This document shows positions 1 to 64,000 of a stretch of DNA of 64,000 nucleotides, piece after piece. Source of the DNA: Mobula birostris (lineage: Eukaryota); contig NC_092373.1 of the NCBI RefSeq assembly GCF_030028105.1, forward strand, positions 176,739,556 to 176,803,555, written 5' to 3'. A program made the translations under genes and the position numbers. The first letter of the stretch is position 1. The number at the start of each line of letters is the position of its first letter. The notes under the pieces are model-generated. The model searched no databases. It saw only the letters and a list, made by a program, of their open reading frames with translations, and was not told where the DNA came from.

Positions 1-480
1 TGGTAGTGGGGATAAGCTCATGCTTCTTATTAAGTGCTCCCAACAGTGTGCATCTCAAATAGCCTCTGACGACCAAGTCCAGCTCCTGGCCTTCACGTGT
101 GGCTTAGCTACAAAGTCCGGCGGAACCATTTCTACTGACAGGAGAAGGGGCAAGGACAGGTTACTGGCACCTTAAAACCGGTCACTTTGGGCAGATGGGA
201 CTCGTCAGCTGTGGTTGGCAGCTCATCTAGAAGGAAAACTCTGATCTCAAACCTCTGCTGCCACTCATGGGGAAGGTTTTGAGATAAAAGTCGAGGAAAA
301 ATCTGCAACTGGAGCCCCTAAGGCAGTCCTACATTGAGTTCAATGCTGACTGACAACTCCTGTGATGTCGCTGGTGCTAAACTGTATTGGTCTCTGCCAT
401 TCCTTTGGATTCATCAGCTGTGTGGAGAGGGGGAGCCTGCCGCACGGGCAACAGCTTGCTCTCCATATCGTACTGCACTG
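1..480. mobile_element. Non-coding interspersed repeat (RTE-associated, SINE-like)
   Basis: The motif 'ggaaaactctgatctcaaacctc...gctgcc' recurs in related copies at about 40580-40940 (-) and 48625-48995 (+). Family assignment is inferred. Confidence 0.5.
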
Positions 481-483
481 GCT

Positions 484-760
484 AGCACAGTAGTATAGTG
501 GTTAGCACAACACTTTACAGTACCAGTGGCCCAGGTTCAATTCCCGCTGCTGCCTGTGAGAAGTTTGTACATTCTCTCCATGACCACATGGGTTTCCTCT
601 GGGGACTATGGTTTCCTCCCACAGTCCAAAGACATACCGGTTGATAGGTTAATTGGTCATTGCAACTTGTCCCATGATTAGGCTAGGATTAAATCGGGGT
701 TTTGCTGGTCGCGCAGCTTGAAGTGCCTGAAGGGACTATTCCATGCTGTATCTCAGTACG
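484..760 (+). mobile_element. tRNA-derived V-SINE (HE1-like)
   Basis: A-box-like TAGTATAGTGG, B-box-like GGTTCAATTCC, and V-SINE core 'gggtttcctct...ggtttcctcccacagtccaaagac'. Confidence 0.75.
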
Positions 761-769
761 TAAATAAAG

Positions 770-1320
770 TGCCATGTAGACAGATAGATGCACCATCCAT
801 GGTCAAGAAAAGGCCTTGGGGGAGAGCATCACTGCCTGGCGTGGAGGCTGCACCACCCATGGTCAAGAAAGGGCCTTGGGGGAGAGCATCACTGCCTGGC
901 GTGGAGGCTTTAATGCGTAGGTTTGAAAGAGGCTGCAGAGGGCTGTAGATCCAGCCAGATCCAATACAGGCACCACCCGCCACACTATTGGCGACATCTT
1001 CAAAAGGCAGGGCCTCCAGAAGGTGTCATCCATCATTAAGGACCCTCGCCATCCAGAAATTGTCCTCCTCTCATTGCTACTGTGAGAGAGGAGGTACAGG
1101 AGCCTGAAGACCAACACTCAGTGTTTTATGTAGCAGTTTCTTCTCCTCAGCCATCAGGTTTCTGAATGGCTCATAAACTATGAACACTACCTCGCTGTTC
1201 CTCAATATTTATTTTTTATTTTTGTAATTTCCAGCGGTTTGTATGTCCTGCCTTGTACTGCTGTTACATTCAACAAACTTCACTACATACAGCAGCAATA
1301 GTAAACATAACTCTGATTCC
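770..1320 (+). mobile_element. Degenerate Rex1/Babar-type LINE 3' fragment containing a 60-bp tandem duplication
   Basis: 'gggaggaggtacaggagcctgaagacc' motif shared with other Rex1 3' ends in the window; 790-849 is repeated at 850-909. Confidence 0.6.
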
Positions 1321-1489
1321 CCTCTCCCCTTTTTCCAAATACACACCCCAAACCCTCGACAAACACAAATGCCTTGCCAACAGCCTCTCTCCTAGCAATG
1401 GCATTCAGTAGATCATACCACCAAAGCAAAAGTCTACAAAGATATCCACATCCTCCATGCCAAAATGAACCCTGCTGAACTGACCACTG

Positions 1490-2470
1490 CTTAATAGAAC
1501 ACTGAAATTTACACCACATTACAGGCCCTTCGGCCCACAATGTTGTGCCGACCATCTAACCTACTCTAGAAACTGCTTAGAATTTCCCTACTGCATAGCC
1601 CTCTATTTTTCTAAACTCCATATACCTAGCTAAGCGGCTCTTAAAAGACCCTATTGTATCCACTTCCACCTCTGCTGCCGGCAGTGATAACACGCACCCA
1701 CCACTCTGTGTGAAAAACTTACCCCTGACATCCCCTCAGCACCTATTTCCAAGCACCTTAAAACCATGCCCCCTCGTGTTAGCCATTTCAGCCCTGGGAA
1801 AAAGCCTCTGCCTATCCACACGATCAATGACCCTCATCATCTTATACACCTCTGTCAGGTCACCTCTCATTCTCTGTCGCTCCAAGGAGAAAAGACCAAG
1901 TACACTCAACCTATTCTCATAATGTACGCCCTCCAATCCAGGCAACATCCTTGTAAATCTCCTCTGCACTCTCTCTATATTATCCACATCCTTCCTGCAG
2001 TGAGGTGACCAGAACTGAACACAGTGCTCCAAGTAGGGTCTGACCAAGGTCTTACATAGCTGTAACATTACTTCAGGGCTCTTGAACTCAATTCCATGGT
2101 TAATGAATGCCAACATACCATACACCTTCTTAGCAGTTTTGAGTGTCCTGTCGACGTGGACCCCAAAATCTCTCAGATCCTCCACACTGCTAAGAGTGTT
2201 CCCATTTATATTATATTCTGTCTTCAAATTTGACCTACTAAAATGAACTACTTCACACTTATCTGGGTTGAACTCCATCTACCACTTTCTCAGCCCAGTT
2301 CTGCATCCTATCGATGTCCCACTGTAACCTGACAACCCTCCAGACTATCCACAACACCCCCAACCTTTGTGTTATCAGCAAACTTACTAATCCACCCCCC
2401 TACTTCTTCATCCAGGTCGTTTATAAAAATCACAAAGAGGAGGGGTCCCAGAACAGATCCCGAAGAACAA
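1490..2470 (-). mobile_element. CR1 LINE, 5'-truncated (ORF2 C-terminus and 3' UTR)
   Basis: ORF 1736-2278 carries CR1 motifs MEFNPDKCEVVHF, LVRPYLEHCVQFWSP, ERVQRRFTRM. Confidence 0.9.
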
Positions 2471-3030
2471 ATCTCTGCGCCATTATCTTCAGCTCCCTCT
2501 CACTGAAACCCGAATGGTAACACAAGTCTTAGTGTATGAGAATGAACGTTGAAGTCTGGATGGACCCAACAAAGGCTTCACCCTCATCTCCCTTTCTTAC
2601 CAAGATTCCTTAATCTACAGCCCTTTGTCATCTACAATTATCATCTTCCTGCCTCTGGCACCATCTCCATTGGCCTCTATCTGTCAATCTCAAGTTCAAG
2701 TTTATTGTCACTCAACCGTACAGTCTATTATTAAAGGTGAGGTTTCAGGGCACTTGGAGACTAAAATAAGTCAAAGTCGGCATGAAGGGAAATCTTGCCT
2801 GACAAATTTGTTAGAGTTCTTTGAGGAAGTAATAAGCAGGTTGGACAAATGAGAGGCAGTGGATGCCATTTACTTTGACTGTTAGAAGGCATTTGATAAG
2901 GTGCCACACATGAGGCTGCTTATCAAGACAAAATCCCATGGCATTACAGGAAAGAGACTGGCAGGCAGGAGGCAGTGAGTGGGAATAAAAGGGGCCTTTT
3001 CTGGTTGGCTCCCAGTGACTAGCGGTGTTC

Positions 3031-3570
3031 GAAGCAACACTTTCAGTACGCTGGATGAACTCAGCAGGTCGGGCAGCATCAGTTAGAAACGATGAGTCAA
3101 CGTTTCAGGCCAGAACCCTTTATCAGGACTGAAGAATGAAAGATGGGGAAGGATTTGAAGAATGCTTCTAGATTCAGTTGAAAGACCAGTAATTTGAAAG
3201 ACAAAGGGGTGGGGGAGGGGAAGCATTGACGTCACAGCCCTGAAAACAATGGGTGGTAGAAGAAGGAGGCGGAACCATGAGGGAGCTGGGGGAGGGGGTA
3301 GAGTGAAATAGGGATAAAGGAAGGGAGGGGGAGGGAATTACCAGAAGTTGGAGAATTCTACGTTCATACCAAGGGGCTGGAGACTACCTAGACGGTATAT
3401 GAGGTGTTGCTCCTCCAACCTGAGTTTAGCCTCATCATGACAGTAGAGGAGGCCAAGTATGGACATATCTGAATGGGAATGGGAAGCAGAGTTGAAGTGG
3501 GTGGCTACTGATGCTGCCCGACCTGCTGAGTGTTGCTTTGATCACAGCATCTGCAGATTATTTTGTGTTT
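3031..3570 (-). mobile_element. Penelope-like element 3' fragment with inverted termini, nested in CR1
   Basis: The - strand encodes a GIY-YIG tail (EEQHLIYRLGSLQP..MNVEFS). Inverted repeat 'tcagcaggtcgggcagcatcag' at 3061-3082 and about 3508-3529. A degenerate duplication of CR1 'gactagtggtgttc' flanks it. Confidence 0.8.
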
Positions 3571-4580
3571 ACGACTAGTGCTCTTCCTCAGGGGTCAGTA
3601 ATGGGACCGCTACTTTTCACATTGTTTGCTAATGATTTGGATAATGGCATTGATGGCTTTGTGGCAAAGTTTGCAGATGAATCAAAGATAGGTGGAGGGG
3701 TAGGTAATGCTGAGGAAGCAATGTGATTGCAGCGGGACTTAGACAAATTGGAAGAATGGGCAGATGGAATACAGTGTTGGGAAATGTATGATAATGCATT
3801 TCGGTAAAAGGAACAATAGTCCGGACTATTATCTAAATGGGGAGACAGTTCAAACATCAGAGGTGCAGAGGGACTTAGGAGTTCTTGTACAGGGCTCCCA
3901 GAAGGTTTATTTACAGGTTGATTCTGTGGTAAAGAAGGCAAATGCAATGTTGGCATTTATTTCAAGGGGAATAGAATATAAAAACAAGGAGATAATGCTG
4001 AGACTTTATAAGACACTAGCCAGGCCACACGTGGAGTGTTGTCAACAGTTTTAGGGCCCCACATCTCAGAAAGGATATGTTGTCATTGGAAAGAGTCCAG
4101 AGGAGGTTCATGAGGATGATTCTGACAATGAAGGGGTTAACATATGTGGAGCATTTGGTAGCTTTAGGCCTGTACTCACTGGAATTTAGAAGAATGCGGG
4201 GGGGGTGGGGGTGGGGGTGGGGATCTCATTGAAACCTACCAAATGTTGAAAGGACTAGACAAGGTGGTTGTAGAGAGGATGTTTTCTATGGTGGAAGTAT
4301 CCAGGACTAGAAGGCACAACCTCAAAATTGAGGGGTGATACTTTAGAACAGAAGTAAGAAGGAATTATTTTAGCCAGAGAATATTAAGTCTGTGGAATGC
4401 TGTGCCATAGACTGCGGTAGAGGCCAAATCCATGTGCATATTTAAGGCAGAAGTTGATCATTTCCTGATTGGTCAGGGCATCAAAGGACATGATTAGAAG
4501 GCAGGTGTATGTGGTTGAGTGGGATTCAGGATCAGCCATGATGGTATGGAGGAGCAGACTTAATGGGTTGAATGGCCTAA

Positions 4581-5323
4581 AAACTGATTTATACCTGTGC
4601 GTCAAATGTACGCCATAGGTACGGTGTAACCGCATACCCTACGCCGAACCCTACACCGTAGCCTAACGCGCACCTCTCCCAAAATGTAACTATGCGTCGC
4701 AGCGACACAGACCACAACAACTGTGATTGGTCCGCTTGGTAGCATTGCATTTCCTCCTGCACTGCAATAGCTTCCCACTGGGCGACTGAAGGGCAGGGAA
4801 GGAACTCTGGCTGCAATGCTTTCCATAAAGCTTTACAGACCTCCGAAATTACGGAGGACCCTGTGCTTGACGCCAGTTTGTAGCTAGCTGCTACAGCCTG
4901 TTGACTTCCACCTGAAGCTAAAACTCGAATGGTGATTGCCAGTCTCTGAGTATACTATGCGTACACTGATGCGAAATAAATGGTTGGAGACGATGAACCA
5001 AATCATCAAATCTACCTGCCGACATCCGAAAATATTTCAAATGCATTTCCTTGCCCACGTCTCTCAGTGGTCGGACAAGCACAGAAAATTCACCCTCCTT
5101 CAGTTTCAGTCGCCATTGTTTGAAGTTCGAGTTTCTTCATGTTGAGTCTCAACACGAAGAAACTCAACACAGTGGGATAGAAACCCCACCACCAACTAGC
5201 GTTTTGGCGGTGAATTTCAGAGAGACGCAGACACACCAACGCACAAGTATAAATGCTCACAACGGCGTAGCCCACTTGCGTAGGCTGTGGCGTAAGCTAG
5301 TACGCACAAGTATAAATCAGCCT
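4581..5323. mobile_element. Non-autonomous PIF/Harbinger-type DNA transposon
   Basis: TIRs of about 22 bp (aaactgatttatacctgtgcgt / acgcacaagtataaatcagcct), TAA TSD at 4578-4580 and 5324-5326, subterminal tacgcc/ggcgta repeats. Confidence 0.85.
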
Positions 5324-5577
5324 TAATTCTGCTCCTGTCTTATGGTACACATGTATACCACCAAACAAAACTATGTTCCTCCGGACCAAGGTGTACCACA
5401 GAGTACATATAACTTACACACATAGCACAAAGTAATATTACCACAAATAAGTTAACAAATAATAAAGTGTATTACGATACAAGTTAAAAAGTAAACAATA
5501 TAACACTACTGGCGCTTCATATGTGATGCAACCAGCCTGGTGGCAGGGAGTTCAGTAGTCTTACAGCCTAGGGGAAG

Positions 5578-5830
5578 AAATGGTTTCCTTTTAAGTCGTA
5601 GAGATATGGTGAAATTTACAAGACTTAGCTTGGGGCATTGTGGGCTAAACTATTATTTAAAGATAATAGGAAAACATCCTACTGGATTATGTGACTGTGG
5701 TAGTCCAGAGACAGTCCAGCATGTTTTGCTGAGCTGTAATCGATACAAAATTGAAAGAAGCATGTTGTTCAAGAGGCTGTCTGGCTTAAATTTATTTTGT
5801 TTTTTTATTAAATCTTTGGCCATCAAGAGA
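5578..5830 (+). mobile_element. I-group (Nimb-like) LINE ORF2 C-terminal fragment
   Basis: TRLSLGH..LN..L...GLCDCGSPETVQHVLLSC CCHC zinc-knuckle motif. Confidence 0.7.
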
Positions 5831-5914
5831 ATCAACATCTGATTGAAGAGTCTATTATTCAGTTTATACATGAGACATCTTGCATGCCATCTTGGACAAT
5901 GTCTCCCATCCACT

Positions 5915-6176
5915 ACATAATGTACTGGTTGGGTACAGGAGTACATTCAGCCAGACTCATTCCACCGAGATGCAACACAGAGCGTCATAGGAAGTCATTC
6001 CTGCCTGTGGCCATCAAACTTTACAACTCCTCCCTTGGAGGGTCAGACACCCTAAGCCAATAGGCTGGTCCTGGACTTATTTCCTGGCATAATTTACATA
6101 TTACTAATTATTTATGGTGCAACTGTAACGAAAACCAATTTTCCCCCAGGATCAATAAAGGATGACTATGACTATG
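5915..6176 (+). mobile_element. Rex1/Babar LINE 3' end
   Basis: Closely matches the reverse complement of 46405-46695; (gactat)n tail after AATAAA. Confidence 0.8.
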
Positions 6177-6236
6177 AGACTAGGTTGTATTCGAGAATTT
6201 GAGTTCCTTTAAGTTCTATAATTAATTATACATCCT

Positions 6237-6949
6237 NNNNNNNNNNNNNNNNNNNNNNNNNNNNNNNNNNNNNNNNNNNNNNNNNNNNNNNNNNNNNNNN
6301 NNNNNNNNNNNNNNNNNNNNNNNNNNNNNNNNNNNNNNNNNNNNNNNNNNNNNNNNNNNNNNNNNNNNNNNNNNNNNNNNNNNNNNNNNNNNNNNNNNNN
6401 NNNNNNNNNNNNNNNNNNNNNNNNNNNNNNNNNNNNNNNNNNNNNNNNNNNNNNNNNNNNNNNNNNNNNNNNNNNNNNNNNNNNNNNNNNNNNNNNNNNN
6501 NNNNNNNNNNNNNNNNNNNNNNNNNNNNNNNNNNNNNNNNNNNNNNNNNNNNNNNNNNNNNNNNNNNNNNNNNNNNNNNNNNNNNNNNNNNNNNNNNNNN
6601 NNNNNNNNNNNNNNNNNNNNNNNNNNNNNNNNNNNNNNNNNNNNNNNNNNNNNNNNNNNNNNNNNNNNNNNNNNNNNNNNNNNNNNNNNNNNNNNNNNNN
6701 NNNNNNNNNNNNNNNNNNNNNNNNNNNNNNNNNNNNNNNNNNNNNNNNNNNNNNNNNNNNNNNNNNNNNNNNNNNNNNNNNNNNNNNNNNNNNNNNNNNN
6801 NNNNNNNNNNNNNNNNNNNNNNNNNNNNNNNNNNNNNNNNNNNNNNNNNNNNNNNNNNNNNNNNNNNNNNNNNNNNNNNNNNNNNNNNNNNNNNNNNNNN
6901 NNNNNNNNNNNNNNNNNNNNNNNNNNNNNNNNNNNNNNNNNNNNNNNNN
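6237..6949. other. Assembly gap (713 N)
   Basis: Run of N. Confidence 1.
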
Positions 6950-7879
6950 TGCTTGAATTTCCAGCATCTGCAGATTTCCTGTTGTTTGAGGTTAGAGGAG
7001 TATGGCCAGACCGGTTCAAGTTGACAGCAAGCTAACAGTATTCAGATTGCCGTGATTTCCTACAAAGGCGTGCAGAAGAGTATCTTTGAACGCACCGTAG
7101 GTCGAATTGTAGAGTAACGCACGTAATTCACAACCACCAACATTGAGCAGAAGAGGCTGGTCTGACGTGATGACGTAATTACGTTGGGCTCTGTAACCGC
7201 GTTTTGAGTTCAGTGTTGGGAGTAAAATTAATGAGTTGTTATGGTTTTCCTTAAACATAAAAAGCATCACATCACTTTACAGAACCTTGACGTGGATGGG
7301 CCACAGCAGTAGAAGACCATGAACGTACAGTTAGTAGCCACTTTATTAGGTACAGGAGGTACTCAACAAAGTGTATATATGTACAACACTAACTACATTC
7401 CATAAAAAAACGATAATTTCTCCTGATTTAATGCCCAGAATTTGTCAGCCACCTGAAAGAATGCTTCAGTAATCTTTCTCTTGCAATATAAAGTTCTCAC
7501 TGTACAATTTTAGCCATATTTTACTATCAAGTCAATTTAAATCCTTAGATAAAATGGCTACCATCTTCAAATTAATTCATTGCACTTACAGTATTTTTAA
7601 TTGTTAGAGCAGCGCAGGAATTTTTTATTCATTTACACTATTCATTGTCTATTTCTCAGTTGCCAAGACTGTTTTAAACTCAAGACTGACTTTTTAAAAG
7701 TTCTTCAGCTGGTGTAAACATATTTTAAAAATTGCGAGACACACAGCATAAGTATCATCAAGTTGAAATTCTGTTTCTCTTTCCCCAGTGACACTGCCCC
7801 TCTGTTTGTCAGTTTGACAGTGACTGGAAAGTTGACCAATCAATCAGGATACACTACAAATTTAAGCAATCATATCAAT

Positions 7880-8240
7880 CAAAAGCCAACCGCTAGGCCG
7901 GACTTCCGCTTCCTCGTTATTTAGCGTTAAAACGGCGTTGAACATAGTTATGTAAAATCGAACTGTCAATTATACGGTCTGGTTTTATAAATATCCAAAT
8001 TCTGGGAAAGTAATAAAAAGTACCTTGGCGCTTTTGGAATCCATCCCACTGTAAATGTATAAATTTAAACTTATTTAGGAGAGAAATCGCGGAGCTTTTC
8101 CCGCCATCTTTTGAGGCTGGTAACTGAAGTTGGCCCCGCCCACTCTGTGACGTCAACGGGCTCGCTGTTTCATGTGACAGGATGGAAAAACTCTCACGCC
8201 AAGTGTTAGAGGGTCTCGGGAACTCGGGAGACGAATAAAG
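7880..8240 (-). promoter_or_regulatory. CpG-rich housekeeping/cell-cycle-type promoter (probable HAUS1)
   Basis: E2F-like TTTTCCCGCC 8096-8105 overlapping YY1 CCGCCATCTT 8101-8110; GC box 8134-8141; CRE TGACGTCA 8148-8155; E-box TCATGTGA 8170-8177; ETS-like ACTTCCGCTTCC at about 7902. Confidence 0.7.
8024..8044 (-). CDS. HAUS1: Probable HAUS augmin-like complex subunit 1, first coding exon (MDSKSAK); downstream exons not found in the window
   Basis: ATG GAT TCC AAA AGC GCC AAG followed by donor gtactt, inside a CpG-rich promoter. Resembles the recalled amphibian HAUS1 N-terminus (MDEKSTK). HAUS1 is the divergent neighbour of ATP5F1A in human. Only 7 codons support the call. Confidence 0.5.
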
Positions 8241-9942
8241 AGACAACTTTCATCAAGATCCACTTAGTTGATTTCCTTTCAAACTACTGCTACAGCTCTT
8301 CCAAAGGCCCAATTTCACAGAGAATCCCATCAGAATTATTCATTACCAATAATATTTTCTGCAAACACGAACAAACTTGGGAAATGCCTGCCGTTAGAAC
8401 TGGTGGTTAATACCAGTGCAATCCCAGGCTTTGGTTAGATCACCAGTTTATGTTTGACTGGACCTGTAAACGTCAATTTCTAGCGTCTCCAATTGTTGGT
8501 CGTTATCCTTCGCACTTCTCCGAGTCGTCTTCATCTAGGTGAGGTAAAACTATTCTTGGCTCAACTCTGAATTTTATTTTTTTTATTGACTGAGCAATCT
8601 CTATGAAAAATAATAAAAATACAAACACTGCAGATGTCAGCATGTTACAATAAAGGTCACATGATGTATACTACTACCATACTTGGTATACAGTGTACAT
8701 GAACAGACCACGAGGCCACTCAATGGTTGGGCTTTATTACCTTTGACTTCTCTGCTAGTTCCTTATAGTCCTCAATTCCTTGGTCCTTCAAGTATTCATC
8801 AATCTGCACATTTCGTATATGATATAATTTGCCTCCATCACTCTCAAAGGATGTCAGGTATATTCTGAGAGATGAAATTTCTACAAACCTTAGTCTTAAA
8901 CGACCAAACCTTTATTTTGTAGCTGAGTGCCTTTGTCATGAATTATTAATGTCACGTTTGTCTTATTTCCTATGCTAATTCACCATAGCAACTTATATTT
9001 TGATTCTCCTAACTAAGGCTATATTCTGCATTATGTGAACACTTTTTTTCTGCTACCCCATTGTCCTGATGTGAGGAAATTATCTGTATGGATAGCATAC
9101 AAAACAAAGTTTTTCACTGTACCTCAGAACGTGACAAATAATAAACCATTTTACCCCTCATTCTTGTAAACTCCAATCAATACAGGCCCAAATTATCCAG
9201 CTTCTCTTGATACACCAACCCTCTCATCCCAGGAATTAATTTGGTGAGTCTCGGGACTGCTTTCAGTGCTGCTGTGTTTATTTTTAAAGAGAGTATAGCT
9301 GTGCTGCACCATACCCTGCAGGACTGTAACAAAACCTCCCCATTCTTACATTCCAAACCTCTTCACAGTGTAGCTTGCCTTATGAGCTACTTGTTGGACC
9401 TGCCTGCTAACTTTTTGTGGTACATGCACTAGAGTGCATCTGAGCTTCATTCATTTGCCATCTTCCTCCTTTTATATAATAATCCCCCTTTTGATTCTGC
9501 CTGTCGAAGTGCATGACCTCACACTTCCCCCTCATCAAGCCCCACTTGCCAGATTTATATCTAGCCACTCACTGCAGGCACCAGAAGCCACGGTGAAGCT
9601 TGCAGGCTTCCCTAGCATATCCTCACACTGTTCTGGTCTCCCTGTATCTTTCAATGTATGTGTGGCAAATAAAGCTCATCTCCTCACCTATCAATACCTA
9701 TTGCAGAAACACAAGAAAGTCTTCACGACATGACTTAATCCTAAACTCATTTTACTCATATATTGAATGAAAATAAAAATGACCCAAGATTGCTTATTGT
9801 CATTCCCAGTACACAAGTATACAGGAAAACAAAATAATTGTTACTCTGGATTCATTGCAGCACAAAGCAAAAATAAGATAAAGAACAGAATAATAAAAAA
9901 CTGTGAATTTTAAATACATAAGCAGTTTACGTACATAGATTA

Positions 9943-10063
9943 ACAACAGGAATTCTGCAGATGCTGGAAATTCAAGCAACACACATCAAAGTTGCTGGTG
10001 AATGCAGCAGGCCAGGCAGCATCTCTAGGAAGAGGTACAGTCGACGTTTCAGGCCGAGACCCT
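9943..10063 (-). mobile_element. Penelope terminal-repeat fragment
   Basis: Near-identical to 28476-28583 and 50505-50597; ends in a partial hammerhead motif. Confidence 0.75.
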
Positions 10064-10644
10064 TGTATATACATAAAATGACACAAGGCACAGGAGTGTC
10101 TGTACATACTGTAAGGTGACTGACAGGAAATGATAAATTAGTAGTGGATTAGTGGGAAGAGGTGTTGATCAGCCTTACTGTTCGGGGAAAGTAACTGCTT
10201 TTGATTCTGGTGGTCCTGGTGTGGATGCTACGTAGCCTCCTTCCTGATGAGAGCAAGAGTCCATGAGTAGGGTAGATGGAACCCTTCACAATGAGCTTTC
10301 TGTATACATTGTCCTTGGTGGCTCTGCAGCTGCTGGGAAACTGAAATAAAACATAATGTGGGAGGAACATTTATCAGATCAGGCACTGTCTTTGAAAGAG
10401 AATGTTACTGGTCTGTGACTCTTCATTAGAAATGGGAATGTGAGAAAGTGACAGAATGTTACAACAAAGGCAATTTCTCTGATAAGCAGAGTGGCGGATA
10501 ACAGGCAGTTAAAATCAGACTAGGTTTATCGGTCTAAGGTGTTGTTAATGATGAATTTGCTAGACATGCCAGTGAGCCAGATTATTTGCAAAAAAAAAGA
10601 AATAAAGAGGAAATAGTAAGAAAAAAACTAAGATAAAATGATAC

Positions 10645-10985
10645 ATAAAAACATAAGAAATAGGAGCAGGAGTAGGCCATCTGGCCCGTTGAGCCTGCCC
10701 TGCCATTTAAGTAAGATCTTGGCTGATCTGGTCATGGACTCATCCCCACCTACCTGCCTTTTCCCCATAACCCCTAATTCCTCTGCTATGCAAAAATCTA
10801 TCCAACCTTGTCTTAAATATATTTACTGAGGTAGAGAATTCCACAGATTCACCACTCTCCTCATTTCCATCCTAAATCTACTCCCCCGAGTCTTGAGGCT
10901 ATGTCCCCTAGTTCTAGTCTCACCTACCAATGGAAACAACTTTCCTGCCTCTATCTTCTCTATCCCTTTCATAATTTGATATGTC
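10645..10985 (-). mobile_element. CR1 3' end
   Basis: 'aacataagaaataggagcaggagtaggccat' is the reverse complement of a CR1 3' terminus. Confidence 0.8.
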
Positions 10986-11179
10986 AGTGAACTTGTGGCA
11001 AAAATCAGTACAATATGATTTAGCGGCCATTACAGGGTGCAAAGGAGGTTCACCAGGTTGATTCCAGAGATGAGGGAGTTAGACTTTGAGGAGAGATTGA
11101 GTTGTCTGGGACTGTACTTACTGGAATTCAGAAGAATGAGAGGAAATTTTATAGAAACATATCAAATAAAGTGCCCTTA

Positions 11180-11890
11180 CACTCACTGTGCTTTTAAAAT
11201 CTTGTAATCTTTTACTCTTCTGAACTTGACTTTTATTCACTCCACTCTTACTTTTCTCTTTTTTCTCTTTTGCTTTTTCTTTATCCACACTTTTGTTTTT
11301 TATTTCATCCATACTTCTCCATCTGCTGAACCCAACCCCCTACTATTTAGTTTAAAGCCCTGCACACAGTCATAGTAATGCGATTCGCTAGGATCCAGGT
11401 CCCATCACTGGTCAGGTGGAGTCCGTCCCATTGGTACAATACTTCTCCAATACTGGTGCCAATTTCCTATGAATTCAAACCCACTTCTCCCACACCAATC
11501 CTTGAGCCACGCATTTAACTCTCTAGTCTTCTTGACCCTATGGCAATTTGCACATGACTCATGTAGTAATCCAGGGATTATTACCTTTTTGGTTCTGCTT
11601 TTTAATTTAGTCCCTAGTTGCTCAAATTCCCTCAGCAGAACCTCCTTCCTCATTCTCCCCATGTCGTTGGTACCCGCATGGACCACAACAACTAGATCTT
11701 TCCCCTCCCACTGCAAATTCCTCTGCAGGTCAGATAAGATGTCCCAAACCCAGGAACACAGCCTTTAGGACATTCTATCCTTGCAACAGAGAACTCTGTC
11801 TATTCCTGTGACTATACTAGCCCCAATTACCACTACATTTCTCTTCCCCCCCCTCCCGGAATGGCTCCCTGATCTACAGTGCCACAGTTA
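11180..11890 (-). mobile_element. CR1 ORF1 fragment (SGNH esterase-like domain)
   Basis: ORF 11405-11716: VVVHAGTND...LNAWLKDWC...F.FIGNW. Confidence 0.8.
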
Positions 11891-11996
11891 GGTTTTGAAT
11901 GATGGTTTGCAAAACTCTCTTACAAACAGAAAGAATGAGTTATCTGAAATTGGAGAATTTGATATTGAGTGCTGCATATTGCAACATACTTTGACA

Positions 11997-13335
11997 GAAA
12001 AGCTATTGGAAGGTATTCTAAGGGATCGGATATATAAGTATTTGGATAGACATGGACTGATTAAGAATAATCAACATGGCTTTGTACATGGTAGGCAATG
12101 TCTAACCAATCTTATAGAGTTTTTCAAGGAAGTTACCAGAACAGTGGATGACGGCAAGGCAATGGATGTTGTCGACATGGACCTTAATAAGGCATTTGAC
12201 AAGGTCCCGCATGGGAGACTGGTCAAGAAGGTTCAGTCGCTGGGCGTCAGGATGAGGTAGTAAATTGGATTAGACATTGGCTTTGTGGAAGAAGGCAGAG
12301 AGTGGTCTTAGAGTTGCATCTCTGACTGGAGGCCTGTGACTTGTGGTGTGCCACAGGCATCAGTGCTGAGTCCATTGTTGTTTGTCATCTATATCAATGA
12401 TCTGGATGCTAATGTGGTTAACTAGATCAGCAAATTTGCAGTCGACACCAAGATTGGAAATGTAGTGGACAATGAAGAAGGTTATCATGGCTTGCAGAGG
12501 ATCTGCATCAGCTGGAAAATGGGCTGAAAAATGGCAGATGGAATTTAATGCAGACAACTGTGAGGTTCAGCATTTCAGTAGGACCAACCAAGGTAAGTAT
12601 TACACTGTGAGGGGTGTGGTAGAACAAAGGGATCTGGGAATAAAGGTTCATCATTCATTGAAAGTGGTGTCACAGGTAGATAGGGCTGTAAAGAAAGCTT
12701 ATTAGCACATTGGCCTTCCTAAATCAATGTATTGACTTCAGAAGTTAAGATGTTATGTTGAAGTTGTATAAGACATTGGTGAGGCCTAATTTGGAGTATT
12801 GTATGCAGTTTTGGTCATATTCCTACAGGAAAGACGTAAACGAGGTTGAAAGAGTGCAGAGAAAATTTACAAGATGTTGCTGGGTCTGGAGGACCTGAGT
12901 TATAAGGAAGGAAAGATTGAATATGTTTGGACTGTATTCTTTAGAACATAGAAGATTGAGAGGAGGTTTGATAGAGGTATACAAGATTATGAGGGGTATA
13001 GATGGGGTAAATACAAGCAGGCTTTTTCCCCACTAAGGTTGGGTGGGACTACAACTAGAGGTCATGGGCTAAGAGTGAAAGGTGAAATGTTTAAGGGGAA
13101 CATGAGGGGAAACGTCTTCACTCAGAGGGTCATGAGAGTGTGGAATGAGCTGCCAGCGCAAGAGGTGATGCGCGTTTGACTTCAACATTTAAGAAAAGTT
13201 GGGATAGGTACATGGGTAGTGGGGATATGGGGGGCTATGGTCCCAGTGCAAGTCAATGGGAGTAGGCAGATTAAATGGTTTCAGAATGGACTAGATGGGC
13301 TGAAGGGCCTGTTTCTGTGCTCTCTGACTCTATGA
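11997..13335 (+). mobile_element. CR1 LINE RT region through the 3' end
   Basis: QHGFVHGRQCLTNLIEFF, DLNKAFDKVPH, WAEKWQMEFN; 3' end 'gggctgaagggcctgtttctgtgct...ctctatg'. Confidence 0.9.
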
Positions 13336-13430
13336 GAAGATAAGGTGTTTTTCCTCAGACTCAGAGAGTGTGGGAGTGGGATAGAGAACTAAGGTGGGAG
13401 GCAAAAGGAAGCTCAGGTGCTCTACAAAAC

Positions 13431-13620
13431 TGTGGTGATATGATGTGTCAGAATGTAATTGGAGAGAGTTCTGAGCATGCGCGGAAATGATAGAATGATT
13501 GAGAACATGGTACTGTAAGAAACGTGGTTTGGTTGTAGCTGTAAATAAAAGTTCTATGTCTTCCAGAATGTGTTTCTTTATTAGTAACCCACAGTACATA
13601 TAAATATAAAGAACACAAGG
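13431..13620 (+). repeat. 5' LTR
   Basis: Begins TGTGGTGATA, contains AATAAA, and aligns to 15761-15948. Confidence 0.9.
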
Positions 13621-13755
13621 TGGTGTTAGGAGTCGGTCTGGAACACAATATGGTGTCAGAAGTTGGTCTGGAGGAATAATACGTTACCTAACACGGGAGA
13701 ATCGAAGATAATCGAAAAGAGTTCGAACTGTTTTGGTGTGCTAACAGTTTTGCAA

Positions 13756-15115
13756 ATGGAAAGGCTGCAACCTCCACCGACACTTCAATTGTCTGGGAAC
13801 ATAGCAGAGAACTGGAGAAATTTTAAGCACCATTTTGAAATTTATTTATCAGCGATCGGAGCAGAATAGAAAACCGGAAAAAACGAAAGCTGTGCTTCTA
13901 CTCCACGTAATAGATGACGACGCAATTGAGGTATATAACCATTTTACTTCTGAAATTGGAGATAATTTAAAGTCAATAATGGACAAATTTGAAGCATTTT
14001 GTATACCAAAGCATAATGTGACGTATGAGCAATACAAATTTTTTACATGTATGCACAGAGCTGGTGAAACTATTGATCAATATGTTACTGAGTTGAGACA
14101 CCAGAGTAAAACATGCGAGTTTGGAGAACTGACAGACTCTCTCATTAAAGACAGAATTGTTTATGGCATTCTGGATAATGGTCTGAGAGAAAGACTGTTA
14201 AGAGAACAAGATTTAGACTTAGAAAAAGCCTTGATGCTCTGCAAAGCTTCAGAAAACGTGATGTTGCAGGCTAAAGAACTTTTTATTGACAGCTGCGACA
14301 TAAACGCTGTGAAAAAGAGCGAATATATTAGAAAAAATAATAAAATGACAACAAAACCGACAGAGAGCAAGACGTCATCTGAAAGAAAAAAGCTATGTGA
14401 TCGCTGTGGGTGGCAGCATTGGCCAAAATAGTGTCCAGTGTATGGAAAAATGTGCAACAACTACGGTAAGAGCAATCATTTTTCACGCTGTTGCAGAAGT
14501 AAAAAGAAAATAAAACAAGTAAATGCAGTGCTTGAAAATGAACTTAAGGAGTTCTATATAGATGTGCTTTGTGAAAACAAACGAAGTAAGAATGACTGGA
14601 CTATTCCATTGCAAGTGAACCAAAACAATATTCTGTTTAAACTTGATACTGGAGCACAAGTAAATGTTCTTGCAGAATCTGAGTTTAATGCATTGAAGTC
14701 AAGACCAAAGTTACATAAGACAAATATAAAAGTGACTGGGTATTCAGATGCAGATATTCCAGTTAAAGGAACATGTGTGGCAAAAGTATCACACAAAAAT
14801 ATTGTGCACATGCTTTCATTTGTGGTGGTGCCAAAGAATGTACAGTCAATACTGGGTTTATCTGCCTGTGAGAGACTGAATTTGGTGAAAATAGTCTTAG
14901 TCCTGGACAGTGACACAGAGTTAGAATGCCGTGACTTGATGAAAGAGTATGAGGACTTATTCAAAGGGCTTGGTTGTCTTCCAGGAGAGCACATGATTAA
15001 AATTGACAACACAGTGCAACCCATAGTACATCCATGTAGAAAAATGCCTTTTGCATTACGTCATCAACTGAAAACAGAGCTTGACAGAATGGAATGGCTA
15101 GAAGTCATAAAGAAA
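13756..15115 (+). pseudogene. Gypsy gag-protease-start of RT (frameshift at about 13868, stop at 14429-14431)
   Basis: Gag (NIAENW..F, DSLIKDRIVYGI), two degenerate zinc knuckles (CDRCG.QH...CP, CNN.GKSNHFSRCC), protease FKLDTGAQVN, and RT N-terminus (P.ALR.QLK.ELDRM...EVIKK). Confidence 0.9.
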
Positions 15116-15471
15116 GGCCGCAGACCCATCCCTTTGTTACCAGCATCTGACAAAGCATTGCCACCAAAACCAGGAGTCGCAATTTTGCCCTCTGGACATG
15201 AATCGATGGGCCATGCATTCCATCACAATCTCACCTCTGCAGGAGGACAGAGGCCAAACTTGCCGGTACAGTACAATACTGATCTGAAGCTAACGAGTGA
15301 CAAGAATCAGGTTCCAATTGGAGAAGTGAAAGCACAAGTGAAGGAATTGAGAAGTTTTATTGAAATGATGAAGTCTCAGCATAAAAAAGAGATTACACAG
15401 TTAATGAATTAGATGAAGAAAAGAAGATTCATATTTCATTACAAATGGAAGTGGAAGGAATTAAGAAAGCT
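15110..15471 (+). pseudogene. SH3KBP1: Captured, apparently processed fragment of SH3KBP1/CIN85 (proline-rich tail plus C-terminal coiled coil)
   Basis: Translates to SDKALPPKPG...EVKAQVKELRSFIEMMKSQHKKEITQLMN/LDEEKKIHISLQMEVEGIKKA. Recalled human CIN85 reads SDNKASLPPKPG...[51 protein letters not shown]. Confidence 0.85.
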
Positions 15472-15702
15472 ACAGTACTTGAAGAAGTACAACCCAGATC
15501 ATACATGGTCCAAACAGAAGAAGGAGCAGTGTTAAGAAGAAATCGCAAAGACCTCAAGAAAGAGCTAACTTCAGAGTTTCAGTTAACTGATGCAGACCAG
15601 ACAAAACATGGAAATAACAACGAAACTCAAGAACTGTGCAAACTACTTAGGAGGTCTACTCGTGTTCGTAAACCCCCAGGGAGACTGATAGAGACATGTT
15701 AA
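15472..15702 (+). pseudogene. Gypsy integrase C-terminal tail
   Basis: TV...QPRSY.VQTE.G..LRRNR..L...RRSTRVRKPP.RL followed by a stop just upstream of the PPT. Confidence 0.85.
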
Positions 15703-15760
15703 ATTATGCATTTGTTCTGGTTAACGTTGCTAATTGTTTTCCTTTTTAAGGAAAGGAAGA

Positions 15761-15948
15761 TGTGGTGATATCACGTGTAAGAATGTGATTGGAGAGAGTT
15801 CTGAGCATGTGCAGAAATGGTAGAAAGATCTGGAAACATAGCGCTGTAAGACACGTGTGGTTGTTGCTGTTAAATAAAAGTTCAATTCTTCCAGAATATG
15901 GTTCTTTATTAGAAACCCACGGTACGTATTAATATAAAGAACACAACA
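15761..15948 (+). repeat. 3' LTR
   Basis: Follows the PPT; TGT...ACA termini; followed by TSD AAAAC. Confidence 0.92.
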
Positions 15949-15999
15949 AAAACAATTGCCCAGTCGGTGTTTGGTTTCTCAGTGTAGGGGCAGCCTCAG

Positions 16000-16620
16000 T
16001 AGAATCAGGTTTATTATCACTTATATATGCTGTGAAATTTGATACTTTGTGCAATATATGTTAAAAAATACAATCAGTTACAATAAGAAATATAAGAAGT
16101 GTAAGTACTGCAAAAAGGGAACAAAATCATGAGGTAATGCTCATAGGATCATTGTCCAATCAGAAATTAGGTGTGGCAGAAACTGTTCCTAAAAGTTTAA
16201 GTGTGTACCTCATTCCTGATCGTAGTAATGAGATGAGGGCTTGTCCTGGGTGGTGGGGGTCTTTCCGAGACACCACCTTTGAAGATGCTAGTGCCCATGA
16301 AGGAACTGGCTGAGTTGACAACCCTCTGCTGCTTCATCCAATCCTGTGCACTGGTGCCTCCATACCAGATGGTGATGCAACCAGATAGAATGATCTGTAG
16401 AAATTTGCTGGAGTCTTTGGTGACGTATTCTCAAACTGCTAATAAAATAAAGCCGCTGGTATGCTTTCTTCATAATTCCATCGATATGTTGGGCCCAGGA
16501 TAGACCTTCAGAGAAGCTGACACCCAGGAACTTGAAACTGCTCACCCTTTCCACTGCTGATCCCTCGATGCACACTGGAGTGTGTTCTCCTGACTCCCTC
16601 TTCCTGAAGTCATTCCTGAA
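16000..16620 (-). mobile_element. Degenerate Rex1/Babar LINE 3' part
   Basis: ORF 16288-16575: VERVSSFKFLGV...KKAYQRLYF. Confidence 0.75.
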
Positions 16621-16624
16621 GACT

Positions 16625-17055
16625 ATTTGCGGTATTCAAGACTGGAAGAAGTGCAATTGAATCGCTGCTTCATCGGAAGTGACAGCATGGGTCCGCCGAT
16701 GGTGGGAGCGGGTGGAAGGTCGACTGCTACAGTTCCTGCAGTTACGTGGGGAAGTGTCAGTGTGGGAGATGAAGATGGAAGAACAGGCCAGGGAGTGGCA
16801 AAGAGAGAGATCACTTCAGAATACTGAAAGTCGGGGGCGGGGTGGGGGAGACATATCTGGTGGAAAAGTCTTGTCGGCAGAAATTGATTCATTGCTGTTG
16901 CGCGGCTGGTGGGATGGAAGGTGAGGATAGGGGAAAGATTCATTGTTCATCTCTTCGGGAGGATAAGGGTGAGATCAGAGGTGAGCAAAACAGATAAAAT
17001 GTGGTCACATTTCTGACCACTGTAGTAAAAGTGAAGCCGCAATTCAGGAAGAACA
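16625..17055 (-). mobile_element. Penelope-like fragment (RT-endonuclease linker)
   Basis: TIGGP...MKQRFNCTSSSL, matching the start of the PLE GIY-YIG region. Confidence 0.55.
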
Positions 17056-17177
17056 TTTTTTTCCCTTGAATATGAGCCTCACCAGTTCCTCTCCAATAGT
17101 ACACTCATTTGTATGGTTGGACCTGGCCTTTCATTGAACAATTTTCTGTTCTGCTCTACCCACTCCATCCAGATCAA

Positions 17178-19220
17178 AAGATTCAAGATTCAAAAGATTC
17201 AAAAAACTTTGTTGTTATTCTAACCATACATCAGCTCTGCAGGGCAGAATGAGACAGCGTTTCTCAGGGGCAGTGCAATCATAACATAACAAAAGCAACA
17301 CTAAATAATAAACATAACAATAAATAGTAAAACACAACAGCCACATGTCAGTTAAAATCAGTTATAAGTGTCCAGTGCAAGTTAAAAGTGTCCAAAGCAG
17401 AGTCAGGTGGAGCAGCTATTTAGCAGTCTGACTGCCTGTGGGAGGAAGCTGTTTAGTAGCCTTGTGGTTTTAGTTTTGATGCTCCTGTAACGTTTGCCTG
17501 ATGCAGAAGAACAAACAGTTCATGGAGAGGGTGTGAGGAGTCTTTAACGATGTACCGTGTCTTCTGGAGGCATCGACTCTGAAAGAGGTCTTGGACAGAA
17601 GGTAGGGAGACCCCAATAACCTTCTCTGCTCCCCTAACCACCCTCTGCTAGGCTTTTTTGTCGACAGCATTGCAGCTGGAGTACCAGGTTGTGATGCAAA
17701 AGGTCAGCACACTCTCAACCACGCCTCTGTAGAATGTAATTAAGATGTTAGTGGGGAGTGATGCTTGTTTAAGCTTCCTCAGAAAGTGCAATCTCTGCTG
17801 GGCCCGTTTCACAATCCCAGTGGTGTTCCTGGACCAGGTGAGATTGTCCGAGATCTGCACCCCAAGGAACTTGATGTTTTCCACTCTCTCCACTGTGGAG
17901 CCGCTGATGCTGAGGGGTGCGTGCTCAGGCTGAGACCATCTGAAATTGACAATCATCTCCTTGGTTTTGGTGACATTAAGCATCAAGTTGTTATCCCTTC
18001 ACCAGCTCTCTAGGTGCTTGACCTCCTCCCTGTACATAGTTTCATCATCTTTGCTGATGAGCCCCACCACTTTGGTATCATCTGCAAATTTAATGATCAG
18101 GTTCTCCTTGAATCTGGCTGCACAGTCATGTGTTAGCAGTGTAAACAGCAATGGGCTAAGCACACAGCCTTGTGGGGATCCAGTGCTCAGTGTGATGGTC
18201 AGAGCTGTTCCTGCCAACACAGACTGACTGTGGTCTCTCTATCAAGAAATCCAGAATCCAGCGACACATGGCAGTGCTAAGGCCAAGCAGCGACAGTTTC
18301 TCCACTAGTCTCTGTGGGATGATGGTATTGAGTGCTGAACTGAAATCAATGTACAGGATTCTGGCATAAGTGTCTTTATTGTCCAAGTGACAGAGAACTG
18401 TGTGCAGTGTGGTGGATATTGCATCATCCGTAGAGTGATCTGGACGATAAGCAAACTGTAGAAGATCAAGCGATGAGGGGAGGCTGGCTGTGATATGAGG
18501 CTTGACAAGTCGTTCAAAACATTTCATCACTATGGGGGTCAGGGCAACGGGACGGTAATCATTCAGACAGGCTCCAACTGATTTCTTTGCTACAGGGATG
18601 ATTGTGGAGGTTTTGAAGCATCTGGGGACAATAGCTTGACTAAGGGAGATGTTGAAAATGTCTGTCAGGGCATCTGCTAATACCTCAGCACATTCCTTGA
18701 GCACACGACCAGAGATGTTGTCAGGACCTCCCGCTTTCCGTGGGTTGACCCTGGCAAGGGTCCTCCGTGTTTGCTCTGGATCAATGATTGGAGCCGGCTG
18801 GTCAGATGGTAAAAAGGGACTGGCTCTCCCCCTTGCTGTAGTGTTTGATGCTTCGAAGCGGGTAAAGAAATTGTTAAGCCTGTCTGGAAGAGGGGTGTCG
18901 CTGTCATCAGTTTTCTGCCTGATCTTGTAGTCTGTCAGAGCTTTAATTCCCTGCCACATCCGTCTGGTGTCACCTGTGTCACAGAAGTGTCCATGTATTT
19001 TGCCCGGGTAGGCACTTTTCGCTTTCCTGATCCCTAGTGAAAGCGCAGACCTGGCTGAGTGAAGCGCACTCCTGTCCCCCGATCTGTAAGCTGTGTCACG
19101 GGCCTTCAGTAGTGAAAGCACCTCTGTTGTCATCCATGGCTTTTTATAACCACGTGTGGTGAAGGTTTTCATCACAGTGACATCCTCCGAGCATTTGGCT
19201 ATCAAGAATGTAAATACCAC
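17178..19220 (-). mobile_element. Rex1/Babar LINE with a largely intact RT region (frameshifted)
   Basis: ORFs 18156-19220, 17999-18220 and 17648-17986: [37 protein letters not shown]; (ttgaatc)n tail at about 17178-17202. Confidence 0.92.
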
Positions 19221-19254
19221 CCCATCTCATGTGTTGATATTTTCAGTTGGAATG

Positions 19255-19916
19255 TTGCAAGATAGCACGCGTGGCCTCTCCAGTGAATGATATCGGTTAT
19301 CTGTCAAGTAGGGGACTGTGCACAATTCTGATTTGACGGAGACGGACGTGAGAGCACGGAGGAACATGTGGAAAACTTCTGAAATGCCCGCTTCGCTGCC
19401 ACTGCTACTGTGTGGTAACCGGAATCTCCGGAGCAGAAGGCCCCGAAATCTTTGGCTTTGCTTGTTTCAATGGCTGGGGCGAGGTCAAAGATGCTCGGCA
19501 GAGGATGGCGCTCGGGAGGCTGTATTGGAGCAGCTGGTCGGAGGCTCGAAGTTTTTGGACGGACGGACTCAGTGCCGGCTGCTTCCAAGGCATCGGCAAG
19601 TTGACGGTGCCTGGAGGTTTATGGCAGGGAGTTTCTCCCTTTTGCCGCCTGCTATCAGGTACTCGGGAGTCAATCGACTCGGGGACTTTGAGACTATTTT
19701 TACCATGCCCATGGTTTGTTCTTCATCAAATTATGGTATTGCTTTGCACTGCTGTAACTATATGTTATAATTATGTGGTTCTGTCAGTGTTAGTCTTCGG
19801 TCTATCCTGTTTTCTGCGATATCACTCTGGAGGAACATTGTATCATTTCTTAATGCATGTATACATTTCTAAATGACAATAAAAGAGGACTGAGTGTTCT
19901 CATAATCTAATCTAAA
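19255..19916 (+). mobile_element. Unclassified non-autonomous retroelement (GC-rich body, (aatct)n tail)
   Basis: Ends 'aataaaagaggactgagtgttctcataatctaatctaa'; the same 3' end recurs at about 36838-36881. Confidence 0.55.
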
Positions 19917-20784
19917 TTGTTCGACTATGGTTGGAGTATTGTGTGCAGTTCCGATTGCCTCACTTTAGGAAGAAAGTGATTGCACTGAAGAGGGTTGAGA
20001 GGAGATTCACCAGGATATTGCCTGAATTGACTTTAGTTATGGGGAAAGATTGGGGACTCAGAATCGGGTTTGTGATTACAGAGACACATCATGGCATTTG
20101 TTATTCTGAGGCAGTGGTTTGGTGAAGGACATAAAAATAACTAAGTCACAGAGTAAATAACTGTATTTTGCAAAGGACAAATAAGAAGGCAGTATTCATA
20201 GACCATTCAGAAATGTATGTTGATTGTCAGGGAGGAGGAGATTTTACTACCAATCTACACCAAAGAGTAACCTGATAGCCTGATAGTGGTATTTAAAACT
20301 ATAAAAGATAGTCAGAACCCTTTTTTAAAAAATGATTTCGTGATGCAGCACAGAATAGGCCCTTCTGATCCTTCCAGCCATGCCATCCCAGCAAGCCATA
20401 ACAAACTTGATTGACCCTAAACTAATCATGGGACAATATACAATGACCAATTAACCTACCCTGTGTGAGGAAACCGGAGGACCCGGAGATATCCACAGGA
20501 TACAGAGATTCCTTACAGAACGGTGCTGGAATTGAACTCTGAACTCTGGAATGCCCTGGGGGTCACACTGACTGCTATGCTACCGTGGCGCTCCCAGTGT
20601 GAAGTATCAAAAACGAGATGGCATTGGTTTAAGATGAGAGGAAGGAAATTTAAAGCTGATCTGAGGGGGTAAGATTCCCCCCCTCCCACTCAGAGAGTCA
20701 TTGATATCAGCAATGCATTGTCAGAGGGGGTGGAATCAGATACGATTCCACTTTGTTCGGTACAGCAGTAAAACCCAGTGTGAT

Positions 20785-21248
20785 ATTCAGCCCATCCACT
20801 TCCAAGTTTTGACGTGTTGTATACTCAGAGATGCCCACCAGTGTTGTAATGCGTGGTTACTGGAGTTACTGTCAACTTGAACCAGTCTGTCCATTCTCCT
20901 CCAACCTCTCATGGCATTATGGTCCACAGAACTACCAACAGCATGTTTTTTTTTTGTTTCTTTCTTAAACACCATTCCCTGTAAAGTCCAGAGAATGTTG
21001 CGTACGAAAATCCCAAGATCAGCAGTTTCTGAGATACCAGAACCACAGTCTAGCATCAACAATCATTCCATGGTCGAGGTCACTTAGATCACATTTTGTC
21101 CCCATTCTCTTGTTTGGTCTGAACAGCAACTCAACCTCTTGACCATATCTGCATGTTTTTATGCACTGAGTTGCTGCCACATGATTGGCTAATTAGATAG
21201 TTGCAGTAACAAGGTGTACAGGTGTACCTAATAAAGAGATCACAGTGC
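20785..21248 (-). mobile_element. Tc1/mariner remnant
   Basis: Terminal 'tgtacctaataaag' (TIR-like; its reverse complement occurs at about 7341-7354) and a degenerate transposase-like frame (RG.RRM.RLV). Confidence 0.55.
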
Positions 21249-21959
21249 AAGTTTAGAGGCATTTAGACACTTAATTAGGCAAAGCATAGAACAAAATGCT
21301 GGAGGAACTCAGTAGCATCTATAAAGGAAGTGGATAGTCAACATATTGAGTTGAGGACAAGGCTTGTCACATGGACTGTCATAGAAGGAGATAACCAGTA
21401 ATAAAAAGGTGGAGGGAAGGGAGGGAGCAAGACCTGGCAGATGATATATGGATTCATGTTAGGAGGGGTGAAGGCAGAGGGAGGGGAGAGCTGTAAAACA
21501 ACAGAAGCAGGGAGATAGAGCTTCTAGATTTCAGCATCTCGTATCTGTCTCCAGGACAGAAAAACTAGAGTCCTAATGAGTCAGATGGGTTTATCATAGA
21601 CTGAAAAGTCAATGTTTATGTGATGGGTCAAAGAGACTCTTCAAGTTTATACCCCTCTTGTTTTAAAGTTTAAAATGTCATCCCTTTTCATATTCCTTAA
21701 AATTGTTCATTTTCTAGGTAAAAGCCCAAGTTCATCTTATGATGATTATATTTACTCTTTTCAGAGACTGTGACAAAGCTAATTATTGCTCAAACTAACT
21801 TTGTTGCCTATTACACCTTGTAAATTCTGTTGAATTAACACAATGGGAGATCACAAATCAGACCACATTCTCTTTGTATGAACAGTTTCTTCAACACTTC
21901 AGTGCACAGGTCACTCTGCTGGGATAGAAAGCCATTACTTTTTCAATTTGAGGTACTTA

Positions 21960-22228
21960 AGGCCAGCTGGTGGCGTAGTGGCATCAGCACTGGACTTTGG
22001 GGCGAGAGGTCCCAAATTCAAATCCAGCTGGCTCCCTTGCACACTCTCCATCTGTGCCTAGGCTGAGTGTCGAGCTAACAACTTGATCTCAAAAAAAAAC
22101 CTGGAGAAGGATGGGCTCTGCCAGGTTTCAGATGCCCAAGACATGCTGTACAATGAGCATACCAAAAAAAACAGCTTGTCACGATGGCACCCCAACAACT
22201 CCACCAGGAGTTAAGGGCACACACACTT
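21960..22228 (+). mobile_element. tRNA-derived SINE
   Basis: A box TGGCGTAGTGG, B-box-like TTCAAATCC, and a (ca)n tail. Confidence 0.6.
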
Positions 22229-23300
22229 AATGAGTACTTTGCTTCAGTATTCACTACAGAAAAGGATCTTGGCCATTGTAGGGATGACTTACAGCAGACT
22301 GAAAAGTTTGAGCACGTAGATATTAAGGAAGAGGATGTGGTTAAGACCATATGATGCAGATCAGAATTAGGCCATTTGGCCCATCAAGTCTGCTCTGCCA
22401 TTTCATCATGGCTGATCCATTTTCCCTCTCAGCCGTAATCTCCTACCTTCTCCCCTTATTGCTTCATGCCCTGACCAATCAAGGATCTATCAGCATCTGC
22501 TTTAAATATACCCAATGACTTGGCCTCCACAGCCACCTGTGGAGCAAATTCCACAGATTCACCACTCTCTGGCTAAAGAAATTCCTCCTCTCCTCCTTTC
22601 TAAGAAGACACTCCTCCACCTCTGTTCTGAGGCTGTGTTCCCTGGTCCAAGACTCTCCCTCCATAGGAAGCATCTCCCACATCCACTCTTTCGAGGCCTT
22701 TCACCGTTTGACAGGTGATGGGACACTGGAGAGGGAGGGAGGGAGGGAGGGAGGGGGCAGGACTGGGAGGGGCAGTGTAAACCTGCTGGAGCTTTTCGAA
22801 AGCATCAAGTTGGACAGGTCACCAGGCACAGACGAGATGTACTCCAGGCTACTATGGGAGGTGAGGGAGGAGATTGCTGAGCCTCTGGTGATGACCTTTG
22901 CATCATCAATGGGGATGGGAGGTGTTCCAGAGGATTGGAGGGTTGTGGATGTTGTTCCCTTATTCTAGAAAGGGTGTAGAGATAGCCCAGGTAATTATAG
23001 ACCAGTGAGTCTTATTTCAGTGGTTGGTAAGTTGATGGAAAAGATCCTGAAAGGCAGGATTTATGAACATTTGGAGATAAATATGATTAGGAATAGTAAG
23101 CATGGCTTAGTCAAAGGTAGGGCATGCCTTACAAGCCTAATTGAACTTTGAGGATGTGACTAAACACATTGATAAAGGTAGAACAGTAGATGTAGTGTAT
23201 ATGGATTTCAGCAAGGCATATGATAAGGTACCCCATGCAAGGCTTACTGAGAAAGTAAGGAGGCATGGGATCCAAGGGGATATTGCTTTGTGGATCCAAT
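22226..23300 (+). mobile_element. CR1 ORF2 fragment with a nested antisense CR1 3' end (about 22343-22715)
   Basis: EEIAEPL, VPEDWRVVDVVPLF, VDVVYMDFSKAYDKVPH. Confidence 0.85.
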
Positions 23301-23654
23301 TCATGTTTCATCTCAATTTGCAGCCAATTTAACCCTGCATCTACATTGGGCACGTCATCTTAATCTAACAGCCTTGAATGCACTAGTTTATGCAGCATCA
23401 AATTTAACAAAATTGTCAAGCCAAGCAAGTTCACTCTTCTTGGCAATAGCAATCCTTCATACATAGCTTGAAGGAATGGGACAAAGGCTATTAGAGCCCA
23501 GAATTCCACTCGGAGTCTTCTGTATCAATGTACAAGTTTGTAAAAGTACAATTTTCTCTTTATTTGGAACACCATCTTTTACCCAGTGTAGGGTGGACCT
23601 CATCTGCTGATAGTTCAGTCATACTTGATGCACTCTGTTCATACAAAATTTGAC

Positions 23655-23985
23655 CGACTCCATTTTTCAAAAAAAGGCATCCGTTAGTCTTGCGAGACCA
23701 TGGATCTGCACCTGGAAAGTCTTCACTCTCCAGGGCACAGGCCTGGGCAAGGTTGTATGGAAGACCAGCAGTTGCCTATGCTGCAAGTCTCCCCTCTCCA
23801 CGACACCAATGTTGTCCAAGGGAAGGGCATTAGGACCCATACAGCTTGGCACCAGTGTCGTCGCAGAGCAATGTGATTAAGTGCCTTGCTCAAGGACACA
23901 ATACGTTCCCTCGGCTGGGGCTCAAACTCATGACCTTCAGGTCGCTAGTCCAATGCCTTAACCACCTGGCCATGTGCCCACACGA
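23655..23985 (-). mobile_element. tRNA-headed SINE
   Basis: The - strand head reads 'gggcacatggccaggtggttaaggc...gagtttgagccc'; the body is shared with the 40620-40760 repeat. Confidence 0.6.
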
Positions 23986-24932
23986 CCAACTCCATACCTC
24001 CATCTGAAAGTGATTAATATCTGCAATTTATTGATAATGACCATCTTAGAATTTCAGACCAAAGATAATAATCCCATCTGCAAAAGGTAGATGTGACTTG
24101 CAACTATTTAAATGTAGTTCCTGTCCTGTTTAAATGAGGTGAAAGAATCATGGAAAAATCTGCACATTTTTAAATGCCTTGCACTTGGATTACAATTTAC
24201 CCCACATTCAAGCTACATTTGAATGCATTTAACACCGAGGTTGTTGGGTGTATTTAAGGCAGAGATTGAAAGGTTCTTGATTGAATATGGCATCAAAGGT
24301 TACAAGGAGAAAGCCAGGAACTGGGGTTGGGAAGGAAATATTAAAAAAGGATCAGCCATGATTGAATGGCAGAGCAGACTTGCTGGGCCAGATGGCCTAA
24401 TTCTGCTCCTATGCCTTATGGTCTTAATCACCAGCATCCAGAAATTAAAGTTGCCAAGAAAGATACCTGGCAATTCATGGATACAATCATTTAAAGTTTA
24501 CAAATTCCATCACACTCTCTACAGAACCATCTCCAGGACAAGCCAGTGATGCATGAGAAATTGCACGTTTTAAGTTCTGGAAATAACTACAAACTAACAC
24601 TAGCTAAAACCAGTGAAAGCTTCAGACTGGACTAAAGGATTTTTATCTATGTAACCAACTAGAAAAAGATAACATCCCAAGTCAGATTCTTTTAAGGCTA
24701 CTTATGAAATGGTGCAGGACAGACTTCAGCCCACATTATCTGCTCTGAACATGCCAAATCAAATCTCTCCTGGCTGCACATGATTGATATCTTGAAGTCA
24801 ATTAAATGTCATTATTGTACCCAACTTCCCAGGCACTTTTCCAGCAATGTTTTAGACAAGTTGAATATTACAAAAACAAAACTCCAAAGGAAAGGTCAAC
24901 AAAATTAGATCTTAGCTTCTGCAAAGAATGCA

Positions 24933-24938
24933 TTTATT
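24933..24938 (-). promoter_or_regulatory. Candidate polyadenylation signal of tspan36
   Basis: AATAAA on the - strand about 0.9 kb past the stop codon, followed by U-rich sequence. Confidence 0.5.
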
Positions 24939-25827
24939 TTTTTTTTGATTAACAAGTTGCATTTTACATGTCCATGTGAGCATTAAAACCAGGCAGAAAG
25001 CCAAGTCTCCCAGCAACAGATTCATAGCCAGGACTGATAATTGAACAAACACTAACTCCAGAAATTGTAATTAAAAGTAAGACTAGAAAAACTTTAGTCA
25101 CCAGGATCAATGGGTGGGGGGAGGGGGGGGAAGAAATCAAAAACACTGATTTCCTGAAGATGAGAGATACACAAGTACTTTAATTAAGATTCCAAACCCA
25201 AATATACTTGTAGGCAAATCAGATTGACCAATTTAGCTACAAAAATTGGAAACAGTTTTGTCTTTCATCAAGTGCAACAATTTACCCTTCACCCATGAGT
25301 AGTTAATTGCCCGCATACTTGCTGATTATTGCACATTTCAGTCACAGCAATGTGGATTTATCTGGATATTTGACAAAAACAGTAGAATAGGCAAACAAGT
25401 GCAGGTGGTCACAGTAGTCTTAAAACAGTAAATACAAAAAACAAACATAATTCCTTGGATTAGGGTCCTTTTTGAACCAAACACCATTTCCCCCCCCCCA
25501 CACCCAAAATTAACTGGAAGCAAAATGAAAAGTAAAAACATCTGGTTAGTGGTTAAATTCAGAGGTTTCGCCTTTTCCAATGCAATTTCTCCCCACCGTT
25601 TCACTTTGCTTGTAATACTACTTCTTCCAACAGCAAACAAGCACAAAGGGGAGACGTAAAATTAATCACGTTCGGCACTGAATTTAGTTTCAGATTAGCT
25701 GCGAATAGTTTAAAATGCTTTGTACCAATTCTCATTTTACACAAGGTCAGAACTAAACTGGTGCATCTAGACATTCTTCTGCTTGTTAAGTGCAGTACTT
25801 CACAAGTCTTTATGGCTTGGTTTTTCT

Positions 25828-25917
25828 TTATGCATATGTTCCACTGGATGAGATTGGCTCGTAGCCTGTATCTCGTTGTCTGCAGGCGAGCACGCAGATG
25901 CTGATCATGCCAAAAAA
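25828..25917 (-). CDS. tspan36: Tetraspanin-36 exon 7 (FFGMISICVLACRQRDTGYEPISSSGTYA*)
   Basis: Acceptor ccattccag, 90 nt including TAA; end of TM4 and the YxxΦ motif YEPI. Confidence 0.93.
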   Translation of the reverse strand, partial: FFGMISICVLACRQRDTGYEPISSSGTYA

Positions 25918-26465
25918 CTGGAATGGGAAGAAAATAGTGATTTAATATACTTCTGTAGAAGTTGAATCTTGTTTACCAGCATGCACAGGCCAGGATTAGA
26001 ACGACTAACCATTGAGTCCAGTAGTTGCAAATTGCATGCACAGTGGAGCTGCAGCATCACTGCTCCAGAGAATGACATTTGTGTGGAGTTTGCAGGCACT
26101 CTTTGTAACTACACAAGGCTTCCTTGGTGTTCTGGTTTCCTCCTGATCCTAAAGAGGCATTGGTTATGGTCATCTATAGCATGTGGCCAAGCGGTGGAGT
26201 GGGGGAAGAGTTCAGAACGTGGAAAACAAGTTAAAGGAAGAATAAACTGCAGGGAAAATTTAGAATGTGAAATGCAATTGCACCAAGTCAGCTGGACTCA
26301 TGTGGGGCAAAATAGCTAAAGTCTTTGAGAAGCATAATGAGTATCCTGATTTGACCAATACTGGATCCCCAGGAATTGTGCATTTGTGCTTACAAGTCCA
26401 TCTTACAATTCTAGGTTTCTCTTTAGAATACCATTGTAGGTTTATTAAAAAAATAAATAAATCAC

Positions 26466-26549
26466 CTGAATAATGGCAAAAATTAGGACGATCAGCACAG
26501 CATAGCTCAGAATAGATTCCAAACCCTGCTCCAACTTGGACTCACATCC
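26466..26549 (-). CDS. tspan36: Tetraspanin-36 exon 6 (GCESKLEQGLESILSYAVLIVLIFAIIQ)
   Basis: ccctag acceptor and gtgatt donor, 84 nt, phase 0; conserved GC of the large extracellular loop. Confidence 0.93.
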
Positions 26550-27348
26550 CTAGGGGGAAAATGAAGACAGTTAATGAACCCAAAGAACAGAAGTGTGTCT
26601 CCTGCCCCCCGCCCCCAAGAAAAGCATGCCATCTAACTGAAAAAAATAGCCTTATTCCTGTTAGGTCACCTCCAACTTTAGAATGTCTCAAGCCCCAGTT
26701 AGTTATTTGAAAACATCCCATATTTCCTTCTGCTGTCCTCAATGCCCGTTCTCCATTGGAACACCATGAATATTTGGCACAATGAACCACTGAATTGCAC
26801 AAAAATGCCTCCACAATGAAGTTCCCTTATTCCTGTTAACCATCTGCCAGTTCACTCACTTTAAAAACATTTCCTGAATCTCACAATACCAATCACCTCC
26901 CGACCTTAGTCTTCTGGACAGGTTTCTATCTTTTAAATTTGTACACTTATAAAATAATGTTACAAGGCAGTTTTGTCAAATTAAAATAGCCAATGCACAC
27001 TAAAACAAACTTACTGAAAGACCTCAAAACATGTCCACTTTTAAGTGTGCAGACCTTCCCCCCCACCCCCCCCAAAAGAACTACTGAGAATAATGTTGAG
27101 AATTTAGTTCCAATTTTAGATTTCTACTATTTGTGGATTAATTTTACGTTTAGCTCTAGTAACAGATTGTTCTGGGTCTACCTAAAATCTTTGCATTAGA
27201 TGATCCCTCCCATTCAAGGTTAAGCTGGTAGCAGTGGGTTGTGAAGAGTATGACCAAGATTCTAGGGCCTGACACTAGGTCCATGGATAAGGACATAGAT
27301 CACCAAATGGGTAAAACTTAAAGTCTTCCTATAATTTTATTTATATAC

Positions 27349-27350
<2 letters not shown>

Positions 27351-27412
<62 letters not shown>

Positions 27413-27424
27413 CACACACACACA
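27351..27424. repeat. (TG)28 microsatellite followed by TATATA(CA)6
   Basis: Directly visible in the sequence. Confidence 0.97.
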
Positions 27425-28462
27425 GTGTATATACAAATTAAAAACTACTAGAAATGGTATGTAATTGGTATAGTTTTAGTGTTCAGACACACAGGTGTCA
27501 TCAAATCACTGGGCATACAAGTACAGCATGCAACTGGAAAGGCAATTATCTGTTACAAAATCTGAGTACAAAAGATATCTTGCTCCAGTTATCAAGACCT
27601 GGTAAGCCCACATCTGGTGGTGTGAACAGATCTGAACTCCCCATTTTAAGCAAATTGTTCCTACATAGAGGGAAAGAAGGTTCATCAGATGAATTCCTGG
27701 ATAGGCAGGGCATCCTACAAGATCAGGTATACTGGGTCTATGCTTGAGAATGAGGCAAACTTCAGTGTACACATGGCTGATCAGACTAGACAAAGGAAGG
27801 TGGATGCCTCACGGGGTTAATCAGAACCAGTGATCAGTCATTTAAGACAGATAAGATTTTCCAGATAGAAATCAGCACTATGGGGCAAGTATAGAAAGGT
27901 GTTGCTAAAATTAAAGATAAGCTGTGATATTATCAAATGCTGTAGCACGCATGAGGATGAAGAGACACAGCTTACTGACTCCATTTCTCATTAATAGTCT
28001 GGTAGGTTACCCATAGGCACAAGGTATGAAATATAGAGGTTTCCTACTTTGAGAGGGAGACAAGCCCCTTCAATGATACATGGGCACTCTGGTTCCAAAA
28101 TAACGTAGCTAGTTCAGGTGGTTTTCCCCAATAGCACACCTTCACACCAATGTTAGATCTAGCAATGACAGCAAGGCACCTTAAGATAATACTCAGATGT
28201 GTTACTTGGAACTAGAAAGGATTGGGAAGTCATAGATTGTAATACTTGTTTGAAAATAAAATCAGTACAATGGACAGCAAAGGAGAAGCAGGATTTCATA
28301 AGGCATTTGATTCTTCAAATTGGGCAGATTCAAATTACATAGCAATTTTTTTTTTTTTTAAAAAGTCTATCTGCTTTGGTTGAAATCAGGTTTTAAGCTG
28401 TTCTCAAACTCTCCAAAACCATTTCACTCATTCTATTTAAAAAGAAAACCATAAACATATTT

Positions 28463-28675
28463 AAAAATGCAAACAAGAGGAATTCTGCAGATGCTGGAAA
28501 TTCAAGCAACACACATCAAAGTTGCTGGTGAACGCAGCAGGCCAGGCAGCATCTCTAGGAAGAGGTACAGTCGACGTTTCAGGACGAATGGTCTCGTCCT
28601 GAAACGTCGACTGTACCTCTTCCTAGAGATGCTGCCTGGCCTGCTGCATTTACCAGCAACTTTGATGTGTGTTGC
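28463..28675. mobile_element. Penelope-derived fold-back insertion
   Basis: 82-bp stem (28506-28587 paired with 28594-28675) with a 6-nt loop; flanking direct repeat CATAAACATATTT at 28450-28462 and 28675-28687. Confidence 0.88.
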
Positions 28676-28752
28676 ATAAACATATTTGTATGCTCAAACT
28701 GTTGCAACCAGTCCTGGTGGGAGGAAGTTGATGCTGGAAGTTTGCAACCTAC

Positions 28753-28899
28753 TGCAGTATTGAGTAGCTCAAGGTCACTCAGGCTGCCTGTGCAGTTAGA
28801 GAATCCAGTCTTGCAGCAGCTGAGGGGCACAGTGTTGTTCTTTTTGAACCATGCAGTGTGTTCCCAGTAGGTATAGTTCCAAACTCCACAGCAATGCAT
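28753..28899 (-). CDS. tspan36: Tetraspanin-36 exon 5 (MHCCG...VPLSCC...LLNTA)
   Basis: CCG and PxSCC tetraspanin motifs; ttcag acceptor and gtaggt donor; 147 nt. Confidence 0.93.
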
Positions 28900-28983
28900 C
28901 TGAAGGACAAATACATTGAAACCATTAGGAGCAATTTTATTCTTAATGCATTCAGAGTCAGAGCAAGTGTTTCAAAATTTAAA

Positions 28984-30300
28984 CAGCAGATTCCAGTTAA
29001 TTGAGTCATCAGTTAATCTGGGGAGCCACTTATGTGGGACAACTCTTAAAGAATGAAAACCAATCCTGAAAACAGCCAGGATTTCCTTTGTTTATCTGAG
29101 ACACCATGCCACTTAACTGGGGCAGGAAACTGTTGCGAAACATTTCCTAACTCAGTTGTATCCATATCATGGGGCCCAATAGACACCACACCGTGCTGAG
29201 AGTGAACTGTTTTTAAATAGCATCCATTTTTATTCAAAAAGGTGAGATTTTTTGTCACTGATAGTTGGTGAGACATAAGCAGTTAGATAATTCAGAACTA
29301 TCTTGTTCACTGTAGTTTCAAGCATTCAGACTTTGAGATGCCAGAAATGGCTGGAATTGAAAATTAAACTATCACTTCAAGTTAGGAAGTAAGTAGTAAG
29401 GTATTGACAATCATCTTAAATTCCTTCAGTCCCCACTGGACACTCAGCTCTCGCCTGTGGCACCAAGTAGCTCTTTGCATGCGACAGCAGCTACACCCTG
29501 GAACACTGCTTTGATGGGCAGAAAAACCAGGTGAGAGCAACAGCAAGTCTCATACCCCGGTGAGGTAGGGACATACCTGTCCTGGCAGAAGAGGTTAGGA
29601 ATGGCAGGTGGCAGACTACCAGGGTGGGGTTGGCATGGGTGCACCAAGCCCCAAGACACCAGGCAAGGTCACTTGATTCCCAAAAAAATCAGTTTATTGA
29701 TCATTACAGAATGTCCCTCTGGTGCTGCCCTTCCTCCCCCACCCCCACTATGATTTAACCTCTCTCTGCCCCCTTCCCACTTTCAGTCCACAGTAGAGAC
29801 CCACATCAGAATTAGCTTTATCACTCACACGATTTTTTTCCTGCAGCAGCAGTACAGTACAACACAAAGTTACTACAGAACCATGCAAAAGTCTAGGCAC
29901 CCTAGCTATATAGATGTGCCCAAGATTTTACAGTACTGTACCTGGAGAGCAAAAGGCATGACAAGGCACACAAGCAGTCGTGATCATCCACTGCAACCAG
30001 AGAAGAGACCAGTTGTGTCATCTATTTGTACCACTGGGCCCAGACTGAGGTTGAGAGTGGACCTGCCCATGTAATGGCATCTCCGCTTCAGGTTTCCTGT
30101 CATCGTTGGATACCACGGGTGGCTACCAGGAACATTGGTAGTGTTCCGAGTTGTTCTGCATTTCATTTAAGTACATCATTTGTTGCTCAGTTACATTGTA
30201 GTTTGTCTTTTTAACTATTTCCACGAAACTTCAGCTAACTGGGGCAACCACTTAATTGGGCCAAAAATGTACTGATCCTAATTAACCAGAATTCACTGTA
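28984..30300. mobile_element. Old TIR element (Tc1/pogo-like) with nested inserts
   Basis: Imperfect inverted ends 'cagcagattccagttaatt' and 'aattaaccagaattcactg|ta', with repeated subterminal 'cagttaat.tgggg' motifs. Confidence 0.5.
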
Positions 30301-31475
30301 CCTGCATTTAACAGCAATGACTCTTGAATGTGAATACATCAGCCAAGCCCAATTCTTATGGTCTGATCACACTGACAGTAGGCCAGGTGTTCACACTGAT
30401 AGCTATGCCTCATTTCTAGTGTTGCGGGTAAAAGTACCTGACACCCTGTGGATCAGATAATGCACCCAGACTTTCCTGCTGATAAATTCTAGTCTGCCTC
30501 AAATTAATGTATCCAAACCCTCCATGGTCAATTATCCATCAAAATGGAGCCAATGGCCATCAAGAAAATTTGTGTTTTAATTTGCACGTTAAATTGATTT
30601 TAAACAAATTGCACTTGGCTAGTTGATATCAAACCAATTGTTTCTTCATGATCAGACATTTAGATATACAGTGCCAAACTATCAGAGGCCTTCAGTACAT
30701 CTACAGGCAGGACCCCAGGCACTCTGGTTTCTACACCTTGTGAAAAAGATGAGCAGGAACGCAAGGGCAATGTGACCACACATCATCTTGACGCGAAGGG
30801 AGATCAAAGGACAAATAGAACTTGTCTCTGCCACATTTGCTCAAAACGCTGGTTACGTGATTGTGGATGTTGTTGGGGGAAAAAAAAATGGTTGTAGACT
30901 TCTCCCTCTTGCTCCCTGCAAGCTTTATTTCAGTCTTTAATCAAACTAAAAACACAGCAAACATCAGATTATATCCAAGTCAACATTTATCAAGCGTCTT
31001 CAAGAAATGCTTAACTTTGTCATCCTAGTTACTGTGAGTAACCTGAAAGACATCACTGAACTTCTAAACAGTTTGCAGAGGGGAATCTTGAATGCTTGAA
31101 CAAAACAAACTTCTGTAGATGCCTGGCAATATTAACTTCACAGGTCAGCAAGTTATTGCTGTGCCTACACCGGCCCTCAAAGCAGGATTAGAACTCACGA
31201 GAGAAACTCAATCTAATGCTGTATGTTGTCCTTTGAAGGGTAACATTTGAGCTTCCATTGTGCACATGTTTGAACTTCAAACATTTGCAGTGGATAACTC
31301 AGCCTTTGTAGCAGACAGGAGTAGATTGCACAAAATGAAAGGCATCAAACAAATGGCCAAGGTTAATTTTTTGGATTTAAGAGGGTTCAGGGCAAAATTA
31401 TTGTAGTTAATAAACTTGTAATGCGAGTTGGGGGGGGGGGTCATCTGTATTTTTAATTGTAGAATTCCACATTAC

Positions 31476-31571
31476 CTGCATCTGCAAGGTGTCCACGGTC
31501 CCGCTTTCTATATTTTTCCCATTATACTTCCCAAAGGTGAAAGACATGGACTTCTGCACACTTTCATGGAC
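31476..31571 (-). CDS. tspan36: Tetraspanin-36 exon 4 (VHESVQKSMSFTFGKYNGKNIESGTVDTLQMQ)
   Basis: ttgcag acceptor and gtaatg donor; 96 nt, phase 0. Confidence 0.9.
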
Positions 31572-32705
31572 CTGCAAGAAGAAAGTCAATTAATCTCCCA
31601 TCTCCAGTGGGGGAGGAGGGGTGCAAGCTGAATCACCCCACTCTTTCCATATACAAACAACTGGAGCACAGGAAGTCTTTCACCATAGTATTATTCCATA
31701 TTGACCTTCTTGGGAAATTAAAGTGACTGAATGGTTAAAACAAGACATTTTATATTCTTGGCAGAATACGTTTTGTACTTATCAGTACAACAGTTTAATT
31801 ACATCAGTTTTCTTCTGTGCCCTTGACTATTACAAAAATCCTCTGTTACTATTGCAAGACTCCTCTTTAAATACACAGAACATTAGCCGCTTGCCATTTG
31901 ACCCATCAAACCCATTTCATTTCAAAGGCATTATCTGCCGCCTTAGCATTATCCCCATAGTCATCAATTCCCTCAATATCTGGGAGTCATCCTTCTGTCT
32001 GAATGCACTTATTACACCTCCACAGCTCTCCAAGAGTTTCTCACCCACTGATCCTCACCACCCCAATTCTGATACCAACCACTAGTTTCAAACTCTTCAG
32101 CTAGGGGGAAAAACATCCTGCTAATCCCTACAACAGTTTTTAAAAGCTCCTATTCTCCTAAATATTGAGAATGCAGGCCTACTCTGCTCAATCTTCCCTT
32201 GCATAATAAACCTGCACTGCCCTTCTTCCAAGTATAGCCTCGACTAAAAACCATATACCCTTTCCCAGGTGCAGAATCACCACGGCCCTATAAAATTGCA
32301 ATACAAAAATCAGTCAAGACCAGTGTTCCATTTGCCAAATTACGTACTGCACTCACTTGCTGGCTGTGAGTTGTGTACAAGGATCTTTGCACACATCTCA
32401 CCGTAAGGGTGCATTTCTGTCATTCCTAATAAACCTGCTCGTTCCTCCCAACTCCTGACCAAATCTGCCAGCTTCTCACCTACCTAGCTCCTGTCTTCAA
32501 TTTCAACTTCGTTTGCATTAAGTTTGAAACACTAATTCACCCAAAAATTTGATACAGAAATTGTTAACTCTGCTCCTTACCCCTAACAAACCCCAGTATT
32601 CACTGCAGTATTCCACCAGTTCTAGACATGAGGCGATTCACTATGCCTCATAACTGAATAGTTTTCATTTGGCAGTGATTTGGTTACATTTGCTCTTACT
32701 TGTAC

Positions 32706-32780
32706 CTGTTTCCTGTAGATGAATCCCAGGACAAAGACCGACACCTCTGCAGCAAAGATGACCAGGAGGATGAACAGAAA
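32706..32780 (-). CDS. tspan36: Tetraspanin-36 exon 3 (FLFILLVIFAAEVSVFVLGFIYRKQ)
   Basis: cttag acceptor and gtacaa donor; 75 nt; TM3 with the conserved Glu. Confidence 0.93.
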
Positions 32781-33959
32781 CTAAGAAGAATAACCACAGT
32801 TTAGTAATCTTCATTATAACTTTTGCTCAGCACTTTCAAACAAGTGGAAACAAGCATCCATGCTAAAGATAGGGAGAAAGGCACCTCTCCGAAGTACATT
32901 TTGGCGAATTAATTGATAATCTAAAAACCCTGCACCTCAGTTAGCTACCTCTTGAATGGCAAGGCATTACAACCCAACATTTGCAAGTGGCCACAAGCAA
33001 CTGGCAATAGAAATGGAGTTACAATGGCAAAGTTTTTAATCTACCTTTTGGCATTTCCACAGGGAACAGCTATAAAGAGGGTTGTGAACAGATTTTTTTT
33101 TCCAAAAAAAACTTGGAATGGGCTGTCTGCTCAGTATTCATAGTGAACAAGCCTATTCGTTAAAAGATGAGTAAAACAAGATCTTGACTCATGAAGTTCA
33201 TGAGACCTTAAAGTATACAGATGCAAGACATTAAGGAATGTCATAACTTCTCTTTTTCAAGGATCAGCAAAACTGTTTCAGTTGGCAAAGTCCTGACTCT
33301 CAAGATATTCAGAAACAAGTGAGACTAGTTCAGTGTAAGTGAAAATTCCTCCCTATACATCTATTAAGAACTAGTTATTTCAGAATTATGTGCCAAGATT
33401 TAAAAAAGCACAACCGGCTTTCTTGATTATACAAGTGTGAACAGTCAGCAAGCTCGCCGGACTCCAGTCCTCGGACCAGAATGGTAATCGGTGCCAAGAA
33501 CCAGTTCTCCAGGCCAGTCATCGTAAATTGGTGTCTTCAATGTGCAGAAGAGCACGAGGCCTGCTAAGTTATCAGTTATTCTATACTATTTTAGACCTTG
33601 TTTTGTTAATCCCTTAGAAGGGCATGGGACTGTTTCATTGTTTTAGACTTGGTGCTGTGCACATCTTTACATGTTTTTATATATTCTAAAATACCCTGCA
33701 GCAACATTGGAGTGTTCTTTCTCCCACATTGATCCAAATCTTCAACGTACATACAATTCCCTTACAACAGCAAGGTAGGCCCACACTCCCACCTTAAAGA
33801 GTGTTATGGCTCCAACATAAAGTCTTGGAAATTAAATCTTCCCACCAAGCCTATTGGAGTGAGTGATTCTTAAAAAAAAACACAGCAGGGTCAGATGACC
33901 AGTAGCTCAAAGCAAGTTCAAAATAAATTAAAATAAGCATGTTTTACTAAATACTGCTT

Positions 33960-34700
33960 TGAGATTCGTTATCCTACAGGCATTTACAGGGAAACTAAAA
34001 AATAGGATTTACAAAATCCTATATATGAAGAGAGTGACAAACAACCAATACGCAAAAGGCAACAATTTGTGCAAATAAAAAGTGACAAGTTGTAGAATCA
34101 GTTCAGGAAAGGGGTGAGTGAAGTTATCCACGCTGGTTCAGGACCCTGATCGTTGTAGGGTAATAACTATCCCTGAACCAGGAACCCAAGGCTCTGCACC
34201 TCCTATGCAATGGCCTGGATGGTTGTGGGGGGTCTTTGATGATGGATGCTGCTTTCTTATAGTAGCATTCCATGTAAATATGCTTAATGGTGGGGAGGGC
34301 TTTACCTGTGATGGACTGAGCTGGGTAGTCTCTTTTCTGTTCCTGGGTATTGGTGTTTCCATACCAGGCTGATGCAACCAGTTAGGATGCTCCCTGCTAT
34401 GCATCCTTTGAAGTTTGTCAATGACTTTTGGCGAGATGTCAAATCCACACAAACTAAGAAAGAGGCATCTCTGCACCATTGCGATGGCATTTATGTACTG
34501 ATCTCAGGTCAGATTTTAATATGATAATGCCAAAGGAATTTAAAGCTACTGACTCTCCCCACTTCTAATCTACCCCCCCACCCCGCAATAAGACCTGGCT
34601 CGTTGACCTCCAGTTTCTTCCTCCTGTTGATAATCAGATCTTCAGTTTTGCTGATGTTGAGGTCATTGAGCAAGTTCCCATTGGTATTAGATGGCAAGAA
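33960..34700 (-). mobile_element. Degenerate Rex1/Babar-type 3' fragment
   Basis: LNISKT..LII and VSSFKFL remnants. Confidence 0.6.
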
Positions 34701-36199
34701 TCAGAGCTCATCTGAACTGTAATAAGCCTCTGCCTTGGCCAAAAACCTGCCATGAAATAAAATAATTCCCTATTTGCATGGTTAGATGTTTCTGAGGGGA
34801 GAAGGGCCAGGGAGGAACAACTCTTGGAGTGACCCAAAAGCCATCAAGGTCCCCCACCAGCCAGGACATACTCTTCTCACTAGTGCCATTAGAAATGGCT
34901 TTCTGCTCTTGGACTTTTGAAAAACGGGTCAGGATAAGTGCCATCTTCTCTGCCATAATTGATGATGTGCACCCTCTCCCAGAATAGATGGTCCCCAGAC
35001 CTCACTTCAGCATCCAAAATTTGGCACTTGTACCATCTCCAATAGATTCCAGCACCTGCATCTTCCCTCTACCACCATTCTGCAGGGCCCACTGAGTGTA
35101 CCTGGTCCACTCATTCCTCCTGACTACATCCCTTAAAACAGGAGATCTAACACTCGTCCTTACACCCTCCTCCCTCACCACTTGCAGCCTGGTCAATTGC
35201 ATTCAGTGCCTGCAATGTAACCCCCTCACTTTACAGGCAAGAACAAGTGTCGGGAAGGCAACCACTCTGCAGAGCATCTGAACTCTTATCTAAATGTTCT
35301 GGTTGTACGGTGTTGCAGCTAGCATTGCAACCTGCCTTCTCTCCTGCTACAGAGGGGTCAAACACAAGCAAGAACAATTCATATTCTTGCCTAGCCTGAG
35401 TTCATCCAGCATTGTGTGTTCCTTAGATATCCAACATCTACAGATTTTGTGTTTGTAATCTCGTATTCCATTTAGATAGCCTACATCCCAATGGTACAAG
35501 TATTAAATCAGCTTTTCACACTACCAGTTCAAGGTTCACTTTTTTTATTCCCTCCTGCCCCTTGCTATCAAGGCCCACTCTCCTATCACCCACATATACC
35601 TGGTTTATTCTTTTCCACCACTCCCTCATGCACCAAAGAATCTGGCTGTACCTTACATCTAAACGTTTAAAATTTATAGGCCTCTTTTCCACCAGGGTGG
35701 GAGTGTCAAACACCAAAGGAATAGATTCAGGTTGATACAAGGAATGTTAATATAAGATTTAATAGTTTCAAAATGTGTCATTGTATTAACAATCTGAAGG
35801 TGTGCTGGGGCAGCTCGTAACTGCTGCCACACATTCTGGTGCCAACGTAGTAACATGTTGACAACGTTCAGAACAAATCAATCAACATTCAACGACAACA
35901 AAACAAACCGCTTTCCAACACCACCACCCCCCCCCCCCCCCACCCAAACTCCAGGGCAGGCCACTGATCTCCAGACAGCAGCTTCGGACTCACCAACTTT
36001 GGGCTACCAACCTCTAGACTTGGTAAGTGTGGGGAAAATTGCTGCCCCCTCACCTCTGGATCCTTTCCCCAACTCTACATTTACTGCCCCTAACCCCCCC
36101 CCATCCTTGGCTCTGCTCCTAATCTAACCCCTAAACTTCCCATAATGTCCCTAAAATCCATCCCCATGAACCAAACCCACCCCACCCCCCCACAAGGCT

Positions 36200-36830
36200 G
36201 TGGAACACAATGCTGGAGAAACTCAGCAGGTCAGGCAGCATCCATGGAGATGAACAAACAGTTGACGTTTCAGGCTGAGACTCTTCTTCAGGACTGGAAG
36301 GGAGGAAAGATGCCAGAATAGAGGAGTGGGGAGAGGAAAATGATAGTTAGAATGTGATTGAAACCAGACGTGTGAGAAAGGTAAAGGACTCTGATGAGAG
36401 GAAAGTGGACCACAGGAGAAAGGGAAGGTGGAGGGGCACCAGGGGAAGGTGACAGGCAATTGAGGAGAGACAAGAGGCCAGAGTGGAAAAAAGGGGGGGG
36501 GGGGGGGAGGAATTATTATTAAACCAGAAGGAGAAATTGATATTCATGCCAAGCTGGTGTCTACCCAGACACAATACAAGGCATTGCTCCTCCACCTTGA
36601 GGGTGGCCTCATCATGGCACAAGAGGTGGCTACAGACTGGCATATGGAAATGGGAATCAGAATTAAAATGTTAGGCCACTTATGGCAGATGGGGTGGAGG
36701 TGCTCAACAAAGTGACTCCAATTTACAACTGACTCACAATTTAGACTAGGCCTCATTGGGAGCACCAGACTCAATTGCCTCACCTGAAAGGACTATTTGG
36801 GGCCCTGAATGGTGGTGAGGGAAGAAATTT
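36200..36830 (-). mobile_element. Penelope-like element 3' part (GIY-YIG tail and terminal repeat with a hammerhead motif)
   Basis: CHDEATLKVEEQCL..CLG..Q.GMNINFSFW; hammerhead-like core at 36259-36296. Confidence 0.8.
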
Positions 36831-38088
36831 GAGGCATTACTAAATGACAATAAAAGAGGACTGCATGTCTTCATAATCTAAAATGGAGTGACACTGAGTG
36901 ACGCAGAGGTATTGGAATATGCTGGCAGAGAAGTGGAGGCAGATACAGCATTCAGAAGGCATTTAGACAGACAAAGGAGGGATTAAAGACCATGTACAGT
37001 TTAAACTGGCATCATGATCAGCACAAACACCGAGAGATGTCCCACAGGCCCTGTTGGATTGGAGTGTAAAATTGTTACTTTTCTTGGAGTTTAACTTCTC
37101 ACATACTTGTATTTTTACATGATCTATGTACATGTAATTGTTCAGTGAATTTTCTAATACTTGCAGTATCACTGATTCTGTGTTTTACTAGAAAATTGTT
37201 AGTTTTTGCAGCAGGTACCATACTACTTGAATCGAGCTATCCAACAGGTTAATCTATCACTGGAATGTCTTTGCTTTGCCTAGCTCAAATAGTTTTTAGT
37301 ATAGGACGACAACAACTTGCGTTCTTATTGCACCTTAGTAAACAACCAATTTTTATGCCTTGCTCTTGACCTGAAGAACCTTTGGATCACGAAATCTAAG
37401 ATTCAACACATCCCTCTCCTTTCTATCATACTGACCATCTCCACCCGCCCCCCCCCCCCATCCTGAGGCAAGGTCTCAATTGAAAACATTGACCTTCCCT
37501 TCTAGTGTTTTTTTTTAAACCTAATAATTTGGTGCCAAATCAGCATGGCGATTGTTGTCAGCTCTGGGGCTGGATGAAAGGAGCAAAAAAAACAAGCAGC
37601 TCGTAGGATGGGGGAAGAGGCAGAACGAGCCTCTTGTTGGATTTGGAGTAGGCGAGAGGAGGGGAGCTGGAAGCCAGGAGCAGATGGGCAGTGATTTGGC
37701 CACCACTGCCAGCCCACCAACTGGAGAGTGTCATTGTTAAGGGTCGAAACACTCGGTGAAGGTTGGGAACCACCTGATGACATCTGCTCCTGGCTGAAGG
37801 CTACGGTTACCTTATAAGGTAACTAGAGAATGCACCCTAACAGGTGTTTGTAACAAGTGCTTAGTAACAGTTTTTTCCCCCTATCTCTGCAACATTACAA
37901 CAGGAATCTTTACCATCCCACCCTGGGAAGACTTGTTAAACATCTCAGCCACACAGCAGTAATCTGGGTATTACTTTGTCATTTTCCTGGTAACCTGTTT
38001 GCCAAATATAGAAGTCAGTAGCTTGACCAAGTTCCAAGAAACTGTTAAAACCAGTTAAACCTCAAACTGGTAGCAAACTGCTACTCAC

Positions 38089-38280
38089 CAATCCCAGTCC
38101 ACAGCGAGACTCCTTCAGGGTCGCACAACATCCAATGATTCCAATCACAAACATCACCACTGCTATGGCAATTATCACAACAGCTGGGAGCACAGTGTAT
38201 TGATCCTTAAAAAAGTGGGCATAGTCTTTGTAGGTTGATAGCAAGGTGGCTGCTACGTAAGTGAGCACACCTCCAGCAAT
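38089..38280 (-). CDS. tspan36: Tetraspanin-36 exon 2 (IAGGVLTY...IGIIGCCATLKESRCGLGL)
   Basis: ttacag acceptor and gtgagt donor; 192 nt; GCCAT..ESRCGL signature of the TSPAN3/36 group. Confidence 0.95.
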
Positions 38281-38514
38281 CTGTAAGAGAAGAACACACA
38301 CAATCAAATCAAAGTCATGAGGAGGTAGAATACTTTGGTTTATTGCTGAGGTACTGAGAGTGAATCCAAGAGTAGGGTTAGGGCAACGTTTCCATAACTG
38401 CCAGTAAATTCAGAGATGGAATACAAGTGAAGCAATTAAGATTAATAGTTTGATTAAAGTGGACTTTGAAATTGAATTGCAGCAGCACAACTTGAAAAGT
38501 TTAATGATTAAAAA

Positions 38515-38745
38515 GGCAGCACGGCAGTTAGCACAACACTTTTACAGTGCTCATGATCTGGGTTCAATTTTGCTGCAGTATGGAGTTTGTGTTCTCCCTG
38601 TGACCACATAGGTTTCCTCTGGGTGCTGCTGTTTCCTCACGCTGTCCAAAGACGTGTGTTTGAAGGTTAATTGACCTCTAGTGTAATTGGGCCACATCGG
38701 CTCGCTGGGCTAGAAGGGCCTGTCACTGTGCGGTATCACTAAACA
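38515..38745 (+). mobile_element. V-SINE copy
   Basis: Same core as 484-760. Confidence 0.7.
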
Positions 38746-39717
38746 AAAAAGTCTGCTGCTACAAATGCAATCTGGTGCTGGATGATGAAAAGTAGGCTGG
38801 CAAGGTGACAAGCAAACCTACAAATTGGTTTCTGAAGTGGCCAGTGACACCAGAGGCTAAATCTAATCAAAAACTCAAGTAGCCTGAAGATCCACTTAAT
38901 GAGAACTAGGAGAACTGAAGTCAGAATAATACAATCGCAGATTAAGGTGTAGTAAATGGAACTGGAATTGTAACATACAGGCAAATGAAGCTAGTCTTTA
39001 AACTTCTTAAGCCCATCACCCTACTGGGGCATGGGCTGCTGGCATCTGCTATTCTGGGCCAGTCCATCAAGTAGTCTCCAGGTGTAGCCCAACTTCAAAA
39101 GATCCTTCCTCTCTCAGCGGCGAGGCCTCCAGAGTTCCTGTAGCTCTGAGCTTTATAAAAAAAACAACAGAGGGAGAGCAAGCCCCTTGCCCAGCGCTCT
39201 CCTTCCGCAGCCAGGCTGGGCCCGTCCATGGCAGAGTTAGAGCTAGTTTGCTGTGATCATTAACTATAAACCAAAATCCAACTCCCAGCCAACCCTCCCC
39301 CCGCCCCCCCAAAAGTAGTGAGGCTTTCAGATGTTCTTTGCAGCCTCTGGAATGCTGATGATGGCCATTTTCACTTTCTACAAGCAAAACCACAACCATC
39401 CTCTTACCAAGTTCCAAATTCCGCAATGGCCAAACATTTTACTCAGTATTGAATCCTTCCTACTCCGCTTCTAAATGGTCACAGATTCGTGAACTGACCA
39501 GCTTTCTAGATCAGTGCAGCAAATGTGTGGCTACTGCGTGTGTGGCACATGAAGACGTATCAAAGGTACAATATCAAATGTACAAAAACTTCGTTTTCTA
39601 TATTTTAAAAAATTCTTCAGATGCTGGAAACCCAGAGCAACACACAAAATGCTGGAGGAACCCAACAGGTGGTCAAGCAGCAACTATGATGAGGAATAAA
39701 CAGGTGACATGTTGATC

Positions 39718-40480
39718 ATTTATTCTGCTTGGTACTGCGCAAGCACTGCCGGACGGCTATTATAACGCGCAGTCGGTGTGAATGGCGTGGGAGTTAAATT
39801 GTAAAGTAAGCTTTTTTGACTAGATCCCCTAAAGCGATTTGATTGAGTCGATCTTTAAAAATATTGTCAGAAATACTGCGCAGGTCTGGCGGCAGAAGAT
39901 TCCACTCCCTTGTTGATCTTGGGTAGAGGGAGTACTGGTAGCAAATCTTATTGAATGAAGGAGTTTCCAATATGTGAGGTCCAGTTTGTTGTCGAGTTGA
40001 ACTGACCCTGTGACGAATTTGGATGTTTGATGGAGTGATGTTGTGAACTTCTTTGAAAATGAAAATTACCGTAGTTTAATACATCGGTTTTCAAGTGGTT
40101 CCCATCGAAGGTTAGAGAGCATGTTGGTGACACTGGATTTCCTGCTGTAATCATTTAACACACAGTGAGCAGCACGGCGTTGGATTTTTTCGATGGAACT
40201 CTTATTGTTAGCTTGATGGGGATCCTGTATGGCCGCACAATACTCAAGCTTTGGACGGACGGGTGTCTTGTATGCCATGTCCTTGACGGATTTACTACGA
40301 GTGGAGGTTTCTACTCAGGATACCCAGCATTTTATTTGCTTTGGCTGTAATCTGATTGATGTGGCATGCCCAGTTAAGATCCTTGCTAATTTCAACACCA
40401 AGATCTGGGTGTGGGTGACTGTTTCAGGAATCTGTCCATTCATATTTTATGTCGTGTTGATTGATTTAACTTGGTGACTG
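39718..40480 (-). mobile_element. CR1/L2-group LINE 3' part, distinct from the common CR1 family here
   Basis: AYKT.VRPKLEYCAA..DPHQ....IEKIQRRAA..V.NDYSRKSSVTNML. Confidence 0.75.
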
Positions 40481-43400
40481 ACATGCCTAGCTTTGTTTAT
40501 TCATTTCCATAAATACTCCCCAACCTGCTGAGCTCCTCCAGTGTGTGTTCTCAACTTTGTTTTAAATATATGCAAGACTATTAGTAGGCAGCCAATCCAT
40601 CCCAGGGGACCATTGGTGAACTCTCTTCCCGCCCAGGCTTGCCCTGTAGAGATTTGAAGAACCGGCTGTTGCCCATGCAGTGGGTTCCCCCTCTCCATGT
40701 CACTGATGCAGTCCAAGGAAAGGGCAAGCGCCAATACAGCTTGGCACCAGTGTCGTCGCAGAGGTTGCCAGAGTGAAGTTGTAAGCAACATCAAACTGCC
40801 TTAGGAACCCCAGCTCTAGATTTCTTCCTCGGGGTTTACTCCCGAAACCTTTTCAATGGGTGGGTATGGCCGCAAGGCAGCGGAGGTTTGAGAATCAGAG
40901 TTTTCCTTCTCCTAGGCAGGCTGCCTTGCCCCACCTACCCAACTAAATATTGCACTATTTGATATCTGAAGTTATACAATTTCAGCATTGGGTATCACAA
41001 CTTGGAAAGCTGCAGTCTTGGCCACCTTGGCTGATGTGAGAGGCTCCCTGATGTTGTTAATGCAAGCTTGACGTATTATTGTAGTGCACCTTTTTGACTG
41101 CATGACCTGCATTAATTGTATTTTAGTTCTGCTACAGGAGTTTAGAAAACAACATAATTGCATGTTGTGGTGTGAAACATTATTGGAACACTCAACATGA
41201 CAAGAATGACTGGCACAAGCTACTGCATTCACTGCACACTAGTGGACAATCCCACCCAAGCTGGGTGAGGTGATGCAGTTGGGGGGGGAGTGGGGGAGTG
41301 AACAGAGACAAGGAAAAGAGTAGATAATCGAGCTTAAGTTAACCAATAAATTCCATCACCACTGGGATACCACAAGGTTTTTTCTTAAAAAAACAGTCCA
41401 TATGGGGAATACCCACACCAATCCTCAATCACCACTGTTTATTGGCAGCTAGCCATACCAACTGGAAGAATAAGGGGGATCTCATTGAAACCTTTCAAAA
41501 ATTGAGGGTCCTAGATCGAGGTGGTGTGGTGTGAGTCTAGGGTAAGAGCGCACAGCCTCAATACTACAACATCTCTCTAGAACAGAAGAGGAGGAATTTC
41601 TTTAGCCAGAGGGTGGTGAGTCAATGGAATTCATTGTGGAGACCAAGTCACTGGGTATATTTAAAGTATAGGTTGATAGGTTCTGATTAGTGAGGGCACC
41701 AAAGGTTACAGGGGGAAGCAGGAAAACGGGGTTGACAGGGATAACAAATCAGCCACGATAGAATGGTGGAGCTAAATGGCTGAATTCTGCTCCGATGTCT
41801 TAGGGCCTTGGCAACCAAGTGTCAAGTCGTTTGGCAATTCTAGCCAACTTGTCTGGGAAATGCATATAGAAGGGCTAAAGAAACAAGTGTCAGAACCGTT
41901 GAGTTACAGACAGTTGCAGGGAGGTTTAGAATAAACAAGTGCCCCCAGCAGATCAGCTGGCATCTGAAGGATGCAGTTACTACCACAGGCTGATGACTTT
42001 TCAATCAAAACTGACTTATTCTGAAAACTGAATTTAACTGCTTCCAATAAAAGGTCCTCTGAAGTCCTGGGAGCTGTTCAATCGTCACACGGGTTCTGTT
42101 GAACACTTGAAGCTGCCAGAGTACAATGCAGAATTCACAAGGCAACTGGAAGAACAACATCACCCTTTCAGGCCGAGCTGAAGTAGCTGCAAAGTAGTCA
42201 CCTGATACCTGTACCCCTACTCCCCCTCAAACCAAGATAGACAAAAATCGTATCATAGAATGGAGTACACCATTGTTACACTTAGTGGGTCAGATTCACC
42301 ATGTGCTTGCAAATTAGATCCAAGCACAATATCAACTGGAATAGACTTAGAACGGCTAATTCTGAAACCACCCTAGTCTCATATACAACTGCATAATTTG
42401 CTTTTACAAACCAATTTTGCTAATTATGGCACATTGAGTAGCTCTGAATGAAGCACCACTTCCAATTTGCAGAGGCATCAGAGTTCAGCTATGGCATGAC
42501 TGCCTCCAAGGAAAAGCAGGATTACTCTTTTGTCAGATTAAGTGGTTTCTGGCCATAACTGTGTGATTACAACAATGTCTCTGTTCAAGTATTCATCAGC
42601 CATAAAGTTACAATTCCCCTATCTTGGCTCAGTTATAACCGCCAGTTAACTAGTATCCCAGAATATATTGAGTACCATTGTCCCTTTAGTTGTAACTGGT
42701 CTAGCCCTGACTGCCTCATCTTTTCCCGTCACTCCCTTTTGGCCACTTCTGTATCAGCTAACTCTATAGTAATTGCACAGTCAACCCAATCCAATTGCAC
42801 TTGGGCATTTATCATGTCATTTTCCACATCATTGTGGCCATTACAAACAACGATTGACAACCGAGCTGCAGTCAAACGCATGCAATATGCATAGTCAAGT
42901 GCATGCTAGAGAAGCTCAGGCAAGTACGTTTAATTGGTCAGTGACCCATCTGGAGAAGTATTTGGTTTTGGTATTATGCATTTCCTCTTACAAGCAAAGC
43001 CTTGAATAATAAACCACACTGCAAGTGCAAAACCCAGCTGCTATAATGTTGTATTCTTCAACCCCTTGAGGTGCAGTCAACATTCTTGAATTTCACACTA
43101 GTTTTAACAAGATTTTGCTATCAAGACATTCAAGGTCTTGATAAACTATTGGTTAAAGTGAGATCAGCTACTACAATCATGTAAAATTCTTGATTGAAAG
43201 GACAATGCTGATTCACCTTTTGGAAGCTAGTTCTGAAACACCTTTAGACTGGGCCTGCAGTAACCGACAGGTGTACTGTTATCTTTAAACTAACAGTCTA
43301 ATCTTTTGTGTTAGTCATTTCCCTAACTTTGTTCTAGTATGAAGAAAAGTCAAAAGCAACTCTGGATAGTTTAATACTTCAAAACCCTGCCAGGAATGTG

Positions 43401-45616
43401 GTCCAGTTTAAGCATTCTTAGATAAATTCAAAATGGCGATGCCAAGACAGTGAAGACATACAAAGCGAGCTTCCATACGTTAGTGTATAGAACAAAATTT
43501 GAGATCTTTTGTAACTTTATAAAACATTCATTAGAATGTATTAAGTATTGTGTGCAGTTCTGGTCACAAAATTATAGGAAGGATGCTATTTAATGATGGG
43601 ATATAATAGGATAGATTGGACTTGTTTTCTCTGGTGTGAAGATGGCAGTAGAGGGGTGATCCTAGAGGTACATCAAATTGTACAAGAGATAAAAAGGCAT
43701 TAATCAGCATCCTGTCCCAATCCCATGGTAATAGTATCTAAAACTAGGAATTTAAGGGGAAAGTTCTCTTAAAGGATGTGGTTGATATCTGGAACTCACT
43801 GCCAGAGGAGATGAAGTCAAACAATGTTAGTGGGATTTAAATTAGGGAAAGCACAGAAGGGTCCAGACATACTGTAAGGAAATAGGATTAGGGTAAATGA
43901 GAAAAACAAGCATTGACATGAGCTGAAGAACCTGCCTCTTGTCCATACAAGTCCATTGAAGGTACAGGCATTAGGACAGTGCAGTCAGGCCCCTGCAAGT
44001 TTCAAGTTGCTGCTGAGAACCTGGTCAATTCTAAATGTGTACTGCTGTCATTAAAAAAAAAAGTTCCAGCAAATTGGACAGCACTCAAATGATTGAATTC
44101 TTCCTGAGATTCCCATTTAACCCTACCTGCAAACCAAAGGGAAAAAAAACACTTCAAATTCATGTTAGGATAATTTTCCACAAATCTTTGAAGGACAAGG
44201 CAATCTGCAAACTAACTCAACCTCAAGTATATGTAATTTCTCCAAGTTAAAACTAGACCATTGTAGAAAGAAAGTTTGTTGTTCTGCATTAGGAAGGCAG
44301 GCCACCCATTTATTGGCGCTATAGTAATCAAGCCAAGAGAATATGCATTGCTCTTGGAAAGCAGACTTCCGGCTGTTGAACGGCCCTGGGTAAAGTCGGG
44401 GATTTACGTGGTCTGTGTGCTGATCCAAGTTCACAGTCCTATGTTCACACCAGGGTGTTCTTTCAATTTCTTTACTTTTCATTATATAGTGATCACTGGC
44501 AAGAACAACATTTCTTAGCTTACCACCTCAAGTGAAGGTACTTCCCAGACTGTTATGCAGAGAACGCCAAGATTCAGACAGTGACAAAGAAACACATGAT
44601 TTTTTTAAATTAATGTTCTACACAGGGCAAGTGGCTCTAACAATAGAATGCCACTTTTCTTTGAACAACGATTAATAAGTGTCAGATGACAGTTTGACCT
44701 TGTTCTTTCACAACTTTATCCTCAGGTCACACTTCCAACAGGTTTAACGTCAACCGCAAATAAGGCCATTTCAAAATATGGGGGTTATCCAGTCATCACA
44801 ACCACTAAAAACACCACATTAAAATGTTTTTCATCTGTCTATACGACTCTTTGCTGCAGTTTTATGCTGCGTTGCATTCTCCAAATTAAAGATTACAGCA
44901 TGTTGCTTAATTGCCGAAGCAGTTCCGTTTTCTCTCCTTAAATGACAAGGAGAGATTTACCACATTCGAAACTGGACGAACAACTTCAGAGAATCTAGAT
45001 TCAAGGCTAAGAACTGCTTTCAAATAGTGGAAAACGAGTCGTTGTATTAGTATATAAAGATCCCATCGCAAAGACATGCCACGCAGTTCGAGCAGAGCAA
45101 ATCCAGCACGGTAGTGGGATTGGAATCTGCACTCACCAGGAAGTGACCAAGGCATTTTGTTTCAAAACTGATCTAAAATATCTTACATTACAAAATCATG
45201 GATTAACAAATTTTACTTTACCAAGAACTGTGAGGCATGGCGTGTTAAGTTTTTTTTAGTGGGGGGGGGAGGAGGGGTGATTCCGAACTGCCGTAGGCCT
45301 GGAGTCATAATCATGACTACAGTAGGTTTCGTATTGCACAGTGTCGTTACAAAGTTAGGCTGAAAATGCAATAAAAGTAGAAGCAGGAGCAAATGTCGTG
45401 GGTCTTAAGCAGGCTGTAACGCCGTATCGTATGGAGGTAACGCCAGTAATGAACACACCCAGACTTACTGTTAAAGAAAACAAAAACGATCTTATTAGCC
45501 CGTTGTTAGAGCCTCCAAAGCCTTACGAGTTGCGAGAATCCATTAACTGCGAAATGGACCAGCAGCATCAGTAATGTTAAGACAAAGACATTTTAAAGTT
45601 CACCACATACACTTAC

Positions 45617-45676
45617 CCAGAAAATAAAGCTGATGCAAAGGAGGACGGCCTTAGAGGTAAACACACCACAGTCCAT
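45617..45676 (-). CDS. tspan36: Tetraspanin-36 exon 1 (MDCGVFTSKAVLLCISFIFW)
   Basis: Kozak accATGG and donor TGG|gtaagt. The MDCG start fits tspan36 rather than TSPAN3 (MGQCG). The seven exons join to 744 nt, giving 247 aa plus stop. Confidence 0.92.
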
Positions 45677-45759
45677 GGTCTCTGTAGGTAACTCAGCGAA
45701 AGCAGTACCTAGTACCGAAACATAAACTAACACAGCTCCCACTATCTCTATTCCACTTC

Positions 45760-45890
45760 TCCTTTCGCTCGCATCACATTTGATGACATAAATTGCACAT
45801 GACTAATTAACCCGAGTTGATCGAGAGCAAACTGCATTCCGGGGTCCTAGCGCTCCCCGCTGTGAAATGACGTCAGAGCCAATGATTTTC
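45760..45890 (-). promoter_or_regulatory. tspan36 proximal promoter with M-box, CRE and CCAAT
   Basis: AGTCATGTGCA on the - strand at 45794-45804; TGACGTCA at 45868-45875; CCAAT (+ strand) at 45879-45883. Confidence 0.65.
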
Positions 45891-46402
45891 ATCGCTTTTC
45901 TTTCGCTCCCTCCGATTTAAAAAAAACGATCTCAAACTTTGAGTTTTAGTTCGATAAATACGTTACTCAATGACAGACTACCTCTTGAAGACCATTATTT
46001 GTCAAACCCTTCTCATTAAAACTCGTTGTCACACCGCGAGATACTGTCACTCCAGTAGGGTGAGAAAAATGACTTCTGTTTCATCTTATTTTGGCTTCGA
46101 TAACTATCTTCTTGTTGGAACATAGAGCATTTCCAAATTAAATTACATGAACAGTTTCTTAGTTCACTTGTTATTCATTCGAGCCATACGCTCTTCTCGC
46201 TGCGGCCATCAGGTAGAAGGTACAGGAGCCTCAGGACTCCAGGTCAAGAACAGTTACTACCCCTCAACCACCAAACCCTTGAACAAAAGGGGACAAATAC
46301 ACACATTTAAGGGCTCCTTTATCTTGCTATTTCATGCTCGATAATTCGATATTTATTGCTATTTATTTATATCTGCATTTGCATAGTTTGTTGTCCATAT
46401 AT

Positions 46403-47865
46403 AATCATAGTCATACTTTATTGATCCTGGGGGAAATTGGTTTTCGTTACAGTTGCACCATAAAAAAAAGTAATAAAACCATAAAGAATGAATTAGTAAT
46501 ATGTAAATTATGCAAGGAAATAAGTCCAGGACCGGCCTATTGGCTCAGGGTGTCTGACCCTCCAAGGGAGGAGTTGTAAAGTTTGATGGCCACAGGCAGG
46601 AATGACTTCCTATGACGCTCTGTGTTGCATCTCGGTGGAATGAGTCTCCGGCTGAATATACTCCTGTGCCCAACCAGTACATTATGTAGTGGATGGGAGA
46701 CATTGTCCAAGATGGCATGCAACTTAGACAGCATCCTCTTTTCAGATACTACCGTGAGAGAGTCCAGTTCTATCCCCACAGCATCACTGGCCTTACGAAT
46801 GAGTTTGTTGATTCTGTTGGTGTCTGCTACCCTCAGCCTGCTGTGCCAGCACACAACAGCAAACATGATCCACAGACTCGTAGAACATCCTCAGCATCGT
46901 CCGACAGATGTTAAAGGACCTCAGTCTCCTCAGGAAATAGAGATGGCTCTGACCCTTCTTGTAGACGGCCTCAGTGTTCTTAGACCAGTCCAGTTTATTG
47001 TCAATTCGTATCCCCAGGTACTTGTAATCCTCCACCATGTCCACACTGACCCCCTGGATGGAAACAGGGGTCACCGGTACCTTAGCTCTCCTCAGGTCTA
47101 CCACCAGCTCCTTAGTCTTTTTCACATTAAGCTGCAGATAATTCTGCTCACGCCATGTGACAAAGTTTCCTACTGTAGCCTCATCTCCCCTGCTGATGTA
47201 TCCAACTATGGCAGAGTCATCAGAAAACTTCTGAAGATGACAAGACTCTGTGCAGTAGTTGAAGTCCGAGGTGTAAATGGTGAAGAGAAAGGGAGACAAG
47301 ACAGTCCCCTGTGGAGCCCCAATGCTGCTGATCACTCTGTCGGACACACAGTGTTGCAAGCACACGTACTGTGGTCTCCCAGTCAGGTAATCAAGAATCC
47401 ATGACACCAGGAAAGCATCCACCTGCATTGCTGTCAGCTTCTCCCCCAGCAGAGCAGGGCGGATGGTGTTGAACGCACTGGAGAAGTCAAAAAACATGAC
47501 CCTTATAGTGCTCGCTGGCTTGTCCAGGTGGGCGTAGACACAGTTCAGCAGGTAGACAGTGGCATCCTCAACTCCTAGTCAGGGCTGGTAGACGAACTGG
47601 AGGGGATCTAAGTGTGGCCTGACCACAGGCCGGAGCAGCTCCAGAATGAGTCTCTCCAGGGTCTTCATGATGTGGGAGGTCAATGCCACTGGTCTGTAGT
47701 CATTGAGGCTGCTGGGGTGCGGCATCTTCGGCACAGGGACAAGGCAGGACGTCCTCCACAGCACAGGAACCCTCTGGAGCCTCAGGCTCAGGTTGAAGAC
47801 ATGGCGAAGTATTCCACATAGCTGAGGGGCACAGGCTTTGAGCACCCTGGTACTGACACCATCCT
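46403..47865 (-). mobile_element. Rex1/Babar LINE, 5'-truncated
   Basis: [40 protein letters not shown]; (gactat) tail. Confidence 0.92.
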
Positions 47866-49169
47866 TTTTACAGTTACTGTTCTATAGATTTGCTAGGCAT
47901 GCTCATGGAAAAAGAATCTGAGGGTCGTACGTGAATCTCAATAGAATGTACTCTGATAATAAATTTTATTTTGAACTTTTGCACTTTGATTCAGTCACCA
48001 TACCACTGATGGTCAATAAGAATTAAGAAACAAGCCACATTTATCTATTTCACCCTCAGGGGCTAAATTGAAATATCCTAAAAGAATAAGAAAATTTGGA
48101 CTTTCTGGATTTATGTGACCAATTACTGTAGTAGGTGGTTTCTGGCAGACCATTGGAGGAGATTCGAAGTAATTTAACCATTTTATTCCAACAATATAAG
48201 CCATGGATTTATTTCATGACACAAGAGATTACAGATGCTGGAATTTTGAGCAAATAAAAAACAAACTGTCAATGTTTTCGGACAAGACCTGCTTTAGGAC
48301 TTTTTATTTTGATTTGAATTTACCTAAGATGAGATTCAAGTACAAATGTTTTTTTGCACAATGCCAAGCTGTTTAAAAATTTTGTTTTTAAACCTGTTGT
48401 TGGCTGTTTACTGACAGTAGATGCAAAATGGCAACCTCTCCTATCAGTTTTTCCGAACCTCTGCCTCTAAAGTTACACCCTTTGAGTCAAATGTTTGAGG
48501 GTTAAAGTCCGACTCCAGGAACATGACCTCAAATGTATAAAGCAAATTTTCAGAATCAGGTTTGTTATCAGTAACGTACTATGTATGTCATGAAATTTGT
48601 TGTTTTGCAAAAGCAGTACAATTCGGGCAGGTTGGGCTTGTCAGCCTTGGACGGCAGCCCGCCTAGGAGAAGAAAAACTCTGATTTTAAACCTCCGCTGC
48701 CTAGCAGCCATACCCACCGATGGGAAAGGCTTCAGGAGTAAACCCTGAAGAAGAAATCTGGAGCCGGGGTCCCTAAGGAGGTTTGATGTTGTTTACAACT
48801 TCACTCTGACAACCTCTGCGACGACACTGGTGCCAAGCTGTATCAGTGCTGGCCCTTCCCTTGGACTACATCAGTGACATGGAGAGCGGGATCCCGCTGC
48901 ATGGACAACAGCCAGATCTTCAAATCTTCCCGCCCAGGAGTGGACACAGTCTACCAGAAGCACAAACCCATGATCCCCTGGGATCGACGGCTGCCTACAG
49001 TTCAATACATAAAGAAATATTTATAACAAATTAAATGAGTAGTGCGAAAAGAGAGCAAAAATAGTGAGGTAGTGTTCATGGGTTCATTTCTTCATTCAGA
49101 AATTTGATGGCGGAGACTCGTGTCCGTGATGGAGCTTGCTGAGTTTACAACCCTCTGGACCTTTTTCTG

Positions 49170-51030
49170 ATCATAAGACGAAAGGACCTTATGGGATAGG
49201 AGTAGAATTAGGCCATCTGGCTCATTGACTTTGCTCCATCATTTCATCATGGCTGTTCTATTTCCCCTCTCAACCCCATTCTCCTTTTCTCCCTGTAACC
49301 TTTCACACCCTAACTAATCAAGAACTTATCAACCTCTACCTTGAATACACCAAATGGTCTGGCCTCCACAGCTACTTGTGACAACAAATTCTACAGATTC
49401 TCCACCCTCTGGCTAAAGAAATTCCTCCTCATCTCCATTCTAAATGGATGGCCCTCTGTTTTGAGGCTATGCCCTATGGTCTTACATCCTTCCTAACTAG
49501 GTCTTTCAACTCCACTCTCACCCTGAACACCGGCGTGTCTCAAGGCTGTGTGTCGAGCCCTCTTCTATACTCTCTTTTCACCTATGACTGCATTCCTGTA
49601 CATGGTTCTAGCTCCATAATCAAATTCGCAGATGACACCACAGTGGTTGGCCTGATCAGAGGGGATGACAAAACGGGCTACAGGGACGAGGTCCAGCACC
49701 TGGCCGCGTGGTGTGCCGACAACAACCTGGCCCTTAACACCCAGAAGACCAAGGAGATCATTGTGGACTTCAGGCATGCCAGGAGTCACACTCACGTCCC
49801 CATCTACATCAACGGAACTGTAGTGGAGCATGTATCAAGCTTCAAATTCCTTGGTGTCCACATTTCTGATTATCGGCACCCAATTGCCACCATTGAGAAC
49901 ATCTACCATAAACGTTGCCAGGGCAGGGCGAAAAGCATTATCAAGGATGCATCTCACCCTAACCATGGACTTTTTACTCTCCTCCTATCCGGTAGGCGCT
50001 ACAGGAGCCTCCGCTCCCGCACCAGCAGGCACAGGAAGAGCTTCTTCCCTGAGGCTGTGACACTGCTGAACCCCTCATCACAGCGCTAAGCAGTATTGCA
50101 CCCGTATTGTACTGTCTCAGTACTTTTATATTTGTGTGCTGTAGCACTTTTTTTATTTGTAGTTATTTTGTAAATAACACTACTCTTTGCATTTCTGGTC
50201 AGATGCTAAATGCATTTCACTGGCTTTGTATCTGTACTCGGCACAATGACAATAAAGTTGAATCTAATCTAATATAGGTTTCAATGAGATTTCCCTTCAT
50301 TCTCCTAATTTCAAGTGAGTAAAGGCCCACAGCCGTCAAAACACTCCTCATACAATAACTCTTCCATTTCTGGAATCATTCTGACGAATCTCCTCTGAAC
50401 TCTCTCCAATGACAGCACATTCTTTCTTAGCTAAGGGGCCCAAAACTGCTCACGATACTCCAATTGAGGCCTCACCTGTGCCTTATAAGGCCTCAGCATT
50501 ACATGCAACACACATAAAAGTTGCTGGTGAACGCAGCAGGCCAGGCAGCATCTCTAGGAAGAGGTGCAGTCGATGTTTCAGGCCGAGACCCTTCGTCAGC
50601 ATTACATCCTTGCTTTTACAGTATATTCCAGTCCTCTCAAAATGAATGCTAACATTGCATTTGTCTTCCTCACCACCAACTGAATCTGCAAGATAACCCT
50701 CAGGGAATCCTGCACGAGGACTCACATGTCCCTTTGCCCCTTGGGCTTTTGAATTTTCTGCCTGATTAGAAAATAGTCTATGCTTTTGTTCTTTCTACCA
50801 AAGTGCATGACTGTACACTTCCCAACACGGTATTCCATCTCCCATTTCTTTGCACATTCTCTTAATTTGTCTAAATCCACCTGCAGCCTCTATGCTCCAT
50901 CAACGCTATCTGTCCCTCAACCTATCTTCATATCAATCGCAAACTTGGCCAGAAAGCCATCAATTCTGTCATCCAAATCTTTGACACGTAACATTAAAAG
51001 AAGCAGTCCCAACACCAATCCCTTCGGAAC
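49170..51030 (-). mobile_element. CR1 3' region interrupted by Rex1 (about 49500-50273) and Penelope (50504-50597) inserts
   Basis: CR1 3' end 'ataggagtagaattaggccat' on the reverse strand; the CR1 sequence resumes after each insert. Confidence 0.75.
49500..50273 (+). mobile_element. Rex1/Babar LINE, truncated and internally deleted
   Basis: ORF 49448-50089 (QGCVSSPLLYSLFT, KFADDTTVVGLI); (aatct)n tail. Confidence 0.9.
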
Positions 51031-51196
51031 ACCACAATCATTGTTATTTCACTGCTGATTTATGTTTGCTAGGGACTTCCAGCAACAATGAAACAGAATC
51101 ATAACCAGGTTTTATATCACTGGCATATGTCGTGAAGTTTGTTGTTTTGTGGCAGCAGTTTGTTGCAATAGATAATAATAAAAATTATAAATTACA

Positions 51197-52032
51197 TTAA
51201 GTAAATGACGAATGTTAAAATGACAATAACAATTTTTAATAAATCCAGTCTGGTCATCAGTGATAATAAAAGGCAAAATGTTTTCCATCCTATGAGCCAA
51301 AAGTTTAGATAAAATTTTAGCATCAACACTAAGTAAAGAAATAGGTCTGTAGGAAGAGCAATCAGTTGGATCTTTATTCTTTTTGAGAATAAGTGAAATA
51401 GAGGCATCATAAAAGATTGTGGCAATGTTCCTAATTTAAAAGTCACAAAGGACAGAAAGAAGCCTTTTTAAAGTAAACTTTAAAGCCAACCCTCTGACTG
51501 CCTTGTTTGGCATTGTTGGAGGAAATGATTTTACTCTTAAGCTGAATCATTTGCATATTTTGGCTTTTATTTCTCCTTAGCCAGTAGAGTTTTGTTGCTT
51601 AAATGGAAAGATGCTGCTCTGCCTACTCATGTCCACTGGTTGATTGATGCTGTGTCATGTTTAAATCTAGAGAAGATTAGGTGTTCTATTTCTATACCTA
51701 GACAAGATTTTTTCACAGTGTGGGGACCTTTTTGGAACTACTTTCACAATTTTCGATTTGGTCAGCAACGAGGATGGCTATTATATGTTTGAATTTACGA
51801 CTATATGTCAGAGATTTTTTTTTCTTTTCTTTTAACCACACAGCTGTTTTTTCCCTCTTTTTTTAATGGGGTTTTGATTTTGCTTTAGATTAGAATAAAA
51901 TATACCTTTTCAATATTATGGTTAATTTACTATACATAGATATGGGGCATTTCAATCTTGTTTCTGTTTCCATAATATCATAATGTATTTTGTATTCATC
52001 TACACAAGTAATTAATAAAAATATTGAAAAAG
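51197..52032 (+). mobile_element. L1-clade LINE with a 5' inversion
   Basis: Antisense RT piece (SYRPISLLSVDAKILSK, DQTGFIK), then a sense ORF2 C-terminus (LLKWK..CLNLEKIR..WGPF) and an A-rich tail. 16-bp TSD AAAATTATAAATTACA at 51181-51196 and 52033-52048. Confidence 0.88.
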
Positions 52033-52049
52033 AAAATTATAAATTACAA

Positions 52050-52930
52050 TAATTATGCATATATAATTACATTATATATTAAAAAAAAGAGGGAAATATT
52101 GAGGTAGTGTTCATGGGTTCATAGTCCAGTCAGAAATCTGATAGCAGAAGGGAAGAAGCTGTTCCTGAAATATTGAGTACGTGTCTTCAGGCTCCTCCTT
52201 GATGGTAGCAATGAGGAAAGCATGTTCCCTGGGTGATGGGGTCCTTAATGATGGATGCCAGCTTTTTAAGGCATCACCTTTTGAATGAAAAAGGTGATGC
52301 CTTAAAAAAGTGCCATAATGGAGCTGACTGAGTTTACAACTCACTGCAGTTTTTTTCTGATCCTGTGCAGTGTCCCCTCCATACCAGACGATGATGCAAC
52401 CAATTAGAATGCTCTCCATGGTACATCTGTAGAAATTTGCGAGAGTCTTTGATGTCATACCAAGTCTCCTCAAACTCCTAATGAAATATAGCTGCTGTCA
52501 TGCACCAATATGTTAGACCCAGGATAGATTCTCACAGATGTTGACCCAAGGAACTTGAAATTGCTCACCATTTCCACTTCTGATCCCTTAATGAGGATTG
52601 GTGCGTGTTCCCTTGACTTACCCTTTCTGAAGTCCACAATCAGTTCTTTGGTCTTGCTGACATTGAGTGCAAGGTAGTTGCTGCATCACCACTCACCCAG
52701 CTGATCTGTCTCACTCCTGTACGCCTCTTCATCACCAGCTGAAATTCCGTCAACAATAGTTGTGTCATTGGCAAAATGATAGATGGCATTTGAGATGTGC
52801 CTAGCCACATAATGGTGGGTATAGAGAGCATAGAGCAGTGGGCATCTTGAGGTATGCCAATGTTGATGGTCAGCGAGGAGGAGATGTTATCTCAGATCCT
52901 TACAAACTGTGGTCATCCTGACTTAGGTAC
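52050..52930 (-). mobile_element. Rex1/Babar-type fragment (host of the L1 and RTE inserts)
   Basis: LANFYRCTMESILIGCI.VWYG. Confidence 0.75.
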
Positions 52931-52939
52931 CACTATTGA

Positions 52940-53362
52940 TTTCTCAGTGGATTGTCACCTTGTCATGGTGGAGAAGCTTGGGTGGTCCTGAGATCCTGAG
53001 AGCGATGCCGTCTGGAGCTATGCCCCTGGTAGGGTCACCATGGCGGTAAGGTCGAGGGTGAGGTCTCTGACAAAGAACAATCCAACCAAGACCTCAACGG
53101 TGGAACAGGCGGACGAAGTTACTTTGAACTCAACGGCTGTGAAGGCGGATGAAGGCTGCAACAAATCCATCAGCTCCAATCGTCGTGGTTTCCATGCCAC
53201 TGGAATCAGTTGGTTGATTTGTGAAGTATCGTGTGCTTCTTGGAGTGCAACATCAAGTACTTGTTAAACAAATACACGCACAGGCATCTTCACTCTGTGG
53301 GCCGCTTCAGAATGAAGACCACCATCCTCAACCTCGAGGGATAGCCACCACCACGACGACTA
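52940..53362 (+). mobile_element. RTE (Expander/Rex3-like) 5'UTR-derived non-autonomous element
   Basis: 'gtcaccttgtcatggtggag...atgcccctggtagggtc' RTE-type leader, (acc/acg/act)n tail, and a flanking ACTATTGA duplication. Confidence 0.6.
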
Positions 53363-56300
53363 CTATTGACCAGGTGATCCAAGGCCGAGTGGAAAGGCAG
53401 GGAGGTTGCTTCTGCTGTTGACCTCTTGTGGTGACAGGCAAATTGCAGTGGGTCCAGTCCAGGTCCTCGCTTCAGCAGAGGTTGTAGGACAGATGACATA
53501 CTTCCATATCAAGATGGCATGTCACTGAGATGGAAACATCCAAGTGGTGTTTCCATGTCAAGTCAAGTTTATTTGTCATTCAACCGTACATATGAATACA
53601 GCCAAACATAACAACACTCCCCTGGGGCCAAGGTTCAAAACACAGTCATACACAGCACATGGCACATATAATTACAATAACAGTAAAATACACAGTCTCA
53701 GAAACATAGCACAGCCCAAGCCCCTAAGTGTCAGTGTCATGGCCTGTAGATTGCTGGTGCATGGGGTGTTGTTAGGAAGCCACATTTCTGTAAGGACTGG
53801 CATGCAATAGTCCTCATTCTGTGCTGGTGCAGCCGCAGACAAACTGTGCTGGCTGACCTAGATATTAAAGTTGGAGGTCTGAGAGGTATGGTCAAAGTAG
53901 TTCAGGCTTATATTGCAATCTATATTATAGACGATTGGCGCTGCAGCCATTGTGTTGCTATGGAACTTAATGAAGGTTTAGAGTGGTGGGTGGGATCCCA
54001 GATGCCATGGGAGAAGGTCATCGATGAAGGAACTGAATATGATTGAGCAGGGATTATAAACTTCCATTAATCACAACCATTTTCCTTTGCGCTACAACCA
54101 CTGGCGTGTTTTCCCTCCCCAACAAAAAAGACCCATGGCATTAAATTGCAGTAGAAAAATAGAGAGGTTATACCCAGGAGCCTGGACAATATTTAATCTT
54201 TAATTGCCATTTCAAGTAAGTCTTGCCATACTTGTATTATAGTCAGAGTCATCCAGCACAGAAACTGGCCCTTCAGCCTACCATAGCCATACCAACATTT
54301 CTGCCCATCTACACGAATCCCATTTGCCCACATTAGGACCATATGCATTATCTGGTTTATTTAAGTGTCCATCAAAATGCATCTCGAACATAGTGATTAT
54401 ATCTGATTCCACCACCTCACTCCACACATTACAGATTCAACCACTGTCTTTGTAAGTCAAAATGTGCTCCTCAGCTCCCCTTTAAACCTCCTTCCTGTCA
54501 TCTTACACCTCTGCCCTCTTGTTTCTGATACCCCTACCACAGGAAAAACATTTTGACTAACTATCCTATCTATGCCTCTCATAAACTTATATACCTGCTA
54601 CCAAATGATAGCTGACTGCTGATTGTGGGATCTTGCTATGCAGAAACCAGCTGCTACACTTAGAGCCTTAAAACCATGACTCCCTTCCAAACTTATTTAT
54701 TTGCCTTTGGGCCATCCTGAGCTCATGAAAGCATGGTATGAATGCAGTGGATTTATCTTCAGGTCTGGGCATTTACACAATCCAACAACACACAAATGAT
54801 CAGGATTGTGGAATCGAATTTGACATTCTCTGATGGCGAGTTTTGATGTCTGGGTTTTTAATTCAGTCCTGCAGCCAGGGCCTTATTTTGTAAAGACTCT
54901 GTTTTTTCCACTAAGTTCTTCTTTTCTCTTTTCATTGTGCTTCAGTCATCTTTAGTCTCTTATGTTTATAACAATATAATGAATAATTTGGTTAGGGTTG
55001 TTAAAGCTGGACGGGGGCGGGGGAGGTGTGGTAGTCAGGATAAACTCGTATTAAGTGCTCCCAATGAAGTTAATAGCAGTTTCCATAGCAAGTCAACTTT
55101 CACTGCCACATCTGGCATTACATATACTGGTTAAGCAATTGATCCAAATTCCAGAGAATCACTACAAGAGAATGTTATCTCTCCATCAACATTGAAAACA
55201 CCACTATGATTTTCATGCACCGCCAGAACTATTTAGTTGGTATCAGGGAGCAACTGGACACGAGAAGTTTACACTTTTGAGCAGTATTATGATTTTTGCT
55301 CTGTGTCCAATTGACTCTGTATGTAGATTATTGTGGAACCTACCTAAGAATCCCAGATACTATCAGCACAGTGTACTGGATACCCACTAGAACACGATCT
55401 AAAGTGTAAACACAATAGGTTATCAATAATAGTCGTTGTTTTAAAGCTGGGCTGCAAGATAGAGAGACAATGCCAGAAGATATCTGTGACAGGCCCTTCA
55501 ATATACAATGAGCAACTTGTTTGAGCATCTCACGGCACAGGTGCCATCAATCTGCGCAGTTTGTAAAATTTGACAGTTCGAGGTTAAGGACCCACATTAT
55601 ATAGGCAGGATGTTTGGGAACAGGTCTGGAAAGGTGACACGCCCTGAAGAAATCAGTTAAGGTCCATGATAGTTGGACACTTTTCTCTAGGAGCTCCACC
55701 CTCATGACTATTTGTGTTCAGCAGGGAAATGTGGCCTGAGGGATCTCATGATGTAAAGTTAAGTGTTTTTTTTCCTCTGTAAAAATTCTACATCTATTTT
55801 AGATACAATTACGCCTCTGTGAAGGGCCTAGAGTCCATTGTAACAAGTGGCGATTAGAATGGAAACAAACACACTGGAATACAAATTTGAAATTAAAACA
55901 ATTGTTATCAGAAGGCATCAGGCTCAATCAGATTATTGTGAAAAAGGTGTAAGCAGACTCAAAATTTCAACGGGAACAGTTACAGGTGCAGTCAGCTCTT
56001 AGATTTCTTAACATAACAATTTTCCTCAGGATTACCTTGTTTTAAGGTAAGATTTGAGTGTCGATACAATTATCTGATTGGAATGTTAGATTCTAATTTC
56101 TTATAAATAGCTTGCTCTGCAGGTCAAAAGTTTAAGTTCAAGTTTACTTGTCAATCAACCACACACAAGTATACAGCTAAACGAAACAGTATTCCTTCAG
56201 GACCAAAGTGCAAAACACAGTACGTACAGTCACACACAGCACATGTAGTTATGACAGCACAGTCACACACAGCACATATAATTATGATAGCACATACAGT

Positions 56301-56385
56301 CAGAAAATAATATTGGCACAAGTAAATCAGTTAGCACAAAAAGTTAGGAACTCAAGCATATGGAATCCCAAGGAGACACAAAAGA

Positions 56386-56581
56386 CTGTAGATGCTGGAA
56401 TCTGGAGCAACAAACAATCCGCTGGAAGACCTCAGGGAACTGAGCAGCATCTGTGGGGAGAAAGGAACTGTTGACATTTCAGGTTAAAACTGGAAATGTC
56501 CAGAATTCCTTTCTTTCCACAGATGCTGACTGCTGAGTTCCTCCCGCAGATTGCTTGCTGCTCCAGATTCCAGCATCTGCA
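56386..56581. repeat. Old Penelope-terminus-like fold-back palindrome
   Basis: 'agatgctggaatctggagca ... tgctccagattccagcatct' inverted arms. Confidence 0.75.
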
Positions 56582-57059
56582 TCCCCTCTATTTCCATTAC
56601 TTCAGCTGTGTGAAGTGCAGGTACTCCGTTTCTTACAAAGCCAAGTAGAGGCTCCCAACAGAAGTCGAGGCATGAGCTCCAATCTCCCTTCGCCTTCCCA
56701 CCCCACCAGCTGATATCCTCCTGTCACCAGCCATTAACAGATGAAATTAAAACCTTTAAACCAAGTTGTTTACTGACTCCCACCACAAATGCTAAAGACT
56801 AATGAATATTTGTATGTCCACTTGTGTTTATCTTTTTATAAATATTCTGAAATATTCTTAAGTTTAACAGGCATATTGCACAATCAACATTTAACAGTGA
56901 ATCACATATTAAAGCATATGACAAACCTCAGGCAAACGTAGATTCTAAGGACTGTTGTAAAGGAGAAGATGGGGATAGTAGAGCAGGGAAAGAATTTCCT
57001 TGCTTGGTTCTTGGGTGAAAGGATGAGTGCCAACAATGGAGGCAGTAAGTATGGGAATA

Positions 57060-58510
57060 ATTAATATGGTCTTCACCCTCAACAATTTCTCCTTTGGCTC
57101 CTCCCACTTTCTTCAGACTCAAGGAGTAGCCATGGGCCCCAGCTATACCTGCCTATTCAATGACTACATGAACTGATGGCATGAAGTGGCGAGACAAGGT
57201 CTCCAATTCTCTCGAGTCGGAATGCCAGCATTTCAACCTTGGTGATGTCAGCCCAACTGCACCGGGCAGAACATGTTGTCAGAATGCCTGACAGAAGACT
57301 GCCCAAGGACATCTTGTATGGCCGACTGTCCAGTGGTACCCAAAAATGAGGAGGCCAGCGGCTACAGAGGATGTTCTGCACAGGAGCCTTGAGAAAGCTG
57401 ACATTGCCCCATCAACATGGGAGGATCTGGCTCAAGATCGTTCACAGTGGAGGGATGCCATCAGAAAAGGTGTGGACGCTGCTGAGAACAAGCTCAACGA
57501 GGCAACAGAGGAAAAGCACAGGAAGCGCCACAACAGAGCTTCTGCCCCTGTAGGCCTCACCTGCCAAGTATGTGGCAAGCAGTGCCTGTCAAGGATCGGT
57601 CTGTACAGCCACTCTAGGACGCACATATCAAACCCCACTAACTGACTGAAAAGAACCATCATCATCCTATGGGATGGATAGCCAGAGAGAGAGGAGAACA
57701 GTCCATGTTCTAAGCCTTCCCTGGTAATGTTCCCCAGCTCTTCTTGCGTTGCATTGGTGCTGTTTCTTGCACCCATGCTGAGCTCATCAATTTCATCAAC
57801 TTTACCTCCAACTTCCACCCTGTCCTTAAATTCACTTGGTCTATTTCTGACACTTCTCTTCCCTTTCTTGGTCTCTCTGTTTCCATCTCTGGAGAAGACC
57901 TGTCGACCAACATCTTTTATAAACCCATTGATTCCCACAGTTATTCTGACAATATCTCTTCCCACCCTGTCTCCTGTAAAAAATGTTATTCCCCTTGTCT
58001 CCACTGCATCTGTTCCCAGGTGAGACTTTTCTTTCCAGGGCATCAGAGATGTCTTCCTTCTTCGAAGAACAAGCTATCTCTTCCTCTATCAGTCCATGGT
58101 CTCCACTTGTGCCATGATGAGGTCACCCTCAGAGTGGAGAAGCAACACTTTATATTCCCTCTGGGTAGCCTCCAACCTGATGACATGAACATAGATTTCT
58201 CCTTCTGGTAAAAAAGAATCCTCTCTCCCTCCCTTCTTATTCTATTCCCCGCTCTGGCCCCTTACCTCCTCTCACCTCCTCTTTTCCTTTCTCCTATGGC
58301 CCACTTTCCATCTTATCAGGTTACTTCATCTCCAGCCCTTTCCCTTTTCCATCCACCTGGCTTCACCTATCACCATCTAGCTATCCTTCTTCCCCTCCCC
58401 TACTTTTATTCTGGCCTCTTCCCCCTTCCTTCTCAGTCCTATAGAAGTGTCTCAGCCCAAAACGTTGACTCTTTATTCATTTGCATCAATTGCTCTAGCA
58501 TTTTGTGTGT
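57060..58510 (+). mobile_element. Penelope-like element (RT thumb and GIY-YIG tail, internally deleted) with a nested RTE
   Basis: GVAMGP, FINFTSNFHPVLKFT..LPFL...YKP.DSHSY, EKQHFIF.LGSLQPD.MNIDFS. Confidence 0.85.
57175..57695 (+). mobile_element. RTE-clade LINE 3' end with a C2H2 zinc finger
   Basis: HVVRMPDRRLPKDILYG, WEDLAQDRSQWR, CQVCGKQCLSRIGLYSHSRTH; (ga)n tail. Confidence 0.85.
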
Positions 58511-58811
58511 AATTAAGTTGCCGGAAGATTTCAAAAGTTCAAAATATATCAAAGAACACGTATGTCACCATATACTACCTTGAGATTCATTTTCTCACAG
58601 GCTTTTGTGGATGCAGTAGATTTTACGAAAGGCTGACAACCAACCAATGTGCAAGACAAACTGCAAATAAATACTGAGATCATGAGTTGTAGAGTCTTTG
58701 AAAGTGAATCTGTAGGTTGTAGAATTGGCTCAGCGTGATGGTGAGTGAAGTTATCCACACAGGTTTAGGAGTCTGGTGGTTGTCAGGTAATTACTATTCC
58801 TGAATCTGGTG

Positions 58812-58963
58812 AATCCTGTGAGTGTGGCGAAAGGGTGCAGAACATTGAACACGTTCTGCGCAACTGCCCACTCTCACATGATTTAGCTGACACTGACCTG
58901 CTCAACGTCAACCAAACAACACTAGAGTGGCTGGCTGTCTGGTGTGACAAGCTGTGATGATGA
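58812..58963 (+). mobile_element. I-group (Ingi/Vingi-like) LINE extreme 3' end
   Basis: Translates to SCECGERVQNIEHVLRNCP...LEWLAVWCDKL*, running into a (TGA)n tail. Confidence 0.65.
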
Positions 58964-58966
58964 TCA

Positions 58967-59219
58967 GGTGGTTGTTAGGTAATTACTGTTCTACTGTTCC
59001 TGAATCTGGTGGTTGTTAGGTAATTACTGTTCTTGAGTCTGGTGCTTGTTAGGTAATTACTGTTCCTGAATTTGGTGCTTGTTAGGTAATTACTGTTCCT
59101 GAATCTGGTGGTTGTTAGGTAATTACTGTTCTTGAGTCTGGTGGTTGTTAGGTAATTACTGTTCCTGAGTCTGGTGGTTGTTAGGTAATTACTGTTCCAC
59201 TGCTCCTGAATCTGGTGGT
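58967..59219. repeat. 33-bp minisatellite, about 7 copies
   Basis: Unit ggtggttgttaggtaattactgttcctgaatct starting at 59008, 59041, 59074, 59107, 59140 and 59173, plus a variant first copy at 58967. Confidence 0.95.
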
Positions 59220-59739
59220 GTGGGTCTTTCTGAATCTCCTGCCCGATTATACTAACCAGTTGAGAACCTGCGTGTTGGAGGTGTTTGGTGATGAACGTTG
59301 CTTTCTTGAGTCAGTGGGTCGAACAACATCTGTGGGAGGAAAGGAATGTCGACGTTTTAGTTCGTGGCCATGCATCACTCCCAAACATCGACAACTCTTC
59401 CACCGCAGCCCCCAGATTCTGCTCAACCCAGTGAGTTGCTCCACCGCGTTGTTCGTTATTTGGATGGACACTGAATGTAATGGCAGAGATAACAGAAATC
59501 CTTGCGGGGACCTATTATCTACCTCTGGAGAGTCACGAATGGAAACAGCTACGTCTTTAATAGACCCAGTAAGACACGCTGCAGCCCGGCGGGGTGAGCT
59601 CTCACAGTCACATGGGATGTCATAAGGAACGGAAACAACGGAACTGGAGCAAGAACATTGTGCTTTCATATCATTTTTCCCGTCACTTGCAGCATCTGCA
59701 ATCTTCGCCGGGATGGCCGTTGATTCTCGGGTCCAAAGT

Positions 59740-60080
59740 TCATTGATCCCTCTCCACCGGAAGTCCGCAGCGAGCGCCTTCTGCTTCCGGGGCGGCAGGC
59801 GGGGCCTCGCCCTGCTCCGCTGACCTCCTCCTTCAGCAGCCGGGAGCGGTAGGGCGGCCATTTGCAGAGCCACTCGGCGGAGGAGGCACGTCCCGAGTAG
59901 TACACTGTGGCACCGCTCCGACACCCGAACCCTGATCATGTTGTCGGCCCGCTTGACAGCCGCACTTGCGCGGTCTCTCGCTAGGCAGCGATCTCAGGTA
60001 AGTGTCCCGAGTGCCGAGTCGCGGGTGCGGGGAAGGACGGGTGAAGGGAGCTGTACCGAGGCGGCCATTTTGCACAGGGC
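59740..60080 (+). promoter_or_regulatory. ATP5F1A CpG-island promoter
   Basis: ETS/GABP-type CCGGAAGT at 59757-59764 and CTTCCGG at about 59784; GC boxes at about 59789-59804; YY1 GCGGCCATTT at about 59854 and 60061. Confidence 0.8.
59938..59997 (+). CDS. ATP5F1A: ATP synthase F1 subunit alpha, exon 1 (mitochondrial presequence MLSARLTAALARSLARQRSQ)
   Basis: Arg/Ala-rich presequence; donor CAG|gtaagt; 60 nt. Confidence 0.93.
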
Positions 60081-61153
60081 CTGTGGTGGCTTCGTGCAGA
60101 CAGTGGGCTGGCGGTGGCTGTGGAGCCCATCCTCGAGTCCTCCCTTTCACTGGGTTTGCACCACTGTACGAGGATGTGGTCTTTGCAGTTGTGCCAATTA
60201 AGCGTGTTTAGATTTCTAATAGTCTGAGGGATGTTCGTAGGTCTCGCCCTGCTGAAGGTCAGGTCCTCCTTTTCTCCTTCTCGGTCAAACCTTCATTGCT
60301 TTGCAATATGAATGTTCGGTCTACATATCTTTATAGTTTGTAATCTGTTTCTTTAGGGTTCTAAAATTAATATACGCACACACCCATGAATTTTATTGCA
60401 TTCACTGATTTTGTTGTGAACATTGAATTTGACCTAACTAGATAAAAATATTCCAATGATGAACTGATTTAGCAAAATGCTGTACTTCCTGCTAGTTAAT
60501 ATCTAACTGTACAAAACTACACTGGTTAGTCAGCTATTGTTTGCACATTCAATTGAAGAAAATGTTGTAATGGGACAACGATCTGATGTTTCATAGCTAT
60601 TAACCGTATGGCAATTTCCTACAAACATCTAGTATATATTTTGAATAAAATGTGTAATTTCTCAATGATGGCTGCTTCTAAAGCTCTTGAAGGTCAGAGT
60701 AGGTTGTTATTAGCTGTCTGTCCTAATGGATCTGGAATTGGAATAATCCATTAAACTTTTGTATCTCAGTTTATAAAACAAATAACATTACTGTGTTAAG
60801 TAATATTTGTCTTGTTATTGGATGTACAAGTTGTATATCACTTCTCTTCTGCTGAAGGGTGGATACTCAACCCAGTGATGTTGTCATGAATTTTAAAATG
60901 AGTTGGTTTATTTTAAGAAGTATGGGGTGACCTTGGTGTCTTTGGTACCAACATAATCATGATTGATGCCAAAGTTCAAAGCTTAAATTTACCAACAATT
61001 ATAAGTGAGGCAATTTACATTTTGAATATAAAAGCAACACATTAGAAATACTGTAGCTAATCCAGTTTGAGATTTGCTTCTGCGCTTTGCAGAATGTATC
61101 AGTCTCTAAATATTTGGGCAGAATTGATTTATTTTAAGTCTTGTTCTTTTCAG

Positions 61154-61232
61154 GTGGCAAGACATGTCTTTCCTGCAGGATTTGTAGCCACTAAAAATCT
61201 TCACACTTCAAGGACATGCCTTCAAAAGACTG
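61154..61232 (+). CDS. ATP5F1A: ATP5F1A exon 2 (VARHVFPAGFVATKNLHTSRTCLQKT)
   Basis: tttcag acceptor and gtcagt donor; 79 nt. Confidence 0.93.
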
Positions 61233-61857
61233 GTCAGTCTTTGTTAAATATATTTTCAATCACATTCAGGTGTTTAGAGGTGAATATGAAAGAAGCCAGG
61301 TAGTGTCAGGAACAAGCATTTTCTTTTTTGATATTTCTAGTTGGCTTTTTGGCTATTGTTCATATATACTGGTTAACGTGATCAAATGTGAAATACATTT
61401 TTGGGTTAATGAGAATTGGCTGAGAAATTGCTTTCTGGTTTGGCTAGGCACAAACTGAATTAATTCCAGGTTTGGGCTGCACTGAGCTGTGTCCGTAGTT
61501 CATGTAATTTCTTAATGCTGTCTAATTATACTAATGTACTTTCTTAAATTATCCTTGCTTTGGTTAGATTAGAGCTTATGGTGAGGTTTGTTTGTAAATT
61601 TTTACTTGCATTGTCTAGTTTGTACACCAGACTTCTGTGTATCATGCACTAGAATGCCTAGATGGATCTGTATTTCAGAGCTCTGAGGTATCTTGCATTT
61701 AGTTAATTTGTTGTTTTTGTATGACTGAGTAACCCTGTGCATAAAAGAGCATCACCCAACCTTTCTTAGTCACTGACAATGGCTCTGGCCTGCCTCCATT
61801 AAGCAACTGGTTCACTATATCTTTCTTGCCTTAAAACTTTGACATTTTATGCAGTAG

Positions 61858-62106
<249 letters not shown>

Positions 62107-62846
62107 TAATGAGATGGACTGGAAGAAAACCATACTTACTTGCATCCTTGAATTCAGCTTTGCATTTATTTGGGAATTTTAAATTGTTGTGAATTTTATT
62201 CCATCACGAAGAAGTGTAAGCAAAATTATCCCTCTAATCTATGAAGAAGTAGATCTCAAAATTAAACAAGTGTTTCATGTTGAATTCCTCTGGTTCACGA
62301 AAACATTAGGGGAATGGTCCCTATATTTTGTCTTCATTTAAATGACCTGATATTTTGGACGAAAATATTAATCCTTTTATGTAACTGATGTGGTCCCCTT
62401 CCATTTTGTATATCCTTATGCCAAAAGTTCCTGTTTGATTCCCTGAAGATACTGAATTAGCTGATTAAAGTCAGGATTGTGCTAGTAGCACAGTTGCTTC
62501 AGCACCTGGCCCATATAATCCAGCCAGGTTTTTGTTGCTATGACAAGCACGTGAATGGGTGTTGAACAGAGGTGAGATTTGGCTTGACTTCCGTAATCTC
62601 ACTTTTGAACTGGGTTGAGAAATGGTACTTGATCTAGCGGTGCAGAAAGTACATCATCAAAAGAGGCTTTTTTGGGTGGAGAGGATTTGTGCTTATGGTT
62701 TGTGGTGTTCCTCATGCATTTTGCCTTAATCAGGTTGAGGAGTGTTTCAAACTACTTCCAGTACATTCTGTAATGGACTCCAAGCCATACAAACGAGTCA
62801 AGAGTTTGTACTGTTTTTTTTTCCTGATTTTGTATTTTCATTTTAG

Positions 62847-63044
<198 letters not shown>

Positions 63045-63446
63045 TGATATGATATCTATTAAGCTTACTTCTAATTCCTTGAACTCATCTGTTAATAGTA
63101 CTGCCTTTATTGTAATTAAAGACTACATGCTTTGTCTTCATTTTTGCTATTTAATTGTTTTTTGCTGATTTATGTTACTTCTATGAGCATAGAAACAGGA
63201 TATTCAATCGTCTGGTCAGTTCTGGCATTTGTGCTATGAATGAGCTATTTGAGCTCCATTTTTCCAATGGCCTTGGAGCGGTTACTTCAATGTTAGGATA
63301 CCTTTGTAAGTCTCTGACTTAGAACTTGCGCTTACAATATTTTGATTTGGTACTGTAAGCCCTTCTTGTTTGATGAACAAGCTGCCCTGTAAATGTAGCA
63401 GTTTTTTGTGCATTCCGGTATTGAAATCTGTTTACCAAAAGAATAA

Positions 63447-63731
<285 letters not shown>

Positions 63732-64000
63732 TAAGGACCAAATATTGTATTCAAATGCAAAGATCTGCATTGATACTATCCCTATCAGCACTTCACCAAA
63801 GTACTCTGTAGTCAAAGATCATCTTGAAGTGTAGTCACTGTTGCAATATAAGAAACATGGCAGCCTGTAGGTTCTCCAAACAATAATATGATAATGACTT
63901 ATTTACTCCATATTTCTAAATATATTAGTCATGTCACCAAGTTAAAATTAGTGCTATGGGATCTAGGACATCAACTTGAAATGATGGATCTGGCTGAATT

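Follow-up and report, generated by a model that had tools for sequence, protein, structure and literature searches.

When an LTR element captures a piece of a host gene, the fragment usually stays a passenger at low copy number or becomes raw material for host genes. The closest described systems are the LTR-mediated retrocopies (Tan et al. 2016, PMC5131818), in which, as the available part of that report has it, a partial spliced mRNA lies between the halves of an LTR element, with microsimilarity where the template switches occurred, secondary retroposition, and multi-gene chimeras. Maize Bs1, in the same source, has 1–5 copies, its switch points are fixed, and of the three pieces that it carries one is not in frame. 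According to the accessible sections of PMC4299795, crocodilian ERVs with KIT-ligand or nectin3 also represent host mRNA multiplied by a vertebrate LTR element with signs of frame selection; they are retroviruses that carry near-whole host ORFs, with nine intact KIT-ligand copies. Plant TR-GAG elements (PMC8704663, in part) combine LTRs and a Gag frame, lack RT and integrase, and are moved by an autonomous relative. Finally, in the excerpts of PMC8952333 and PMC8537868, engineered HIV Gag-zipper and protease-zipper fusions place a foreign oligomerizing coil behind Gag or protease.

The element studied here lies in a 64-kb window, meaning the whole stretch of Mobula birostris DNA that was analyzed. 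It shares with the LTR-mediated retrocopies an intronless partial host mRNA within a discontinuous LTR element and microsimilarity at both switch points. The capture mechanism is already known, while the scale, the repeated capture of coils, and the frame rule reported below were not found in the literature searched. Unlike Bs1, the ray family comprises at least 197 copies, every one of its recurrent junctions (at least 17) keeps the reading frame of its own Gag, and both donors give coils. In contrast to the crocodilian ERVs, the ray family has small domains built into the Gag-Pol frame of a Gypsy element. The family also departs from the Gag-only ORF of TR-GAG elements, as most copies retain the protease and all add host coils. 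The HIV fusions are laboratory constructs, and the protease-zipper fusion lowered particle yield (PMC8537868, in part), so that a benefit of the coil in the ray family is not a given. The preliminary description likened the capture to retroviral oncogene transduction; the mechanism agrees, but the parents are Gypsy elements without the env gene expected of acutely transforming retroviruses, and there was no sign of infection. The literature covered, as titles and the beginnings of abstracts with few subscription papers, contained no LTR family capturing SH3KBP1 or RABEP1 in this manner, and the main text of the mobulid genome preprint mentions neither gene. The family may already be present in repeat libraries without being read as a capture.

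The window element (13431–15948) is a non-autonomous, 2.5-kb Gypsy element. The two LTRs, PBS, PPT, and 5-bp TSD that had been proposed for it were all located, with the TSD AAAAC on both sides. Its parts are as follows.

13426..13430, plus strand: 5′ TSD AAAAC, from the sequence; matches the 3′ copy
13431..13620, plus strand: 5′ LTR, by repeat comparison; terminal CA changed in the window copy
13621..13663, plus strand: PBS region, with the PBS in two copies through a 30-bp tandem duplication
13757..14590, plus strand: gag part of a single gag-pol frame, by alignment to parents and to relative P0121; frameshift and stops in the window copy
14591..14900, plus strand: aspartic protease (Pfam PF13975, E 1e-6)
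14901..15115, plus strand: start of reverse transcriptase, interrupted at 15115, by parent alignment
15100..15115, plus strand: 5′ switch point, class A; 14 of 16 nt common to parent and host
15100..15470, plus strand: spliced SH3KBP1 fragment, by host-exon alignment; exon joins at 15142/3, 15384/5, and 15444/5
15320..15470, plus strand: CIN85 coiled coil, by structure match; first half retained in all recurrent classes
15464..15470, plus strand: 3′ switch point; 7-nt microhomology AGAAAGC
15471..15702, plus strand: integrase C-terminal tail and stop, by parent alignment
15748..15760, plus strand: polypurine tract, from the sequence
15761..15948, plus strand: 3′ LTR, by repeat comparison
15949..15953, plus strand: 3′ TSD AAAAC

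The PBS-like site at 13621–13633, which we take to match tRNA-Leu, is repeated at 13651–13663 by the 30-bp tandem repeat, present in 3 of 77 copies. The LTRs of the window element are 88% identical over aligned columns. Two changes in the element, a 9-nt deletion and the frameshift around 15405, occur in no other copy.

Ten full-length parents of ~4.75 kb align only to element bases 1–1685 and 2034–2518, indicating that ~2.2 kb of RT-RNaseH-integrase sequence was replaced. The supposed loss of this core was thus borne out, the parents lacking a match only across the insert. The parents have the order protease-RT-RNaseH-integrase; all ten are collinear with P0121, a relative of 1285 aa, as far as the 3′ LTR and contain no env. 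Since the full-length parents are without the insert, it is not a normal domain of the family. Among 20 loci sampled by tail similarity, ten were full-length parents, three were truncated or deleted parents, five carried SH3KBP1, and two carried RABEP1.

The insert, standing where RT-RNaseH-integrase would be, consists of ~370 nt of SH3KBP1/CIN85 mRNA. A structure search matched it to the SH3KBP1 coiled-coil chains 5abs and 2n64 (E 2.6e-5), and the named proteins among the 120 matches listed in a protein search were all SH3KBP1, save one chimeric stingray protein. Four exons of SH3KBP1 in the same genome (C7:81.005–81.013 Mb) account for the window insert at 93% identity, and their joins fall precisely where three GT-AG introns, of 4.2, 1.1, and 2.0 kb, have been removed. 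These exons, when translated, resemble Mobula SH3KBP1, to which a sister copy of the element shows 93% identity. The earlier assignment to SH3KBP1 rather than CD2AP, to a spliced mRNA crossing exon–exon junctions, and to a double template switch all held, and the TSD around the whole chimera confirms integration as one unit. CD2AP as the donor was excluded by the named matches and the own-gene exons; a weaker SH3KBP1-like exon (58%) at C3:220417130–220417243 is probably this paralogue. The insert ends 14 nt short of the host stop codon, and no 3′ UTR, poly(A), or TSD of its own was found on it. The absence of introns and poly(A) excludes a DNA-level or L1-type origin. At the 5′ switch, 14 of 16 nt are the same in parent and host; at the 3′ switch, the two have 7 nt in common. 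Pol had been described as breaking off at EVIKK (15115) and restarting at 15472; it is interrupted there, but EVIKK and the final KKA both sit within microhomologies common to host and parent. Reverse transcription left the parent RNA for a spliced SH3KBP1 mRNA and later returned to parent RNA, in both cases at short microhomologies, and of the capture, taken alone, we are practically certain. An assembly chimera was ruled out, as both junctions recur: of 147 loci, 87 have the 3′ junction and 67 the 5′ junction.

A search of the genome for further chimeras with different TSDs, suggested at the outset, identified at least 197 distinct chimeric loci: 161 with SH3KBP1 only, 33 with both genes, and three with RABEP1 only (SH3KBP1 in 194 of 197). 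The DNA search scored the best 40 of 449 candidates and the protein search the best 150 of 513, one of them the host exon. Host exon sequence was present in 147 of the 162 loci examined, these first 147 having been found mostly with a coil-containing query. A 20-mer that spans the 3′ junction was counted 53 times in the genome (control, 0) and is exact in 33 of 87 retrieved copies, which corresponds to ~140 copies of the 3′ junction alone; the equivalent parent 20-mer occurs 151 times. A perfect 5-bp TSD was observed in 38 of 77 copies having both ends, nearly all different in sequence, and 11 more match at four of five positions. The recurrent junctions and differing TSDs show secondary retroposition of the chimera. 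LTR pairs are 90.9% identical on average (66 copies). Outside CpG, divergence between the copies and the host exons is ~3%, and there are just 5 of ~410 sites at which the host departs from most copies, implying that the burst came soon after capture. A near-length protein search for chimeras and a pattern search for the parent junction returned no match. Several equal-score chimeric groups (C7:185.9–186.3 Mb, C17:45.9–87 Mb, and C8:180.68–180.70 Mb) are probably segmental or tandem duplications rather than separate insertions.

The family extends beyond Mobula. The predicted Hemitrygon akajei protein P0003 (XP_072897951-3) contains the same class A and 3′ junctions and retains residues altered in stingray SH3KBP1 genes. 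In run X13 (organism F), a contig bridges 14923–15177, and the class B junction and a class-specific deletion were also present. On both records, rays have the family in common, through vertical descent or transfer.

Class A, to which the window copy belongs, accounts for 67 of the 147 loci. In class B (29 of 147), the parent is joined 162 nt earlier, and 46 more host bases are retained than in class A; for this reason, the 5′ junction of the window copy is probably secondary. The preliminary description was correct about a transduced host mRNA, but the family numbers hundreds, and the window copy arose late within it and does not represent the capture event. The simplest path would lead from B to A, with class B arising first and a later switch back to helper RNA at a long microhomology generating class A. 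Two separate 5′ switches on host mRNA could instead have produced both classes. Class A has the smallest net distance to the parents and groups with nine of ten in a Gag-protease tree that is poorly resolved and mosaic. Further rearrangements trimmed the insert. In 39 of 147 loci (among them L044, L153, and L162), the CIN85 coil has lost its second half through a deletion and a 12-nt inversion, the product of which continues a leucine-rich, helix-like pattern in frame. Recurrent deletions take out the proline-rich part, ending at or before the coil start, and in the protease-less classes the coil still follows Gag in the same frame. Of the 50 second-set copies, 23 have a deletion that takes off the tail end including the stop, implying that the tail is dispensable. 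One chimeric copy (L047) has ~1.8 kb inserted within the CIN85 coil and a perfect element TSD.

Nineteen further loci with the 3′ junction, unranked by protein search, yielded five with a different in-frame insert, identified as Rabaptin by Pfam (E 1e-40) and 83% identical to Narcine RABEP1 (Rabaptin-5). This spliced coiled coil (L063:4615–4947; also L201) joins two host exons, C29:53631355–53631153 and from 53622116 on the host minus strand, over one 9-kb intron, with microhomologies at the capture junctions. We scored the best 150 of 286 candidates in the RABEP1 search, one being the host exon, and examined the top 30. RABEP1 leads directly into the first residue of the CIN85 coil in 31 of 50 new loci; in 22 of 50, a 47-codon CIN85 piece is set within the RABEP1 coil, which then resumes. 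The same Gypsy family separately captured the spliced RABEP1 coiled coil, and recombination joined both coils. No third captured gene was found in 19 parent-junction loci, and pattern searches for RABEP1 exon starts gave no match. The Narcine RABEP1 isoform model P0250 has a non-RABEP1 end (residues 563–703), which we read as LINE-like RT sequence and which is probably an annotation artefact.

Among the first 147 loci, large junctions in at least three copies were in frame in 11 of 11 cases, versus 8 of 27 (30%) single-copy junctions (Fisher p 1.3e-4). Six further recurrent junctions among 50 new loci were likewise all in frame, bringing the total to 17/17. With the chance of an in-frame junction taken as 0.33–0.5 each, p is 6e-7 at a microhomology null of 0.43 and 8e-6 at 0.5. 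The 17 exclude the 23-copy tail deletion, since it runs past the stop; the variable GA-run slippage at the class B junction (five copies, four out of frame) was not counted as a junction. One two-copy junction of the second set was in frame on translation. Of the single-copy junctions there, 16 of 26 were also in frame, several belonging to classes already seen. Small indels were multiples of three in 17 of 29 cases in at least five copies, compared with 89 of 437 private ones. A 1-nt deletion at the coil end occurs in 28 of 95 copies and was probably inherited, because it is concentrated in class A and its derivatives (26 of 63 vs 1 of 22); a 1-nt gain in an A run occurs in 13 copies. As the late frameshift and the tail deletion were amplified, the frame rule spans Gag through the coil and not the tail, and an integrase-tail motif is excluded as the target of selection. 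The 17 in-frame junctions argue that translation through the insert, that is, one open frame from Gag into it, has very probably been selected.

The non-autonomous chimera spread to many sites and divided into classes by further switches; we propose that full-length helpers of the same family did the copying. Only versions with one open frame from Gag through the insert would have been amplified, so that the chimeric RNA would have needed translation through it. The predicted Gag-(protease)-coil product may have spread better through oligomerization by the host coil, which would replace the self-association lost with RT and integrase and aid co-assembly with helper particles. Parts of the cited reports provide precedents: a zipper can take the place of nucleocapsid when HIV Gag assembles (PMC8952333), protease can be made to dimerize by a zipper (PMC8537868), and the CIN85 coil trimerizes (PMC10786037). 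The lack of cis preference of Ty1 and HIV Gag (PMC3945221, in part) counts against a role for the coil, as do the amplified half-coils, the common late frameshift, and the coil-containing query behind most of the first 147 loci. Both captures gave long coils (2/2), and in a natural double fusion one unbroken helix is predicted over both joins (residues 64–173; block pLDDT 87–98 at residues 71–170), although helices are the usual outcome when any coil is folded from a single sequence. Amplification of the chimera is certain and frame selection likely, and a benefit from the coil has about even odds; we are evenly divided on the whole chain including Gag oligomerization. Just short of an even chance is given to the fuller account, in which the family took two unrelated host coils as a Gag oligomerization domain, trimmed the non-coil parts, joined the coils into a longer rod, and thereby rivaled its helpers in copy number.

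The frame may matter while the coil does not, a possibility that we entertain seriously but tentatively. The RNA would then be translated to near the 3′ LTR, for example to escape early-stop transcript decay or because ribosomes carry it to where particles assemble. The host pieces would be tolerated, stop-free spacers picked up via in-frame microhomologies of purine-rich coil RNA. This would account for the 17 in-frame junctions as well as for the tolerated late frameshift and tail loss. It would also fit the finding that amino-acid constraint was not detected, at low power, in either SH3KBP1 (shared changes 5/10 synonymous, 2.4 expected, p 0.057) or RABEP1 (3/11). Insert-less Gag-tail deletions in the same frame (2 of 19 parent-junction loci) are also consistent with spacers, as is the match of both ends of the CIN85 piece in double chimeras to one RABEP1 site. 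However, two independent captures must then both have been long coils, and trimming removed the proline-rich part and spared the coil. Moreover, each insert-less deletion has its own junction, with none recurrent in the 19 loci, whereas the short Gag- or insert-bearing elements among the 20 tail-selected loci all carry a host coil (7/7). Selection may also be absent altogether, with passengers mobilized in trans and in-frame junctions due to codon-periodic microhomology and founder luck. Coil-coding RNA is purine-rich (0.64–0.69 vs 0.56–0.59) and codon-periodic, which raises in-frame microhomology above the null used; longer microhomologies are more often in frame (0.40 at 4 nt, 0.48 at 6 nt, and 0.62 at 7 nt), and a common 1-nt frameshift was amplified. 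We nevertheless consider this very improbable, given p ~1e-5 for 17/17 at 0.5 and the 30% in-frame share of first-set single-copy junctions. That the coils target particles, pairing with host CIN85/CD2AP or Rabaptin-5 to bring Gag to endosomal membranes, seems very improbable. Both donors are, we presume, endocytic adaptors and would come from one pathway (2/2), but the partner-binding proline-rich motifs were repeatedly deleted, and half-coils and fused coils amplify. Gag itself is under purifying selection (net ratio ~0.3), a constraint that may derive from the helpers by recombination. In two RNA runs, chosen by guess, the insert was dominated by a contig continuing as host mRNA, and none of the listed pieces spans the main junctions; one contig in run X20 with a class-specific deletion (depth 14) is too weak to count.

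Here, hundreds of captured copies stand under an apparent frame-keeping rule, so that genomes alone could test two ideas: that a defective LTR element benefits when its own Gag is translated, and that host domains, once captured, can be of use to the element. The family suggests that parasitic elements can borrow host protein parts. If oligomerization by the coil is real, its recruitment would be a natural counterpart of the engineered Gag-zipper chimeras, would show a translation-dependent cis advantage in an LTR element, and would mean that repeated theft of host sequence can give non-autonomous LTR elements a new protein module. For annotators, ray genomes carry many false SH3KBP1 and RABEP1 matches.

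No host gene was seen in the 64-kb window. Very high-copy repeats, which we take to be CR1-like 3′ ends, flank the element at 13000–13335 and 15950–16045. The window ORFs at 1739–2278, 18159–19226, 46796–47578, and 49382–50086 are presumably non-LTR reverse-transcriptase fragments.
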